Of a stretch of 64,000 bases of DNA, positions 1 to 64,000 are shown in pieces. The stretch is from a candidate division FCPU426 bacterium. GTDB taxonomy: Bacteria; Oederibacteriota; Muellerivitia; Muellerivitales; Muellerivitaceae. The stretch covers positions 832,001 through 896,000 of the forward strand of contig CAVRAL010000004.1 in the NCBI GenBank assembly GCA_963719085.1, given 5' to 3'. Positions within the stretch are counted from its first letter, which is position 1; each line of letters begins with the position of its first letter. The notes beneath the pieces were generated by a model. It was not told the origin of the DNA. It saw nothing but the letters and a program-made list of their open reading frames with translations, and ran no database searches. The position numbers and the translations under genes are program-made.

Positions 1-1
1 A

Positions 2-673
2 ACCAAAGTGCAGGATCACGAGTTTCCCAAAGAGGCGATCGAGGCCGAAGGATGGAAGGTCGTGTTTCACGGCCAAAAGAGCTACAACGGCGTGGCCTTT
101 CTGTCGAAAGAGCCCCTTCAAGTGCTGGAAAACCGGCTTTATCCCAAGGAGGCCGAGGAACAGGCGCGGTTTTTGACGGTGGACTTCAAGGGCATCCGTC
201 TTATCAATACCTATGTGCCCCAGGGTTTTGATATTGAGTCGGACAAGTACAAATACAAGATGAAGTTTTACGCCGACCTGAAAAAATATTTTGAGAAAAA
301 CATCCCCGACGCGAAGCCGGCCCTTTGGATGGGGGATTTGAACGTGGCGCCGACCGAGATCGACTTGAATAATCCCAAGGGCAATTTGAACCATCCTTGC
401 TACCACATTGACGCGCGCAACGCGTTGAAAGAAGCCATGGGAAGCAAGTGGACGGATTTATTCCGGGAGCAAGTGAAGGAGGGAGGACACTACACGTTTT
501 GGGACATGCGCCAGCCTTCGGCTTTTGATCGAAACCTCGGTTGGCGCATTGATTTTATCTTGGGGACGAAGCCCATGGTCGAGCGCTTAAGCCGGATTTG
601 GATCGATACCAAGCCCCGGGGCTTGGAGCGGCCCTCGGATCACACCTTTTTGGTGGCTGAATTCAAAGTTTGA
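2..673 (+). CDS. xth: Exodeoxyribonuclease III / AP endonuclease (5' partial)
   Basis: Motifs (E)TKVQD, SYNGVA, YVPQG, GDLNVAP, GWRIDFIL and SDH. The frame is open to the window edge. Confidence 0.93.
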   Translation, partial: TKVQDHEFPKEAIEAEGWKVVFHGQKSYNGVAFLSKEPLQVLENRLYPKEAEEQARFLTVDFKGIRLINTYVPQGFDIESDKYKYKMKFYADLKKYFEKNIPDAKPALWMGDLNVAPTEIDLNNPKGNLNHPCYHIDARNALKEAMGSKWTDLFREQVKEGGHYTFWDMRQPSAFDRNLGWRIDFILGTKPMVERLSRIWIDTKPRGLERPSDHTFLVAEFKV

Positions 674-932
674 GCCGCTTTTATCCCTTCGGTGGTGGTT
701 TAAGCCATTCCTAGCCCTATGGCTGGGATTTTTTCGTTCCTTTCCGAGGCCTCTTGTCCCGCAGGGCAATAAAGGTTGAACGTTAATTGACGTCCCGGGT
801 GATTGGGTGGATAATAAGGTTGTAAAAGTGTTGAACCAATAAACTTTTTCCTTTTCCCTCGTGGGGTTGCCGCTCCAAAGGTCGAAACATTTCCATGAAT
901 TTAAAGCTTATTTGGTCAGGGAGCGGCGGGTC

Positions 933-2429
933 ATGAATTTTTTCTCTAAATTCCAATTTTTTCAACGAAAGCCCTCTCAAAAGACGGGCGGCGTTTCCTC
1001 GTCCCACTCTTTTCAGCAAGTCCAAAAAAACATAAAGTCCGGTGAAGGCCAAGCTTTGATCATGGCTGTTATTTTAAGCGTGGTGGCCGCCACCCTCATC
1101 ACGGTGGGCGGAAGGTTCATCCGGGACAGCCTGCGGCAATCCGAGCAGCAACAATTGTATGTGGCCCAAGCCGAGGACATGGCCCGCGCCGGTTTGGTGG
1201 ATACGCTGGGCTGGTTCCGCCGCCAACCGGGAATTGTCCAAGCTTGCGTCACCTGCCAGTTGGGAGCCGTCACCACTTATGGGGCCACCAACGCGATTGG
1301 GGTGACTTGCGGCCAACCGGATGACGCTTTCGCCCCCACCTTGAACGCTTCCGTTTCCGATACGGCTAATCCCGCCATCGGCATCGTGGAAGATATTCCG
1401 CTCGATAGCGCCATCAATACCGCGTCCGTCCATTTCGGCCGCTATGAGGTTCAAGTTCAGCCCAATCCTACGGCCACGGTAGGCGCGACCTTTATCTCCA
1501 ACGCGGTTCATGACACTAGCGGCACCCGGGTTTTGGGATCCATGAACGGCTTGGGCCAGTCCTGGCAGATCACCAGCTCCGCTTATATTTATAAAAGGCT
1601 CGACTACACCACGGGCAGTTATCCCGGTCCTTGGAACAAGGCTTACAACCAAAGTCCCAACGTGATTCTGGCCCGGGCCCGCATGTCGACCGAACTGCGC
1701 AAGATGAGCGTCAACTATCCCTACAACATCACCGCGGGCGTTTTCACGGACAAAGTTTCCAAGGTGAGCCTGGCCAACAACTACTCGCAAATTTCAGGAA
1801 CCTATAACTCTTCCAGCTTGGCCCTGGCGGCCATCGCGAACGGGGCCACGGCCAAAGTGAATCCAACCGGCGCCACCAGCACCAATTTTACGCCTTATAG
1901 TTCCGGCGCGGCCGGAGTCACCGTGATCAGCGGAAGCAACGTAATACCCCTTTCTTCCGACAGCGTTTTTGGCATGTCCTTAAACGACATTCAATTTATC
2001 GCCGACTACACGGGAAGCGCTTCTTCGCCCCTGACCATTGCCAACTCCTGGAAGCTTTCTTATTTCAGCGGCAACCTGACCTATTCGGCCAGCAGCACCC
2101 AAACCTGCTACCAAGGCATCGATACCGAAGGCATTTTGGTGGTGAACGGGAACCTTAGCATGAGCGGCGGCGTTTCCACCGCGATTTACCGGGGCGTCGT
2201 TTATGTGACGGGTAATTTGACCATGGGCGCCAATTCGGAAATTGACGGGGTGGTTTTTATGGGCTCACCCACCTCCACGACCGGCTCGGTTTCGATGACC
2301 GGCAATACGGGACAACAGGCCAGTATTTCTTACGATCCGGACCTGGTCAGCGAGGCCTTGACCAAGGTGGCGGTTTACCGGGAAAACATCAGCCAAAGAC
2401 AAATATTGTTTGGTGTGCCGAATCTTTAG
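933..2429 (+). CDS. PilX/GspK-like minor pilin with large C-terminal domain
   Basis: Basic leader, then G|QALIMAVILSVV hydrophobic helix lacking Glu5, and an 'AEDMARAG' PilX-like segment. C-terminal GILVVNGNL/GVVYVTGNL repeats. ATG 933 follows AGGGAG. Confidence 0.7.
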   Translation: MNFFSKFQFFQRKPSQKTGGVSSSHSFQQVQKNIKSGEGQALIMAVILSVVAATLITVGGRFIRDSLRQSEQQQLYVAQAEDMARAGLVDTLGWFRRQPGIVQACVTCQLGAVTTYGATNAIGVTCGQPDDAFAPTLNASVSDTANPAIGIVEDIPLDSAINTASVHFGRYEVQVQPNPTATVGATFISNAVHDTSGTRVLGSMNGLGQSWQITSSAYIYKRLDYTTGSYPGPWNKAYNQSPNVILARARMSTELRKMSVNYPYNITAGVFTDKVSKVSLANNYSQISGTYNSSSLALAAIANGATAKVNPTGATSTNFTPYSSGAAGVTVISGSNVIPLSSDSVFGMSLNDIQFIADYTGSASSPLTIANSWKLSYFSGNLTYSASSTQTCYQGIDTEGILVVNGNLSMSGGVSTAIYRGVVYVTGNLTMGANSEIDGVVFMGSPTSTTGSVSMTGNTGQQASISYDPDLVSEALTKVAVYRENISQRQILFGVPNL

Positions 2430-2439
2430 GAGAAAAGCC

Positions 2440-5400
2440 ATGAAACGATTAAGTCAAAAAGGTTTCAGCGTGGTGGAATTGGCCATCGCGGTCCTGATCA
2501 TGGGCGTGATGGTGGGAACCATCATGGGAGCCCGCACCTTCATGGCCAAGCAGACCCAAACCAATGCCGACAAGGCTTTCGCCACGGAAAAAGCCATCCA
2601 AATGTTTGAGGAGTTAAAGGCCTTGGCCAGCAGCAGTCAGCAGGGGATCGAGGTTTTGGACTCCTATACCAGCTCCAACTATGACCCGGTTTTGACGACC
2701 GATATCAATGTGGACGCCCCGACCACCGGCGTGGCCAACCCCTTGGATCCGCTGAGCCAGAACAAGGCCTATAGGGGTGGATGGCGTTTTGTGCGCAAGG
2801 TCCTCGTCCAAAATACGGGGGACGATTATACCCGGGTTGTTTATGTGTGGGTTTACGGAGCCATGGGCAATAGTTATACGTCCACCTCTAATTTGCCCCT
2901 TTTGGCCCAAGTGACCGGCATTGTGAGGACGAATAATTCGGTTCAAAGCCCGGCCCAAGTGTTGGATGTTTACCTGCTGGCTGTCCAAAACGTCCAGGGT
3001 TGGTGGTCCCAGGTGGATTCGCTTGAGAGCACCTATACCCAAATCATTAAAGACTTGCAGGACGTCAACAATAGCAGCATTTATATCAGGCCCCATTACA
3101 TCACCCGGCTTTCCTATGGCCGTGATCCCTACTACGCCCCCTATGTCAATGTGAGCCAAAATACGGTGAGCGATCCGGGCGCTTGGGTTTACCTCTATCC
3201 CGGTTCGGTTCCCAACGATTCCAACGTCAACCAGGAATTTTATGAGGGCGATGTGAACGGAGTGCTTCAAGCCGGCAGTTTCAATATCGACGGCACGATT
3301 TTAAACCCCTATTACTCCACCAGCGGCTCGCCCCAAACCATTAACTATTCGGTGGCCGACCAATATGACGATTCCATGCGGTACCCCGCCGAGCTGAACT
3401 TTTATAAAAGCGTGACCCAGGCCGCCGCCACCCAGTGCAACCAGACTTCCCTGGGGGTCACTGAAATCAGCGAACGGATGCTGCTGGATGGGATGAATAG
3501 CACGCCCCAATCCTTCGCCAACGCGCTCATTGTGAACCTGCACGGTGAAATGCTGCCCATGCCATCCATGCGTAATTATTCGGACGCGGCCAAGGATCCG
3601 GGCAACGTGATTTACGGCCATTCCGCGGTGACCCTAAACGGCGTTCCGGTAAGCGTGGCGGCTAAGGACGCGCGCGTGGTCACCCATCCGGAGCTTCTTT
3701 ATTATCCGACCACAGTTGTGAACGCCTCGGTGACCGTGCGGCTGCGCGTATACGCTTATTACGACGGACTGGATAGCTGCGCGGTCACGGGAACCGGCGG
3801 CGTGACCAACGTCAAGACCGGGGATCCCGAATTGCCGGCCATCAGCGTTTTTCTGCCGAACTATTACCTGCCTTACACCAGCGCTTCGACGGGGATGGCC
3901 CTCACGGACGTGAGCGGAAACTCCGCTGTGACTTATAAAGATATTGCCGTGACCTATTTGAGTACCGGAGCGAGCGCCGCGACTTTTGTTTCTTCGCTCA
4001 GTACCGACCCGGTGACCGCCGTGGTCTCCAACCCAACGACCCAAACCACCCTCATCACGCTTTATAACACCCGTCTGCGTTGCCCTTCCGGGCTTAACAA
4101 CACCGGCTTAAACCCCCTGAATCAACTCTACGGGTTGGAATATATCCCTTGCAGCGCGGATGTCACGGCACCGGTGACCACCCTGGCCAATCCGATTACC
4201 TTCACCAACCAGGACCTGTCCAGCACCACCGCCAACGTCCCCAAAAATACCGCCCGTTGGATCTTGCAGTTGAACTCCGTTCCCACGACCCTCTCCACTA
4301 CCGGCAATTGGCAGCCTCCGACCACGGGGAACCAGCCCCTTGTCATTGAAACCCGTATCGGCGCCGGCGTCACCACTTCGTCGGCTGGCGCGTCGTTTTC
4401 GGCGCTTCAGTCGGCGGGCGGCACGATTACGGGAACGACAATTGTAGTGAATGATGTTCCCACCAACGTATCCCAAACTTATGCCTGGCTGGGAACGGTG
4501 CCCCCGCCCTATACCGAACGGTTCCAATACACCGGTGATCCGCGGGATTGTCCTTACTTAGACGTGAAGGTGGGCGGACCGCAGGTATCCGGATTGGTGA
4601 CCATTGGGCCCTGCAGCTACAATTGGTGGTTCAAGGACATCACGAACGGCTCCACGGGTGTGGATGGTTACCTGGGCTTCCTCAATACGACGAACGCTTG
4701 GGCGGTCACGTCAGGGGGCCAAGCCCCCATCGCGATGAATGAGGACGTCCCCCGGTATCTTCAAACCCTCCGCAATGGCCTTTTGGCGACCACCTCGATT
4801 TGGAGCACGATCAACGGTTGGACCAATTACTACATGGGGTTCGGCGGCGAAATCGGTTATGACCAATCGCCTTTTTCCAACAGTGTCAGCTACAACGGTA
4901 CGCCTTGGTCCACCACGAAGACCGCCACCACCCGCACGGTTAATGAGATCGTCACCGAAAGTTGGGCCGGGGCTTCCTTTAAAACCTACAAGCGCATTCC
5001 CGCTAACGTGACCAACGCCGCCGGAGTCAAAACGGACATGTGGTACGCCAAGCCTTGGCTGGGCGAGCTTTATCCTGACAGCCAATTCGGCAGCTTCTGG
5101 TACACCTATGGAAACCTTCCCACGGCGGGAAGCACCCTGGTTGCCTCGTCCTTGAATCCGGTGACCTTTTACCGGGAAGACTCGGCGAATTTTAATAATA
5201 ACGTGTCGACTTACACCACGACCCAAGGTTTCATCAATGGGACCGAGTTGGGGAAATCCCCCGGCGCCTGGGGCTGCCAATCTTTCGGGGGCGGAACTCC
5301 CACCGGATTGACGAACGGCAATACCCTGGAACATGACGGAGGGGCCAATAATACCCAAACCGGAACCATCCTGAGCCTGGGGACAACCTGTTTCAGTATT

Positions 5401-6327
5401 TTTGGGGTGCCCCTTTCCGCTTCGGTCAGCTGTACCCGTCCTTGGGACATCAACTGGTCCGCCACGGGCACTATTTCCAAGCCGCCCGAATGGGGGATGG
5501 CGGTCACCAACAATGGCTACAACAATGGTTATGGAAACCCAACCTCCATGCCGATCACCTTGTCCATTCCGGCGGTCAGCGGAGTCAGCCGGCTCTTTTA
5601 TACTTCGGATGACACCAATTCGGGAGTGTCGAGTTGGAAGGCCACCGGTATTGTTCAAATGACCAACGCGGTCTCCCAAAGGGCCTATGTCCTTGAGAAC
5701 GGGTTGGCCACATCAGCCCAATTCGGTCCGGAACCGCTGGGCAAAACCTCCCTGGTTTTAATGTTGAGGACCTTTTTGGACGGGGGTTTAATGTCCGGGG
5801 TCAGCCAGGTCGGGCACATCACCCAATTGCCCTTGGTCCAGGAGACGACGCCGGAAGAGGCGATCGGCCAATACCAGAATCCTCAGACCATCCATGTGGT
5901 GGTGAGCAGCGCCGTCGCCAATACCACGAATGTCTGGTACCGTTTCGGCGGGTTAACTTCCGCCTCGGGGAATTTTTACACCCAGGAATATCCCGGCTAT
6001 ACCAGTTCCGCCCCGCTGACGGCGAGCACCTACAGCGAAGCCACCAGCCAGCAATTTATCTTGAACTTCAAATACGCCAACGACGCGGCTCCCGCCAGTT
6101 GGTATTACATGAGCAGCGGCGCTCCCATCGCGAGCCAGGCCCAAACGGGCATTGTCAGCTATACCAACGCGGTAACGGTCAGTTCCTTCCCGACGACATT
6201 CGCTTGGAATGTCTCGGATTCGACGACGTTCCCCCAGGCCGATTACGATGTCCGATGCGAGGTTTATCGCCAAGGGCTTCCGCTGCATTACAGTTTCCAC
6301 ACCATTACCTTGACCGTTGACCGTTAG
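2440..6327 (+). CDS. Giant (~1295 aa) prepilin-type N-methylation domain protein, probable pilus-tip adhesin
   Basis: MKRLSQKG|FSVVELAIAVLIMG class III signal with Glu5. RBS AGGAG before ATG 2440. The remainder is T/S/N/G-rich. Confidence 0.8.
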   Translation: MKRLSQKGFSVVELAIAVLIMGVMVGTIMGARTFMAKQTQTNADKAFATEKAIQMFEELKALASSSQQGIEVLDSYTSSNYDPVLTTDINVDAPTTGVANPLDPLSQNKAYRGGWRFVRKVLVQNTGDDYTRVVYVWVYGAMGNSYTSTSNLPLLAQVTGIVRTNNSVQSPAQVLDVYLLAVQNVQGWWSQVDSLESTYTQIIKDLQDVNNSSIYIRPHYITRLSYGRDPYYAPYVNVSQNTVSDPGAWVYLYPGSVPNDSNVNQEFYEGDVNGVLQAGSFNIDGTILNPYYSTSGSPQTINYSVADQYDDSMRYPAELNFYKSVTQAAATQCNQTSLGVTEISERMLLDGMNSTPQSFANALIVNLHGEMLPMPSMRNYSDAAKDPGNVIYGHSAVTLNGVPVSVAAKDARVVTHPELLYYPTTVVNASVTVRLRVYAYYDGLDSCAVTGTGGVTNVKTGDPELPAISVFLPNYYLPYTSASTGMALTDVSGNSAVTYKDIAVTYLSTGASAATFVSSLSTDPVTAVVSNPTTQTTLITLYNTRLRCPSGLNNTGLNPLNQLYGLEYIPCSADVTAPVTTLANPITFTNQDLSSTTANVPKNTARWILQLNSVPTTLSTTGNWQPPTTGNQPLVIETRIGAGVTTSSAGASFSALQSAGGTITGTTIVVNDVPTNVSQTYAWLGTVPPPYTERFQYTGDPRDCPYLDVKVGGPQVSGLVTIGPCSYNWWFKDITNGSTGVDGYLGFLNTTNAWAVTSGGQAPIAMNEDVPRYLQTLRNGLLATTSIWSTINGWTNYYMGFGGEIGYDQSPFSNSVSYNGTPWSTTKTATTRTVNEIVTESWAGASFKTYKRIPANVTNAAGVKTDMWYAKPWLGELYPDSQFGSFWYTYGNLPTAGSTLVASSLNPVTFYREDSANFNNNVSTYTTTQGFINGTELGKSPGAWGCQSFGGGTPTGLTNGNTLEHDGGANNTQTGTILSLGTTCFSIFGVPLSASVSCTRPWDINWSATGTISKPPEWGMAVTNNGYNNGYGNPTSMPITLSIPAVSGVSRLFYTSDDTNSGVSSWKATGIVQMTNAVSQRAYVLENGLATSAQFGPEPLGKTSLVLMLRTFLDGGLMSGVSQVGHITQLPLVQETTPEEAIGQYQNPQTIHVVVSSAVANTTNVWYRFGGLTSASGNFYTQEYPGYTSSAPLTASTYSEATSQQFILNFKYANDAAPASWYYMSSGAPIASQAQTGIVSYTNAVTVSSFPTTFAWNVSDSTTFPQADYDVRCEVYRQGLPLHYSFHTITLTVDR

Positions 6328-6337
6328 GAAGACCGGC

Positions 6338-7480
6338 ATGCTCTTTCGAAAATCAGGAAAACTTACCTCCCGGGGCCAGACCATGATCGAACTGATGATC
6401 ATCGTCGGCATCATGGGGGTCATCACCCCTTCGGTCATCTTGATCTTCATCAAGATGCGCCAGGGTATGGCCGCCGACGAGATGCATCTGCGCCTGCAAA
6501 CCTTGAATGAACAGACCTTGGGGCGCATCCACGAAAGGATCATCCAGTCCCGGCATGTTTTTCAGGGGTCGGTGACCAGCACCAATTCCTCGGGGACTTC
6601 CTTCGCGAACGCCATTTCCATTCAAAGCGGGGATCCCGCCACCTTGGTCGGTTCCCAGATGGCGATCGCGCAAACCATCGCCACGGGAAGTTTGTCCCCC
6701 GCCGAAGGCGCGACCCCCGCCTTTTTCGGAGACTGCCTTTTGATGGGATGTTACGACACGTCCCAGACCATTTATAAATCGGGAGCGGCGACCGCTTATC
6801 TGGCCCCCGTCAGTGTTTCGGGCGCGGGGGTCAGCCAACAAGTCGTGAACGCCGGGGTGACTTCCAACTTGCCTGTAACGGTGGTTTTGGACGCCTACCG
6901 CTTTTATTATTATTACCTTTCCACCAAGGGCGTCCGACAGGTCAAAAACGCCACCGATTACAATTTGACCGAATGGCAAAGCGTCCAATACGCCGATTAC
7001 CGGGAATTGGCCGATATTCCCGATACCAATCTTCAAACTGAGGCGGCCAGCTGGCTGGCAAATCCGCCGACCGCGTCAGGGTACAAAGCCATTACGGTGG
7101 CTTGGGACCCCGACGCGGAGGATCCCACCCAGGCTTTTTATTCGCTCAGCAGCGCGGGCATCGGAAGCGTTTTGACGTCCTACAAAATTTTGGAGGCCCA
7201 ACCGGCGGTCAACCTAACGCAAATTTCTTCCGGGATCCTCAGCGGCGGTTTTAATTACGGCGTGGCCGGGAACACAGCTGGATTCGTGGGAAGCGCCGCG
7301 GTGCCACTCTACGGCACGGCTTCAGGTGTTTTCCCGGGAGGATTTGAGATCGGCATGTCGGGGTCGGGGACCGGGCTGGAAGTTTTGGTCCGAGAGCTGC
7401 TGATCGCCTCCGGCGCCACCGGCACGGGCGGGACTTGGAACGACAACACCATGGTCACCAACGCCCGCGACGTTTGGTAA
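6338..7480 (+). CDS. PilW/GspJ-like minor pilin
   Basis: Basic leader, then G|QTMIELMIIVGIMG prepilin motif. Coupled to the upstream gene. Confidence 0.75.
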   Translation: MLFRKSGKLTSRGQTMIELMIIVGIMGVITPSVILIFIKMRQGMAADEMHLRLQTLNEQTLGRIHERIIQSRHVFQGSVTSTNSSGTSFANAISIQSGDPATLVGSQMAIAQTIATGSLSPAEGATPAFFGDCLLMGCYDTSQTIYKSGAATAYLAPVSVSGAGVSQQVVNAGVTSNLPVTVVLDAYRFYYYYLSTKGVRQVKNATDYNLTEWQSVQYADYRELADIPDTNLQTEAASWLANPPTASGYKAITVAWDPDAEDPTQAFYSLSSAGIGSVLTSYKILEAQPAVNLTQISSGILSGGFNYGVAGNTAGFVGSAAVPLYGTASGVFPGGFEIGMSGSGTGLEVLVRELLIASGATGTGGTWNDNTMVTNARDVW

Positions 7481-7513
7481 GCTTCGTTTTCTCCTTTTCC
7501 CTTAAGAGGTCTT

Positions 7514-7843
7514 ATGGCGGATGATTTAGCCCAAAAGCGTTGCGTCCCTTGCGAGGGCGGCACGAAGCCCTTGCCCCCAGAGCAAATCCAAACGTATCTG
7601 AAGCGCTTGCCCGGATGGGTTTTGGCCAAGGACGAGATCGTGAAGACCTATTCCTTCAAAAATTTTCATGAAACCATGGGCTTCGTCAACGCGGTCGCCT
7701 TTATCGCGAACCGCGAGGACCATCATCCCGAAATGGAAGTGGCCTACAAGACCTGTCAGGTGCGCTACAGCACCCACGCCATCGGCGGCCTCTCAGAAAA
7801 CGACTTTATTTGCGCCGCTAAAATTGAGGCCCTTCTTAAATAA
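7514..7843 (+). CDS. phhB: Pterin-4-alpha-carbinolamine dehydratase
   Basis: Motifs CVPCEGG, EDHHP and THAIGGLSENDFICAAKI. Confidence 0.93.
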   Translation: MADDLAQKRCVPCEGGTKPLPPEQIQTYLKRLPGWVLAKDEIVKTYSFKNFHETMGFVNAVAFIANREDHHPEMEVAYKTCQVRYSTHAIGGLSENDFICAAKIEALLK

Positions 7844-7896
7844 ATTTAACCTCTCCCGCTGGCCTTATGGGCCGACCAAGCGGAACATAATTAATG

Positions 7897-8037
7897 TGTC
7901 ATTGCGAGGAGCGTCTTTCGTGGGTTTTAGCGACGAAGCAATTCCAGTTTATGGCTTTCGATGCGCTGAAAGATTTAGACCCAAACAACCCATAAACTGA
8001 GATTGCTTTGTCACGAAGTTCGTTCCTCGCAATGACA
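7897..8037. repeat. Long palindromic REP/RPE-like element
   Basis: Outer arms TGTCATTGCGAGGA / TCCTCGCAATGACA. Inner arms CAGTTTATGG / CCATAAACTG. Confidence 0.8.
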
Positions 8038-8149
8038 AATTAGACAATAAGTTTTTTTTATTGGAAGCCCAATTTAAGGCTGTAACTTTCAGGCTCACCC
8101 AGCCTTATATTCCAAAGTCGTCAGCCGTTCAAAATGTCCCGGAGGTTTT

Positions 8150-10024
8150 ATGCCGTCACCGACCATTACCGAATCTTCCGCCGGGTTGACCCTGGAGGAG
8201 TTTTTAAAACGCTATCCCTGGCCCGACGAGTGGCTTCAAAAGGGAAAGCCCATGCATTTTTTTTGGAAGTTCGACCTTCCGGTCTCCGTCGAAAAACTTT
8301 GGCCGCACCTGACCGACCTGTCTACCTTCAACCGCCGGGTGGGATTGGGCGCCATGCGTTTCACGGAAAAAAACGGCAAGCTCCAGGGCTTCGCGGTGAA
8401 TGTGGGAACCCGCATGGTCTGGGAAGAAGTTCCCTGGGAATGGGAATACGGGAAAGAATTCAGCCACGCCCGCGTGTACAGCGAGGGGCTTCCTTACTAT
8501 ATGAGGGCCCGTTATCTTTTTGAGCCGACCCAGTCCGGCCATTGCCGCTTGACGGTTTATCTATCCTGGATTCCCCGGGGATTTAAGGCCAAGCTTCTCA
8601 TTAACATCGGCTTAAAACAAATCCGCAAGGGCTATGAAAAGGCCCTGAAAGAAATCGTCCAATCGATCCAAACGGACGCCATCCTTCGCCCGCCGCCCGC
8701 GCCCATCAAGCTGACCGCCGATGGAAAAGAGCGTTTGAAAAATATGGCGAAGGGTTTGACCGAAAAAGGCCTGTCCGCCGGTTTGGCCGAGCGCTTGGTT
8801 CAATATGTGGAGACCGCCTCCGACGATGATATTTACCGCATCCGGGTCAAACCCCTGGCCCGGGAATGGAATATTCCCGAGCGGGAAGTTTTGACCGGCT
8901 TTCTTTGGGGAACCCGCCAAGGACTTTTCAAACTCACCTGGGACGTCATCTGCCCCCATTGCCGGGGCGTGCGCAATGAGGTGAGCACCCTGGGTGAACT
9001 CCCGAAGCGCGGAAGTTGTGAGGCCTGCCAGGTTAACTTTGACGCCACCACCTTCAACGCCCTGGAAGTCACTTTCCACGCGCACCCTTCGGTGCGGGTG
9101 GTGGAAAAACAAGTGTTTTGCGCCGCCGAGCCCGGCAAAAAGCCCCATATCAAGATGCAAAAGACCCTGAAGCCGGAAGATCAGTTAAGTTTGGGAACGC
9201 TGTTGGGTTCGGGCCGCTACCGTCTTCGCATCATTGGAAAAGACATTTATAACCTGTTGGATGTGGACGCCCAAGCCCAGGGCACCGAAGTGAAATGGGA
9301 TGATTCGCTCAGCCAGCAAAACCTCAAAAGCGCCTACTTTCCGACTTTGCTCCTCAAAAACAACGCGGGCCAAGCCAATACTTTTATTTTGGAAGAAAGC
9401 CAAATCGACCAGGACACCTTAAGACCGGTGGACCTGTTTAACTTCCAAAATTTCAGGGATCTTTTCTCGCAGGAAGCCCTGGCGTCCGATCTCAAATTAG
9501 AAATCGGCGTCCAGACCATTCTGTTTACCGATCTGGTGGGTTCTACCAAGTTTTACGAGGTTGAGGGCGACACGGTGGCCTTTACGGAGGTGAAAGAGCA
9601 TTTCAACAAGGCTTACGCCACGGTCTTGAAGCATGACGGCGTCATTGTGAAGACCATCGGCGACGCGGTCATGGCGGCTTTCGCCCACCAGGTTGACGCG
9701 GTGAAGGCGGCCATCGAGCTTCAGCGCTTTTTCAACGACAAAAACCCCGCCACCCGCCTGCGTTTACGGGTGACGCTTAACACCGGTTCCTGCCTGGCGG
9801 TGAACCTGAACAGCAATATCGATTATTTCGGGAATACGGTGAACTTGGCGGCCAAGATCCAGTCGATGGCCGGCGCGGGCGAGATCGCCTTCACCGAAAA
9901 CGTGCTCAACGATCCCGAGCTTCAAAAGCTGATCCAAGACGAGAATATACATTTGGAAAAGCTGGAGTTTGAGATGAAGTGGGCGAAGCGCACGATCCCG
10001 CTTTATCGTCTGAGGGTGGGGTAA
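8150..10024 (+). CDS. Class III adenylate/guanylate cyclase with SRPBCC-like N-terminus and DUF5939-like Zn-ribbon region
   Basis: Cyclase motifs ILFTDLVGST, VKTIGDAVMA and DYFGNTVNLAA. CPHC...CEAC pair in the middle. Confidence 0.85.
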   Translation: MPSPTITESSAGLTLEEFLKRYPWPDEWLQKGKPMHFFWKFDLPVSVEKLWPHLTDLSTFNRRVGLGAMRFTEKNGKLQGFAVNVGTRMVWEEVPWEWEYGKEFSHARVYSEGLPYYMRARYLFEPTQSGHCRLTVYLSWIPRGFKAKLLINIGLKQIRKGYEKALKEIVQSIQTDAILRPPPAPIKLTADGKERLKNMAKGLTEKGLSAGLAERLVQYVETASDDDIYRIRVKPLAREWNIPEREVLTGFLWGTRQGLFKLTWDVICPHCRGVRNEVSTLGELPKRGSCEACQVNFDATTFNALEVTFHAHPSVRVVEKQVFCAAEPGKKPHIKMQKTLKPEDQLSLGTLLGSGRYRLRIIGKDIYNLLDVDAQAQGTEVKWDDSLSQQNLKSAYFPTLLLKNNAGQANTFILEESQIDQDTLRPVDLFNFQNFRDLFSQEALASDLKLEIGVQTILFTDLVGSTKFYEVEGDTVAFTEVKEHFNKAYATVLKHDGVIVKTIGDAVMAAFAHQVDAVKAAIELQRFFNDKNPATRLRLRVTLNTGSCLAVNLNSNIDYFGNTVNLAAKIQSMAGAGEIAFTENVLNDPELQKLIQDENIHLEKLEFEMKWAKRTIPLYRLRVG

Positions 10025-10036
10025 TTAGGGAAGTGG

Positions 10037-10708
10037 TCAGGAGCGGTTTTTTGATTTTCCCGGGGCTGGCGCCTTTTTTCGTTTGGACCCCATGAGGGCC
10101 TTGGCAATCTGTACGAAGGTTGGAATCAGTGACACGAAAATGATCCCCAAGACTACCGTTTCAAAATGCCGGCCCACCCAGGGTAGATTTCCGAACAAGT
10201 ATCCCGATCCAATGCACAGCAGGGTCCAGGAAAGGACTCCGGCTAGGTTGAAGCGGGTGAATTTCCCATAGGTCATTTCCCCGACCCCCGCCACGAAGGG
10301 CGCGAAGGTCCGGAAGATGGGCGCGAACTGGAAAAGAACCAGCGTCTGCACTCCATGCTTCTCGTAGATCTGATGGGTTTTTTCCAAGTACTTACGGTTC
10401 ACGAATTTCCCGAAGACATTTTCCCCGAAGAGGCGGCCGATCCAGTAATTGCTGTGGTCCCCCAAAAGGGCGGCCACCGTTAGCAGCGCCCAGGAAAATC
10501 CTACGTTCAACTGGGCGGAGGCGGAAAGGGCGCCCACGGCGAAAAGCAGGGAGTCTCCGGGCAAAATCGGCGTCACCACCAAACCGGTCTCGCAAAAAAT
10601 GATCCCGAAAAGGATGGCGTAAATCATCACCCCATAAGTTTGGATGAGATCGGGTAAATACTGGTTTAAGTGCAAGATATGGCTCAGCAGGGTGTGAAGG
10701 GATTCCAT
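10037..10708 (-). CDS. dedA: DedA family membrane protein
   Basis: Motifs FCETGLVVTPILPGDSLLF and RTFAPFVAG. Confidence 0.9.
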   Translation of the reverse strand: MESLHTLLSHILHLNQYLPDLIQTYGVMIYAILFGIIFCETGLVVTPILPGDSLLFAVGALSASAQLNVGFSWALLTVAALLGDHSNYWIGRLFGENVFGKFVNRKYLEKTHQIYEKHGVQTLVLFQFAPIFRTFAPFVAGVGEMTYGKFTRFNLAGVLSWTLLCIGSGYLFGNLPWVGRHFETVVLGIIFVSLIPTFVQIAKALMGSKRKKAPAPGKSKNRS

Positions 10709-10791
10709 GGAATTTCCTTTTGAGGATTTATATGGTTGAAAACCGCCGATATCTTACCAGGAAAACAAAAAATGGAAGGGCCGCAACCGGC

Positions 10792-12246
10792 TTAAGATGA
10801 AGCCGGAGGCGGATTTTCGGGGTTATCCGGGCCGCTGGTCGCGGGAGTCTCAACGGCTTCGGGTTTGGTCGGGTCTTGCGGCTCATCCTTGGCTTCGCCG
10901 TTGGCTCCCTTGGCGCCTTTGGCTCGGGGGGTGCGTTTGCGGGGGAAGGACAGTTTTTGGGTGTCCTCATCGTAGGCGAAAAGGTTGCCGAACCTCGCCC
11001 AATGCCAGAAGGTCTCGAAGGTCTTCTCGAAATTTTCCGAGGGCAGGTTGAAGATGATGATTTCCTGCGCCACTTCGGCGTCCAGCTTCATGCGGGGGTG
11101 CTTGGCCAAAATGTCGTAAACCTGTTTGAAGATGCGGAGCTTCAGTAGTTGTTCCCGCCAAATCGCCTGCCGCTCCTGGGAGGTGGCCTTCACGAACCGA
11201 AGGCCGTTGGGCGTCAAGACGACTTGGCGCTTGGGCGTGTCGACGAAATCCAAAAGTTCCAAAGCCTTGACCAGTTTGATGACCTCGCCGAATTCCTTGT
11301 CGGTCTCCGTGGCGATCTTAAATAGGTCTTCCTTGCCTTCGCGGGCGTCCAGGTATTCCAAAACCCCGACCATGATGCTGGGCACGGCGTCGGGCAAAGC
11401 CTCGGCGGCGGGCAGCTCGTTGGGCTGGAGCACGGGTTCGGGCACGTCGGGGATTTCATGGCCCGTGATGATTTCATGCAGTTGGTCCACCAATTTGGCG
11501 AACTCGGAAGAACGGTAATCCCGGGGCCGGGGCAGTTTGTTTTCCACGATTTTTAAAATGTGGCCCGGATGGGTGCCCAACACCACGATGCGGTCCGCCA
11601 TAAAAACGACCTCCGGGATGTCGTGGCTGACCATCAAAACCGAGGAGGGATTTTTATCATGCGCGGCCCAGATGTCGATGACTTCCGCGCGCAGGGTTTC
11701 CGCGGTCAGCGCGTCCACATGGCTGAAGGGCTCGTCCATAAAAAGAATTTCCGGGTCCACCGACAGGGCCCGCGCGATGCCGACCCGCTGTTTCATCCCG
11801 CCGGAAAGTTCCCGGGGATAGGTTTCCTCGAAGCCGGCCAGCCCCACCATTTGAATGGCCTTCTGGGCCCGCTCCTCAATCTCGCCCGGGGGGCAGCCCC
11901 GGGATTGCAGGGCGGTTTGGATATTCTCGGCCACGGTCATCCAGGGGAATAAGGCGAAACTTTGAAATACGATGCTCACGCCGGGGTTCAAGTCTTTTAA
12001 GGGCAGGTCGTGGTAGAGCACCTCGCCTTGGGACGGGGGAATGAGGCCGGCCAAAATGCGCAGCAGGGTGGACTTACCGCAACCCGAGGGCCCCAGCAAG
12101 GCCACCACTTCGCGTTTTTGAATGCACAGGTCGACCTTCTCCAAAACCTTCAGGGTCTTGCCGTTGGGCAGATTGAATTCTTGGCTGACGTTTTTGACTT
12201 CAATGAGTTTCAGGTCGCCCTGAATCGCCGTACGGTCGACCGCCAT
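10792..12246 (-). CDS. NitT/TauT-family ABC transporter ATP-binding protein with C-terminal AAA-associated domain
   Basis: Walker A GPSGCGKS, signature LSGGMKQR, Walker B LFMDEP and a long C-terminal extension. Confidence 0.88.
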
Positions 12247-12262
12247 AATGACACCCCTAAAA

Positions 12263-12325
12263 AAGTTCTAAGTTTTGAGTTCTAAGTTCTTAGTTAACTT
12301 AAAACCTAACACTCAAAACTAACTT
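12263..12325. repeat. Intergenic hairpin built from heptamer-like repeats
   Basis: AGTTTTGAGT (12271) and ACTCAAAACT (12311) are perfect reverse complements. AAGTTCT is repeated. Confidence 0.6.
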
Positions 12326-12327
12326 AT

Positions 12328-14118
12328 CTACTTGCTCAACGAGTATTTTTCCTCGGCCAACCGGTAAAGCCTTTTCCAAACCAGCCGGTTAAAAGTCACC
12401 ACCATCAGCGACATCACCACCACGCTGGCCGCCAAAACCGGAAAGTTCGCCGAGGAAGCGGCCTCGCTGATTTGGGATCCCAGACCAAAAGCCGTCTGGG
12501 TTTGGCCCTTATTGGTCACATACTCCGCCACGATGCTGGCGTTCCAGGTTCCGCCGGCCGACGTCACCATGCCCGTAATGAGATAAGGGAAAATCCCGGG
12601 TAGATGAACTTTTCGAAAAAGGGCCCAGCCCTTGAGCCCGTACATCCGCGCGGCCTCTAAAAGATCCGACGGGATAGCCATGGCCCCGGCGATGACGTTG
12701 AATAAAATATACCATTGGGCGCCCAATAACATGAGGGCGATCGCGCCCCAGTTCAGGGAAATTCCCATCAAGTGCATCAGCAGGATCACGTAAGAAAAAA
12801 GCATGGGCGCGGGAAAAGACGCCGCCACCTGGACGAAAGGCTGGGTGACCCGCGACAGCTTGGGCGACAAGCCGATCATGAGTCCCACCGGCACCGTCCA
12901 AAGGGTGGAAAGGCCGACCGCCACCAAGACCCGTCCCAGGGTCGCCAGGGCTTCCTCCAAAATGAGTTTCCATTCGGTCAGGCTGACCTTGGTGAAAAGC
13001 TCGATGATTTGCCAAGCGCCCAGCACCATGGCGGTTAAAAGGCCGAAAAAGGCCAGCAGTGAAACGATCTTGACCAGCGGGCTGGTATTGCGGGAGGCCT
13101 TGGGCTTCGCCGCCGAGGCCGTTGGGATTTGGGCGTCCGACACCACGGCGGTTTCGGCGGCCGATTGTTTGCGCCTTAATAACCGCTGGATAAAGCCGAT
13201 GATTTGGGAGCGGTTGAGGAAATCCAAAAACCAGGACGACATGGCCTCCTCACTGCCGCCTTCCTCGACCCTAAACTTTTGCCCCCAAACCACCAAGGGC
13301 CGCCAAAGACATTGGTCCAGCACCACGATCATCACGATCATGGCCAGCACCCCCCAAAGTTTGGCCGCGTCATCGCCTTTGTCCGCGGCCACGCTCATAT
13401 AAGAGCCCAGTCCCGGCAGGCGGAAGTCCTTGTCGCCGAGCTGGAAAGCCTCGCTCACGGTTAAAAAAAACCAGCCGCCGGCCATGCTCATCATGCTGTT
13501 CCAAATAAGCCCCAGCGCCGAAAAGGGGATTTCCAGTTTCAAGGCTTTTTGGATCGGGTTGAAGCGGTAGATGGCGGCCGCTTCCTGAAGATATTGGGGG
13601 ATGGCCCGCAAGGATTGGTAAAAACTAAAGGTCATATTCCAGACCTGGCCGGTGAAGATCATAATGACGGCGGCCAATTCCAGGCCGATATTGCTGTTGG
13701 GGAAAATCGCCACCAGGGCTAAAACCAAGCCCGGCATGAAACCCAAAACGGGGATGCTTTGTAAAATATCCAACATGGGGATCAGGACTTTTTCCGCCAT
13801 GCGGTCCTTGGCGGCCCAATAGCCGTAAGCCAGTGTAAATAAGAAGGAAAGGATATAGGCCATCAGGCCCCGGCAAAGGGAGAAGAAAGTGTATTTGGGC
13901 AGGGCCCAAGGGGAGAGATCGATTTCCACCGCCGCGCGGTGCTGGCCGGTCCACTCGCCCGCCACGGTCATCAGGCCGAAAACCAACCCGATTAGTCCCA
14001 GGATCAGCGCCAAATCGATCCACCAAATTTTCTGGTAACGGGTCAGGAAGGAAGAGGCTTCGCCCCAGATTTTTTTGAATTGGATCATGGCCATCTCTTG
14101 CCGTGGAGTCGAAACCAA
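12328..14118 (-). CDS. NitT/TauT-family ABC transporter permease (two fused TM domains)
   Basis: Motifs DILQSIPVLGF and WNSMMSMAGGWFFL, two EAA loops, adjacent to the ATPase. The exact start is uncertain. Confidence 0.88.
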   Translation of the reverse strand: MVSTPRQEMAMIQFKKIWGEASSFLTRYQKIWWIDLALILGLIGLVFGLMTVAGEWTGQHRAAVEIDLSPWALPKYTFFSLCRGLMAYILSFLFTLAYGYWAAKDRMAEKVLIPMLDILQSIPVLGFMPGLVLALVAIFPNSNIGLELAAVIMIFTGQVWNMTFSFYQSLRAIPQYLQEAAAIYRFNPIQKALKLEIPFSALGLIWNSMMSMAGGWFFLTVSEAFQLGDKDFRLPGLGSYMSVAADKGDDAAKLWGVLAMIVMIVVLDQCLWRPLVVWGQKFRVEEGGSEEAMSSWFLDFLNRSQIIGFIQRLLRRKQSAAETAVVSDAQIPTASAAKPKASRNTSPLVKIVSLLAFFGLLTAMVLGAWQIIELFTKVSLTEWKLILEEALATLGRVLVAVGLSTLWTVPVGLMIGLSPKLSRVTQPFVQVAASFPAPMLFSYVILLMHLMGISLNWGAIALMLLGAQWYILFNVIAGAMAIPSDLLEAARMYGLKGWALFRKVHLPGIFPYLITGMVTSAGGTWNASIVAEYVTNKGQTQTAFGLGSQISEAASSANFPVLAASVVVMSLMVVTFNRLVWKRLYRLAEEKYSLSK

Positions 14119-14301
14119 TCAGGAAGGAAAAATCGGCGCGAAACGCGCGATGGGCCGATTATCAAACGCCCTCCGGGGCTTGTCAATCCGCAAATGCCCC
14201 AGCGGGATTACGGGCGGGTTAAAAATAAAACGGCTTCAAGGCCGTGGTATGGTACTTATGGTTTCAGTCATCCAGCGGCCATCAAAGGCGGAAGCGACCC
14301 T

Positions 14302-15210
14302 GTGAAAAAGACCCTGATTCTTTTTGTTCTTTTTTTAACCTCAAGCCTGAGCGCGGCGACAGTGGATCCCGCCGCGTGGAAACCCCTGGAGGATTTTTGG
14401 GGCGGGGCGGGCTGGCAGGAAGACGGTTTTTGGGTTTTGGGATTCCCCCGGTCCGATTTGAACGTGATGGTGGAGGGCACGCCCCTGGAAACGACCTTGG
14501 GGCTGACGTCCCATCTTCGTTTCAAAGCCTTGTCCAAGGGGTTTGAGGTGAAAGGGCAACTGGTGCTTTTGGACCAGGAAAGCCGCCGGGTGGAGGACAA
14601 GCTGGTCCTGGACGGGTTTAAATTGGAGGATTTCGGCGATCTTTTGGTGGGAGAGACGCCCGCGATTAAAGTCTTGGATTTTTCCGGCAAGGGAACCGCG
14701 GGTGTTTTGAACGCCGAACTTAAGGAAATTTTGGGGTTTACGGGAACGCCCCTAACGCCCTTGTCTTTTCCCACGCCCGCCCCCGGCGCCGAAAAGGATT
14801 GGGATTCGGCGCAGACCGCGCTGGGCCAAAAGGGCTTCCTCCAGGGGAAAATACTTTGGCTCCTCGCCCAGCCCTTTACGCCCGCGTCCGAACCGGCCCC
14901 GGGGTTTCTTTCGTTAAGGATTCAACGGGACGGGTCGTCCCTTTTGGTTTTGGGCGAGGCGATTCTTGATCCCTCGCGAAGCTCCGAACTTCTGAAGACA
15001 TTGGCCCGCGCCAAGATGACGGTGACCTCGCTTCGGCCTTGGGGCTTGGGCGCGGTTCACGTGAGATGGTGGGGAAGCGGCGAGGAGGCGGCCGTGATTT
15101 CGGCCCTTCAAAAAATTAACGCGCTCAACGTCCCCGCGGGCGAAGCGCCTTCGCCCCAGGAGACACCCGCGCTGCCGGCGAAAGCCACGCCGATGACGGA
15201 AGGTTTTTAA
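14302..15210 (+). CDS. Secreted DUF1259/LppY-LpqO-like protein
   Basis: GTG start followed by a signal peptide. FPRSDLNVMVEG...LGLTS resembles DUF1259. Confidence 0.55.
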   Translation: MKKTLILFVLFLTSSLSAATVDPAAWKPLEDFWGGAGWQEDGFWVLGFPRSDLNVMVEGTPLETTLGLTSHLRFKALSKGFEVKGQLVLLDQESRRVEDKLVLDGFKLEDFGDLLVGETPAIKVLDFSGKGTAGVLNAELKEILGFTGTPLTPLSFPTPAPGAEKDWDSAQTALGQKGFLQGKILWLLAQPFTPASEPAPGFLSLRIQRDGSSLLVLGEAILDPSRSSELLKTLARAKMTVTSLRPWGLGAVHVRWWGSGEEAAVISALQKINALNVPAGEAPSPQETPALPAKATPMTEGF

Positions 15211-15212
15211 AA

Positions 15213-16400
15213 TTGCGCCGGTCCTCGAAATTAGGAGCCCTCTTAGGCGTGGTGCTTTTGATCGGCTTGGGCGAGGAACTATGGTCCAAATTTGTCCCTC
15301 CCTATCTTTTGGCCCTCGGCGGCACCGCCTGGGTGGTGGCTTTTTACGGGACCTTGCGTGATTTTTTAGACGCGCTTTATCCCTATCCCGGCGGTTGGTT
15401 GAATGACCGCTTCGGAAGCCGCCGCGCGCTTTTGGGTTTCACCGCGCTTTCCATGGTGGGCTACGGTTTTTATTTATTCAGCCCCAATGTGCCGCTTTTT
15501 CTCCTTGGTTCTTGTTTCGCCCTCGCTTGGACCAGTTTCTCCCTTCCCGCGCTTTTTGATATTGTGGCCCAGGCCCTGCCTTCGGCCCAACGCACTTGGG
15601 GGTTCAGCGCTCAAGCCATCCTGAAGCGCGTCCCCGCCGTGGTGGGCCCGCTTTTGGGCGGACTGCTCATCACCCGGCTGGGGCTTAAAATCGGGTTTCA
15701 AACGGCGTTGGTAGCGACGCTTTTATTGGCCGGGGCGGCGCTTTGGATCATTCGAACCTATTACCCCCAAGAAAAACCGGCTCCGGTGGATTCCAAAAAC
15801 CTTTTTCATCTTTGGAAAACCATGGACAGGCGCCTGAAATCCCTTTTGGCGGCGGATTGCCTCATCCGGTTGGCCGAGGGAATCCCGGATGTTTTTGTGG
15901 TGCTTTACTTGTTTCAAGTGATGAAAGTAAACGCCTTTCAAGCCGGGTGGTTGATGGGGCTCCAAATGGCGACTTCCATCCTTTTATACCTGCCGGTCGC
16001 CAAGTGGTCGGCGGGGATGAACCGCAAGCCCCTGGTGCTTCTGACCTTTTGTTTTTTCACGCTTTATCCCCTGGCGGTCATTGGGGCTTCCGGAATGGGT
16101 TTATTGGCGGCGGCGTTTATCGTGGGAGGCTTGCGGGAATTCGGCGAGCCCGCCCGCAAAGCCATGATCGCGGACTTGGCGGGCAAGGCCGCCCGGGGCC
16201 GGGTGGTGGGGCTTTATTACCTCATCCGGGGATTCGTGGTTTTTCCCGCCTCGCTTTTGGGGGGATGGCTTTGGACGAAGGATGTCCGGCTTCCTTTTGA
16301 AACGGCGGCTGTTTTTGGCTTTTTGGGATTATTGTTCTTCCTGGCCAAAGGAAAAGACACGCGGCCGGAGAGGATTTTCACCGCCAAGGCTTCCCGCTAG
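15213..16400 (+). CDS. MFS transporter
   Basis: Motif A (GWLNDRFGSRR) and ~12 TM helices. Confidence 0.85.
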   Translation: MRRSSKLGALLGVVLLIGLGEELWSKFVPPYLLALGGTAWVVAFYGTLRDFLDALYPYPGGWLNDRFGSRRALLGFTALSMVGYGFYLFSPNVPLFLLGSCFALAWTSFSLPALFDIVAQALPSAQRTWGFSAQAILKRVPAVVGPLLGGLLITRLGLKIGFQTALVATLLLAGAALWIIRTYYPQEKPAPVDSKNLFHLWKTMDRRLKSLLAADCLIRLAEGIPDVFVVLYLFQVMKVNAFQAGWLMGLQMATSILLYLPVAKWSAGMNRKPLVLLTFCFFTLYPLAVIGASGMGLLAAAFIVGGLREFGEPARKAMIADLAGKAARGRVVGLYYLIRGFVVFPASLLGGWLWTKDVRLPFETAAVFGFLGLLFFLAKGKDTRPERIFTAKASR

Positions 16401-16580
16401 CCTGATTTCAGGCTAACTATGCGGGACAGTGCCGCCCCCGTTAATTTTTTTATGGGGGGCGTTGAAATAGGTTTTGTTGGAATTATTTTGATGTGCGGGA
16501 TTGTCTATTTTCAAATAAGGTTCATGTTAGAATGCCCCGCCGAAAATCAAAGGACCCTTAATTTTATGGAGGATGGATCG

Positions 16581-18023
16581 ATGACAGCCACAACACAAGT
16601 GAAACAAGCCGATTTTGGCATCTTTGGAATCGCCGTCATGGGCGCGAACTTGGCCATGAACATTGAGGACCACGGTTTCACCGTGGCGGTCGTCAATTTG
16701 CGCAGTGACCGGGTGACGCCTTTTATGAAGATGAACGAGGGCAAAAAATTTATCGGCGCCCACACGCTGGAAGATTTCGTCAATTCGCTCAAGACCCCCC
16801 GCCGCATCATGCTGATGGTGAAGGCCGGCGACCCGGTGGATGACGCCATTAAAATCCTCAAGCCCCTCCTGTCCAAGGGCGACATCATCATCGACGGCGG
16901 AAATTCTTGGTTCAAGGATACCCAGCGCCGCGAGGCGGAGTTGACCCAGGAAGGTTTTTATTTCTTCGGCGCTGGCGTGTCGGGCGGCGAGGAAGGCGCC
17001 CGTTTCGGCCCCTCCATCATGCCCGGCGGCAGCGAGAAGGCTTATGAGTTCGTGAAGCCGATCTTCGAGGCCATCTCGGCCAAGACCAACTCGGGTCCTT
17101 GCGTGACCCATTGCGGTCCCGACGGCGCGGGTCATTTCGTGAAGATGGTGCACAATGGAATTGAATACGGCGACATGCAGCTCATCGCCGAAGCCTATGA
17201 CATTCTGCGCAAAGTGCTGGGCCTGGGCGCCGCCGAACTGGCGGACATTTTCGCGGAGTGGAACAAAGGCATCCTGGATTCCTTCCTCGTCGAGCTCACC
17301 GCCAAGGTTTTGACCGTCATCGACGACGAGACGAAAAAACCGCTGGTCGATTTGGTCCTGGACAAAGCGGGCCAAAAGGGAACGGGCAAGTGGACGGCCC
17401 AAATCGCCCTCGACATGGGCGTTCTGATCCCGACCATCGTGGCCTCTTTGGACGGCCGCGGCATGTCCAGCATCAAGGACGAACGCGTGGCGGCTTCCAA
17501 GCAGATCAAAGCGGTTCCCATCACCTACAACAAGGCCGAGAAGCAGGCCCTCATCGACGCGGTGCGGGACGCCTTGTACGATTCCAAAGTTTGTTCCTAC
17601 ACCCAGGGTATGCGCCTGATCAAGGCGGCCTCCGACGAGTACAAATGGAACGTCAATTTGGGCGAGATGGCGCGCATCTGGAAGGGGGGCTGCATCATCC
17701 GGGCCCGTTTGCTCGACGAAATCATGAAGGCTTACGGACGTAACGCTTCGCTTCCGTCCCTGCTGTTGGACGATTCATTCAAGAAACAGATTGAGTCCAC
17801 CCAGGGCAACTGGCGTAAGGCCATCGCCATCGCGGTGACCAATGGAATCCCGACGCCGGCCATGAGCGCCAGCTTGGCTTACTACGACGCTTACCGCACG
17901 GCGGACCTGCCGCAAAACCTGACCCAGGCCCAGCGCGACGCCTTTGGTTCGCACACGTATGAGCGCGTGGATCATTTGGAAAAGGGCTTTATCCACAGCG
18001 AGTGGCTCAAGAACGCGAAGTAA
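16581..18023 (+). CDS. gnd: 6-phosphogluconate dehydrogenase, NADP-dependent, decarboxylating
   Basis: Motifs IDGGNS, GVSGGEEGA, KMVHNGIEY and QAQRDAFGSHTY. GGAGG RBS before ATG 16581. Confidence 0.96.
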   Translation: MTATTQVKQADFGIFGIAVMGANLAMNIEDHGFTVAVVNLRSDRVTPFMKMNEGKKFIGAHTLEDFVNSLKTPRRIMLMVKAGDPVDDAIKILKPLLSKGDIIIDGGNSWFKDTQRREAELTQEGFYFFGAGVSGGEEGARFGPSIMPGGSEKAYEFVKPIFEAISAKTNSGPCVTHCGPDGAGHFVKMVHNGIEYGDMQLIAEAYDILRKVLGLGAAELADIFAEWNKGILDSFLVELTAKVLTVIDDETKKPLVDLVLDKAGQKGTGKWTAQIALDMGVLIPTIVASLDGRGMSSIKDERVAASKQIKAVPITYNKAEKQALIDAVRDALYDSKVCSYTQGMRLIKAASDEYKWNVNLGEMARIWKGGCIIRARLLDEIMKAYGRNASLPSLLLDDSFKKQIESTQGNWRKAIAIAVTNGIPTPAMSASLAYYDAYRTADLPQNLTQAQRDAFGSHTYERVDHLEKGFIHSEWLKNAK

Positions 18024-18105
18024 GACGAAGGAAACTTTGGGCAGGGGGAAACCGTCTAACGGGCTGTGGTAATTTTGGTATAGATGTTCATTTAAGGAGG
18101 ATGGC

Positions 18106-18687
18106 ATGAAATTCAAGGTTTTGTTGGCCGGGTTTCTGTTGACGGTTTTGGGGATTGGTTCGGCTTCGGCCCAAGAGGTTCATTTGGGATTGGAAGGGGG
18201 GGCTAATTTCTCCAATTTCATTGGAAGTGACACGAGTTCAGCCGGAAGTTACAAGCTCGGATTCGTGGGCGGGGGCTTCTTGGAATTGAATTTGATCAAG
18301 GACTTCGCCATTCGTCCTGAAATCCTCTATGAGCAGAAGGGGGAGCATTTCGCCCAGTATTCAGAGTCAACCGTTGATGATTATATTGAGCTGCCGATAT
18401 TATTGAAGCTGTCCCTCGGCGCTCCCGGATTTAACCCCGCGATCTTGCTCGGCCCCGCTTTTAGTTTAAACACACTCTCTCAACGAGTAACCGACAGCGG
18501 TAGCGTCGTTCAAACTTTCAGTGATGTCAGCGCGCTCGATATCGCGGTGGTCGGCGGCGTGCAAGTGGATATAGACAAGTTTTTCGTCAGCGGCCGTTAT
18601 GAACTTGGATTATCCAGCATCGACACAGAGGGCGACGACGCCCACAACGGAACCTTCACCTTCTTGGTTGGTTATACCTTTATCTAA
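18106..18687 (+). CDS. Outer-membrane beta-barrel (porin family) protein, paralog 1
   Basis: Signal peptide, GLEGGANFSN, RPEILYEQKG, YIELPIL and an aromatic C-terminus. Confidence 0.85.
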   Translation: MKFKVLLAGFLLTVLGIGSASAQEVHLGLEGGANFSNFIGSDTSSAGSYKLGFVGGGFLELNLIKDFAIRPEILYEQKGEHFAQYSESTVDDYIELPILLKLSLGAPGFNPAILLGPAFSLNTLSQRVTDSGSVVQTFSDVSALDIAVVGGVQVDIDKFFVSGRYELGLSSIDTEGDDAHNGTFTFLVGYTFI

Positions 18688-18705
18688 CCGATTTTTTAGG
18701 ACATC

Positions 18706-18742
18706 AGGTCCAAGAACGCGCTCGCGTTCTTGGACCTTTTTT
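18706..18742 (+). terminator. Intrinsic terminator
   Basis: AGGTCCAAGAACGCG / CGCGTTCTTGGACCT hairpin followed by a T-tract. Confidence 0.8.
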
Positions 18743-18929
18743 GTTTATGCCTCCCGTGGATTATGGGGATAGTGGGGCTTGCCGTGATGGACGCTTTTCC
18801 CAAGGCCGGGAGCCCGGACGCTCGAATTACAATCCTTGCGGGTTCTTTCCAGTTCGCGTCCGTATGAGCGGATTGATCACTTGGAAAAGGGATTTATCCA
18901 CAGCGAGCGGCTCAAAAACGCCGAGTAAG
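18737..18929 (+). pseudogene. Tandem-duplication junction: decayed nuoL-like 5' region fused to decayed gnd 3' end
   Basis: 18737-18851 nearly equals 19702-19815, with ATG changed to ACG. 18852-18929 resembles 17947-18024. Confidence 0.88.
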
Positions 18930-19065
18930 CCGCGTTTTAGCGACCCCGAACCGGGAAGTAAAACGATGGTCCTCGATTTAACCCGGGGTTTTTGAACCGA
19001 AAGCCCCGGCCAATCGTCAAAACAGGTAGAAGCCAAAGAAATTAATGGGTGAAAGGGAGGTGTTT

Positions 19066-19656
19066 ATGCGATTAAAAGCGATTTGGATGGGGTTGGTCTT
19101 AACGATGGCAGGCTTAGCTCCGACGGTTTGGGCGCAGGGTATTCCGGCGCCGCCTTTCCAGCTGGGTTTGGAAGCGGGCGCGAATTTCGCCAATCTCATT
19201 GGATCCGATGTTAGCTCCATTACCAGCGACAACGCCAACCGCCTGGGCTTCGTCGGCGGCGGTTATTTGTCCTTGAACCTGTCTCCCAGTTTCGCGATCC
19301 GCCCCGAGGTGCTTTATGAGCAAAAGGGAGTGGCCATTTCGGGCTCCAGCACTTCCGACGAGCTGGATTATATTGAGGTTCCCGTGCTCTTGAAGATCGG
19401 TTTGGGCACCCCAATTATTAATCCCAATATCCTGATCGGACCGGCCTTTTCTTGGAATACGCTGGCGAAGGCTTCCAACGGCTCGAGCATCAGCGGCATC
19501 AACTCGTCGGATGTGGGATTGGTCGGAGGCGTGGAACTGGACATCGACAAATTTAATGTTTCGGGCCGCTATGAGCTGGGCTTGGACAACATCCAGAAAA
19601 ACACCAACGTTCAAAACGGCACCTTCACCTTCTTGGTCGGCTTTTCTTTCCTGTAA
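19066..19656 (+). CDS. Outer-membrane beta-barrel (porin family) protein, paralog 2
   Basis: GGGAGG RBS. Shares motifs with paralog 1 (RPEVLYEQKG, NGTFTFLVG). Confidence 0.85.
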   Translation: MRLKAIWMGLVLTMAGLAPTVWAQGIPAPPFQLGLEAGANFANLIGSDVSSITSDNANRLGFVGGGYLSLNLSPSFAIRPEVLYEQKGVAISGSSTSDELDYIEVPVLLKIGLGTPIINPNILIGPAFSWNTLAKASNGSSISGINSSDVGLVGGVELDIDKFNVSGRYELGLDNIQKNTNVQNGTFTFLVGFSFL

Positions 19657-19672
19657 TTTCGAAGCGAAACGA

Positions 19673-19707
19673 GATCCCAGGGGGCTCAATGCCCCCTGGG
19701 ATTTTTT
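19673..19707 (+). terminator. Intrinsic terminator
   Basis: ATCCCAGGGGGC / GCCCCCTGGGAT hairpin followed by a T-tract. Confidence 0.75.
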
Positions 19708-19781
19708 GTTTATGCCTCCCGCAGATTATGGGATAGTGGGGCTTGCCGTGATGGACGCTCTTCCCAAGGCCGGGAGCCCGG

Positions 19782-21737
19782 ATGCTCGAATTACAATCCT
19801 TGCAGGTTCTTTCCACCGTGAATTGCGGATGGCTTTGGATGATCGCCGGCGTGCCCCTATTGGGCGCCTTGGTGAACGCCTTTTTGGCTTTACGGCCCCA
19901 TCCCTCGAACTCCGCGGCCTTGAGCGGCGCCATCGCTTTGACCGGGTCCGGGCTTTCTTTTTTCCTGTCTTTCCTGGCCTTTCTTGTTTTTAAAAACCTG
20001 CCGGATAACACGGTTCTTTTCCAAAATTTGTTGGATTGGATGGATGTCTCCCACCTGCGATTCGCCGTGGGATTTCAATTGGACGATTTGTCCCTGGTCA
20101 TGGTTCTTTTCATCACTTGGATCGCCGGATGGATCCACCTTTACGCCGTGGGGAGCCTCAAACACGAGCCGGGTCTGGGCCGGTATTTGGCCTGCTTGAA
20201 CCTGCTTCTTTTTTTCATGTTGGTTTTGGTCATGGCCGACGGCCTGCTGTTGTTGTTTTTAGGATGGGTGGGAGTGGGTTTTTGCGCGGTCTTTCTGATC
20301 GGATTCGGTTCGCCCAAGGCGGCCCAGAAGGCCCTGGCGATCCACCGCGTCAGCGACGGGGCCTTCCTGATCGGCTTGACGCTGGTGGTGGCCCTCACCG
20401 GAACGCTTAATTTCAACGACCTGGAAACCTTGCGCCAGGACTTTCATGAGGGAACCGCCACCCTTATTTGCCTTTGTTTCCTCGCGGCGGCTTTGGGCAA
20501 GTCGGCCCAGTTTCCCCTGTCCACCTGGCTGGCGGACTCCTCCTTGGGGCCCGTGCCGGGCATCGGGCTTCTTTACGCCGTCACCTTGGGGACCACGGGG
20601 GTTTATCTCATCGCCCGGCTTCATTTTATTTTCGTTTTGGCGCCCTGGGCCACCACGGTCATGGCCTTGGCTGGAATGGTCACGGCTTTGGGCGGTATTT
20701 TTTTGGCGTCGGCGCAAACCCAGCTCAAAAAAATATTGGCCTATTCCACCGTCTCCCAATTGGGTTTGATGTTTTTGGGGCTGGGCGTGAGCGCCTACAC
20801 CGCGGGGCTTTTTCATTTGATCACCCACGGCTTTTTTAAGACCGTTCTTTTCCTGGCCGCGGGTTCCGTCATCGGGATGCTGAAGGGCGAGCAGGACATC
20901 CGCAAGATGGGCGGGCTTTTAAAAAAAATGCCGCTGACCAGTCTGGCTTTTTTATTGGCCTGGCTTTCGGCGTGCGGCCTTCCGCCCTTCTCGGGCTTTT
21001 TCAGCGAGAACGAGATTTTGTGGCGGGCCTTGGCCACGCCCAATCCCTTGATTCCCTGGCTTCCGGAGGTGCTTTATGGCGCCGGACTCTTGGTGGCCGG
21101 TTTGACGGCTTACGCGCTCACCCGGATGCTCGCCCTGGCTTTTTTCGGCTCGGAGAAAATCGAGCGGGACCCGGGGGAGCATTTCAATGATTCCCCGCTG
21201 GTCATGACGGTGCCCCTGTTGATTCTGGCCTTGATTTCACTGGGGATTGGATGGATCGGCCTTCCGGAGGCCATCGGCGGCGGCGCCCATCTGGACCGAT
21301 TCCTCGATTCCACCTTCCGTCTTTCCACGCTGGAGTCCAACGGCATCGCGGGCAATTGGCAGCCCATCCTCATGCTGGTTTTCTTGGCGGTGGTTTTGCT
21401 GGGAGTGGGCGTGGCTTGGACTTTTTTCCGTCCCCGGCACAAACGTTCCCCGGCGTTTTTTCATTGGATGGAGCAGGCCGGCAAGGCCGAGGAGCCCTGG
21501 TTTGGGCTGGACGATTTTTACGAGAAGACCCTGATGGGCGGTTTGCGCCGGGCGGCCTATTGGGTCTGCCAGCGGTTGATCGACGAGATTTTGCTCGAGT
21601 CGCTCACGCGTCTGCTGGGCCGCGCCGCCGCCGGCTGGGTCCGGGCCTTGAAAAAAAGCCGCGTTGGCTGGGCGCAATTTTATTTTGTTTATGTTTTCAT
21701 CGGCGCGTCATTGTTGGTTTATTTCGCCTTTCATTAA
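19782..21737 (+). CDS. NuoL/ND5-like antiporter-type membrane subunit (divergent)
   Basis: Motifs GKSAQFPL, KKILAYSTVSQLG, FHLITHGFFK and QDIRKMGGL. Confidence 0.85.
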   Translation: MLELQSLQVLSTVNCGWLWMIAGVPLLGALVNAFLALRPHPSNSAALSGAIALTGSGLSFFLSFLAFLVFKNLPDNTVLFQNLLDWMDVSHLRFAVGFQLDDLSLVMVLFITWIAGWIHLYAVGSLKHEPGLGRYLACLNLLLFFMLVLVMADGLLLLFLGWVGVGFCAVFLIGFGSPKAAQKALAIHRVSDGAFLIGLTLVVALTGTLNFNDLETLRQDFHEGTATLICLCFLAAALGKSAQFPLSTWLADSSLGPVPGIGLLYAVTLGTTGVYLIARLHFIFVLAPWATTVMALAGMVTALGGIFLASAQTQLKKILAYSTVSQLGLMFLGLGVSAYTAGLFHLITHGFFKTVLFLAAGSVIGMLKGEQDIRKMGGLLKKMPLTSLAFLLAWLSACGLPPFSGFFSENEILWRALATPNPLIPWLPEVLYGAGLLVAGLTAYALTRMLALAFFGSEKIERDPGEHFNDSPLVMTVPLLILALISLGIGWIGLPEAIGGGAHLDRFLDSTFRLSTLESNGIAGNWQPILMLVFLAVVLLGVGVAWTFFRPRHKRSPAFFHWMEQAGKAEEPWFGLDDFYEKTLMGGLRRAAYWVCQRLIDEILLESLTRLLGRAAAGWVRALKKSRVGWAQFYFVYVFIGASLLVYFAFH

Positions 21738-21758
21738 TTTTTTAGCCGGGAGCTATCC

Positions 21759-23270
21759 GTGACTCTTTCGTGGATTTTGGGGCTGCCTTTGGTCGGCGCC
21801 CTGCTTATATTTTTGTCGCCCCGCGCCAAAAGCGGCTGGTGGCTCGCGCTGGGTGTGGCACTGGCGACTTTTTTGTTGTCCCTCAAGTTTTATCTCAACT
21901 TCGATGCTTTTGACGGCGGGTTTCAGTTCGCCGAAAAGCTGGATTTGGGCGCCTGGCTGGGCTTTCACGACAATCTGGGGTTGGACGGGATTTCCTTAGG
22001 ATTCGTCCTGCTCACCACCTTTTTGACGCCGCTGGGCGTGGCCGCGGATTTGGAAAACCGGCGGGGCCGGGACAAGGGCTTTTACGCCTGCCTGCTTATT
22101 TTGGAGTCCGCCGCGCTTTGCGCCTTCGCCGCTGATGATTTATTTTTGTTTTTCCTTTCTTGGGAGAGCGTTTTGGTGGTTCTTTTTTATCTGTTCCGTT
22201 TTTTTGGCGCCGCGCGCCGGGTTCCCGCCGTGTTTCAATTTGTTTTTTTCACGATGGGGGCGTCGCTGCTTCTGCTTTTCGGGCTTTTGATGCTGGTCCA
22301 ACACACCCATACCTTTGGCTACTTTGAGATTTTCGACCAGACCCTGCCGGATGATCTTCAATTTTGGTGTTTTTTGGCGCTCACGGCCGCCTTTTTGATC
22401 CAGATCCCGGTCCCGCCTTTTCACGGCTGGATGTCGGACCTTTACGCCGAGGCCCCCTTGGGGGGGGCGTTGTTCTTGACCGCGCTTTTTTCCTCCTTGG
22501 GGGTTTACGGGTTGGTGCGCTACTCCATCCCCCTTTTTCCCTACGCCGCCAAAGCCTTCGCGCCCGTGTTTCTGCTTTTAGGACTGGCCGTGATCATCTA
22601 TGGAAGCCTCCGCGCCGCGCTCCAGACCGATCCCAAACGCCTGGCGGCGTCTTTCGGCTTGTCCCAATCGGGCTGGATACTTTTAGGCTTTTTTAGTTTT
22701 TCCATGACCGGTTTCCAAGGCGCGCTGCTTTTGATGCTGGCGCTGGCGGTTTCCCTGGCGTTTTTTTTCGTGGTGCTGGGCATGGTATTGAGGCGGCGGG
22801 AAAGCCGGGAGCTGGATCGGTTCGGCGGATGGCTTTTAAGGACGCCCCGGCTGGCCTTGGCTTTTTTAGGCGCGCTTTTGAGTCTGGCCGCGGTGCCGGG
22901 TTCGGGGGAATTCAGCGGAATTTTTTTAATTTTGATTTCAGTTTATAAGGCCTCGCCGCTTTTAGGGCTATTGGCGGCGGGCACCTTTATTTTCTCGGCT
23001 TGGTCGCTGATTCTTTTGTTCCAGAAAATCTTCCTGGGCGCTTCCGGCCCGGCCAAACACCCGGCGAAGATCGACGACCTTTCATTGCGGGAGGGGTTTT
23101 TGCTTCTGCCTTTTCTCGCGGTCATCCTTTGGATCGGCGTCAGCCCGAATAGTTTGCTGCAGCCCATGGAAAAAACCGTCCAACTCAACGTTTTACAGAG
23201 GCTGAACACCCTGCCGGTGATGACCGACTTCGCGGCGTACCAGCGCATGCTTCAGGGACAAAAACACTAG
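21759..23270 (+). CDS. NuoM/ND4-like antiporter-type membrane subunit (degenerate)
   Basis: Motifs LGLDGIS, FFLSWE, PPFHGW...EAP, GVYGLVR and LWIGVSP. Confidence 0.8.
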   Translation: MTLSWILGLPLVGALLIFLSPRAKSGWWLALGVALATFLLSLKFYLNFDAFDGGFQFAEKLDLGAWLGFHDNLGLDGISLGFVLLTTFLTPLGVAADLENRRGRDKGFYACLLILESAALCAFAADDLFLFFLSWESVLVVLFYLFRFFGAARRVPAVFQFVFFTMGASLLLLFGLLMLVQHTHTFGYFEIFDQTLPDDLQFWCFLALTAAFLIQIPVPPFHGWMSDLYAEAPLGGALFLTALFSSLGVYGLVRYSIPLFPYAAKAFAPVFLLLGLAVIIYGSLRAALQTDPKRLAASFGLSQSGWILLGFFSFSMTGFQGALLLMLALAVSLAFFFVVLGMVLRRRESRELDRFGGWLLRTPRLALAFLGALLSLAAVPGSGEFSGIFLILISVYKASPLLGLLAAGTFIFSAWSLILLFQKIFLGASGPAKHPAKIDDLSLREGFLLLPFLAVILWIGVSPNSLLQPMEKTVQLNVLQRLNTLPVMTDFAAYQRMLQGQKH

Positions 23271-23323
23271 AAAGCGCCTCAAAGCCCGTTTTAAAATGAA
23301 CGGACCTTTTTACGGAGGGAACA

Positions 23324-23890
23324 ATGGCGAAAGTCGATTTGGATGAGCTGGGACCCCTTGAGAATCTGGTGGGGACTTTCAAAGGGACCAAGGGCGACGA
23401 TACCGCCCCCTCGGATGACCGCGGCACGGAGAAAAACCCCTACCATGAGGTGATTGTTTTTACGCATATCCTGCCCGCCGTCAACCACGAGCAGACGCTT
23501 TACGGCCTCCGGTACCACCAGCAGGTCTTCCGCCACAACGAGGAATTTTCTTTTCATGACCAAGTGGGATACTGGCACTGGGATCCCAAGGCGAAGCTGG
23601 TGATGCAGTCGCTGACCATCGCGCGGGGGATGGCGGCGCTGGCGGGCGGCCCGGCGCGGAGCGGCTCCAAATCGTTCAAATTAAAAGCGCAGCTGGGTTC
23701 CAAGACCTTCGGAATCGCCTCCAACCCATTTTTGGATAAGGAATTCCAGACGGTGGCGTACTCGATTCAAATCGCTTTTTTGGATGAGGACACTTTCACC
23801 TACGATCAAACGACCAAAATTCATATCAAGGGACAGCCGAAAATTTTCGAGCACCGGGACAAGAACACGTTAAAACGGGTGAAGGTTTGA
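23324..23890 (+). CDS. Nitrobindin/FABP-like (THAP4-like) heme-binding beta-barrel protein
   Basis: Motifs LGPL..LVG, QTLYGLRYH, FHDQVGYW and FEHRDKNTL. Confidence 0.75.
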   Translation: MAKVDLDELGPLENLVGTFKGTKGDDTAPSDDRGTEKNPYHEVIVFTHILPAVNHEQTLYGLRYHQQVFRHNEEFSFHDQVGYWHWDPKAKLVMQSLTIARGMAALAGGPARSGSKSFKLKAQLGSKTFGIASNPFLDKEFQTVAYSIQIAFLDEDTFTYDQTTKIHIKGQPKIFEHRDKNTLKRVKV

Positions 23891-23923
23891 AAAGACTTCC
23901 AGGCTAAATCAAAACATGATTTA

Positions 23924-24038
23924 CCGCCAAGACGCCAAGAAACCAAAACGAGATGATTTAGTTCTTAATGTGTGCCAAAAATCGTAAACAATTATTTTCT
24001 ATGGTCTTAGTTTTTCTTGGCGAACTTGGCGTCTTGCG
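23924..24038. repeat. REP-like palindrome (CGCCAAGACGCCAAG family)
   Basis: CCGCCAAGACGCCAAG ... CTTGGCGTCTTGCG arms between convergent genes. Confidence 0.65.
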
Positions 24039-24125
24039 CCGCCCCCCTTTGAAAATAATAACGAGGGCCGTATGTCCCGCTTGGTTGGCCCGGGAAGGGC
24101 CAGCGGAGCGGTGAAATGGTTTGGA

Positions 24126-25154
24126 TTATTTTACTTGTATAGTGGCTTTGATGCCTTTGCAAGTTGGGAAAGTCCCCGCGGTCAGCCGCTGTTGAACGGC
24201 TTGGTTCCCCTTGAGATAGGCGTCCCAAAAAGCCAAGGTGGCTTGTTCCACGTAAGAATGAAAACGGAAGCCGCCCCGGCTTCCGTCCAATTGCCGGTCG
24301 CTGAAATCCATGTGGCTGGCTCCCTGCAGGACAATATCAAATTTATGATGGGCCGGCAGGTGTTTGAAAACTTCGGCGCGCCAATCGGCGGGTTCGCCGT
24401 TCAGCCCGTGGTCCTGGCTCCCGCGGATGATCAGTACCGGCCGCAGGATGGGCCGGAAGGATTCCAGGTCAAAGCCGACGGTGGAGGTTCCGGGCGGCGA
24501 CAGCGCCTCAAAGCAAGTCACCCGGTTGTCTTGGAAACGGCGCGCCGATCCGTCCGAAAGATGCGCGGTGGCGCCCGCCACGGCCAAAGCCGTATAGGCC
24601 CCGAAGGAATGCCCGGCTACGCCGATGTGGGTCGGGTCCATCCGGCCCTGTAAATCGGAGATCTTGGTTTCAATGGAAGCCAGGGAATCGATGATGAAAG
24701 AAATATCCAGGGGACGGTCCGTGAGGTTTTCATCCTTTTGCGTGGACAGCACGATGGCCCGCAGGCTGGCCAGGGGCCTTCCTTTTTTCGAGAGGGTCGT
24801 GTCACTGCCCTTGTGGGTGATGAAGACGCAAAGATAACCGTGCTCGGCCCAATAACGGCCCAGGTAGCCGTAGGATTCTTTCGAGCTTCCGGCCTCCGGG
24901 GAAAAAAGAATAACCGGAAGGCGGCCGGGGATGTCGGCGTCCCGGGGATCGAAAATTTTGATCGGCACGTCCCGGTCGCGCGCGTCGTCATGCAGAACCA
25001 AGACTTGGGTATTCACGACCACCTTGGCCACATGGGGCTTGGCCTGAAGCGCGGCCGGCAAGACGAGCGGGAGCGCCGCCGCGATGAGTCGAATGAGATT
25101 TTGAAAAGACAGGCGCAAGCCGGGTTCCTTGGGGCCTAAATAGCGACGGGCCAT
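24126..25154 (-). CDS. Secreted alpha/beta hydrolase (dienelactone hydrolase/PAF-AH-like)
   Basis: Nucleophile elbow GHSFG, DRPLDISF, GSQD and SHMDF. Confidence 0.8.
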   Translation of the reverse strand: MARRYLGPKEPGLRLSFQNLIRLIAAALPLVLPAALQAKPHVAKVVVNTQVLVLHDDARDRDVPIKIFDPRDADIPGRLPVILFSPEAGSSKESYGYLGRYWAEHGYLCVFITHKGSDTTLSKKGRPLASLRAIVLSTQKDENLTDRPLDISFIIDSLASIETKISDLQGRMDPTHIGVAGHSFGAYTALAVAGATAHLSDGSARRFQDNRVTCFEALSPPGTSTVGFDLESFRPILRPVLIIRGSQDHGLNGEPADWRAEVFKHLPAHHKFDIVLQGASHMDFSDRQLDGSRGGFRFHSYVEQATLAFWDAYLKGNQAVQQRLTAGTFPTCKGIKATIQVK

Positions 25155-25249
25155 TATCGCCGATCCGTCCCGAGTCGGGCGGGAAAGTTGATTTTCGCCC
25201 CGCCTTTGGATAAAAAGACCGGGGCGTATTTTGCCCCCAAGGAGACTCT

Positions 25250-25585
25250 ATGAAAACCATTGGATTACTGTTTCTGTCGAATATCTTCATGACTTTCGCC
25301 TGGTACGGCCACTTAAAGACCCTTAGGGACAAGCCCTTGATGGTGGCGGTCTTGGTCAGTTGGGGGATCGCTTTTTTTGAGTACCTACTCCAAGTGCCCG
25401 CCAACCGCATTGGGTATGGAACCTTTTCCCTCGCCCAACTCAAGATCATCCAAGAGATCATCACCATGGTGGTTTTCGCCGGATTCGCCGTGCTTTATAT
25501 GAAAAAGACCTTCAACGCGGATTTTCTTTACGCGGGTCTTTGCATGGTCGGCGCGGCTTATTTTATTTTTAGGCAAACAGAGTAG
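25250..25585 (+). CDS. DMT-superfamily small membrane protein (DUF486-like)
   Basis: Motifs SNIFMTFAWYGHLK, QVPANRIG and QLKIIQE. Confidence 0.85.
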   Translation: MKTIGLLFLSNIFMTFAWYGHLKTLRDKPLMVAVLVSWGIAFFEYLLQVPANRIGYGTFSLAQLKIIQEIITMVVFAGFAVLYMKKTFNADFLYAGLCMVGAAYFIFRQTE

Positions 25586-25778
25586 TCCAGTTACGAAAAA
25601 AAGCCGCTTAACGGACTGGGCAAACGAAGTAGTCCAGCCACCAAGCAAGTCTTTAACAAAAGCTGGGCAAACGGAGTAGTCCAGTTACGAAAGAAAGCCG
25701 CTTAACGGACTGGGCAAACGCAGTAGTCCAGCCACCAAGCAAGTCTTTAATAAAAGCTGGGCAAACGGAGTAGTCCGG
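25569..25778. repeat. Array of five 22-bp repeats with 25-bp alternating spacers (47-bp period)
   Basis: CTGGGCAAACGNAGTAGTCCAG at 25569 (degenerate), 25616, 25663, 25710 and 25757. Confidence 0.9.
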
Positions 25779-26040
25779 TTACAAAAGGATTATTTAGTCA
25801 AAGCTGGAGATGCGGGCGCGTCGGCGGGGCAGTAGCTTGCCTCCAATCCTCAGAGGATGGGGAGTAAATCATTTAACCGAAAAATGATTTTATAAAGAAC
25901 CCGTTTAATTGTTAAAAGTAACCTACGTGAAACTTGCTTAAAAAAAATGAAAAGGGATGATATCGGCCAGCACTAACTTCTCATTTTGATAGGCCAAAAT
26001 GATAGGCCCCATGAGAAGACAGCCCTGAAAGGCTGGCCCC

Positions 26041-26937
26041 ATGAACCGATCCATCTTTGTGCTTTTGTTAATGGCTTTCGCCGCCATGCCCCTGGCTTGT
26101 GACTGCGGCAAGATGGATCCCACGGACCCGACCGGCAATAGCGGCACCCTCACCGCCCCCGCGACCACTTCCGGCACTGTGACGCCGCTTCCGACGTCGA
26201 CTGAAACCAATACGCCCACCATCACCCAAACGCCGACGGCCACCACCACGCTCACCCCCGAACCGACCCACACCTTCACCGCCACGATGACCTTCACTAA
26301 AACTTCAACTCCGACAGTCACCTGGACCTACACGCCCTCCAACACGCCCACAATTACGCCAACGGTCACTCCGACCTTTACGCCCACGACTACCCCGACC
26401 AAGACACCAACCTTAACGCCCACTTCAACGCCGACGAGCACACCCACCACTACCCCGACAGCTTGCGCGAACACGACTCCCGTTGGGAATATGACCAACA
26501 ACGCCCAAGTTGGAAGTATTCCGGCAAATCACATTACGCTAATGGAAGTAGCTGTTGCCGGAAGTGGATTGGCGCAGGTGTTGGATGTGAAATTCGGGGT
26601 TCAAACAGCTGCTTCGCCCAATCCTCAAGTTTATGTTGGGATTTATGGGGACAGCGGTGGTTCGCCATCAACACTAGTTGCGAGTAGTGACCTCAGCTCT
26701 TATGGAACCGGAATCAATACTGTTTCATTTTCTCCCCGGGTCTATTTGGCGCCTGGGAATTATTGGATCGGTCTTTCGCCTACGGCAAGTATTCCCGATT
26801 TGCTTTTCTTAAGCACGAATCCGGGGCCATCGGTCGCTTATTCAACCGGGGCCGGACCCACTTTACCGTCTACCCTTGCGACCCCGACTGGCTCGGTTCC
26901 GGATGCGATGCAAATTTGGTTGGAATATTGTCAGTAG
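26041..26937 (+). CDS. Lipoprotein with Thr/Pro-rich stalk and C-terminal beta-rich domain
   Basis: Lipobox-like PLAC, a long TPT-repeat linker and VYVGIYGDSGGSP...GNYWIG. Confidence 0.75.
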   Translation: MNRSIFVLLLMAFAAMPLACDCGKMDPTDPTGNSGTLTAPATTSGTVTPLPTSTETNTPTITQTPTATTTLTPEPTHTFTATMTFTKTSTPTVTWTYTPSNTPTITPTVTPTFTPTTTPTKTPTLTPTSTPTSTPTTTPTACANTTPVGNMTNNAQVGSIPANHITLMEVAVAGSGLAQVLDVKFGVQTAASPNPQVYVGIYGDSGGSPSTLVASSDLSSYGTGINTVSFSPRVYLAPGNYWIGLSPTASIPDLLFLSTNPGPSVAYSTGAGPTLPSTLATPTGSVPDAMQIWLEYCQ

Positions 26938-26940
26938 AGA

Positions 26941-28410
26941 TTAGTTAAAGCGGTAGGAAGCGGCGATGTGGGTTCGGTATAAATCACCGTAAGCACTTGG
27001 ATCATTCACGACCGAAGGCTGATCCCACGAGACGCCCAAGTCCAAACTTAAATTTTTATCCTGATAACCGATGCCAGCTAGGATGGTCGTGCTGATGATT
27101 TCCTGTCCCGGATGGACGGGAAAATAAAAATCGTCCTCGTCCACGGTGCCCGTGTTGTTTTGGTCCTCGACAATGACCCCCATGCGAAAAGCCCAGCTTT
27201 TAGACAGGTTTCGTTCTCCGCCGATTGATATTTTGTAGTCGAAATAATTGTTGTTCGCGGTGACAGCGGAAGAGTTGCTTTGAGTTCCCGTGACTCCGGA
27301 TAATGCGGCTTGGACACCAAGGGTAAAATCTTGCGGAGCTTCCACGCCTAGCCCCAAGATGCCTGTCCAGCCTGTCACATTAAAGCCCCCATTAGGATTT
27401 TCAGTTGAATCAAATGTATTCTCAGTTTGATTCTCAATCGTGAAATCACCGCCAGTTTTTAAATTGATTCCGGTCGAAAGAGGGCTTGTCATCTTAAAGA
27501 CCGCGGTGCCCTCGGAAATGTTCTCGTTGCCAAGGTTAAAATTGGCGACATTGGGTATCGAAGTGGCATCAGTGGAGTCTTGATGAAATCCCAGGTTCCA
27601 GGTGACAAAGCGTCCAGTTAATCCAGCCTCGAATTTCCCCGGGCTGTCAAAGTAGATTTCAGGACCCCAAAGTAAAAGATTGTTGGTTGTAATTGTTTGA
27701 GTCACGGTGAAATTAGTCGAAAGTAAACTGTTGAAAGCTTGTAAGTTTTTTATTTCATCGAATTGGCCCAACTGTGTCCCCGCGATTCCCCCGATTCGAA
27801 GATGATCTTGATTCGGGTTCGACGCCCCTAGCAAGTTGATCAACAGGCCGCCGGTTCCTTCTAAGTTGTTATTGGTGCCGCTACCGGAAGTGATTTGATT
27901 GTTCACATTAAACTGATAGGGGCTGATGGTTAGGTTGGTTTGCTCAGGTTGAATTTCGGCGCCCAAGGTGAAGATGCCGAAGTTATAGGCCATTCGGCCC
28001 AATTCGCGGGTGCGGTCATTGGTGGCGATATGATCTCCCGAGTCGTTTTGGCCTTCAGTGTGCAAGGTGTCCCCGTCGGCTTGTAGGGCCCAGTTGGGGT
28101 TTAAAAAAGCAATAAGCCCGTGGTACTTCGTCACGTCATCGTTGAATTGACTCATGCTTCCATAAATGTGGAAAAGACCGTCCGAGGGGGAAGCGTCTTT
28201 GGCCCATTCGGCGGCCGCGTCAAAACGGGTTTGGGGAGTTAACAACGCGAGACCCGCGGGGTTTCCCAAGGTGAAGGGGTTAACCGCGACCGACTCGTCC
28301 GTGATAACAAGGGAAAGGTCACCGGTCGAATCGACCCGTGTGTCGGAGGCGTGGCTGGGGCTTTGGGAAAGAAGGAGTATGGAAATTGCCCAAAGCAGAG
28401 CTTTTTTCAT
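26941..28410 (-). CDS. Hypothetical outer-membrane beta-barrel protein
   Basis: Signal peptide, NPAGLA (FadL-like N-terminal motif), alternating beta strands and C-terminal YRFN. Confidence 0.6.
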   Translation of the reverse strand: MKKALLWAISILLLSQSPSHASDTRVDSTGDLSLVITDESVAVNPFTLGNPAGLALLTPQTRFDAAAEWAKDASPSDGLFHIYGSMSQFNDDVTKYHGLIAFLNPNWALQADGDTLHTEGQNDSGDHIATNDRTRELGRMAYNFGIFTLGAEIQPEQTNLTISPYQFNVNNQITSGSGTNNNLEGTGGLLINLLGASNPNQDHLRIGGIAGTQLGQFDEIKNLQAFNSLLSTNFTVTQTITTNNLLLWGPEIYFDSPGKFEAGLTGRFVTWNLGFHQDSTDATSIPNVANFNLGNENISEGTAVFKMTSPLSTGINLKTGGDFTIENQTENTFDSTENPNGGFNVTGWTGILGLGVEAPQDFTLGVQAALSGVTGTQSNSSAVTANNNYFDYKISIGGERNLSKSWAFRMGVIVEDQNNTGTVDEDDFYFPVHPGQEIISTTILAGIGYQDKNLSLDLGVSWDQPSVVNDPSAYGDLYRTHIAASYRFN

Positions 28411-28569
28411 CGGTTTACCCTAAGACGGAATTGGGGTGAGTATAGCATGGGCCCGCGGGCTTGCTTTCAAAAATGGGCTGGTTCCAGTCTCCCGATTCAA
28501 GGCCTGGGAAGGTATAATTTATCCTCAATTGGAAAGCTGTTACTTATATATAAAGAAAAGGGCGAAGAC

Positions 28570-29532
28570 ATGAAAAAGTTTTTTCCGGCGATTCTGGGTT
28601 TAGTTTTAGCGGTTGCGACAGGAGCCCCCTTGTGGGCGCAAGATGGAACCCCCGTGCCTGCGCCGCCGGACTTGGGTGGAACCGCGCCGCCCTCCATGCC
28701 GGATTTAAGCGCGATCGAGCTTCCGCCCCTGCCCGCCTCCAGCCCCGCGGTGGCCGCGCCCACGACCAGCATTGAGGAAGCCCCGATTCCACAGCCCTCG
28801 GTGAAAATGACGCCAACCCCTGTCCCGGCCGTGATGGCCCCTCCGCCTCCGCCGCTGCCAACTCCCACCGTGAAAGTGAATGCGCCTGTCCCGACGGCGG
28901 TTCCGACTAAAGTTCTTCCGCCTCCGCCCGCTCCGGCGCCCCCGAGTGAGTCTTCAGCGGCTCCAGCCGCTTCCGTGCCCGCCGCCGCGACGGGCGGTAT
29001 CGGGGATTATTTTCCTTGGACCCAAGGTCAAAGGTTGAATTATGAATATTTAAAACCCGCCGCGGGCTCGACGGTGAAAAAGACCCGGGTGGTGGAATGT
29101 TTGGAAGACACGACCATGCCCAACGGCACGGTTCACTTCACTTTAAAAACCACCGAGGGCGCCCAAGTGGTTCAGGATAAATACTCGCTTCTGGACAACC
29201 GGGTGGAGCATACCTTCGCGGGCAAGATGGCTTTGACCGGACACACCATCCTTGAATTGCCGGCGGGCGGGCAGTCGCTGGAGTGGCAGTTAAAGGGCGG
29301 CGATGGATTAACCCACGCTTATAAGGCTTTTTTCGGCAAGGCCCAGGTTTATCAGAAGGTTTATCCTGATTGCGTGATCGTCATCGATAAGGGGCTTCAA
29401 GGGACCAAGCCGGTTTCCACCCGCATCGACTATTACGCCAAGGGGATCGGTTTGGTGGCGGTGGAGAGCTACGCGCCCGGGATGAAGCTGGTCCAAACCG
29501 AATCGCTGGCTTTGGTGGAATCTGGCCAATAA
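28570..29532 (+). CDS. Secreted Pro-rich hypothetical protein
   Basis: MKKFF signal peptide, Pro/Ala linker and a C-terminal DYFP...YYAKGIGLV domain. Confidence 0.65.
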   Translation: MKKFFPAILGLVLAVATGAPLWAQDGTPVPAPPDLGGTAPPSMPDLSAIELPPLPASSPAVAAPTTSIEEAPIPQPSVKMTPTPVPAVMAPPPPPLPTPTVKVNAPVPTAVPTKVLPPPPAPAPPSESSAAPAASVPAAATGGIGDYFPWTQGQRLNYEYLKPAAGSTVKKTRVVECLEDTTMPNGTVHFTLKTTEGAQVVQDKYSLLDNRVEHTFAGKMALTGHTILELPAGGQSLEWQLKGGDGLTHAYKAFFGKAQVYQKVYPDCVIVIDKGLQGTKPVSTRIDYYAKGIGLVAVESYAPGMKLVQTESLALVESGQ

Positions 29533-29677
29533 AGTCCTGGCTTAGGCCCGCGCTTTTTAAGCTGAAATCGGCCCTTTTCCTCAGGAAAAGGGTTGCGGTT
29601 AATAAGCCCTGAAGATTATGATGCTAACCCTGACACGACAACCCCAGGTGAATACTATTTAGGAGGCAAGTTTTAAA

Positions 29678-31498
29678 ATGGCAAATGACATCGTAATCGC
29701 ATTCGGCGGCGCGGCGGGCGACGGAAACGCCTCAGCCGGCAACATTCTCGCCCAAGCCAGTGCCCGGCAAGGTTTATCCGTCTACGCGTATAACAGCTAT
29801 CAATCCCTGATTCGCGGCGGCCATTCGTACCTGCGTATCCGCATTTCCAACCAGAAAGTCACCAACCACGGCGATCAAGTGACGGCCTTGGTTTGCTTGA
29901 ACCAAGATTCGATGAACAAGCATTTACAAGAACTCGTCGCCGGCGCCTTTTGCATTTTCAACAGCGACAAGTTGAAGCCCGGCACCGCTCCCGCGGGCGT
30001 GCAGATGTGTCCCTTCCCCTTTTATGAACTGGCCGGCAACGACGCGCTGCCTGTCATGCAGAACACGGTCGCCATCGGGGTTTTGACCCGGATGATCGGC
30101 ATGGACTTCACTTATTTACAATCGGTGTTTGAGCACACTTTCGCCAAGAAGCCCCAAGTCGTGGCCGCCAACATCAAGGCCGCCCGAGCGGGTTACGATT
30201 ACGCGGAAAAGAATTTCAAGCCGATCCAGCCCTTGGAAAAGACGAAAGAGAAGTTGGCCTTCGTCACCGGTAACGAGCTCCTGGCTATGGGCGCCGCCAA
30301 CGCGGGTTGCAAAGTGTATTGCGCTTATCCCATGAGCCCGGCCTCCGGCATCCTTCACTGGATGGGTTCGCATGGCAAGGAACTGGGCATCTGCGTGCGC
30401 CAGGTTGAGGATGAGATCGGCGTGATCAACATGACCATCGGCGCGGCCCAAATGGGAACCCGCGCGATGTGCGCCACCTCGGGAGGCGGATTCGCCCTGA
30501 TGACCGAGGCCGTCGGTATGGCTTCCATCATGGAAATTCCTATCGTGGCTATCAATGTGATGCGCGGCGGACCGTCGACCGGTTTGCCGACCAAGCAGGA
30601 ACAAGGCGACTTGAACCAGGCCATCGGCGCCTCGCCCGGCGATTTCCCCCGGATGATCTTGGCCCCGACGTCCATCCCGGATTGCTACCGCGCGGTGGCG
30701 GAGTCCTTCAACTGGGCGGAGAAATATCAGATCCCGGTCATCCTGCTGTCGGACCTTTTGATGAGCGAAGGCACCGAGACGGTCGGAGTGGACTGGCTGG
30801 ATTACGATCCCAAAATTGAGCGCGGTGAGATGATTTTTGAGCACAAGGGCGGGCCCACCAACTACCTGCGCTACAAAGACACCCCCTCGGGCGTTTCGCC
30901 CCGGGCCATTCCCGGCACGCCGGAACATTTGTACGTTTCCGCCACCGACGAGCATGATGAGGACGGCGTCACCATCTCGGACGTTTACACCGACCCGCTG
31001 ATCCGCAAAAAAATGGTCGATAAGCGCTCGCGCAAAATGGACGCGCTCTTGAAAGAACTGCCGGCCCCCGTTCTCGAAGGGCCCGCGGACGCCGATACCA
31101 CCGTCATCACCTACGGCTCCACTTGGGGCGTGGTGAACGAAGCCATCGGCCGCTTGAACAAGGAAGGCATCAAGATCAACCACCTTTCCATCAAGTACCT
31201 GGTGCCTTTCCAGGAAAAAGAAGTGGCCGCTTTGCTCAAGGGTAAAAAGAAACTGATCGTGATCGAGATGAACAAGTCGGGCCAGTTCGCCCGCCACTTG
31301 CGCGCCGAGGCCGGCATCACGGTCGACGCCAACATCCGCAAATACGACGGCGAGCCTTTCGAACCCAAGCATGTGGTGGAAGGCATCAAGGAAGTTTTGA
31401 AGGGCAAAACTTTGGTCGAGTCCCAGTCGGTCGAACCCGGCTGGCGCAACCCGCATCCTCCGGGACCGGGCGTTTTGTCGACTTCGTCGACGCATTGA
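29678..31498 (+). CDS. korA: 2-oxoacid:ferredoxin oxidoreductase, alpha subunit (gamma-alpha fusion)
   Basis: Motifs SLIRGGHS, YPMSPAS, QVEDEI, ATSGGGFALM and RGGPSTGLPT. Confidence 0.92.
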   Translation: MANDIVIAFGGAAGDGNASAGNILAQASARQGLSVYAYNSYQSLIRGGHSYLRIRISNQKVTNHGDQVTALVCLNQDSMNKHLQELVAGAFCIFNSDKLKPGTAPAGVQMCPFPFYELAGNDALPVMQNTVAIGVLTRMIGMDFTYLQSVFEHTFAKKPQVVAANIKAARAGYDYAEKNFKPIQPLEKTKEKLAFVTGNELLAMGAANAGCKVYCAYPMSPASGILHWMGSHGKELGICVRQVEDEIGVINMTIGAAQMGTRAMCATSGGGFALMTEAVGMASIMEIPIVAINVMRGGPSTGLPTKQEQGDLNQAIGASPGDFPRMILAPTSIPDCYRAVAESFNWAEKYQIPVILLSDLLMSEGTETVGVDWLDYDPKIERGEMIFEHKGGPTNYLRYKDTPSGVSPRAIPGTPEHLYVSATDEHDEDGVTISDVYTDPLIRKKMVDKRSRKMDALLKELPAPVLEGPADADTTVITYGSTWGVVNEAIGRLNKEGIKINHLSIKYLVPFQEKEVAALLKGKKKLIVIEMNKSGQFARHLRAEAGITVDANIRKYDGEPFEPKHVVEGIKEVLKGKTLVESQSVEPGWRNPHPPGPGVLSTSSTH

Positions 31499-31555
31499 TC
31501 GGAAACTAAAAGAAGATTCATCGAACCCTTCGGGGTCCAAAAACAGGAGGATTTT

Positions 31556-32449
31556 ATGCCTATAGCGGTAGCCGCCCCCAGAGACGCGAAAGCTTTTAAA
31601 GCCGAAGTTCCGCCGGATTGGTGTCCGGGCTGCGGGGACTACGGGGTTTTGACCGTTCTCCAGCGCGCTTGCGGGGAATTGGGAATCTTGAACCACGAGC
31701 TGATGGTGGTATCGGGCATCGGCTGCTCATCCAACCTGCCGGGCTTTTTCAAATCCTACGGCATGCATTCCCTGCACGGCCGCTCTTTGCCGGTCGCCAC
31801 CGGCGCCAAGATCGCCAACCATGAAATGACCGTCATCGCCTGCGGCGGCGACGGGGACGGCTACGGCATCGGCCAGGGCCATTTCATCCATTCCATGCGC
31901 CGCAACATCAACCTGACCTACATCGTCATGGACAATGAGATCTACGGATTGACCACGGGACAAACCTCCCCGACGTCGGAAACCGGCATGAAGACCAAGT
32001 CCACGCCCAACGGTAACCCCGAAGGCCAGCTCAACCCCATGGCGTTGGCCTTGGCGGCGGGCTGCGGTTTCGTGGCGCGCGGTTTTTCCGGCGACATCAA
32101 CCACTTGAAGAGCCTCTACACCCAAGCCATCCAGTACCCGGGTTTCGCCTTGATCGACGTGTTCTCGCCTTGCGTGACGTTCAACAAGCAGAACACCTTC
32201 GGCTGGTTCAAGGAACGAGTTTATAAGCTCGAGGAAAAGGGCCATGACGTGACCAATTGGGCCGCGGCCATGGACCGGGCGAAAGAATGGGGAACGCAGA
32301 TTCCGATCGGCGTGCTCTACAAGAACCCGAACCCGAAGCCTTCCATCGACGCGGCGGATCCGGCCCTGCAAGGGACGGCCTTGGCCCGTCAGACCAAGCT
32401 GGGTCTGACCAAGGAACAACGCGCGAAGCTGATCGAAGAGTACGTTTAA
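31556..32449 (+). CDS. korB: 2-oxoacid:ferredoxin oxidoreductase, beta subunit
   Basis: Motifs WCPGCGD, GIGCSS, TPP motif GGDGD...N and YGLTTGQTSPT. Confidence 0.93.
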   Translation: MPIAVAAPRDAKAFKAEVPPDWCPGCGDYGVLTVLQRACGELGILNHELMVVSGIGCSSNLPGFFKSYGMHSLHGRSLPVATGAKIANHEMTVIACGGDGDGYGIGQGHFIHSMRRNINLTYIVMDNEIYGLTTGQTSPTSETGMKTKSTPNGNPEGQLNPMALALAAGCGFVARGFSGDINHLKSLYTQAIQYPGFALIDVFSPCVTFNKQNTFGWFKERVYKLEEKGHDVTNWAAAMDRAKEWGTQIPIGVLYKNPNPKPSIDAADPALQGTALARQTKLGLTKEQRAKLIEEYV

Positions 32450-32516
32450 TCACTTTCGGCTTCAAATTTGTCGGCTGAAACAGTTTCGTCGGTAAATTAG
32501 TTTCAACACGAATTAT

Positions 32517-32552
32517 GGCCCTTCTCGGAACGAGAAGGGCCTTTTCTTTTTT
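32517..32552 (+). terminator. Intrinsic terminator after korB
   Basis: GGCCCTTCTCG / CGAGAAGGGCC hairpin followed by a T-tract. Confidence 0.8.
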
Positions 32553-32664
32553 GGGCACTTTTGATTAAATAACGCCTCGCTAAAACGATTTCCGTCCTGA
32601 CGGCGTTAGGCTTCGCCCCCGTCCCCAACGAGCGTTTTTCCGAAACCATCCCAGGAGGCTTTTC

Positions 32665-33651
32665 ATGGAAGAGATCGTTGATATCAACATCGTCGGCGGC
32701 GGCCCGTCCGGAATGTTCGCGGCTTTTTACGCCGGTATCCGTGGAATGAATTTTAAGATCATCGATTCTTTGGAAGCCCTCGGCGGCCAAGTGTCGGCCA
32801 TGTACCCTGAGAAAGACATCTTCGACGTGGCCGGTTTCCCGCGCGTGGCGGGCAAGGACTTGGTCAAGCAATTGGAAGCCCAGTTGATGCGCTTTAAGCC
32901 GCCCCTCGCGCTCGGTGAAAAAGTATTGTCCCTCACCAAGCGCCCGGACAATGTGTTTGAGCTTACGACCCAAAACGGCAAAAAACATTTATCCAAGACC
33001 GTGCTCCTCACTTTAGGCATGGGATCCTTCACCCCGAAAAAGCATCCGAACCCGGAGCTGGTTCCTTTCGAGGGAAAGGGCGTCAATTACGGCGTCTTGT
33101 CCCTGGAGCCCTTTAAGGGCAAGGATATCGTGGTGGTGGGCGGCGGCGACTCGGCCATCGACTGGGCCTTGATGCTGGAACCCATCGCGCATTCGGTCAC
33201 CTTGATCCACCGCCGGGACGAGTTCCGCGCGCATGAATCCTCCGTTCAAAAATTGAAGGCCTCCACCTGCAAAGTGAAACTTTGGTACGAGCTTCGCACG
33301 GTCAAGGGCAAGGACCATGTGGAAGAAGCGGTCATTTATGAGAACCATACCAATCAAGACGAGACGCTCAAAGCCGATTTCGTGGTTTTGAACTTCGGCT
33401 TCCAAGCCACGCTGGGTTTCTTGAAGGAATGGGGTTTGACGCTGGAAAAAAACAAGATTCCCGTCACGCCGAAGATGGAAACCAATATCCCGGGCATTTA
33501 CGCCGCCGGCGATATCGTCACCCACCCTGGCAAATTGGACCTGATCGCCACCGGCTTCGCCGAGGGCGCCACGGCCGTCAATTTCGCCAAGACCTACATC
33601 AACCCGCATGAAAAAGCCGAACCGGGACACAGCTCAAACCTGAAGTGGTAA
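32665..33651 (+). CDS. TrxR-type ferredoxin--NADP+ reductase (YumC-like)
   Basis: Motifs GGGPSG, YPEKDIFDVAGFP, GGGDSA and C-terminal GHSS. No redox CxxC. Confidence 0.88.
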   Translation: MEEIVDINIVGGGPSGMFAAFYAGIRGMNFKIIDSLEALGGQVSAMYPEKDIFDVAGFPRVAGKDLVKQLEAQLMRFKPPLALGEKVLSLTKRPDNVFELTTQNGKKHLSKTVLLTLGMGSFTPKKHPNPELVPFEGKGVNYGVLSLEPFKGKDIVVVGGGDSAIDWALMLEPIAHSVTLIHRRDEFRAHESSVQKLKASTCKVKLWYELRTVKGKDHVEEAVIYENHTNQDETLKADFVVLNFGFQATLGFLKEWGLTLEKNKIPVTPKMETNIPGIYAAGDIVTHPGKLDLIATGFAEGATAVNFAKTYINPHEKAEPGHSSNLKW

Positions 33652-33667
33652 ACCTAAGGCTTTAGAG

Positions 33668-33740
33668 CAATGATGGACGCAGATAAACGCAGGTAGAAAA
33701 AAATATTTTTAATCGGCGTTCATCAGTCTTTATCAATGCT
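33668..33740. repeat. REP-like palindrome (GGACGCAGAT family)
   Basis: CAATGATGGACGCAGAT ... ATCGGCGT, shared with the copy at 48607. Confidence 0.55.
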
Positions 33741-33769
33741 CCTGACTTTTGATTTTTGAGGGAGGCGCC

Positions 33770-34606
33770 ATGGCCATCGACGTGAAGACGCACCGCGGGT
33801 TGTTTTTTACCCTCCGCAAAGACGCTTGGTGGATTGAGCCCCTCTTTTATATCTCGCTTTTTGGCGGCTTCACGGTTTACGCCACCTGGGCGGCCTTGAA
33901 TCCCTTTGGACAAGATGGCCGGCCCCTTTATGAATGGGGCCCCTACCTTTCCCCGATGTTTTCCCCCTTTTTTAACCCCGCTTGGCTTCATCATTTGCCG
34001 GCCTGGCTCTCTTGGATCGGCACGCCCGCCTTGCTGGTGCTTTGGGCGCCGGGCGGCTTTCGCGGAACCTGCTATTACTACCGTAAGGCCTATTACCGCT
34101 CCATCTTCCTGAATCCCCCGGGATGCGCCGTGGGCGAAGGCTGCGTGAAGTATGAGGGCGAGACCAAGTTTTTCATCTTCCAGAACCTGCACCGCTACTT
34201 CATGTATGTCGCCTTGGTTTTCATCCTGATCTTGTCTTGGGACGCGGTTTTGGCCATGATCTGGGCCGTGGATGCCACCCCGGCCGCGGGGCTGGGCGTC
34301 GCCCCCCTGGTGGTCAAATATAAGTTCGGCATGGGCGTGGGTACCCTCGTCATGATTTTGAACGCCATTCTTTTGGGCGGTTATACCCTGGGCTGCCACG
34401 CTTTCCGCCATCTGGTCGGCGGGGGCCTGGATTTTTTACGGGTGAAAAAAAATAACCCGGTCCGGTTTTTTCTCTGGGGCGTGGTCACGCATCTCAATGA
34501 AAAGCACATGCAATGGGCGCTGGTGTCCATGATCTGGGTGGGCCTGACCGATTTGTATATCCGGCTTTGCGCCATGGGCGTGATTCACGATTACAGGATT
34601 TTTTAA
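33770..34606 (+). CDS. Succinate dehydrogenase membrane anchor (actinobacterial Sdh1/Rv0249c-like)
   Basis: Motifs FRGTCYYYRKAYYRS, FQNLHRYF and GCHAFRHLVGG. Lies upstream of sdhAB. Confidence 0.82.
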   Translation: MAIDVKTHRGLFFTLRKDAWWIEPLFYISLFGGFTVYATWAALNPFGQDGRPLYEWGPYLSPMFSPFFNPAWLHHLPAWLSWIGTPALLVLWAPGGFRGTCYYYRKAYYRSIFLNPPGCAVGEGCVKYEGETKFFIFQNLHRYFMYVALVFILILSWDAVLAMIWAVDATPAAGLGVAPLVVKYKFGMGVGTLVMILNAILLGGYTLGCHAFRHLVGGGLDFLRVKKNNPVRFFLWGVVTHLNEKHMQWALVSMIWVGLTDLYIRLCAMGVIHDYRIF

Positions 34607-34608
34607 AT

Positions 34609-34751
34609 TAGAACCAACACAAAAAGCTCACGCAAAGACGCAAAGGAAAGCGAAATCCTGGGTTTTAAAACGAAAGATAATCTTACTTTGTCCTTCTTGG
34701 CGTCTTAGCGTCTTTGCGTGAGCAGGTTGTTTTGGTTAAGTTCTTAAATTT
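34609..34751. repeat. REP-like composite element, copy 1
   Basis: GCTCACGCAAAGACGC ... GCGTCTTTGCGTGAGC arms. Flanks are shared with the copy at 36651. Confidence 0.8.
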
Positions 34752-34772
34752 AGTTTCAGAGGTTTTTGACTC

Positions 34773-36653
34773 ATGAGCGATAACTACCAATCTTACGAGT
34801 ATGACGTATTAGTGATAGGCGCCGGCGGCGCGGGGCTTCGGGCCGCCATTGAGGCGTCCAAGGCGGGCTGCAAGACCGGGCTGGTTTGTAAATCGCTCCT
34901 GGGCAAGGCCCACACGGTGATGGCGGAGGGCGGCATCGCGGCGGCTTTGGCCACGGTGGACTCGCGCGATTCGTGGAAACAGCATTTTTCCGACACGCTC
35001 ATCGGCGGCAATTTCGGCAATCACTGGAAGATGGCGGAAATCCACGCCAAGCAAGCGCCCGACCGGGTGCGGGAACTGGAAACTTGGGGCGCGGTGTTTG
35101 ACCGTACCACCGACGGCAAGGGCAATATCAACGTGCGCCATTTCGGCGGACACACCTACAAGCGCCTGGCCCACGTGGGCGACCGCACCGGGCTGGAACT
35201 GATCCGCACCCTGCAGGACAAGGGCATCCACAGCGGCATCGATGTCCACATGGAATGCACCATCTACTCGCTCCTCAAAGACGGCGAGAAAATCGCCGGG
35301 GCCTACGGTTATTTCCGCGAGACCGGCCGGCCGGTTCTTTTCAAAGCCAAGTCGATCATCGTGTCCACCGGCGGCATCGGCAAACTTTATTCGGTCAATT
35401 CTAACTCCTGGGAATGCACGGGCGACGGCTTCGCGCTGGCTTATCTGGCGGGCGCGGAATTGGCGGACATGGAATATGTCCAGTTTCACCCCACGGGCAT
35501 GGTGTGGCCCGCTTCCGTGAAGGGGCTTCTCATCACCGAGGGCGTGCGCGGCGAAGGCGGCGTTCTCAAGAACAACAAGGGCGAGCGGTTTATGTTCAAG
35601 TACATCCCGCCCAAGTACCAGGGTAAGTACGCCGAGACCGAGGAAGAAGCCAACGCTTGGTTCCAAAAGGTCGTGGTCGAGGGCCAAAAGGAAGAGACGG
35701 TCAAGGAACGCAAACCCCCCGAACTGATGAGCCGGGACGTGGTGGCCCGCGCGCTTTGGAACGAGATCAAAGAAGGCCGGGGCGGCGAGCACGGCGGCGT
35801 GTATCTGGATATCGCCTCGCGCCGTTCCGCCGAGGACATCAAGAAAAAATTGCCGTCCATGTACCACCAGTTCAAGCAATTGGCGGACGTGGATATCACC
35901 AAGGTGCCGATGGAAATCGCGCCCACCTGCCATTACATGATGGGCGGCGTGAAGGTCGATCCGGAAACCCAGGCTTCCAACGTGCCGGGGCTTTTCGCGG
36001 CGGGCGAATGCTCGGCCGGGATGCACGGCTCGAACCGTTTGGGCGGGAATTCCCTTTCCGATCTGGTCGTCTTCGGCAAATTGGCCGGGGAACACGCGGC
36101 GGCTTACGCGAAAAAAGCCCCGGCTCCCAAGATCGACGAGTCGCTTTTGGAAGGCTTGAACAAGGAAATGAACGCCCCCTTCGACCATCAAGGCGGGGAA
36201 GTGTCTTACGCGCTTTTGGCCGATCTTCAAAAGGCCATGGAAAAGGGCGCCGGCATGTACCGGGAAGAAGGCTTGCTGGACGGCTGCCTGAAAGATTTGG
36301 AAGCCTTAAAGGCGCGCTTGCCGAAAGTTTCGGCCGAGGGCAACCGGCTCTTCAATCCCGGCTGGCATGTGGCGCTGGACCTTCGCAATATGCTGATCGT
36401 GGGCGAGGCGTTGGCCCGGGCGGCCAAGGAACGCAAAGAATCCCGCGGCGGCCATACCCGCACCGATTACACAACCTACTCCAAGGACTTCGCCAAGAAG
36501 CGCGTGGTAATCCGCCAGAAAAACGGCAAGATGGAAGTCGTGCAGGAAGACTTGCCGCAGGTTCCGGCCGAGCTGGAAGCGGAGTTGGTGAAGGAAGGTT
36601 TCCTAAAGCCGGAAATCTTGAAGCAGCTACGGGGAGAGGCCCCGGCGCACTAG
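34773..36653 (+). CDS. sdhA: Succinate dehydrogenase/fumarate reductase flavoprotein
   Basis: Motifs GAGGAG, AHTVMAEGG, QFHPTG, TEGVRGEGG, HYMMGG and GSNRLGGNSL. Confidence 0.93.
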   Translation: MSDNYQSYEYDVLVIGAGGAGLRAAIEASKAGCKTGLVCKSLLGKAHTVMAEGGIAAALATVDSRDSWKQHFSDTLIGGNFGNHWKMAEIHAKQAPDRVRELETWGAVFDRTTDGKGNINVRHFGGHTYKRLAHVGDRTGLELIRTLQDKGIHSGIDVHMECTIYSLLKDGEKIAGAYGYFRETGRPVLFKAKSIIVSTGGIGKLYSVNSNSWECTGDGFALAYLAGAELADMEYVQFHPTGMVWPASVKGLLITEGVRGEGGVLKNNKGERFMFKYIPPKYQGKYAETEEEANAWFQKVVVEGQKEETVKERKPPELMSRDVVARALWNEIKEGRGGEHGGVYLDIASRRSAEDIKKKLPSMYHQFKQLADVDITKVPMEIAPTCHYMMGGVKVDPETQASNVPGLFAAGECSAGMHGSNRLGGNSLSDLVVFGKLAGEHAAAYAKKAPAPKIDESLLEGLNKEMNAPFDHQGGEVSYALLADLQKAMEKGAGMYREEGLLDGCLKDLEALKARLPKVSAEGNRLFNPGWHVALDLRNMLIVGEALARAAKERKESRGGHTRTDYTTYSKDFAKKRVVIRQKNGKMEVVQEDLPQVPAELEAELVKEGFLKPEILKQLRGEAPAH

Positions 36654-36811
36654 AACCAACACAAAAAGCTCACGCAAAGACGCTAAGACGCCAAGTAAGG
36701 CCAAGGCGGGACTGGGTTTAAAGATTTAAGATGCCTAACAATTGAACAAGAGATCATGATTTCCTTTGCGTCTTTGCGTGAGCAGTTGGTTTTGGTTAAG
36801 TTCTTAAATTT
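36651..36811. repeat. REP-like composite element, copy 2
   Basis: Same flanks as 34609-34751, with the inner arm variants swapped. Confidence 0.8.
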
Positions 36812-36905
36812 TGTTTTTGTGGTTTTGCTGGATGGGGGACATCCAGTGGTTGCGTCGGGGCTTCAAGCGGGGGGATGTTGAGACGCGGAAATTAAGGAGC
36901 AGGCC

Positions 36906-37637
36906 ATGTCAAAAGTCCATTTAAGGGTCTATCGGGGCAATTCCGAGGGCGGCCAATTAAAGGATTACGATGTCGAGGTGGACGAGGGCATGGTGGTGCT
37001 GGACGCCATCCATCGCCTGCAAGCGACCCAAGCCTCCGATTTGGCCTGCCGCTGGAACTGCAAGGCGGGCAAATGCGGATCCTGCTCGGCGGAGATCAAC
37101 GGCAAACCCAGGCTCATGTGCATGTCCCGTTTGAACGAGTACAAAGACGGTGAAACCATCACGGTCACGCCGATGAAAACCTTCCCGATCATGAAAGACC
37201 TGGCCACCGACGTTTCTTGGAACTATGAGGTGAACAAGCGCATCCCGCCCTTCACGCCGAAGGAAGGCGCCGATTGGCATTGGGAACAGCAGGATGTGGA
37301 CCGGGTCCAGGAATTCCGCAAATGCATCGAGTGTTTTTTGTGCCAGGACACCTGCCACGTGTTGCGCGACCACGATAAAAAGACGTCTTTCGCCGGTCCG
37401 CGCTTTTTTGCCCGCATCGCCTCGCTGGAGATGCATCCCATCGACGGCTTGGACCGAACGGGCCTGCTCAAGGACCAGCATGGGTTGGGCCTTTGCAACA
37501 TCACCAAGTGCTGTACCGAAGTCTGCCCCGAATCGATCCACATCACGGACAACGCCATCATTCCTTTGAAGGAACGCGTGGTGGACAAGTATTACGACCC
37601 GATCAAAATGCTCTGGCACAAGGTGACGGGGAAATAA
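36906..37637 (+). CDS. sdhB: Succinate dehydrogenase/fumarate reductase Fe-S subunit
   Basis: Motifs CKAGKCGSC, CIECFLCQDTC and CNITKCCTEVCP. Confidence 0.93.
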   Translation: MSKVHLRVYRGNSEGGQLKDYDVEVDEGMVVLDAIHRLQATQASDLACRWNCKAGKCGSCSAEINGKPRLMCMSRLNEYKDGETITVTPMKTFPIMKDLATDVSWNYEVNKRIPPFTPKEGADWHWEQQDVDRVQEFRKCIECFLCQDTCHVLRDHDKKTSFAGPRFFARIASLEMHPIDGLDRTGLLKDQHGLGLCNITKCCTEVCPESIHITDNAIIPLKERVVDKYYDPIKMLWHKVTGK

Positions 37638-37689
37638 GCGGGTTTTTATTCGAAACCGTATCGTCTAAATCCATATAAAAAGAGTAGTT

Positions 37690-38337
37690 ATGAAAAAACA
37701 ATTAATGGTTTTGGCCGTCATTTTGGGCTTGGTAAGTTCCGCCAGCGCGCAACCGGTTGGTTTTGGAATTAAAGCCGGCGCTGATTTGGCGACAGAAGCC
37801 GCCGATACCCTTGGCCCCAACTATAGCGAGAGCTTTCGCCTCGGGTTTAATGGGGGTATTTTCACCGTATTTTCTTTGGCGGATTTTATTGAATTCCAGC
37901 CCGAACTCCAATTCATCCAAAAAGGGTTCCAATCGCACGCCAGTCATGTTCTTGTCAGCGGTGGTGGTGGCAGTGTTTATACAAGCGTCAACGATTCAAT
38001 TACAGCTAATTACCTGGAAATTCCATTGGCCTTTAACTTTGGCACGCCCCTGGGTTCTGGCTGGGAAGGAAACTTGCAAGTGGGTCCGACCATGGCCTTT
38101 CTTTTGAGTGGGAACGAATACACGGATGCCGGTTCCTATGGATCGAGCAACCACGATATCACCGATGAATTCACTTCCTTTGAGGCGGGATTTTTATTGG
38201 GCGCGGGCCTTCGTACGGGGAACTGGCTTTTAGACGCGCGCTACGAACGGGGTCTAACCTCAGTTAATAGTTATTCCGGGGGCGACGCTGTAGTCAACAG
38301 CTTGTTCACACTTCAGCTAGGCTACCGGCTTTTTTAA
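37690..38337 (+). CDS. Outer-membrane beta-barrel (porin family) protein, paralog 3
   Basis: Signal peptide, GIKAG, QPELQFIQKG, YLEIPL and C-terminal GYRLF. Confidence 0.82.
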   Translation: MKKQLMVLAVILGLVSSASAQPVGFGIKAGADLATEAADTLGPNYSESFRLGFNGGIFTVFSLADFIEFQPELQFIQKGFQSHASHVLVSGGGGSVYTSVNDSITANYLEIPLAFNFGTPLGSGWEGNLQVGPTMAFLLSGNEYTDAGSYGSSNHDITDEFTSFEAGFLLGAGLRTGNWLLDARYERGLTSVNSYSGGDAVVNSLFTLQLGYRLF

Positions 38338-38348
38338 GGCGGGGCTTC

Positions 38349-38756
38349 ATGGCGGGTTACTCAAAAACTCCCCTTATTCAAAAGCTCGGCATCAAGCCGG
38401 GGTTCAAGGTTTGTTTTCTGAACGAGCCCTTCGATTATGTGAAAAACCTTCATTTGCCTGTGGATGTTGAGGTGCTGACCCGTCCGAAACTTCCCATGGA
38501 TTTCATCCAAGGTTTTTTCAAAGACAAAAAAACTTACGAAAAAAGCCTGCCCGGACTTAAAAAAACACTCGCGCCCAGCGGCATGATTTGGGCTTGCTGG
38601 CCCAAGGCCGCTTCCAAAGTCCCTACGGATTTGACCGAATCCGGCGTCCGTAATTTCGGTTTGAAATCCGGTTTGGTCGATATCAAGGTCTGCGCGGTGG
38701 ATGAGGTTTGGTCAGGCTTGAAATTCGTCATACCTGCCGCGGAAAGGATCGGATGA
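38349..38756 (+). CDS. DUF3052 family protein
   Basis: Motifs MAGYSKTPL..KLGIK, WPK and GLVDIKVCAVDEVWSGLKFV. Confidence 0.85.
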   Translation: MAGYSKTPLIQKLGIKPGFKVCFLNEPFDYVKNLHLPVDVEVLTRPKLPMDFIQGFFKDKKTYEKSLPGLKKTLAPSGMIWACWPKAASKVPTDLTESGVRNFGLKSGLVDIKVCAVDEVWSGLKFVIPAAERIG

Positions 38757-38757
38757 A

Positions 38758-39717
38758 TCAGCCGTCTTCCTTGCGGTTTTGGAAATAGCGCAAGGCCCAC
38801 CGTCGCAGGTCATCCCGGTTTGGCCCGAAATTCCAAAGCCCGGCCTCGGATAAGCGAAGGTCCTTTTCCGGGTCGAAGCCCAGGGCGTTCAAATCCGAGG
38901 CCCGGCTGAGATATTGGCGGTCTTGGATTTCACCGTGCCACAGGTGCAGGGCCTTTCCTTTCACGAACCCGACACTGGATCCAACCGCCGAATGGATTTT
39001 TTCGCACCAGGGAACTACATGGGATTCCTGGGCGGCGTTCCCTCCCGTGGATTTTTTCAGGCAAGGCGACTTCCAATCCCCGCAAAAGGCGTGCGCCATC
39101 ACCTCGTCCGCGCCCCCGCCGATAAAGCGGTCGTAAAATCCGTGATTGTCGAAAATATCCCGCCTCGCGGCCCAGGCGAATCCCGTGTGCCCATGGACGT
39201 CGAAATTCCCCGACAGGAGGGCGTCTGGGTTTTTGGCATAAACGGCGCCGAAGCCCTCGTAAAGCTTATCGCCTTCCCCCGGGGTCGCGCGCCCCGCGGA
39301 AAGCATGGTGATTTCCTCAAAGAGTTGGACGACCGCGAAACGGTCCAAAAGGCGGGAGGCCTGGACGGCCCATTGGGGGTTCTCAAACAACACGTCGTTG
39401 TCGATCCAGGCGATTTTGGTGAAACGGACGGGAATATGACGCAAGGCCAAGTTCAAAAGCCTTTCCTTTTGCCAAAGAACGTCCTGTCCCCTCACCCGCA
39501 AAAGATGGCCGGATTCGGGCAGTTGAAAAGGCTCATCCTTAAAGGCGCATTCCACCATCTTCCAACCTATCCCGGATCGGTCCAGTTGTTCGCTGAACAC
39601 GCGGGCGTTGTCCCGTCGGCTGTTGAAATGGCGCGGATTGTAGTAGGTGGAAAGGACGAAAAGGTCATCCACGGGCTCGTAGGGTCCGATAGTGGAAAGA
39701 CCGGCCTGGTTTTTCAT
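38758..39717 (-). CDS. GT-A-fold glycosyltransferase-like protein
   Basis: Motifs WQKERLLN, DxD-like WIDND, GFAWAARR, GGAD and HLWHG. Confidence 0.55.
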   Translation of the reverse strand: MKNQAGLSTIGPYEPVDDLFVLSTYYNPRHFNSRRDNARVFSEQLDRSGIGWKMVECAFKDEPFQLPESGHLLRVRGQDVLWQKERLLNLALRHIPVRFTKIAWIDNDVLFENPQWAVQASRLLDRFAVVQLFEEITMLSAGRATPGEGDKLYEGFGAVYAKNPDALLSGNFDVHGHTGFAWAARRDIFDNHGFYDRFIGGGADEVMAHAFCGDWKSPCLKKSTGGNAAQESHVVPWCEKIHSAVGSSVGFVKGKALHLWHGEIQDRQYLSRASDLNALGFDPEKDLRLSEAGLWNFGPNRDDLRRWALRYFQNRKEDG

Positions 39718-39899
39718 GGGATAGCCTCAAGTCGAACGCTGCCCGGGGATAGCCCATCTTAGAGGATTTTCGGGTCCATTTGTAAGGGGATAACAATTAA
39801 CACCCTTTGGCCCGGTCTGTAACCCGCGCGAAATCCCCAACGCTTAAAACCCTCCGGCTGGCTAGGTCATTCGCCCATTCCCGTCACCGGAGGCTTTCC

Positions 39900-41393
39900 G
39901 TGGAACTTTTTGGACAAACCCTGTCGCTGGGGCATGTGCTCTTTTTACTCTTGGCGCTGGGGCTGGCGCTTTCGTTTGAGTTCGTGAACGGCTTTCACGA
40001 CACGGCCAACGCGGTGGCCACCGTTATTTACACCCAAACCTTGAGGCCCTGGGTCGCGGTGGTTTGGTCCGGTCTTTGCAACTTGACCGGGGTTTTGACT
40101 TCTTCCGGCCTGGTGGCTTTCGGGGTGATTTCGCTTCTGCCGGTGGAACTGGTGATCCATGTGGGCTCCGCGCCCGGCTTCGCCATGGTTTTTTCCCTGC
40201 TTATTTCCGCCATCCTTTGGAACGTGGGGACTTGGTATTTCGGCCTGCCGGCTTCCAGCTCGCACACCTTGTTTGGTTCCATTATGGGCGTGGGGCTGGC
40301 CAACGCCTTAATGTCCCCGGGCCACTCTTTCGGCCAAGGCGTGAATTGGGGCAAGGCGCAGGATATCGGAATGGCGCTCTTGGTCTCTCCCTTGATCGGG
40401 TTTAGCTGTTCGGCCTTACTTTTGCTTCTCTCCAAGGCGCTGATTAAAAACAAGACGCTTTATGAGGCGCCCAAAGGAAATAAGCCCCCGCCCTTCCTCA
40501 TCCGCTGCCTGTTGTTTTTAACCTGCACGGGCGTCAGTTTCGCGCATGGTTCCAATGACGGCCAAAAGGGGATGGGACTGATCATGCTGATCTTGATCGG
40601 CATTGTTCCCGCGACCTTCGCCGTGGACCTTTCCACCGGCCCGCAGGCCCTTCAGGATCTTTCGGCCACCACCCAGTCCATCTCCTTTCAAATGGACAAG
40701 CATTCCCCGGGCGCGGCCATGGGTGGCGGCGGGATCGCCGAGCAGAACATCTCGGATTATTTGAAGCCCTCGGGCAAGATCTCGCCCGACACCTTCGCGG
40801 CCATCGGCACCAAGTGCCGGGAAATTTCAACCGAACTCACGGGCCATCAATCGCTCAATGAGCTCAGCGGCGACGACCGGCGGGCCTTGCGCAACAACTT
40901 ATATTTGGTGTCGGAAGCCCTGGGCAAAGCTTCCAAGCAGAACCTCTTGACCGATCCGGCGGAAAAAAAGAACGTGGGGGATTTGAAAAAGCACATGGAT
41001 AAACTCACCAAATTTATCCCCATTTGGGTGAAGGTGGCCGTGGCCTTCGCGCTGGGGCTTGGCACCATGATCGGCTGGAAACGCATTGTGGTGACCGTGG
41101 GCGAGAAGATCGGTAAGGCCCACCTGACCTACGCGCAGGGCGCCAGCGCCGAGTTGGTGACCTTCGCCACCATTGAGGCGGCGGATATTTTCGGCCTGCC
41201 CGTCAGCACCACCCACGTCCTATCCTCCGGCATCGCGGGCACCATGGTGGCCAACGGATCCGGGGTCCAGGGCAAAACCCTGCGCAACATTGTCTTGGCC
41301 TGGGTGCTTACGCTTCCGGTTTGCATGCTGCTCGGAGGCTGTATCTTCGCCTTCACCTTGAACGTGGTGTTTAATCTACTTGGTATCAAATAG
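39900..41393 (+). CDS. pitA: Inorganic phosphate transporter (PiT family)
   Basis: Motifs NGFHDTANAVAT, PASSSH, AHGSNDGQK and PVSTTH. GGAGG RBS before GTG 39900. Confidence 0.92.
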   Translation: MELFGQTLSLGHVLFLLLALGLALSFEFVNGFHDTANAVATVIYTQTLRPWVAVVWSGLCNLTGVLTSSGLVAFGVISLLPVELVIHVGSAPGFAMVFSLLISAILWNVGTWYFGLPASSSHTLFGSIMGVGLANALMSPGHSFGQGVNWGKAQDIGMALLVSPLIGFSCSALLLLLSKALIKNKTLYEAPKGNKPPPFLIRCLLFLTCTGVSFAHGSNDGQKGMGLIMLILIGIVPATFAVDLSTGPQALQDLSATTQSISFQMDKHSPGAAMGGGGIAEQNISDYLKPSGKISPDTFAAIGTKCREISTELTGHQSLNELSGDDRRALRNNLYLVSEALGKASKQNLLTDPAEKKNVGDLKKHMDKLTKFIPIWVKVAVAFALGLGTMIGWKRIVVTVGEKIGKAHLTYAQGASAELVTFATIEAADIFGLPVSTTHVLSSGIAGTMVANGSGVQGKTLRNIVLAWVLTLPVCMLLGGCIFAFTLNVVFNLLGIK

Positions 41394-41505
41394 AAGGAAA
41401 CCTGCGGGGCCGAAAGCCAAACCAGGGACTGTCCCGCCGGGTTTCTTTAAAAAACTGTTCGACTTCGCCGCCTTGGTCGAGCATCTGCCTTATGGCGCCA
41501 GCCAC

Positions 41506-41745
41506 ATGACCGAAAAAAAAGCCGCGCGCGGCGTCATGGGCGCGGGGATTTTCGTCATGGTGGTGGGCGCCGCTTTTTTCACCGTCGCCTGGCGGGCCAG
41601 GATCACCTGGCTGGGGGAGACCGCCTTCGCCGTCACCCTGATCGGCTGGATGATGGTGATCCTGGGATTCGCTTTCGGCGTGATCGGCTGGGCCGCGGGC
41701 GTTTTTCCCCATTCCCGAAGTCTCCCTCGAAAGCCCAAAGATTGA
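41506..41745 (+). CDS. Small two-helix membrane protein
   Basis: Two hydrophobic segments and host-like codon usage. The start is uncertain. Confidence 0.5.
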   Translation: MTEKKAARGVMGAGIFVMVVGAAFFTVAWRARITWLGETAFAVTLIGWMMVILGFAFGVIGWAAGVFPHSRSLPRKPKD

Positions 41746-41861
41746 ATGGTTTAAGTCCTTCTCCCTGAAGCTCTCCCGCCTCCATTGAATTGCCTTGTTC
41801 TTCCTGAGATTAGGGCTAAAATTTGTCCTAATGATTATGTTCAACGGTTAAAGGCGGCGCC

Positions 41862-44171
41862 GTGGCCCTTGATTCCCTCACTGATAAACTTCTTTTTTCA
41901 CAGATCCAAAACCTGATCAAAACCCTCGTCAGCGGTAAATCCCTTTCGCCCGAAGTGGCGGTGCTGAAATCCATCCTGGAAGAAACCCATGAGGGCATCC
42001 TCATCGCCGGGGAAGAAGGCCGGATGCTTTTCATGAACCAAGCGGCGCGTAAAATTTACGGGGAGCACGACCTGACCCAGGTAAACCCGCGGAAGTGGGC
42101 CGAAACCTTCGGACTTTACAAAACCGACGGCTCCTCACTCATCAGCCCCGAGGATTTGCCCATGGCCCGCGTGCTGCGGGGCGAGGAAGTGGAAAACGCC
42201 GGGATCTTCGTCCGTAACGAGCGGGTGCCCGAGGGCGCGGTCCTCAATGTCCGGGGCCGTCCTTTAAAGGATGAAAAGGGAGCGATTAAAGGGGGGCTGC
42301 TTTTTTTAACCGACGTCACCCTGGTGAAGCGCGAACAGGTCCGGGCCCAGCGCATGGCCGACCTGGTGGATTTTTCGCCCATCGCCATCATCGAAACCAC
42401 CCCCGAGGGCCGCATCGTTTCCTGGAACGCGGGGGCCGAAAAGGTTTACGGCTATCAGGCCCATGAAATCGTGGGTAAGCCCTACAGCCAGTTGGTTCCC
42501 CTGGACAAATTAGGCGAGGTCCAAAACCAAATGGCCCAGCTTTTGCGGGGCGAGATCATTACGGAGCACGAGACGGTCCGCCAGCGCAAAAACGGGGAGA
42601 TCGCCGTCACTTGGTGCTCCGCCTCGCCGCTGTACGACGATCAACACCGGGTGCGGGGCTTCGCCCTGGTCACCCGGGACATGACCCGCCGGAAATTGAC
42701 GCCGTTGGTGGAACTGGTGCCCGAGGCGATCCTGGTCACCCTGCCGGATGGAACCATCACGGGATGGAACATGGGCGCCGCCAAAATTTTCGGCTACTCA
42801 AAAGAATTCATGCTGGGTAAAAATGTCATGGCCCTTTTCCCCCCGGAAAAACAAATGACGGCCCGGCAGTTGGTGGAGCGGGCGCGTTTCGGCGAGGCGC
42901 TTTTTGATTACGACACCTGGGGACGGCACAGCTCCGGGGAAACGGTCAGGCTGTCCTTAAGCCTGCTTCCCTCGCGGGACGGGGCGGGCCATATCGCCAA
43001 CCTCACGCTGGTGGCGCGCGACATCACCGAGCTGAAATTGGCCGAGGAGCGTATTTCCCAGTTGACCGCCCTGGTGGACTCCTCCCAAGAGGGCGTGGCC
43101 CGGGATGACTTGGAAGGCCGCATCCTTTACTGGAACAAGTCCGCCGAGCGGATTTACGGCTATAGCGCCGAGGAAGTTTTGGGAAAGCCGTTTTCCATGC
43201 TCATTCCCGAAGGCATGGCGGACGATTTTCCCAAGGTGGTGGGTTACATCCGGGAAGGACGGGCCCTCCAATACGAGGGGGTGCGCCGCCGCAAGGACGG
43301 GCGGTTGATCCACATTTCGGCGACCCTGGTCCCTTTGCGCGACCCCTCGGGCGAGATTTGCGGGGCTTCGATCTTCATTTCCGACATCAGCGAGCAGGTG
43401 CGCCTGCGGCAAGCCCTCAAGAGCCACGAGGAAAAACTGCAGCGCTCGCAAAAGATGGAAGCCGTCGGACGGCTCGCCAGCGGCATCGCCCATGATTTCA
43501 ACAATTGGCTGATGGTGCTTAAGGGAAACCTGTACACGCTGGAAAAAGAAACCTTAAGCGATGACGGCCGGGAGGCCGCGCGCCACATGGAAGACGTGGT
43601 CAAGATGGCCGCCGGCCTGACCCGGCAATTGCTTCTTTTCAGCCGGGGTCAGGCCAGCAAGGCCCGGCCCTCGGACTTGAACGCGGTCTTGAGCGAATGT
43701 CAGCCGCTTTTAAGGCCCCTGTTGAATCCCAATCTCCGCCTGACCCTGAAGCTTGCCGAATCACTTCCCCCCATCCTGGCCGACCCCACGGAATTGCACC
43801 AAGTGGTGATGAACCTGGTGGTCAACGCCAAGGACGCCATGTCCAAGGGCGGGGAAATCCAAATTCAATCCGGGGTGGCCGACGAGGACTTGGCCCGGCA
43901 GGCGGGAGCCACCCTGGCCCCGATGGCGGAAAACACCTGGGTCTATTTCTCAGTGAGGGATGAAGGCGAAGGCATGGACGAGGAAACCCTCCGGCACATC
44001 TTCGAGCCCTTTTTCACCACCAAGGCCGAGGGAAAGGGAACCGGATTGGGGTTGGCTTTGGTTTACGGCATCGTGGGTAAGCACGGGGGTCAGATTTTCA
44101 CCCGCAGTGAAAAGGGCAAGGGCAGTACTTTTTATTTGGCTTTCCCCGCCTGCGCTTCCGCCGGAAAATAA
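41862..44171 (+). CDS. Cytoplasmic multi-PAS sensor histidine kinase
   Basis: Four PAS repeats, H-box GIAHDFNN, N-box NLVVNAKDA, and FEPFFTTK / GTGLGL. No receiver domain. Confidence 0.9.
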   Translation: MALDSLTDKLLFSQIQNLIKTLVSGKSLSPEVAVLKSILEETHEGILIAGEEGRMLFMNQAARKIYGEHDLTQVNPRKWAETFGLYKTDGSSLISPEDLPMARVLRGEEVENAGIFVRNERVPEGAVLNVRGRPLKDEKGAIKGGLLFLTDVTLVKREQVRAQRMADLVDFSPIAIIETTPEGRIVSWNAGAEKVYGYQAHEIVGKPYSQLVPLDKLGEVQNQMAQLLRGEIITEHETVRQRKNGEIAVTWCSASPLYDDQHRVRGFALVTRDMTRRKLTPLVELVPEAILVTLPDGTITGWNMGAAKIFGYSKEFMLGKNVMALFPPEKQMTARQLVERARFGEALFDYDTWGRHSSGETVRLSLSLLPSRDGAGHIANLTLVARDITELKLAEERISQLTALVDSSQEGVARDDLEGRILYWNKSAERIYGYSAEEVLGKPFSMLIPEGMADDFPKVVGYIREGRALQYEGVRRRKDGRLIHISATLVPLRDPSGEICGASIFISDISEQVRLRQALKSHEEKLQRSQKMEAVGRLASGIAHDFNNWLMVLKGNLYTLEKETLSDDGREAARHMEDVVKMAAGLTRQLLLFSRGQASKARPSDLNAVLSECQPLLRPLLNPNLRLTLKLAESLPPILADPTELHQVVMNLVVNAKDAMSKGGEIQIQSGVADEDLARQAGATLAPMAENTWVYFSVRDEGEGMDEETLRHIFEPFFTTKAEGKGTGLGLALVYGIVGKHGGQIFTRSEKGKGSTFYLAFPACASAGK

Positions 44172-45446
44172 TCAGATCCTCGAGAGGTTCAAATCCGCGC
44201 AGAGGATATAGGTTTCCCCGGTCGCGGCTTCGCTCACGGTTTGGGCCACGGTCACGCAGAAATTTCCCGAGTTCATCGACACCATAGGCTCGCTGACGTG
44301 GCGGTTTTCGCCCCCCGCCAGGGTATAAAAATATTCCCGGAATGAATGGTCCGCGCCCTTGGGCGAGGGCTGGAACAGCACCTTCTTGCGCTCGGGAATA
44401 TGGGTCTCACTGCAGACGGCCGGCGTGATCTGGGTGCCTTCGGAATCCAAAAGATAAAGGCATTCCAGCGCGGGATAATTCTTGAATTGCAGCCCAAATG
44501 TTTTCTCCATTTGCGGGACCGAAAGGTTCTCGAAGCGCTGGAAGATGGAATTGCCGATCCAGCCGCAGCGGCTTTTAAGCTGCAGGTCCCGCTTGGCTCG
44601 CGTGGCCGCGCGGCGGCGGTACCGGGAGGCTAAAAACTGCATCCGGGCCTTGCGGCCCAGCGTGAAGACCGTGGGCGCCTTGTAGTTTCTTGAGAAATAG
44701 CCGCCCTGCAAAAGATCCACGCCCATTTCCAGCGCCACCAGCGCGTCCTCCTCGCTTTCCACGCCGTTGACCATCACCAAGACCCCCAGCGAATGGGCCA
44801 GTTTCAAGACCGACCGGTAGGCGTCCTGCTTTTCCGGGCGGGCGGAAAGCCCCCGGGTCATCGATTCCTCAAAACGCACCATATCGGGGTTGCATTTGAG
44901 CACCATATCCAAATGATCGGGCCGGTTTTTGACGTCGGTCAGCGCGATCAAAAAATGGTGGCTGCGCTGCAGATGGATGAATTTTTTCACGTAGGCCGGA
45001 TCCATGTCGGCGGCCAGGGAAATTTGAATGACCACCTGCTGGGGATCAAGGGAAAGTTCCTTGACCTGGCGCAAGAGATGGCCGGACCCCACGATGGCCC
45101 CCTCCAAAATCGAGGGCTCGATCCCTAAAAATAAAAGCAGGTTGGGCATTTGGGTTTGGAAAGGGGAAAAATCCTCCAGCCCTTTTTTGCGGAAAAGCCG
45201 GTCCAGCGCCAGTTTCAATCCGGGTTCCTCATCGCCCATGCCCCTAAAAAGATCCTGGGGCTCGATGAGGGATTGGTTCTCCGGATTCACGGCCCGGCTC
45301 AAGGTCTCCAAGCCGATCACGCCCATCTTTTGAACCGACAGCACGGGCTCAAAAAAAGACGCCACGCTGTTTTGTTCCAAAATGTAAAAGGGATGAACGG
45401 GATAAGACGCCAACGATCCGTCCACAGTGTTGGGTTCCGGTTGCAT
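44172..45446 (-). CDS. Degenerate EAL-domain protein with YkuI-like C-terminal sensor domain
   Basis: ETLSR, LDRLFR, GVE and LLQG align with EAL. The C-terminal YLLD..G.QI ... GADHS.R.YF ... SEP segment is YkuI_C/Cache-like. Confidence 0.75.
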   Translation of the reverse strand: MQPEPNTVDGSLASYPVHPFYILEQNSVASFFEPVLSVQKMGVIGLETLSRAVNPENQSLIEPQDLFRGMGDEEPGLKLALDRLFRKKGLEDFSPFQTQMPNLLLFLGIEPSILEGAIVGSGHLLRQVKELSLDPQQVVIQISLAADMDPAYVKKFIHLQRSHHFLIALTDVKNRPDHLDMVLKCNPDMVRFEESMTRGLSARPEKQDAYRSVLKLAHSLGVLVMVNGVESEEDALVALEMGVDLLQGGYFSRNYKAPTVFTLGRKARMQFLASRYRRRAATRAKRDLQLKSRCGWIGNSIFQRFENLSVPQMEKTFGLQFKNYPALECLYLLDSEGTQITPAVCSETHIPERKKVLFQPSPKGADHSFREYFYTLAGGENRHVSEPMVSMNSGNFCVTVAQTVSEAATGETYILCADLNLSRI

Positions 45447-45484
45447 CGTGTAGGCCCTCCTGGTAAAGCGTTGCCTTTGTTAAA

Positions 45485-45500
45485 AGCATTTGCCGTGCCA
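45485..45500 (-). promoter_or_regulatory. sigma54 (-24/-12) promoter
   Basis: Minus-strand TGGCACGGCAAATGCT with exact GG/GC spacing, ~40 bp upstream of the EAL gene. Confidence 0.7.
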
Positions 45501-45732
45501 AAGAAAACCAGGGAATTTAGGGGCCTCTTTACAATTCTGTAGAGGCTAAGGATTTTGCCAAGAGGGGCGGAGGGCTATAAAAACGTTTGAGGAAAAACGC
45601 GCGGGGACAAGCGATGCCCCGAAAATGGGCATGATAACGTTATCGGCGAAAATCCTGACAAACCTGAAAATCGATTTTTTAACGAAAAGTGTAGGAGGGT
45701 ACAAAATTGGGAGCTGTTGTCGTCCCCATTCG

Positions 45733-45766
45733 GGAGACTTTGCCTCCCGGTCAGGAGACTTTGCCT
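45733..45766. promoter_or_regulatory. Tandem 13-bp direct repeat, candidate activator site
   Basis: GGAGACTTTGCCT at 45733 and 45754 (21-bp period). Confidence 0.45.
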
Positions 45767-45801
45767 ATTTATTGACTTGGCAAAAGCGAAGCGAAGGACG
45801 G

Positions 45802-46272
45802 CTAGAATTTTAAGAACTCAATCGTGTCGCGCCGGTGCTCAAAAACCCGGCGGATATCGGACTTCACCAAATGTTCCACGAAGGGATGACGGATGATGGG
45901 GGGAAGCTCGAAAGTGATCCGGTCCGTCATACGGGTCTTCGATTTGCCCGCGGCTCCCAGGAAAATATGCTCATGTTTGAAAAAAGAGTAGGGCCCCTTG
46001 AGTTGAATATAAGAAAAACGCCGATGGGGTTCCCAGTCCACGATCCGCGATTGCCAATGCATGGGCACGCCGCGGAAAAACATGAGGTAGTCCAGCCGGG
46101 TTCCGGCGCGAAGACGGGGGGTGGATTTTTTCAAAACTTTAAAGCCCAGCCAGGGAGGCGTCAGCCGTTGGATGGTTTTCTCATCGGCGAAATAAGTGAA
46201 GGCCTTCGCCGGGGGAATCGGCAGGGTTTGGGCGATGGAGTAACGGTGATAGGAAGCGGGCCGGGGGGTCAT
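45802..46272 (-). CDS. SRPBCC (START-like) family protein
   Basis: Motifs RLTPPWL, W.SRI..W, Q.KGPY..F.HEH.F and MTDRI. Confidence 0.82.
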   Translation of the reverse strand: MTPRPASYHRYSIAQTLPIPPAKAFTYFADEKTIQRLTPPWLGFKVLKKSTPRLRAGTRLDYLMFFRGVPMHWQSRIVDWEPHRRFSYIQLKGPYSFFKHEHIFLGAAGKSKTRMTDRITFELPPIIRHPFVEHLVKSDIRRVFEHRRDTIEFLKF

Positions 46273-46380
46273 TGGCCGATTGTAAAACAGCTTTTAAATA
46301 AAAAGAAAGGGAGATTGAGTTTGTTGAGAGCTTTACTTTGAGCGGTTTTTTTGAGGGTGCTTCGGGGGCGAGGTTTCAGC

Positions 46381-46423
46381 GGAAAAGAAACGGGCCGGAT
46401 TTAGTTAAGAAAAACCCAGCCCG
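46381..46423 (-). terminator. Intrinsic terminator of the poly-Lys sORF
   Basis: Minus-strand CGGGCTGGGTTT / AAATCCGGCCCG hairpin followed by TTTCTTTT. Confidence 0.65.
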
Positions 46424-46433
46424 GAATGTCAGC

Positions 46434-46481
46434 TTACTTTTTCTTTTTCTTCGCGGCCTTCTTTTTTTTCTTCGTTGCCAT
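46434..46481 (-). CDS. 15-aa lysine-rich micropeptide MATKKKKKAAKKKKK
   Basis: ATG-to-TAA frame, G-rich SD 6 nt upstream, and its own promoter and terminator. Confidence 0.65.
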   Translation of the reverse strand: MATKKKKKAAKKKKK

Positions 46482-46520
46482 TAAAAATCCCCCCCTTTTT
46501 TGGCTTCGTAACTAGACTTT

Positions 46521-46549
46521 ATTTTAGCACTTTCTCCCTGATTTGACAG
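46521..46549 (-). promoter_or_regulatory. sigma70-type extended -10 promoter of the sORF
   Basis: Minus-strand CTGTCA-17 nt-TAAAAT, with TG at the extended -10 position. Confidence 0.5.
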
Positions 46550-46603
46550 CTTTACTTTGCGCCCGGACCCTTTCCGGGCGGCGGGGATTTTTTTAAAAAT
46601 ATT

Positions 46604-47590
46604 TTAAGACGGGACCGATGGGGAATTTTCAGGCGGCGGCTCCGCGGGTTTCTCCGCCGCCGCGGTTTCTTGAATCAGAAACAAAGTTCCCCAAGGTTTG
46701 CCCGAGGGGCTGACGCCCAGCGAGCTGTCAAAACGAAAACGCTTGGGAACCTTTTTCCATTCCAAGTCCACGTAATGGCGCTTGAGATCCTGGCGCTGCT
46801 CGATGGATTGACGCATCACCTCGCTGAGGGGGCCCAGGGGGTTGTCCTTGGCCCGGAGATCGGTGTTGCGCAGGGCCCGGGGGTTTAAATCCAACAGTTT
46901 GCTCACCTTGGCATTGGCGAAAATGACGTAACCATCGGTGGAAACGGCCAGGGCGCCCAGAGGCAGGCCGTCCAGCACGCTTTTCAAAAGCCCCGCGTAT
47001 TCCAAGGTGGCCTGGTCGCCTTTGGCCACCTTTTCGGTCAAAAGATCAATGCGCTGGGCCAAAAGCACCATGTCCTTTTCTTCCTGTACGGTCCGGTAGG
47101 CCAGGTACCCGGAGTGGATGGCCACCACAAAGATCAGGGCGCAGGCCAAAAGGAAAAAAGGATCCATATAGTTAAAGTCGGGATTCTTGTTGTAAAGCAG
47201 GTCCACATAGACCGAGGTGACCATGACCGCCACCACCAGGCTTCGGCCCATGGATTGGCTTAAGGCCGAGATGAAAAAGGTCAGGAACATCACGATCAAA
47301 AGCTGGGTGTCAAAGCCGTCAAAAAGGTAAAGCGCGCCCAAAAGAAAAATCAGGTCCATGGCGAAGACCAGGTATTGGAGCCTCACGCTTTTAAAACGGT
47401 CCTCGTCCCAGAAATAAAAGGGGATGAAGGAAGCCGCCAAAAGGGCGGCGTAAACCAAAACGGTTATTTTTTGAGCCGGATTATTTTGGAGGTAAAAAAA
47501 AGCCAGGCAGCCCAGGATCAGGCTGAGGACCAAGCGGATGAGAAAAACATTTTTTTTAACGTGAGGCGTAGCCTGCTGGAAGGTTTCCAT
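46604..47590 (-). CDS. Membrane protein with ~6 TM helices, coiled coil and C-terminal PAS domain
   Basis: Hydrophobic N-terminal half, then the PAS pattern VLDGLPLGALAVSTDGYVIFAN. No output domain. Confidence 0.7.
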   Translation of the reverse strand: METFQQATPHVKKNVFLIRLVLSLILGCLAFFYLQNNPAQKITVLVYAALLAASFIPFYFWDEDRFKSVRLQYLVFAMDLIFLLGALYLFDGFDTQLLIVMFLTFFISALSQSMGRSLVVAVMVTSVYVDLLYNKNPDFNYMDPFFLLACALIFVVAIHSGYLAYRTVQEEKDMVLLAQRIDLLTEKVAKGDQATLEYAGLLKSVLDGLPLGALAVSTDGYVIFANAKVSKLLDLNPRALRNTDLRAKDNPLGPLSEVMRQSIEQRQDLKRHYVDLEWKKVPKRFRFDSSLGVSPSGKPWGTLFLIQETAAAEKPAEPPPENSPSVPS

Positions 47591-47652
47591 GTTAGCCTCG
47601 GGTTCATTTCTTTTCGCCGTCTCCTTGATTATAACAGGGCAAGGTTCTTTAA

Positions 47653-48591
47653 GTGAAAACCCAAAAGCAATCCTATCCCTTCAGCGTTTGGCTGGCGCTG
47701 GCCTCGGTTTACCTGATCTGGGGATCGACTTATTTGGCCATCCGCTTCGCGGTGGACAGCATCCCCCCTTATTTCATGGCGGGGACCCGCTTTCTTATTT
47801 CGGGCGCCGTTCTTTACGCCTGCGTCCGGTTCTTCGGCGCCGCCCGTCCCACGATGGTCCATTGGCGCTCCACGGCGGTTATTGGCTTCCTGCTCATCAC
47901 GCTGGCCAATGGCGCGGTTTCTTGGGCCGAGCAAAAAGTTCCCTCGGGCATCGCCTGCCTTTTGGTGGCCACGGTTCCTTTGTGGATGGTCTTGCTCAAT
48001 TGGCTGTGGAAAAAAAACGAGCGGCCGGGGATTTTGCTCAGCGCGGGATTGGCGATGGGGTTTTTAGGGACGGCCTGGCTGGCGTTTTTTTGCGGCGGGG
48101 TTTCACAAACCTTCGCCGCCGCCGGCGTGGACGCCGCGCGGCCTTGGCGGGTTATGGCCTTGGTGGGCTCCTCGGTCATTTGGGCGGCCGGCTCTTTAAC
48201 CGCCAGGTCGCTGACCTTGCCGAAGTCCGGCCTGCTTTCGGCGGCCATGGAAATGATTTGGGGCGGGTTGTTTCAATTGGCGCTCTCAGGCCTTTTGGGG
48301 GAATGGAGCCAAGTTGATTTCCACCGCTTCACGCCTTCTTCCGAATGGTCCTGGCTTTACCTGACCTTGATTGGGTCTTTGGTCGGGTTTACCTCTTATA
48401 TTTGGGTCCTGCAAAAGTCCACCCCCGCGCTGGCCTCGACCTACGCTTTCGTGAATCCGGTGATCGCGGTGCTGTTGGGATGGCTTTTGGCCGGCGAGGC
48501 CGTGACCCTGCCGGTCTTCGCCGCCGCGGGGCTCATTGTGGCGGGCGTGGTGTTGATTACGCTGGCACCGCGAGGTAAGAAAAAGACTTAA
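47653..48591 (+). CDS. EamA/DMT transporter (YedA-like)
   Basis: Motifs VYLIWGSTYLAIR and TYAFVNPVIAV. Confidence 0.9.
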   Translation: MKTQKQSYPFSVWLALASVYLIWGSTYLAIRFAVDSIPPYFMAGTRFLISGAVLYACVRFFGAARPTMVHWRSTAVIGFLLITLANGAVSWAEQKVPSGIACLLVATVPLWMVLLNWLWKKNERPGILLSAGLAMGFLGTAWLAFFCGGVSQTFAAAGVDAARPWRVMALVGSSVIWAAGSLTARSLTLPKSGLLSAAMEMIWGGLFQLALSGLLGEWSQVDFHRFTPSSEWSWLYLTLIGSLVGFTSYIWVLQKSTPALASTYAFVNPVIAVLLGWLLAGEAVTLPVFAAAGLIVAGVVLITLAPRGKKKT

Positions 48592-48606
48592 AAGCAGACC
48601 TCATTT

Positions 48607-48680
48607 ACAATGATGGACGCAGATTCAATAAAGTCTGAATTTACGATTTTACATCGGCGTGTATCTGCGCGCGTCATTGT
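48607..48680. repeat. REP-like palindrome (GGACGCAGAT family)
   Basis: ACAATGATGGACGCAGAT ... ATCTGCGCGCGTCATTGT arms. Confidence 0.6.
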
Positions 48681-48709
48681 TCCAATGATTTTTGTTAAAG
48701 GAGTTGACC

Positions 48710-49168
48710 ATGCTCGATTATTTCAAACGCCTCTTTCAATACAATGCCTGGGCGCAGGAGCGGATTTTGGCGGCGCTGGAAAAGATTGATCCCGCGTCCC
48801 TGGACGAAAAAGCCGTTAAGATCGCGGGCCATATCCTTTTGGCCAGCCGCATGTGGCTGAACCGGCTCTTAGGGAAACCCAATATCGACATGTCCCAGGT
48901 TTTAACCCTGGCCCAATGCCGCGCGCTTTTTGAGGAACTCAAGCCCGAATGGAAAGCCTATTTGGAGGGTCTCCGCGAAAACAGCTTAAGTGGAAAAACC
49001 GCTTACCAAACCACCCAAGGCAAGAGCTATGAGAATGTCCTGTCCGATGTGCTGGCCCATTTGGTGAACCATTCCACCTATCACCGGGGCCAGGTCGCCA
49101 CATTGATCAAAAAGTCGGGCGGAGAAGTGCCTTTCACCGATTTCATCGCTTTTGTGAGGCAGCCATAG
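48710..49168 (+). CDS. DinB family protein
   Basis: Motifs YNAWA, GHI...WL.R and HLVNHSTYHRGQ. AAGGAG RBS. Confidence 0.88.
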   Translation: MLDYFKRLFQYNAWAQERILAALEKIDPASLDEKAVKIAGHILLASRMWLNRLLGKPNIDMSQVLTLAQCRALFEELKPEWKAYLEGLRENSLSGKTAYQTTQGKSYENVLSDVLAHLVNHSTYHRGQVATLIKKSGGEVPFTDFIAFVRQP

Positions 49169-49209
49169 GTTGTCGAAAGGACAATCCTATATAAAGAATA
49201 TATTTAACT

Positions 49210-49246
49210 CCCTCTCCCTTGAGGGGAGAGGGTTGGGGCGAGGGTG
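49210..49246. repeat. REP-like element (CCCTCTCCC...GGGAGAGGG family)
   Basis: Hairpin plus GGGGCGAGGG tail, with siblings at 52561 and 53636. Confidence 0.7.
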
Positions 49247-49380
49247 AATCCGGCTAAGAGGGAGCGGGTCTTTGTTTTATGCCTGTTTTGCCAAGGTTTA
49301 GCGTTCGGATTTTTGTATCGGTTGCCTGGGGCCTGCGTTAAAATAGGGCTACCGGATGAATTGCCCCTGTTTTAGGGGCC

Positions 49381-49826
49381 CGGGGCTCGTCAAGGGGCGA
49401 ATAGGCCGGTTTAGTCAGCCTTTAAAGGGGATGACTTAAGGCCGGTGGATTCCTAACTTGATAGGCAGAGATGGTTCTTTTAAAAGATGTCGCCACGAGG
49501 CCCATGCCGCTGATCTGACAATCACCGGGTCTTAAGGGAAGGCGATGACCAACCGTTGACCCTCTTTTGAGAAAAAACAACCTCAAGGGAAGCTAAGAAA
49601 CATCCAGAGCCGCTTTTCTGGACGGTTTCGAAGCTTGTGCCTGGAGCAGGCTCAAAAGACCCCAGTCAACGTTGTGATAGACTTTTAAAAGGGAAGGATT
49701 CCAAAAGGCCTAGGATCTTCGTGAGGTTTCACGGGACCCTGGGGATATTACTTACCCCTATTGGGAGGACGGTTCCACCCGCGCGCATCATCAACCCTTT
49801 GCCGCCGGTGTCGCTCTTCGACCCGA
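49381..49826 (+). ncRNA. OLE-like large structured RNA (shortened variant)
   Basis: Ordered motifs TAGTCAG, GATGACTT, CGGTGGATTCC, TTTAAAAG, TTAAGGGAAG, CCGTTGAC, TCAAGGG, CCTGGAGCAG, TTAAAAGGGAAGGATT, CTAGG and GGACGG match the OLE consensus as recalled. Many helices are visible. The ends are approximate. Confidence 0.75.
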
Positions 49827-49860
49827 TTACAAAAAATTAACCCAATGAGGTGTAGTCGTT

Positions 49861-50817
49861 ATGTTACAAGTTGAAAACAAAGTCACCCCCCTGGTGGTTC
49901 CGTCGGCGACGACAAAGACCGCCAAAGCCATGTGGCGCAAGTTCACCCACGACGAGCAGATCGACTGGGGCGGCAGCATCGCGTTTTTCGGCGTGCACGT
50001 GATCGGGATCTGCGCGATTTTCACCGGCATCAGCTGGGCCGCCGTCGCCATGTGTTTCTTCATGTATTACATCCGCATGTTCGCCATCACGGGTGTTTAC
50101 CACCGTTACTTCTCCCACCGCACCTACAAGACCAGCCGGGTATTCCAGTTTATGCTGGCCTTCCTGGGCTGTTCCTGCGGCCAACAGGGCCCGCTTTGGT
50201 GGGCCGCCCATCACCGCCATCACCATAAGTACTCGGACACGGAAGAGGATGTGCACTCCCCCGGCCTTCGCGGCCTTTGGTGGGCCCACCTGGGTTGGAT
50301 CCTTTGCAAAAAGTACGCCCCGACCAAGGAAGAAAACGTGAAGGACTTGACCAAGTATCCGGAACTGATGTGGATCAACAAGTACCACGGGATCGCGCCT
50401 TTTCTTTTGGCCGTCGGCATCTTTTTCTTCGGCGCGTTTTTGCAAAAGGTCGCTCCCGGTCTTCACACCAACGGCCTCCAGATGATCGCTTGGGGGTTTT
50501 TCCTCAGCACCACCCTTCTTTATCACGGCACCTTCTGCATCAATTCGCTGGCCCACATTTTGGGCAAGAAGCGCTTTGAGACGGGGGATATGAGCAAAAA
50601 CAGCTTCATCCTTTCCATGATCACCATGGGAGAAGGCTGGCACAACAACCACCACCGCTATCCCTACTCGGAACGCCAAGGCATCTATTGGTGGGAGATC
50701 GACATGTCCCACTATGTGCTGACGGTTTTGTCCTGGTTCGGGCTGGTGTGGGACATCAAACTGCATCCTGAGGAAATTTACCAGGAAGCCAAAGGCCGCA
50801 AGGAAGTCGCGGCTTAA
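49861..50817 (+). CDS. Delta-9-type acyl-CoA/acyl-lipid desaturase
   Basis: His boxes HRYFSH, HRHHH and GEGWHNNHH. Confidence 0.92.
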   Translation: MLQVENKVTPLVVPSATTKTAKAMWRKFTHDEQIDWGGSIAFFGVHVIGICAIFTGISWAAVAMCFFMYYIRMFAITGVYHRYFSHRTYKTSRVFQFMLAFLGCSCGQQGPLWWAAHHRHHHKYSDTEEDVHSPGLRGLWWAHLGWILCKKYAPTKEENVKDLTKYPELMWINKYHGIAPFLLAVGIFFFGAFLQKVAPGLHTNGLQMIAWGFFLSTTLLYHGTFCINSLAHILGKKRFETGDMSKNSFILSMITMGEGWHNNHHRYPYSERQGIYWWEIDMSHYVLTVLSWFGLVWDIKLHPEEIYQEAKGRKEVAA

Positions 50818-50838
50818 GTTTCTAAAAGGTTTCTGATT

Positions 50839-50877
50839 AAAAAAATAGAGGGGATCTATGATCCCCTCTATTTTTTT
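50839..50877. terminator. Bidirectional intrinsic terminator
   Basis: A-tract, ATAGAGGGGATC / GATCCCCTCTAT hairpin, then a T-tract. Confidence 0.85.
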
Positions 50878-50915
50878 GTCCCGGGCCCGTTCGAGAAGCA
50901 AAAAAACGGCTTTGG

Positions 50916-51044
50916 AACCACGGATGAACACGGATGCACACAGATAAAGCTTAAACAAATCCAAAGGGTTCAAAGTTTTTAATATCCCCCACGGATTTGA
51001 GATTATCCCTATCCATCTGTGTGTATCTGTGTCCATCTGTGGTT
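50916..51044. repeat. REP-like palindrome (CACGGAT/ATCTGTG family)
   Basis: AACCACGGATGAACACGGATGCACACAGAT ... ATCTGTGTGTATCTGTGTCCATCTGTGGTT. Confidence 0.75.
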
Positions 51045-51129
51045 AATTAGGTTTTGTCTTGCTTGACAGCCGCTCCGCCCTCTTTTAACTTGAGACCCGT
51101 TTCAAACCCATTCCCCATCAGGAGGCCGC

Positions 51130-51669
51130 ATGCCCGAGGAAATTGAAGTCCCCACTGAGCATTTGCATGAAGCGATGGAAGAAGGCGCGGAAGAATCGAA
51201 AGAAAAATGGATCTTGGGCGTGGCCTTAAGCTCCGCCCTTTTAGCCGGCTTCGCGGCCATAGCGGCCCTGTCCGCCGGGCATAACGCCAACGAGGCCATG
51301 CTGGACCAGATCAAGGCCTCCGATCAATGGAACTATTACCAGGCCAAGGGCATCAAATCCATGGTTCTGGAATCCAAACTGGAGCTCTTGAAAGCCCAGC
51401 ACCACGCGGTTTCCAAGGATGACACGGACAAGGTGGCCCAGTACAAGGACGACCAGGAAAAAATCAGCGACGAAGCTAAGGAAGACGAGGAATCCTCCGA
51501 GTCGCACCTGAAGCACCACGAGAACCTGGCCTTCAGCGTGACCTTTTTCCAAGTGGCCATCGCGGTAGGCGCCATTTCCGCCCTGGCCCGCCGGCGCGCC
51601 TTTTGGTTTGTCAGCTTAGGCTTCGGAGTGGTGGGAATTATATTTCTCTCGATGGGATTCTGGGGTTAA
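51130..51669 (+). CDS. DUF4337 family protein
   Basis: Motif ASDQWNYYQAKGIK, with TM helices at both ends. Confidence 0.85.
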   Translation: MPEEIEVPTEHLHEAMEEGAEESKEKWILGVALSSALLAGFAAIAALSAGHNANEAMLDQIKASDQWNYYQAKGIKSMVLESKLELLKAQHHAVSKDDTDKVAQYKDDQEKISDEAKEDEESSESHLKHHENLAFSVTFFQVAIAVGAISALARRRAFWFVSLGFGVVGIIFLSMGFWG

Positions 51670-51731
51670 GGGTTCTGGTCTGAATTAAGCGCAGGAACCA
51701 AAGTTTCTTTAGTCTTAAAATGGATGGGTTC

Positions 51732-51764
51732 AAAAAAAGGGCCGCCTGATAGGCGGCCCTTTTT
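51732..51764. terminator. Bidirectional intrinsic terminator
   Basis: AAAAAGGGCCGCCT / AGGCGGCCCTTTTT hairpin. Confidence 0.85.
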
Positions 51765-51775
51765 CGTTTAGAACT

Positions 51776-51918
51776 TTAGGGATGGTGAACTACTCGGCCA
51801 TGGGCGACCTTGTGAATCACGCTGGCGATGAAGGTTTGATAAGACAAGCCCGCTTCCATTCACTCTTTTGAAAGGCGCGTAAAACTTCCCGCTCTTCACG
51901 GGTTAATTTATCTTTCAT
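51776..51918 (-). pseudogene. Internally deleted CopG/BrnA-like antitoxin relic
   Basis: MKDKLTREEREVLRAFQKSEWK is joined out of frame to MEAGLSYQTFIASVIHK. The RBS is retained. Confidence 0.6.
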
Positions 51919-52100
51919 GTTGGTCCCCCTTCATAAATTTATGCCAATGTGTTCCTTTTGGTAACAATCACGAATTAAAGGAAAAGGTTTATCCTTTAAA
52001 ACTATCATTTTGAGAAATCAAACGGCTTACCGGGCGTTTTATTAAAGAATGATCTCTCGCCGGGGTAAAATACCTCCAGTTCAATTTCAGGAGGTACAGG

Positions 52101-52505
52101 ATGAGCCAGTTTTCAAAGTATTCGGACGAAGCCTACGGCGCGCTGCGCATTGTGGCGGGGTTGCTGTTTAGCTTTCACGGGGCCCAGAAGATTCTGGGGT
52201 TATTGTCGGACCCGGCCATGATGCCGCCGGTGGGATCTCAAATGTGGATCGGCGGGATTATTGAGCTCGTCGGCGGGCTCTTGATCATGCTGGGCCTTTT
52301 CACCTGCTACGCGGGCCTATTAGCCAGCGGCGAGATGGCGGTCGCTTATTTCCAATTCCATTGGAAATTCGCCTTCAATGATAATTTTTTCCCGATCGTG
52401 AATCATGGCGAGATGGCCGTGATTTATTGCTTCTTGTTCCTGTACATCGCCGTTCATGGCGGGGGCAAGTGGTCGGTCGATAGCGCGATGAAGAATAAAA
52501 AATAA
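52101..52505 (+). CDS. DoxX family membrane protein
   Basis: Motifs LRIVAGLLF.FHGAQK, SGEMAVAYF and GGGKWSVD. Confidence 0.9.
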   Translation: MSQFSKYSDEAYGALRIVAGLLFSFHGAQKILGLLSDPAMMPPVGSQMWIGGIIELVGGLLIMLGLFTCYAGLLASGEMAVAYFQFHWKFAFNDNFFPIVNHGEMAVIYCFLFLYIAVHGGGKWSVDSAMKNKK

Positions 52506-52520
52506 GTAACGAATTTTTCT

Positions 52521-52550
52521 AAGGCCTAGCCATTCGGCTAGGCCTTTTTT
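52521..52550 (+). terminator. Intrinsic terminator
   Basis: AAGGCCTAGCC / GGCTAGGCCTT hairpin followed by a T-tract. Confidence 0.8.
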
Positions 52551-52560
52551 ATTTAAGGAA

Positions 52561-52596
52561 CCCTCGCCCCTTGCGGGAGAGGGCTGGGGTGAGGGG
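52561..52596. repeat. REP-like element (CCCTCGCCC...GGGAGAGGG family)
   Basis: Sibling of the elements at 49210 and 53636. Confidence 0.7.
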
Positions 52597-52616
52597 TGCC
52601 AGCAGTTAAAGACGGA

Positions 52617-53609
52617 TCATTTCAGTATTTTCCACTCATAAATCCGATAGCCATCATCCTTCGCCACGCCTTCATAGATATTGCCTTTGGAATCCACAAA
52701 GACCGTATGGTCTTGGATTGTGGTCAGGTCCTCGTCCGCGGTGATGAGTTCCACCAAGCCATAAGCCTTCCTCGCCGGGTCTTCCACGAAAACCCAATTG
52801 GTGAAATTGCCCTTGGGGTAGCAGACCACCTCGTTGTAGATTTTGCCGTCCCGCTCGGCCAGGGGCGCCGTGCCGTCCACGAAGGGTTTTCCCAGCAGGA
52901 AAAACTTTGAGTTCTTGTCCACCTGCAGGCGGTCGGCCTGGTCATGGTAATAGCGGCTGGTGGCGTGAAAAACCGGGAGTGTTTTCACGTGGTCGTTCCA
53001 CCGCGCCTCGTCGTCAATGGCCGCGAATTTCGCGAAGCCCCCGTCCCTCACCGGCGCGCTTAAGGAGTCCAGGGCCGTGAAGCTTCCGTCGTCATGGATG
53101 CTGTAGATCCCGCCGTTTTGAAGGGCGTACCTGGAATGGGGCTGGTCCGGGTCCAGTTCCGTCTTTTTACCCGTGACCAATCCCTTAGCATCCAGCAGGA
53201 TCAGCTGGGCGCCGGGTTTGGACATGACCTCAAAGTTTATTTTTTCATGCCGCTCCCGCGACGTTTCCAGTTGCTCCAAAAGGGCCACGCCCCCGTTGGG
53301 AAGCGCCTCCACCGAGGTAAAGCCGAAGAAGCTTTTGCCCTCGTCCAGCGGGGAAATGGTTTGAAGGAAACGCCCGTTAGGTTGATAAAGGAAAAAGTCG
53401 CGGCCTTCTTCCACCCAGAAACGCCCATGGCTGTCGACCACAAGGTCATCGGCCCCCTGGGTGGAAACGCCGGGGGTCGGGGTCTCGGCCCAGCGAAGGG
53501 TGGCAAGGTGCTGGGGAGCGGAAAAGGCGATCGTGCCGGCTTGCGTGGCCGAAGGGCCAAAGGTCAAAAGCCCGAGGATTAAAAAGGTTTTGAGCGGTTT
53601 ATTTTGCAT
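52617..53609 (-). CDS. Secreted hypothetical protein, possibly beta-propeller-like
   Basis: Signal peptide and NHL-like segments LVVDSHGRFWV / VFVDSKGNIY. Confidence 0.55.
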   Translation of the reverse strand: MQNKPLKTFLILGLLTFGPSATQAGTIAFSAPQHLATLRWAETPTPGVSTQGADDLVVDSHGRFWVEEGRDFFLYQPNGRFLQTISPLDEGKSFFGFTSVEALPNGGVALLEQLETSRERHEKINFEVMSKPGAQLILLDAKGLVTGKKTELDPDQPHSRYALQNGGIYSIHDDGSFTALDSLSAPVRDGGFAKFAAIDDEARWNDHVKTLPVFHATSRYYHDQADRLQVDKNSKFFLLGKPFVDGTAPLAERDGKIYNEVVCYPKGNFTNWVFVEDPARKAYGLVELITADEDLTTIQDHTVFVDSKGNIYEGVAKDDGYRIYEWKILK

Positions 53610-53635
53610 TTTCTTTTTTCCGGCGGATTTAAATT

Positions 53636-53674
53636 CCCCTCGCCCCTTGAGGGAGAGGGTCAGGGCGAGGGGTG
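53636..53674. repeat. REP-like element (CCCTCGCCC...GGGAGAGGG family)
   Basis: Third copy of this family. Confidence 0.7.
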
Positions 53675-53776
53675 CTAAAACTGTACTTCCAATCCTATCC
53701 TGTTTAGACGCCCGGGAAAAAATTAAAGTGTTGAGTCCTCTTCCTAAGATGTTCTGTAACTATTGGGGGATTGGAA

Positions 53777-54613
53777 TTAAGGGCTGGAAGTCACCGGGCT
53801 TTGGCCGGAAGCCAAATCTACCCTTACGCCCACACTGAGCAGGTCTGAATTGTCAGCTGATTCATCATTCCCGCCGCCTGCATTGGGACTGACGCTGGCA
53901 GGATTGGCGCCGTTGACACCGCTGCCGTTGAAACCCGAAGGGATGGGAGTGGGGACCGGGGTGGCGTTATTGGTTTGGGCAGTTTCGCCGTGGCGGCCGC
54001 CATGGTGTTTGGCGCCCGAGCGGGCATCGGTTTCCACGCCCTCAAAATTAACGCCGATGGCCTTGCTGGCGGCGAAGGCCGCGGGGAAGAAATTTTGGTT
54101 CTTATCCTTGAGCGGTATTTTGATCACGCAACTGTAATGATTCTCCGAATAGGAAGCGGCCGCGTTAAAGCCATAGCCCCCCAGAACCTCGGCGCTGGTA
54201 AAAAATTCCTGTCCCTTGGGTTCAATGAATTGCAGGTCGTCGGACCCGCGCGCGTTGGAAGCTAAAAAGCGGATGCCAAAGAACTTTTCGTCGCCCCCAT
54301 TCGGATCCAGCCAAATGGTCAGACCGTTGGTTTCCAGGACCTGGGCATATTGGGTGTAAACGTCGCCTTCCAGGTCGTTGACGGCCAGAGCGAGGTAAAG
54401 GAATTCGCCGTTATTGGAAACCCCCAGCGAAACCTTGCCGTCCTCAAACTGGGACATGGGCCCGGCCCAATCGGAGATGCCGGGTTGGATGCTGGGTCGA
54501 ATGGCCATATCCTGGGCCTGCCAGGCACTTTTGAGGTCGGCGGTCTCGCAACCGGTTAATTGGCAGACGGCAATGGCAGATAGAAGCCAAAAGCCACAGG
54601 GTCTTTTTCCCAT
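53777..54613 (-). CDS. Hypothetical lipoprotein
   Basis: Lipobox LTGC, and motifs NNGEFLYL and GLTIWLDP.G. Confidence 0.6.
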   Translation of the reverse strand: MGKRPCGFWLLSAIAVCQLTGCETADLKSAWQAQDMAIRPSIQPGISDWAGPMSQFEDGKVSLGVSNNGEFLYLALAVNDLEGDVYTQYAQVLETNGLTIWLDPNGGDEKFFGIRFLASNARGSDDLQFIEPKGQEFFTSAEVLGGYGFNAAASYSENHYSCVIKIPLKDKNQNFFPAAFAASKAIGVNFEGVETDARSGAKHHGGRHGETAQTNNATPVPTPIPSGFNGSGVNGANPASVSPNAGGGNDESADNSDLLSVGVRVDLASGQSPVTSSP

Positions 54614-54771
54614 GGAAATCCCTTCGTGGTGCAAAACAACGTGGTTCCTTTTAGACGGTGTGAAAGGGTTAAAGTATCGCGTCAGGTTTAAGAGTTTCTC
54701 CTTAACCGTCTTCAATTCGCAAGTTATTATGTCTTTTAAAATGTTTCAACCTTAAGGTGGAACAACGTTAT

Positions 54772-55137
54772 ATGAGTGATCAAAAAGCAACAATTTCCGA
54801 ACTTAAAATTATTGTCAAAAATTTTTGTGAAGAGCGTGATTGGGATCAATTTCATGGACCTAAAGATTTAGCTATTGGAATTGTTACTGAAGCTTCGGAA
54901 TTATTAGGCCACTTTCGGTTCAAATCAGAATCAGAAACTAGAAAGTATTTAAAAAATTCTAAGAAGCGATTAGAAATTGAAGATGAAGTTGCTGATACAC
55001 TCTTTATGATTTTGCGGTTAGCTCAGAAATATGACATTGATCTAAGTGGAGCATTAAAACGAAAAATGGTCCAAAATCATAAGAAATATCCCATAAAAAA
55101 AGCCAAAGGCAGCAATAAGAAGTACAACGAATTATGA
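54772..55137 (+). CDS. MazG-like nucleotide pyrophosphohydrolase (dCTPase-like)
   Basis: Motifs ERDWDQFH.PKDLA, EASEL, EDEVAD and KM..N..KYP. Confidence 0.88.
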   Translation: MSDQKATISELKIIVKNFCEERDWDQFHGPKDLAIGIVTEASELLGHFRFKSESETRKYLKNSKKRLEIEDEVADTLFMILRLAQKYDIDLSGALKRKMVQNHKKYPIKKAKGSNKKYNEL

Positions 55138-57068
55138 GACTTTATTCCGGAAGTTCTACCCAGTTCATTCAAGACTCAACTCGAAATCAAATCGCGGATA
55201 AGCTCAAACAGTCATTCTTTGAATATTTTCGTTATAACCCCTCTGTGAACGAGGTTAACTCCTGGCGCCACTCACTTTTGGCAGTTTCCTCGGTTTTTAA
55301 TGAAGCTAAGCTTTTAGATCATGGTGTTCTTTTGGAATATCAACTTCCGTTAAGTTCTAAGCGATTAGATTGCATGATTACCGGTAAAGACAAAAGTGGT
55401 TTAGACAATGCGGTCATTATTGAGTTGAAACAGTGGGAAAAATGCAAAGATTCTGATTGCGAAAACGAAGTTATGACTTGGGTTGGTGGTGCCGAAAGAG
55501 AAGTCCTGCATCCTTCCGCTCAAGTTGGACAATACAAAACATATTTACAAGACTCGCACACAGCCTTTTATGAAGGCAATGCTCCGATTGATTTAAATGC
55601 ATGCTCATATTTACATAACTATCCAAAAGAAAAAAACGATGTCATTTTTCTTGAGAAATTTGAAAATATTATAAAAGCCAATCCGCTTTTTACCAAAGAC
55701 GATGTTCCTGCATTGGAAGAATATCTTTTGACAAAGCTTGAAAAAGGCCACGGCATAGATGTATTGGAGAAAGTAGAGAAGAGTAAATATCGGCCGAGTA
55801 AAAAGCTTATGAATCATGTTGCGAATGTTATTAAAGGGAAATCCGAATACATTTTATTGGATGAACAATTAGTCGTTTTTGACAGAGTTTTGAGCACCGC
55901 AAAGCAGAGTTTGACTGATAAGAAAAAGTCTATCGTAATTATTAAAGGTGGGCCGGGAACCGGGAAATCGGTCATCGCGATCAATTTAATGGCTGAACTA
56001 TTAGCAAAAGAATTCAATGCGCACTATGTAACTGGTTCTAGGGCCTTTACGGAAACGCTTCGAAAAATTATTGGTGCTCGAGGTTCTTCTGAATTTAAAT
56101 ATTTTAATAGCTATGCCAAAGCCGAACGTCATGAAATAGATGTTTTAGTATGTGACGAAGCCCATCGCATAAGAGAAACAAGTAATAGCCGGTTTACAAA
56201 AAAGGAAAACAGATCAAATCTTCCGCAAATTGAAGAATTGTTGAAAGCCGGAAAAACTTGTGTATTTTTTCTTGATGACGACCAGGTTGTTCGACCCGGG
56301 GAAATAGGCTCGACGAAGTATTTGAAAGAAACCGCGCTTAAACAGGGATGTCAAATACATGAGTACGAATTGGAAGCACAATTTCGATGCAGCGGCTCGG
56401 ATGGATTTGTAAATTGGATTAATAACACTTTGGCGATTAAAAGAACCGCGAACGTAATTTGGAATTCTGGCAAAGAAGACTTTGAGTTTAAAGTTTTTGA
56501 AAGCCCCGAATCTTTAGAGACGGCTATTAGAAAAAAAGTTGAGGAAGGACAGACAGGACGAGTAACGGCAGGTTTTTGCTGGAAATGGTCTAACGCCAAT
56601 CCCGATGGGACATTACCGAGCGACGTCATTATTGGCGATTATAAACGACCCTGGGACGCTAGGCCCGAGGCAAAAAAGTTAGCTCCGGGAATACCCAAAG
56701 CCTCTCTTTGGGCTTACGACCCAAATGGAATTAATCAAATTGGTTGTGTTTATACCGCTCAGGGATTTGAATTTGATTATGTGGGAGTCATTTTTGGCAA
56801 AGATTTGACTTACAATTTTGATCAACAGGCTTGGGAAGGTCATAAAGAGAATAATGCGGATACTGTTGTGAAGCGATCGAAAGAAAAATTTTCGGATTTA
56901 GTCAAAAACACATATAGGGTTCTTTTGTCCCGCGGCCTAAAAGGTTGTTACGTTTATTTTATGGATAAAGATACTGAGAGATTTTTCAAGAGCCGAATGG
57001 AATTTGAATATTTTGTTGATAATGATGAAATCTCGAAGGCTGCTGAAGCTCACGAAAATAAGTTCTAA
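55134..57068 (+). CDS. DUF2075/Schlafen-group-3-like helicase with N-terminal PD-(D/E)xK-like domain
   Basis: Motifs RLD...IIELKQW, GGPGTGKS, DEAHR, QFRC, YTAQGFEFDY and YRVLLSRG. ATGA overlap with the MazG-like gene. Confidence 0.88.
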   Translation: MRLYSGSSTQFIQDSTRNQIADKLKQSFFEYFRYNPSVNEVNSWRHSLLAVSSVFNEAKLLDHGVLLEYQLPLSSKRLDCMITGKDKSGLDNAVIIELKQWEKCKDSDCENEVMTWVGGAEREVLHPSAQVGQYKTYLQDSHTAFYEGNAPIDLNACSYLHNYPKEKNDVIFLEKFENIIKANPLFTKDDVPALEEYLLTKLEKGHGIDVLEKVEKSKYRPSKKLMNHVANVIKGKSEYILLDEQLVVFDRVLSTAKQSLTDKKKSIVIIKGGPGTGKSVIAINLMAELLAKEFNAHYVTGSRAFTETLRKIIGARGSSEFKYFNSYAKAERHEIDVLVCDEAHRIRETSNSRFTKKENRSNLPQIEELLKAGKTCVFFLDDDQVVRPGEIGSTKYLKETALKQGCQIHEYELEAQFRCSGSDGFVNWINNTLAIKRTANVIWNSGKEDFEFKVFESPESLETAIRKKVEEGQTGRVTAGFCWKWSNANPDGTLPSDVIIGDYKRPWDARPEAKKLAPGIPKASLWAYDPNGINQIGCVYTAQGFEFDYVGVIFGKDLTYNFDQQAWEGHKENNADTVVKRSKEKFSDLVKNTYRVLLSRGLKGCYVYFMDKDTERFFKSRMEFEYFVDNDEISKAAEAHENKF

Positions 57069-57108
57069 ATGGTATTAAAAAAACTGGTGATTCTATAATG
57101 TTCATATC

Positions 57109-58020
57109 GTGAAAAATACAGACAATCAAATAAGGTTAAAAGCATTCAATTTTCTCGAACATCTACAAACTCTTTATAGAGATAATATTCCGCGCGCTCT
57201 TTTGGAGCGGGGATTTTTATATGAAAATCGAAAAGTTCCGTTGATTGGCCCCCAAGGAATATTTAAGCCGGCTGTTTTATCCGAGATTCCCATTAGTATA
57301 ACGACCGCTCCCATTGTCGATGGACGCCCTCGACCATACGATGATTCTTCAGCCGATGGGTTTATCAATTATAAATATCGAGGAACTGATCCCAATCATC
57401 ACGAAAATGTTGGTCTTCGAAAAGCGATTGAATCACGAACGCCACTTATTCATTTTCATGGAGTGGTTCCTGGTGTTTATTCAGCCGTTTGGCCCGTTTA
57501 TATTGTGGGAGATAATCCTCAAAAACTAACTTTTACAGTCGCCGTAGACGAGAAAGAGCAATTGTATATACCGGATCAAAGAGAAGCCGTTATTGTGATG
57601 GAGGCGCGGAGACGTTATCAAACTGTTGAAACTCAAATGCGACTTCACCAAGCGGGATTTCGGTATAAAGTATTAAAGGCTTATCAAGAGAGATGCGCCA
57701 TCTGTCATCTTCAACAGCCAAAATTGTTGGAAGCAGCGCATATTCTGCCAGACAAGCATCCGCAAGGCTTACCGGTAGTTCAAAATGGTATTTCACTTTG
57801 CATGATCCATCATGGTGCCTATGACAATAATATTGTCGGTATAAGTCCTGACTATTCTGTTGAACTAAATCATGAGGTTTTAAAACAGAAGGATGGTCCA
57901 ATGCTTTTACACGGGCTCCAAGAATTCCATGAAAAAAAATTAATTCTTCCGAGAAGTCGATCAGAATGGCCGAAACCCGAATTTTTAGAAGAACGCTATC
58001 GTGAATTTAAGGCGAGCTGA
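57109..58020 (+). CDS. HNH endonuclease with SRA-like N-terminal domain (putative modification-dependent restriction)
   Basis: HNH motif CAIC...LEAAHI...NGISLC..HH..YD. N-terminal GIFKP, PYDD and YKYRGTDPNH. Confidence 0.8.
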   Translation: MKNTDNQIRLKAFNFLEHLQTLYRDNIPRALLERGFLYENRKVPLIGPQGIFKPAVLSEIPISITTAPIVDGRPRPYDDSSADGFINYKYRGTDPNHHENVGLRKAIESRTPLIHFHGVVPGVYSAVWPVYIVGDNPQKLTFTVAVDEKEQLYIPDQREAVIVMEARRRYQTVETQMRLHQAGFRYKVLKAYQERCAICHLQQPKLLEAAHILPDKHPQGLPVVQNGISLCMIHHGAYDNNIVGISPDYSVELNHEVLKQKDGPMLLHGLQEFHEKKLILPRSRSEWPKPEFLEERYREFKAS

Positions 58021-58084
58021 AGAATTTAAAGAGCATTGTATTTGGTTTGAGAGTTTAAACGAAAAATTCTGCAAGGAGTAAATT

Positions 58085-58660
58085 ATGATCTTCTTCATCT
58101 GGTTCCTCAATCTCGGCATCAGCATCTGGAACTCCTACTCGGTGGGCAAAGTCTGGGTTGAGGCCAAGCACGCTGGCGGCGGGTACCAATTCATGGCCTG
58201 GATGGGATATCTCATGGCCTCCATCGGCTTTAGCTACGACATCCTCATTGTGGTGGGGCTTTACCTGCAAGGGGTGGGCAAGATCACCCCGGATCAGCTC
58301 CAACTATTCTTTAACATGGGCGAGGTGCTCCTCATTCCCGCGATCCTCTTTTCGGGCTATGCCATCATGTTCCAAAGCTGGGCTAACGCTTATCGCAACC
58401 ACTCGATTCCCAACATGGGCATCGCCGCTTACAACACCTACGCGAATATCCACAATACCTTCAACGCGGTCAGTACTTTTCCGCACGCTTTTGGCAGTGT
58501 GTTCAAGGCTTTGACTGGCGGAGACAGCAAGAACAAGGGAAGCGGCCTTATTATTTTTGTGGCGATCTGCTGCGTCTTCTCCGGCTTCATCGTGGCGGGG
58601 CTCATCGTCCATTATGTCGCGGGGCGGAACACCGAAGTCCCCGACCGGGTTGTTTCTTAA
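58085..58660 (+). CDS. Hypothetical multi-TM membrane protein
   Basis: About four hydrophobic helices and a GGAG RBS. Codon usage is GC-richer than its neighbours. Confidence 0.65.
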   Translation: MIFFIWFLNLGISIWNSYSVGKVWVEAKHAGGGYQFMAWMGYLMASIGFSYDILIVVGLYLQGVGKITPDQLQLFFNMGEVLLIPAILFSGYAIMFQSWANAYRNHSIPNMGIAAYNTYANIHNTFNAVSTFPHAFGSVFKALTGGDSKNKGSGLIIFVAICCVFSGFIVAGLIVHYVAGRNTEVPDRVVS

Positions 58661-58794
58661 TAATTCAAAGATGTGAGAAGTGCCATTTCACCATTCGTTT
58701 GACTTAATAATGACTATGCCAAATATTGTTTGATTTGGAGCGGATTCACGGGTAGTATACGGGTGTATTCCAATAAAACATCCAGTGTGAACCC

Positions 58795-59652
58795 GTGCCA
58801 GACGAATCTTTCGAACTTCCTCAATTAGTCGATGATGGTTTATTCACGCCCGAAATTAAACCCCACTCCTTGGAAAAATATCGCGCGCTTAGTTATATCC
58901 TCAAGATTTTCACTACGAGCATGAAGAGCAAATGGAAAAATCGAGTTTATATCGATTTGTTTTCAGGGGCCGGTCGTTCAAGGTTGGAAGATAAAGAAAT
59001 AATTGTTCCAGGCTCCCCTTTGCTCGCTTTGGGAGTACAGGACCCCTTTGATAAGTATATTTTTTGTGAAAAAGAAACGGAATTGTGCTCCGTTTTGAAT
59101 CAACGGGTCTTGGCCAAATATGAGTCTGCGAAATTCACGATTATTTCGGGTGACGTTAACCAAAACGTCGGATCAATCTTGACCGAGATCCCGAAATTCG
59201 GGAAAGGAAGTTCTTGCCTTTCCTTTTGTCTTGTTGACCCCTATAAAATCGGACAGTTGAGTTTTTCGACGATAAGTGAACTAAGTGCCGTATTCATGGA
59301 TTTTTTGGTTTTGATCCCATCATTTATGGACGTGAGACGGAATCAAGCCATCTATTTGCAAGAGGATGACTCTTCGATAGCGACGTTCGTCGGCGATCTG
59401 ACTTGGCGGGCCAAGTGGGCGGAAAGCGAGCGTAAGGGGATAAAAATCGGTCTTTTTATTCTCGACCATTTTGGTCAGAAAATGAAAGAGCTGGGTTACT
59501 TATACCCCGGTCCAGAGGATGCGGTTACTATATGCGTAGATGGAATGAGCGTTCCGCTATATCACCTCTACCTGTTCAGCAAGAATCCAAGAGGGGTGGA
59601 TTTCTGGCGTAAAACAACCAGTCGTTTTACTGATCAACCAAGACTTCTATAG
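58795..59652 (+). CDS. tcmP: Three-Cys-motif partner protein (TcmP-like, SAM-dependent MTase fold)
   Basis: Motifs HS..K, YIDLFSGAG, GSPLLAL, GDVN and LVDPY. Adjacent to the DUF5131 gene. Confidence 0.82.
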   Translation: MPDESFELPQLVDDGLFTPEIKPHSLEKYRALSYILKIFTTSMKSKWKNRVYIDLFSGAGRSRLEDKEIIVPGSPLLALGVQDPFDKYIFCEKETELCSVLNQRVLAKYESAKFTIISGDVNQNVGSILTEIPKFGKGSSCLSFCLVDPYKIGQLSFSTISELSAVFMDFLVLIPSFMDVRRNQAIYLQEDDSSIATFVGDLTWRAKWAESERKGIKIGLFILDHFGQKMKELGYLYPGPEDAVTICVDGMSVPLYHLYLFSKNPRGVDFWRKTTSRFTDQPRLL

Positions 59653-59660
59653 GAGCATTC

Positions 59661-60401
59661 ATGGCTGAAACTTCCACGATTGAATGGACCAACGCTACTT
59701 GGAATCCCGTGACCGGATGCCATAAAGTCAGCGCGGGATGCGCCAACTGTTACGCGGAACGTTTTGCCGAAAGATGGCGGGGAATTCCCGGGCATCCGTA
59801 CGAGCAAGGGTTTGATTTAAAAACTTGGCCTGAAAGGCTGAATCTTCCCTTGGGCTGGAAAGATTCCAGGACGATCTTTGTTAACTCCATGTCCGACCTG
59901 TTCCACCAGGACATTCCCTTAAAGTTCGTGAAACAGGTTTTTGAAGTCATGAACAAGGCCCATTGGCATCAATTTCAGGTGTTGACCAAAAGAGCCGACC
60001 GCCTTGAAAAATTAGGCGCCCATTTGAAGTGGACCCCGAATATTTGGATGGGGGTAAGCGTTGAATCCGAAAAATTTGCTTATAGGATCGATTCGCTTCG
60101 AAAGACAAAGGCCAAGGTGAAGTTTCTTTCTTTAGAACCCCTGCTGGGGCCCCTACCGCGTTTAAAGCTGAGGGGCATCCATTGGGCCATCGTGGGGGGC
60201 GAATCCGGTCCTGGCGCCAGGCCGATGGAAAAAGAATGGGTGATTGATATCCGTAAACAATGTGTGAAGGCAAAAGTTCCTTTCTTTTTCAAACAATGGG
60301 GTGGCGTCTGGAAGAAAAAGAACGGGCGGGTACTGGACGGGCGAACCTGGAATCAAATGCCGAAATCCAACCGAAAAATGGAATTGATTTCCGCTAAATA
60401 G
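59661..60401 (+). CDS. DUF5131 / phage Gp37-Gp68 radical-SAM-like protein
   Basis: Motifs IEWT..TWNPVTGC.KVS.GC.NCYA, FVNSMSDLFH, EPLLG, VGGESG and FFFKQWGG. Confidence 0.92.
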   Translation: MAETSTIEWTNATWNPVTGCHKVSAGCANCYAERFAERWRGIPGHPYEQGFDLKTWPERLNLPLGWKDSRTIFVNSMSDLFHQDIPLKFVKQVFEVMNKAHWHQFQVLTKRADRLEKLGAHLKWTPNIWMGVSVESEKFAYRIDSLRKTKAKVKFLSLEPLLGPLPRLKLRGIHWAIVGGESGPGARPMEKEWVIDIRKQCVKAKVPFFFKQWGGVWKKKNGRVLDGRTWNQMPKSNRKMELISAK

Positions 60402-60424
60402 CGAGCCGATGAGAAATTCTAAAT

Positions 60425-60766
60425 ATGAAAAATAAGAAAGTTTCGAAATATTATTCAAGAGACCGGGTTGTCGAAAAAATTTCGGCGAAGAAAAACCCTA
60501 GGTCATCGCGTCCTCGGCTTCAAGCGACCATCACAAAGGCCTGGTTCGGGAAAAAATCGGACCGGGCGGATTTAGACTATTGGTTAAGCAGGCCTCCCTC
60601 GGAGCGTATTGAGGCCGTGGAATTCCTGCGAAAGAAGCATTATGGAAGCTCAACCCGACTTCAAAGAACTGTCCAGGTTATTAAATCGGCGCAACATGCG
60701 ACGGAAAAACGGGCTGCGGGGCGGAAAAAAGATTTGGCGGATTTAGAAGCGATGGGTGAAGAATGA
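60425..60766 (+). pseudogene. Collapsed antitoxin-like/nucleotidyltransferase gene pair (chimeric ORF)
   Basis: DLDYWLSRPPSERIEAVE..R runs into the NTase-like C-terminus KRAAGRKKDLADLE. The NTase-like start MEAQPDFKEL lies at 60642 in another frame. Confidence 0.65.
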
Positions 60767-60853
60767 CCTCTCAATGGGGCAGGTTGTCTAATTAAGCCAA
60801 TGAAAAAAAGGTCGAAGACGCTGAGGCGGTTCCAGTCTCAACCGAAATAACCA

Positions 60854-61447
60854 TTAATTTTTAAGGTTTTTCGGCACGGCCAGCAGGGTGAAGTCATTCA
60901 CCTTATCCCAAACTTTTTTGAAGTTGATCAAGGGCATGGCCAGCTCGCCCCGGACCGGGTCCAGCAGGACAATCGTATTGGTGCCTTCGTCATAACCCAC
61001 CGCTAAAACATAGTGGTTTTTGTCAGGTCCGTTTCCCTCAACCATCACAATCAAGGGCCTTTTGAGGTCCAAATGGCGGTAAAGCCCCGAGAACTTGCGG
61101 TCTAAGGTGCCTGAAAAGACCGCCACGAAATAGCCCTGTTCCTCTAAAACCCGCTTTAAGGTCGATCCGGTTATGCCTTTTTCCTGATTGGCTTCCTTCT
61201 TGAGCCGCGCTTCCTGATCCGGCGTTAACAGCGCGTTGTAATAGCGCGTCAGCATTTCCAAAGCCACTTCGCCGCAAAGGTTGGGGGAGGTTTGGCGCAC
61301 CACGGGAAGATCCAAAAGAACGGCTTGGTCGGAAAGCGTCTTCATTCCTGAAGTCGTGGCGCAGCTGATTGAAAGAAGTGAAAGACCTAAGAGAAGAGCG
61401 GGCGAATAAAAGTTTTTAAGGTTCAAAGTTTGGCTTTCGTGAGGCAA
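60854..61447 (-). CDS. Peptidase C39-like lipoprotein
   Basis: Lipobox SISC, Q...LCG catalytic Cys, HYVL, and LLDP. Confidence 0.82.
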   Translation of the reverse strand: MPHESQTLNLKNFYSPALLLGLSLLSISCATTSGMKTLSDQAVLLDLPVVRQTSPNLCGEVALEMLTRYYNALLTPDQEARLKKEANQEKGITGSTLKRVLEEQGYFVAVFSGTLDRKFSGLYRHLDLKRPLIVMVEGNGPDKNHYVLAVGYDEGTNTIVLLDPVRGELAMPLINFKKVWDKVNDFTLLAVPKNLKN

Positions 61448-61637
61448 TCAATTTGAGAAGCCCAGTGTAGTGGGCGCGGGAGCGAATAAATAGAAGCGGG
61501 AAAACTTTTAGGCGAAAAAAAGAAACTATCAGAATGATAGCGGTGAAATAAAAAGGGATTGTCTATTCGTATTTCACGAAAAGGTTTCTAGAGTGTGGTT
61601 GAAGTCAATTGAGGATTTTTTTGAAAAGGCGGACGTG

Positions 61638-61976
61638 ATGAAAAAGATTATAGCTTTGGCAGCGGTGATTTGTTTGGTGTTAATGGGAGTGACCCAAAAA
61701 GCGGCGGCGGGCCCGGTGCCGCTTTCGGCGCAAGAAAGTTCCCAGTTGAACGAGCTTTCGGGCAACAGCCATCTTCTTAATTTAAAAGCCGGCGGTTCTT
61801 TTCCGGATATGCCGAGGGCGATGGAAGCGCGGGAAGAATCATCCTTGAAAGAGCTGGAAGCCGGAACGCCGAACTTGTCCCATTTGAAAGCCGGAGACGG
61901 CCCGGGAACCGTGCTGGTGTGGGTGATCGTCATTTGCGTCTGCGTGGTGCTTTTGCGAATCGTTGGAGTTTTTTAA
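61638..61976 (+). CDS. Small exported protein with two LKAG-ending repeats and C-terminal TM helix
   Basis: Signal peptide, repeats ESSQLNEL...NLKAGG and ESSLKEL...HLKAGD, and a hydrophobic tail. Confidence 0.7.
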   Translation: MKKIIALAAVICLVLMGVTQKAAAGPVPLSAQESSQLNELSGNSHLLNLKAGGSFPDMPRAMEAREESSLKELEAGTPNLSHLKAGDGPGTVLVWVIVICVCVVLLRIVGVF

Positions 61977-62009
61977 GAGGCTGTTGATCCCTTTAACGCC
62001 CGCCCAATG

Positions 62010-62048
62010 AAAAAAGGCCCCCGTTTGCCTAGGCAACCGGGAGCCTCC
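62010..62048 (-). terminator. Probable terminator between convergent genes
   Basis: A-tract followed by an imperfect GGCCCCCG..TTGCC / GGCAA..CGGGAGCC hairpin. Confidence 0.55.
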
Positions 62049-62101
62049 TTCGTTTCGACCCTTCCGAACCGTAACCCTTAGACAAAGCACAGGGGTAAAT
62101 C

Positions 62102-62917
62102 TTATTTTCCCAGTAGTTCTTTTCCACGAAGAATGCGGATCGGGTTTGCTTTGATCAGATCCCGCTTTTGGACCGCGGTAAGCAATTTCGTTTCTTTGTG
62201 ATTTTGCTGCTCCGCCCACCGAGCGTAAGCCACCATTTTAGGAAACAGGTTATCGGAGGAGTCGTCGGGCGCCAAATCCGTTCCTGTGATGACCAAGAGG
62301 CGATAGAGCCAGAAATATAATTGTTCTCCCGGCCTTACCTCCACGGATTCGGGCGCGTTGAGGAGTGTGGTTTGGATGAGGCGAAGCGACCCGTCTTTTC
62401 CGGCATCAATCACGTCATTAACGCCGATGGAGTCCGTATTCACCATCACGGCCTTAAAGGAATCGGGTCCCGGAGCGGACAGGAAAAAGATCCATTGGCC
62501 CATTTCGGCGTCCAGGCCATTGCCTCCATTACAGAACATGACAGCAAAATCAGGCTTTCCGTCGCGATTAAAATCACCTTCTAAGACACAGGATCCCCAA
62601 TTGGGATCATCGAAATCGCCAACTCTTGCCAAGACCTGTCCTTGAGACCCGAGGAAGCTGATTTTCCCGCTCTCGGGCTCATAGTGAATCGTGGAGCCTG
62701 TGTCCAATTTAAAGTCTAAGCTAGTGTGGTCCTTATTCCATCCTGGATCGAGGATTACTTTATAAGGAAAGGCTTTCGGTTCTTCGCCGGCATGATAGGG
62801 GCCGAAGCCATCGGGATAAGCTCGCGCGGCGGGGGGGATGGTTAGGCCCCAAGTCAAAATCATAAGGCTGATCAAAATTCGAGGGTTAATGGGCATTGGT
62901 TTTAAATATCCCCTCAT
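62102..62917 (-). CDS. Secreted hypothetical protein with one FG-GAP-like motif
   Basis: Signal peptide and GDFNRDGKPDFAV. The start is uncertain. Confidence 0.6.
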   Translation of the reverse strand: MRGYLKPMPINPRILISLMILTWGLTIPPAARAYPDGFGPYHAGEEPKAFPYKVILDPGWNKDHTSLDFKLDTGSTIHYEPESGKISFLGSQGQVLARVGDFDDPNWGSCVLEGDFNRDGKPDFAVMFCNGGNGLDAEMGQWIFFLSAPGPDSFKAVMVNTDSIGVNDVIDAGKDGSLRLIQTTLLNAPESVEVRPGEQLYFWLYRLLVITGTDLAPDDSSDNLFPKMVAYARWAEQQNHKETKLLTAVQKRDLIKANPIRILRGKELLGK

Positions 62918-63659
62918 ATTCTTTTTGACTGATTTGTTTGAAAGTATCGTCGGAGTTCGCGAAAGTCACTGGACTTGAATTATTCGTGCCCACTAAAAAA
63001 TATCGCCGTTGGTAAGCCAGCTCATCAACATTCTCAAGGAACATTTCGCGCCTCAAATAGTAGGTTCCGTTGGTTAAACGGACCTTGCAGGATTCGGATA
63101 TTTTATCCAGAGGTTCGATTTCGTCCGGTCCCTCGTCCCAAAGGCTGAATATGCCCCACCCTTGTTCCAGGAGAGGCTGATTGATGATATCGGACCAAAG
63201 GCTGGAACCATCAGCTTTTTTCCCTGGGGTTTTTTCGAAAGAACCGTCCACGAGCTTCTCCATTGTATTGTCACTGGTTATGCAATAAACGGTTCCATCA
63301 AAAGGATAAACCGTATCGTCACCGACTTGAAGAACGGGAAGCTCATATTGCCCCACCTTTCCGGCCTTCATCACCAGGATATGGACTACGCGTTTTTGTT
63401 TTTCGGATTCGTTGAGGCCGCTCCCTGGGGCGATGGAATCATCCGCGATTTCAATTCTTCCATAAAAGTCAATGTTGATGCCGACGATCAGCTCATCCCC
63501 CTTCCAATAGGCTTGTAAGTTTTCGGCTGAGGAACGAATGATGTACCGGGCAGGCGGCTGGGCGGTGGAATTAGTTTGCCCGGCGAAAAAGAAAATAACG
63601 GCCATCAAGTTTGGGATGAGAAAGGCAAGGATTCGGCGGGGAGATAATCGAAGGGTCAT
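62886..63659 (-). CDS. Secreted hypothetical protein
   Basis: Long ORF with an N-terminal signal-like helix and a GCAGGA RBS. Confidence 0.55.
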   Translation of the reverse strand: MTLRLSPRRILAFLIPNLMAVIFFFAGQTNSTAQPPARYIIRSSAENLQAYWKGDELIVGINIDFYGRIEIADDSIAPGSGLNESEKQKRVVHILVMKAGKVGQYELPVLQVGDDTVYPFDGTVYCITSDNTMEKLVDGSFEKTPGKKADGSSLWSDIINQPLLEQGWGIFSLWDEGPDEIEPLDKISESCKVRLTNGTYYLRREMFLENVDELAYQRRYFLVGTNNSSPVTFANSDDTFKQISQKEYEGIFKTNAH

Positions 63660-63754
63660 AAGTTCCTGCTTTAAAGTTTAAATATGAATTCAGTATAGAC
63701 TAGGCTTTGGATATTTCCGACGGGTTTTATCGGGGCTTTAAAAGGGGTGGAAAT

Positions 63755-63785
63755 AAAAAAGGCCAAGGGCTTTTGCCCCTGGCCT
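63755..63785 (-). terminator. Intrinsic terminator of HU gene
   Basis: Minus-strand AGGCCAGGGGC / GCCCTTGGCCT hairpin followed by a T-tract. Confidence 0.75.
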
Positions 63786-63803
63786 CGGATTAAAACTTTC
63801 GGA

Positions 63804-64000
63804 TTATTTTCCGAGAACTTCGTCCTTCAAAGCTTTCACCACGCGGAACTTCACGACGCGCTTGGCGGCGATCTTGATGGTCTCGCCGGTGGCCGGGTTG
63901 CGGCCCATGCGGGCTTTGCGGTCCTTCAATTGGAACACGCCGAGGCCGTCGAGCTTGATGACCTTTTCTTTCTTCAAGGTTTTGTAGATCAGGCTGTTCA
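63804..64000 (-). CDS. hup: HU family DNA-binding protein (5' partial; absent from ORF track)
   Basis: Minus strand reads ...GLGVFQLKDRKARMGRNPATGETIKIAAKRVVKFR...GK*. Confidence 0.93.
   Translation of the reverse strand, partial: NSLIYKTLKKEKVIKLDGLGVFQLKDRKARMGRNPATGETIKIAAKRVVKFRVVKALKDEVLGK

Follow-up and report, generated by a model that had tools for sequence, protein, structure and literature searches.

The cspA-type cold-shock 5' untranslated region (UTR), ROSE, and fourU are structured 5' UTRs that set the stability or the translation of cold-relevant genes. In cyanobacteria, desaturase transcripts are the most cold-induced, a behavior that has been attributed to temperature-dependent mRNA stability and for which an analogy to RNA thermometers has been drawn, according to the available portion of PMC3468840. 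Our search of the literature found no RNA motif associated with desaturases; the main texts of the RNA-discovery papers that it listed did not contain the phrase “fatty acid desaturase,” and their supplements may list motifs by neighboring gene. A different kind of comparison is offered by OLE RNA. OLE mutants are described as sensitive to cold and alcohol, and the OLE ribonucleoprotein (RNP) as membrane associated. In the available portion of a gene-association study of OLE (PMC11332333), Bacillota hold 2,822 of the 2,846 OLE RNAs detected, the protein partners of the RNA are OapA (CNNM-like), OapB, and OapC, and the word “desaturase” occurs 0 times.

The locus considered here lies in a 64,000-nucleotide stretch of DNA (the window) from the genome of a candidate division FCPU426 bacterium (G000). 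A first-pass annotation of the window had proposed that an “OLE-like” RNA and a fatty-acid desaturase gene form one transcription unit. A gap of 692 nt separates a DinB-family gene (48692-49168) from the desaturase gene, and it holds no listed plus-strand open reading frame (ORF) of at least 50 amino acids before 49637. Within this gap, judging from sequence comparison, positions 49290 to 49757 are an undescribed, lineage-restricted noncoding element of about 470 nt without an Rfam family. Four distinct copies of the element are compared throughout: those of the window, of a second genome (G004), and of the metagenome loci L054 and L055. The features of the window locus are as follows, with helices numbered as in the predicted consensus fold described below.

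49290-49345, plus strand: 5' block with the invariant TAAAAT, at which conservation sets in in 4/4 copies
49339-49344, plus strand: TAAAAT hexamer, located by sequence match
49352-49436, plus strand: predicted 5' hairpin domain (helices 4 to 7), with two-sided changes at 2, 2, and 1 pairs of helices 5, 6, and 7
49440-49710, plus strand: predicted central domain of the RNAalifold consensus, closed by long-range helices 8, 9, and 11 (49440-49486 with 49682-49710)
49556-49594, plus strand: invariant 39-nt block, predicted hairpin 16 with an A-rich 10-nt loop, identical in all four copies
49712-49757, plus strand: predicted 3' hairpins, helices 20 and 21, with which conservation in the four-copy alignment ends
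49758-49846, plus strand: variable, unconserved spacer, by alignment about 60 to 70 nt longer in the window than in G004 and L054
49847-49852, plus strand: Shine-Dalgarno (SD) sequence GAGGTG, 8 nt 5' of the ATG at 49861 and invariant in 4/4 copies
49861-50817, plus strand: gene for a membrane fatty-acid desaturase of 318 amino acids (PF00487, His boxes, similarity to 4ymk)
50839-50877, plus strand: intrinsic terminator, a perfect 18-bp inverted repeat (50839-50856 and 50860-50877) followed by a T run

An exact 21-nt search pattern taken from the invariant 39-nt block, which as an exact pattern misses diverged copies, matched one species-genome record (G004) and three metagenome loci. One of these three metagenome loci is identical to G004 across the 658 nt compared, and the five loci therefore represent four distinct copies. 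G004, which belongs to another genus of the same family, is 75% identical to window positions 49272-49699 over 428 nt, and a 318-amino-acid desaturase again follows. Aligned to one another, the four copies become conserved abruptly near 49290 and remain so to about 49757; the 5' flank is unalignable. The repeated motif AAGGGAAG, which has three occurrences within about 160 nt versus four on the whole plus strand of the window, was considered as a protein-binding site and dropped, two of the three sites varying in L054 or L055.

Across six locus pairs, identity within the element ranges from 67 to 86%, compared with 26 to 52% in the next intergenic region (desaturase to DUF4337 gene). In the pair formed by the window and G004, the element averages 75% identity, with 30-nt blocks at 87 to 93%, whereas the fourfold-degenerate sites of the two desaturase genes are identical at 78 of 124 positions (63%; chance, 44%). 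Indels in the four-copy alignment do not come in multiples of three, and there is no ORF with a start and a stop common to all four copies. Taken together, these comparisons indicate that the element is noncoding and under purifying selection. A leader peptide or other small ORF within the element was rejected as a candidate, none being conserved in the four copies.

By similarity, the product encoded at 49861-50817 is an SCD1-type membrane fatty-acid desaturase, probably delta-9 in regiospecificity. It matches PF00487 (E 1.6e-19; 71 bits, with a cutoff of 29.7 bits) and the solved acyl-CoA desaturase 1 (4ymk; E 2e-30), carries three His boxes (HRYFSH, HHRHHH, and HNNHH), and scores 89 bits with the NCBIfam DesA-family model, under the 400-bit cutoff of that model. 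The ORF, its GAGG ribosome-binding site, and its ATG at 49861 are present just as the first-pass annotation had them. An orthologue of this desaturase is present in 26 of 31 family genomes. G004 also holds a second, partial desaturase copy (G004:C174:4289-4939), 80% identical to the window protein and truncated by the end of the contig; the element-linked desaturase in that genome may thus be one of two paralogues.

Unrelated genes downstream of homologous RNAs had been named as an outcome that would speak against a joint unit. What we found in all four distinct copies (5/5 loci) is the element directly 5' of a desaturase gene, the desaturases being 88 to 100% identical in amino acid sequence. 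The upstream neighbor varies: the window and L055 have EamA-DinB there, G004 an unrelated ORF of 402 amino acids, and L054 other ORFs. A DUF4337 gene lies 3' of the desaturase gene at all element-bearing loci. In the oriented copy of L054, the DUF4337 gene (about 3537-4063) aligns as two segments abutting at a single position, which points to a frameshift or a sequencing error in the metagenome contig. Considered for gain or loss of the element as a module, the same-genus genome G001 (an 82%-complete assembly) gave no DUF4337 match and a DinB match of only 39%.

The distribution of the element is narrow. BLAST located it in 2 of 31 family genomes, and covariance models of its 3' half (R1) and 5' half (R3) each gave strong matches in 2 of 99 phylum genomes; it is present as a single copy per genome. 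R1 gave three extra matches (16 to 18 bits; per-genome E values of 0.01 to 0.02), no more than chance would produce across 99 genomes; one of them lies far from the desaturase gene of its genome and another in a genome without a desaturase match. When desaturase orthologue loci were searched by nhmmer --max with two- and four-sequence profiles, the element was found only in G000 and G004. This orthologue set comprised 30 loci, 29 of them usable (the gene in L041 is cut at the contig start) and three others with less than 900 nt of flank. The element is absent from 27 of the 29 usable family loci and is therefore no general requirement of the desaturase gene.

At 7 of these 29 loci, representing five genera, a different conserved noncoding block of about 85 nt, here called type B, lies 174 to 245 nt 5' of the desaturase gene.

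L033:1221-1320, type B block
L025:1193-1292, type B block
L020:1233-1332, type B block
L019:1111-1210, minus strand, type B block
L023:1258-1357, type B block
L024:2574-2673, minus strand, type B block
L032:1270-1369, type B block

The type B block occurs in one copy per genome and has no Rfam match at E <= 0.1. Covariation in its proposed junction-plus-hairpin fold was not significant, its 2 pairs being equalled in 267 of 500 shuffles. The block resembles the window element in bacterial family, associated gene, upstream position, and single copy per genome, but it is much shorter and has no detectable similarity to it. As these alignments have it, the upstream elements of the desaturase gene differ between subclades, and each is conserved.

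From the four copies of the window element, RNAalifold predicts a fold of 127 pairs, with 96% of cells paired. Sixteen of the 127 pairs are changed on both sides, compared with a shuffled mean of 8.6 (16 was reached in 1 of 500 shuffles) and 0 to 3 in six slid controls, the fold having been scored on the same four sequences that were used to derive it and these falling into two subclades, with few independent two-sided events. The two-sided changes are located in helices 3, 5, 6, 7, 12, 14, 17, 19, and 20; helices 12, 14, 17 (49597-49628), and 19 have 1, 1, 3, and 1, and helix 20 (49712-49740), with 4 pairs changed on both sides, has the most of any helix. Save for the 3-bp helix 3, all of these helices lie downstream of 49352, after TAAAAT. 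The central domain encloses hairpins 12/14, 16, 17, 18, and 19, and the loop of helix 21 is invariant across the four copies. The single-sequence fold of the window copy has a z score of -2.71. G-U is the commonest form of 14 of the 127 pairs, for which the opposite strand would give A-C mismatches, and under the predicted fold these pairs point to an RNA of the plus strand.

Other parts of the fold are less well determined, and covariation in the element, as modeled, is partial. Helix 2 (49297-49312 with 49328-49342), which contains TAAAAT and is G-U rich, never varies on both sides; in the model it is without covariation support and unproven. The long-range helices 8, 9, and 11 are nearly invariant, and thus compatible with the predicted fold but unproven. 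Two mutually complementary 10-nt palindromes, about 205 nt apart, pair in helix 11, where two copies carry an A-to-G change that destroys the palindrome in the DNA and retains a G-U pair.

The first-pass annotation had read TAAAAT as a -10-like box. The hexamer is indeed at 49339, but its 45 matches in the window, with 42 +/- 6 expected, put it at chance level, and no -35 partner lies 16 to 18 nt from it; a pattern scan of 48500-51300 returned 0 sigma-70-like sites. With TAAAAT as a -10 box, the start of transcription would fall near 49351, where helix 4 has its foot (49352, about 8 nt past the hexamer), and the leader would be about 510 nt long. Of two possible identities for the block at 49290-49345, one is the unit's promoter/operator region and the other an unproven first helix of the RNA.

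The repeat at 50839-50877 (dG -31.5 kcal/mol; z -6.7) was not equalled in stability by any of 200 shuffles, and strong terminators follow the desaturase gene in 3/3 loci checked (the window, L055, and L052), with 14-bp repeats in L055 and L052. In G004, a terminator-like site lies just 5' of the element. Both earlier statements on termination, a strong terminator at this position and none between RNA and gene, were borne out: a pattern scan of the plus strand from 49169 to 49860 found no terminator-like site, and scans of the window and the homologous loci found neither a conserved terminator nor a sigma-70-like promoter between element and gene. The spacing of about 35 nt that had been given between RNA and ribosome-binding site has to be revised, the distance from the last conserved hairpin to the SD being about 90 nt in the window, through an unconserved insertion, versus about 25 to 30 nt in G004 and L054. 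The notion of one transcription unit finds computational support in the adjacency and shared orientation of element and gene in 4/4 copies and in the lack of a conserved terminator between them. These arrangements suggest a monocistronic mRNA with a long leader, in which leader and desaturase gene would be a self-contained unit bounded by the end of the upstream gene and the terminator at 50839-50877.

The OLE-like label given to the RNA was not sustained. No Rfam family reached its gathering score in the 64-kb window, and a permissive scan of 49100-49950 (E <= 10) gave five chance-level matches, none of them to OLE or to a large bacterial RNA. Permissive scans of L052, L054, and L055 (E <= 5) likewise returned no OLE and nothing consistent inside the element. 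Across the whole genome, the best match of RF01071 was 9 bits on 14 nt elsewhere (cutoff, 50), in a search whose 14 control genomes were also without OLE and so supplied no positive control. LpxC is encoded in the genome (308 bits), and among the control genomes only the Gram-negative ones matched this family; the host is therefore taken to be a lipopolysaccharide-bearing diderm, and this assignment, made from gene content, argues against a typical Gram-positive host. Pfam scans of the neighboring genes in the window and three loci found EamA, DinB, FA_desaturase, DUF4337, and DoxX and no CNNM/OapA-like domain.

We consider it extremely improbable that the element belongs to the OLE RNA family as a divergent member and forms a membrane RNP. 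The parallel on which such a reading would draw, a large structured RNA beside a membrane-related gene, is superficial and found no support from any tool. Against it stand the absence of RF01071 from the gap, the window, the genome, and three homologous loci at the thresholds used, neighboring genes scanned without a CNNM/OapA-like member, and an LpxC-encoding host versus the Bacillota that hold 2,822/2,846 OLE RNAs in the available text of PMC11332333. The element and OLE RNA are alike in being large structured bacterial noncoding RNAs, and differ in length (about 410 to 470 nt versus about 600 nt), in neighbor (desaturase versus oapA), and in host (LpxC-encoding diderm versus Bacillota). Since the OLE premise is unsupported, the claim that this locus would be a direct genetic clue to OLE function falls with it.

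We favor, with somewhat more confidence than doubt, a lineage-restricted structured 5' leader that would be co-transcribed with the desaturase gene and would control the desaturase posttranscriptionally, perhaps via cold-dependent mRNA stability; co-transcription, start site, signal, and mechanism are what we infer. The observed basis of this model is conservation, purifying selection, strand, synteny, the lack of a coding frame, and partial covariation. Two roles had been suggested for the RNA, a cis-regulatory leader or an RNP with the desaturase as partner. The former is the better reading. Conserved noncoding structure on the sense strand before the same gene in all homologues, the generic mark of a cis-acting leader, is present 5' of the desaturase gene in 4/4 copies. 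The leader would fold into a 5' hairpin domain, a large multihairpin central domain, and 3' hairpins and would act on desaturase output after transcription start. The likeliest route would run from temperature or membrane state to mRNA lifetime or translatability, as proposed for the cyanobacterial des mRNAs.

No expression platform was evident as a conserved SD/AUG-masking pairing in the four homologues or as an intrinsic terminator in the leader. A simple SD-masking thermometer was tried as a candidate and was not supported: at both 37°C and 15°C, each of the four homologues has its own predicted pairing partners for the SD and AUG, and therefore no concrete switch can be named. Nor did 49100-49950 match any Rfam thermometer family at E <= 10.

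How the favored leader compares with described systems can be put as follows. Like the cspA-type thermosensor, ROSE, and fourU, it would be a long structured 5' UTR before a cold-relevant gene; unlike them, it is without an Rfam thermometer match and without conserved SD/AUG masking. The cspA leader is about one third the length of the window element. With the cyanobacterial desA, desB, and desC mRNAs, the element shares the kind of target gene, and RNA-structure-based posttranscriptional temperature control has been proposed there (available portion of PMC3468840). That portion of the text describes no defined conserved RNA motif, and there is no sequence relation between the two.

The same observations could be accommodated by an independent noncoding RNA gene, whether trans-acting, a scaffold, or an RNP component, that stands 5' of the desaturase gene by chance and perhaps reads through into it, with the desaturase as a conceivable partner. 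A length of about 410 to 470 nt, a multidomain fold, and an invariant 39-nt hairpin are more than most cis-leaders need, and the failure to find an SD-sequestering switch and the roughly 90 nt of unconserved sequence that precede the SD in the window would suit such a gene. However, no copy has a terminator or a conserved 3'-end signal after the element, only about 25 to 30 nt separate it from the SD in G004 and L054, and the element was found once per genome and only next to the desaturase gene, to which 4/4 distinct copies are adjacent. We consider an independent RNA unlikely on this balance. Slightly more doubtful is a purely DNA-level control region (promoter, operator, or activator sites), whose conservation would reflect protein binding. 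Bacterial desaturases are often under transcriptional control (DesK/DesR and DesT), the 5' block at 49290-49345 is invariant without covariation and includes TAAAAT, and the 10-bp palindrome has two copies about 205 nt apart.

Near-continuous conservation over about 470 bp nonetheless far exceeds the needs of a promoter plus operator. Moreover, 16 pairs stay paired through two-sided changes, and the variable segments fall on predicted stems. The A-to-G change of two copies breaks the first palindrome and keeps the G-U pair of the RNA model, and for this reason the modeled helix 11 favors RNA over DNA recognition. Control at the level of DNA may hold for the first 55 nt only.

The leader model also has a more ambitious form, which we regard as improbable, in which sensing falls to the leader itself. 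On this view it would represent a new class of large cis-acting RNA (core of about 400 nt) that adjusts desaturase output to temperature or to a signal of membrane or lipid origin, with the two palindromes and the invariant A-rich-loop hairpin as a conformational or dimerization switch. If this were true, it would be the first defined RNA element dedicated to membrane-fluidity homeostasis.

The supposed link between OLE and lipid desaturation is absent here, and follow-up on a false lead is thereby spared. What remains is a well-delimited RNA element, under purifying selection, tied to an SCD-type desaturase in an uncultivated lineage. Should the element prove regulatory, it would provide a defined sequence handle on the posttranscriptional control of a bacterial desaturase, control of a kind that has so far been deduced in cyanobacteria mainly from mRNA stability data. 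Its present weight is limited by a narrow distribution, 2 of 99 phylum genomes and two further distinct metagenome copies.

Several repeats were encountered around the element. Between the DinB gene and the element, positions 49208-49247 hold a GC-rich hairpin repeat (about 40 nt) with many dispersed copies: among 41 related genomes searched, 24 have it, with up to 17 listed matches in a single genome. It is missing from the corresponding position in three homologous loci. A long palindromic stretch just 5' of the element in L055 (L055:1650-1781), which matches a plant microRNA hairpin model at 37 to 39 bits on both strands (cutoff, 135 bits), probably represents a further hairpin repeat of the dispersed kind. 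An imperfect inverted repeat lies 3' of the desaturase terminator and 5' of the DUF4337 gene in the window; its 50-nt arms (50896-50945 and 51015-51064) are 74% complementary and 69 nt apart.
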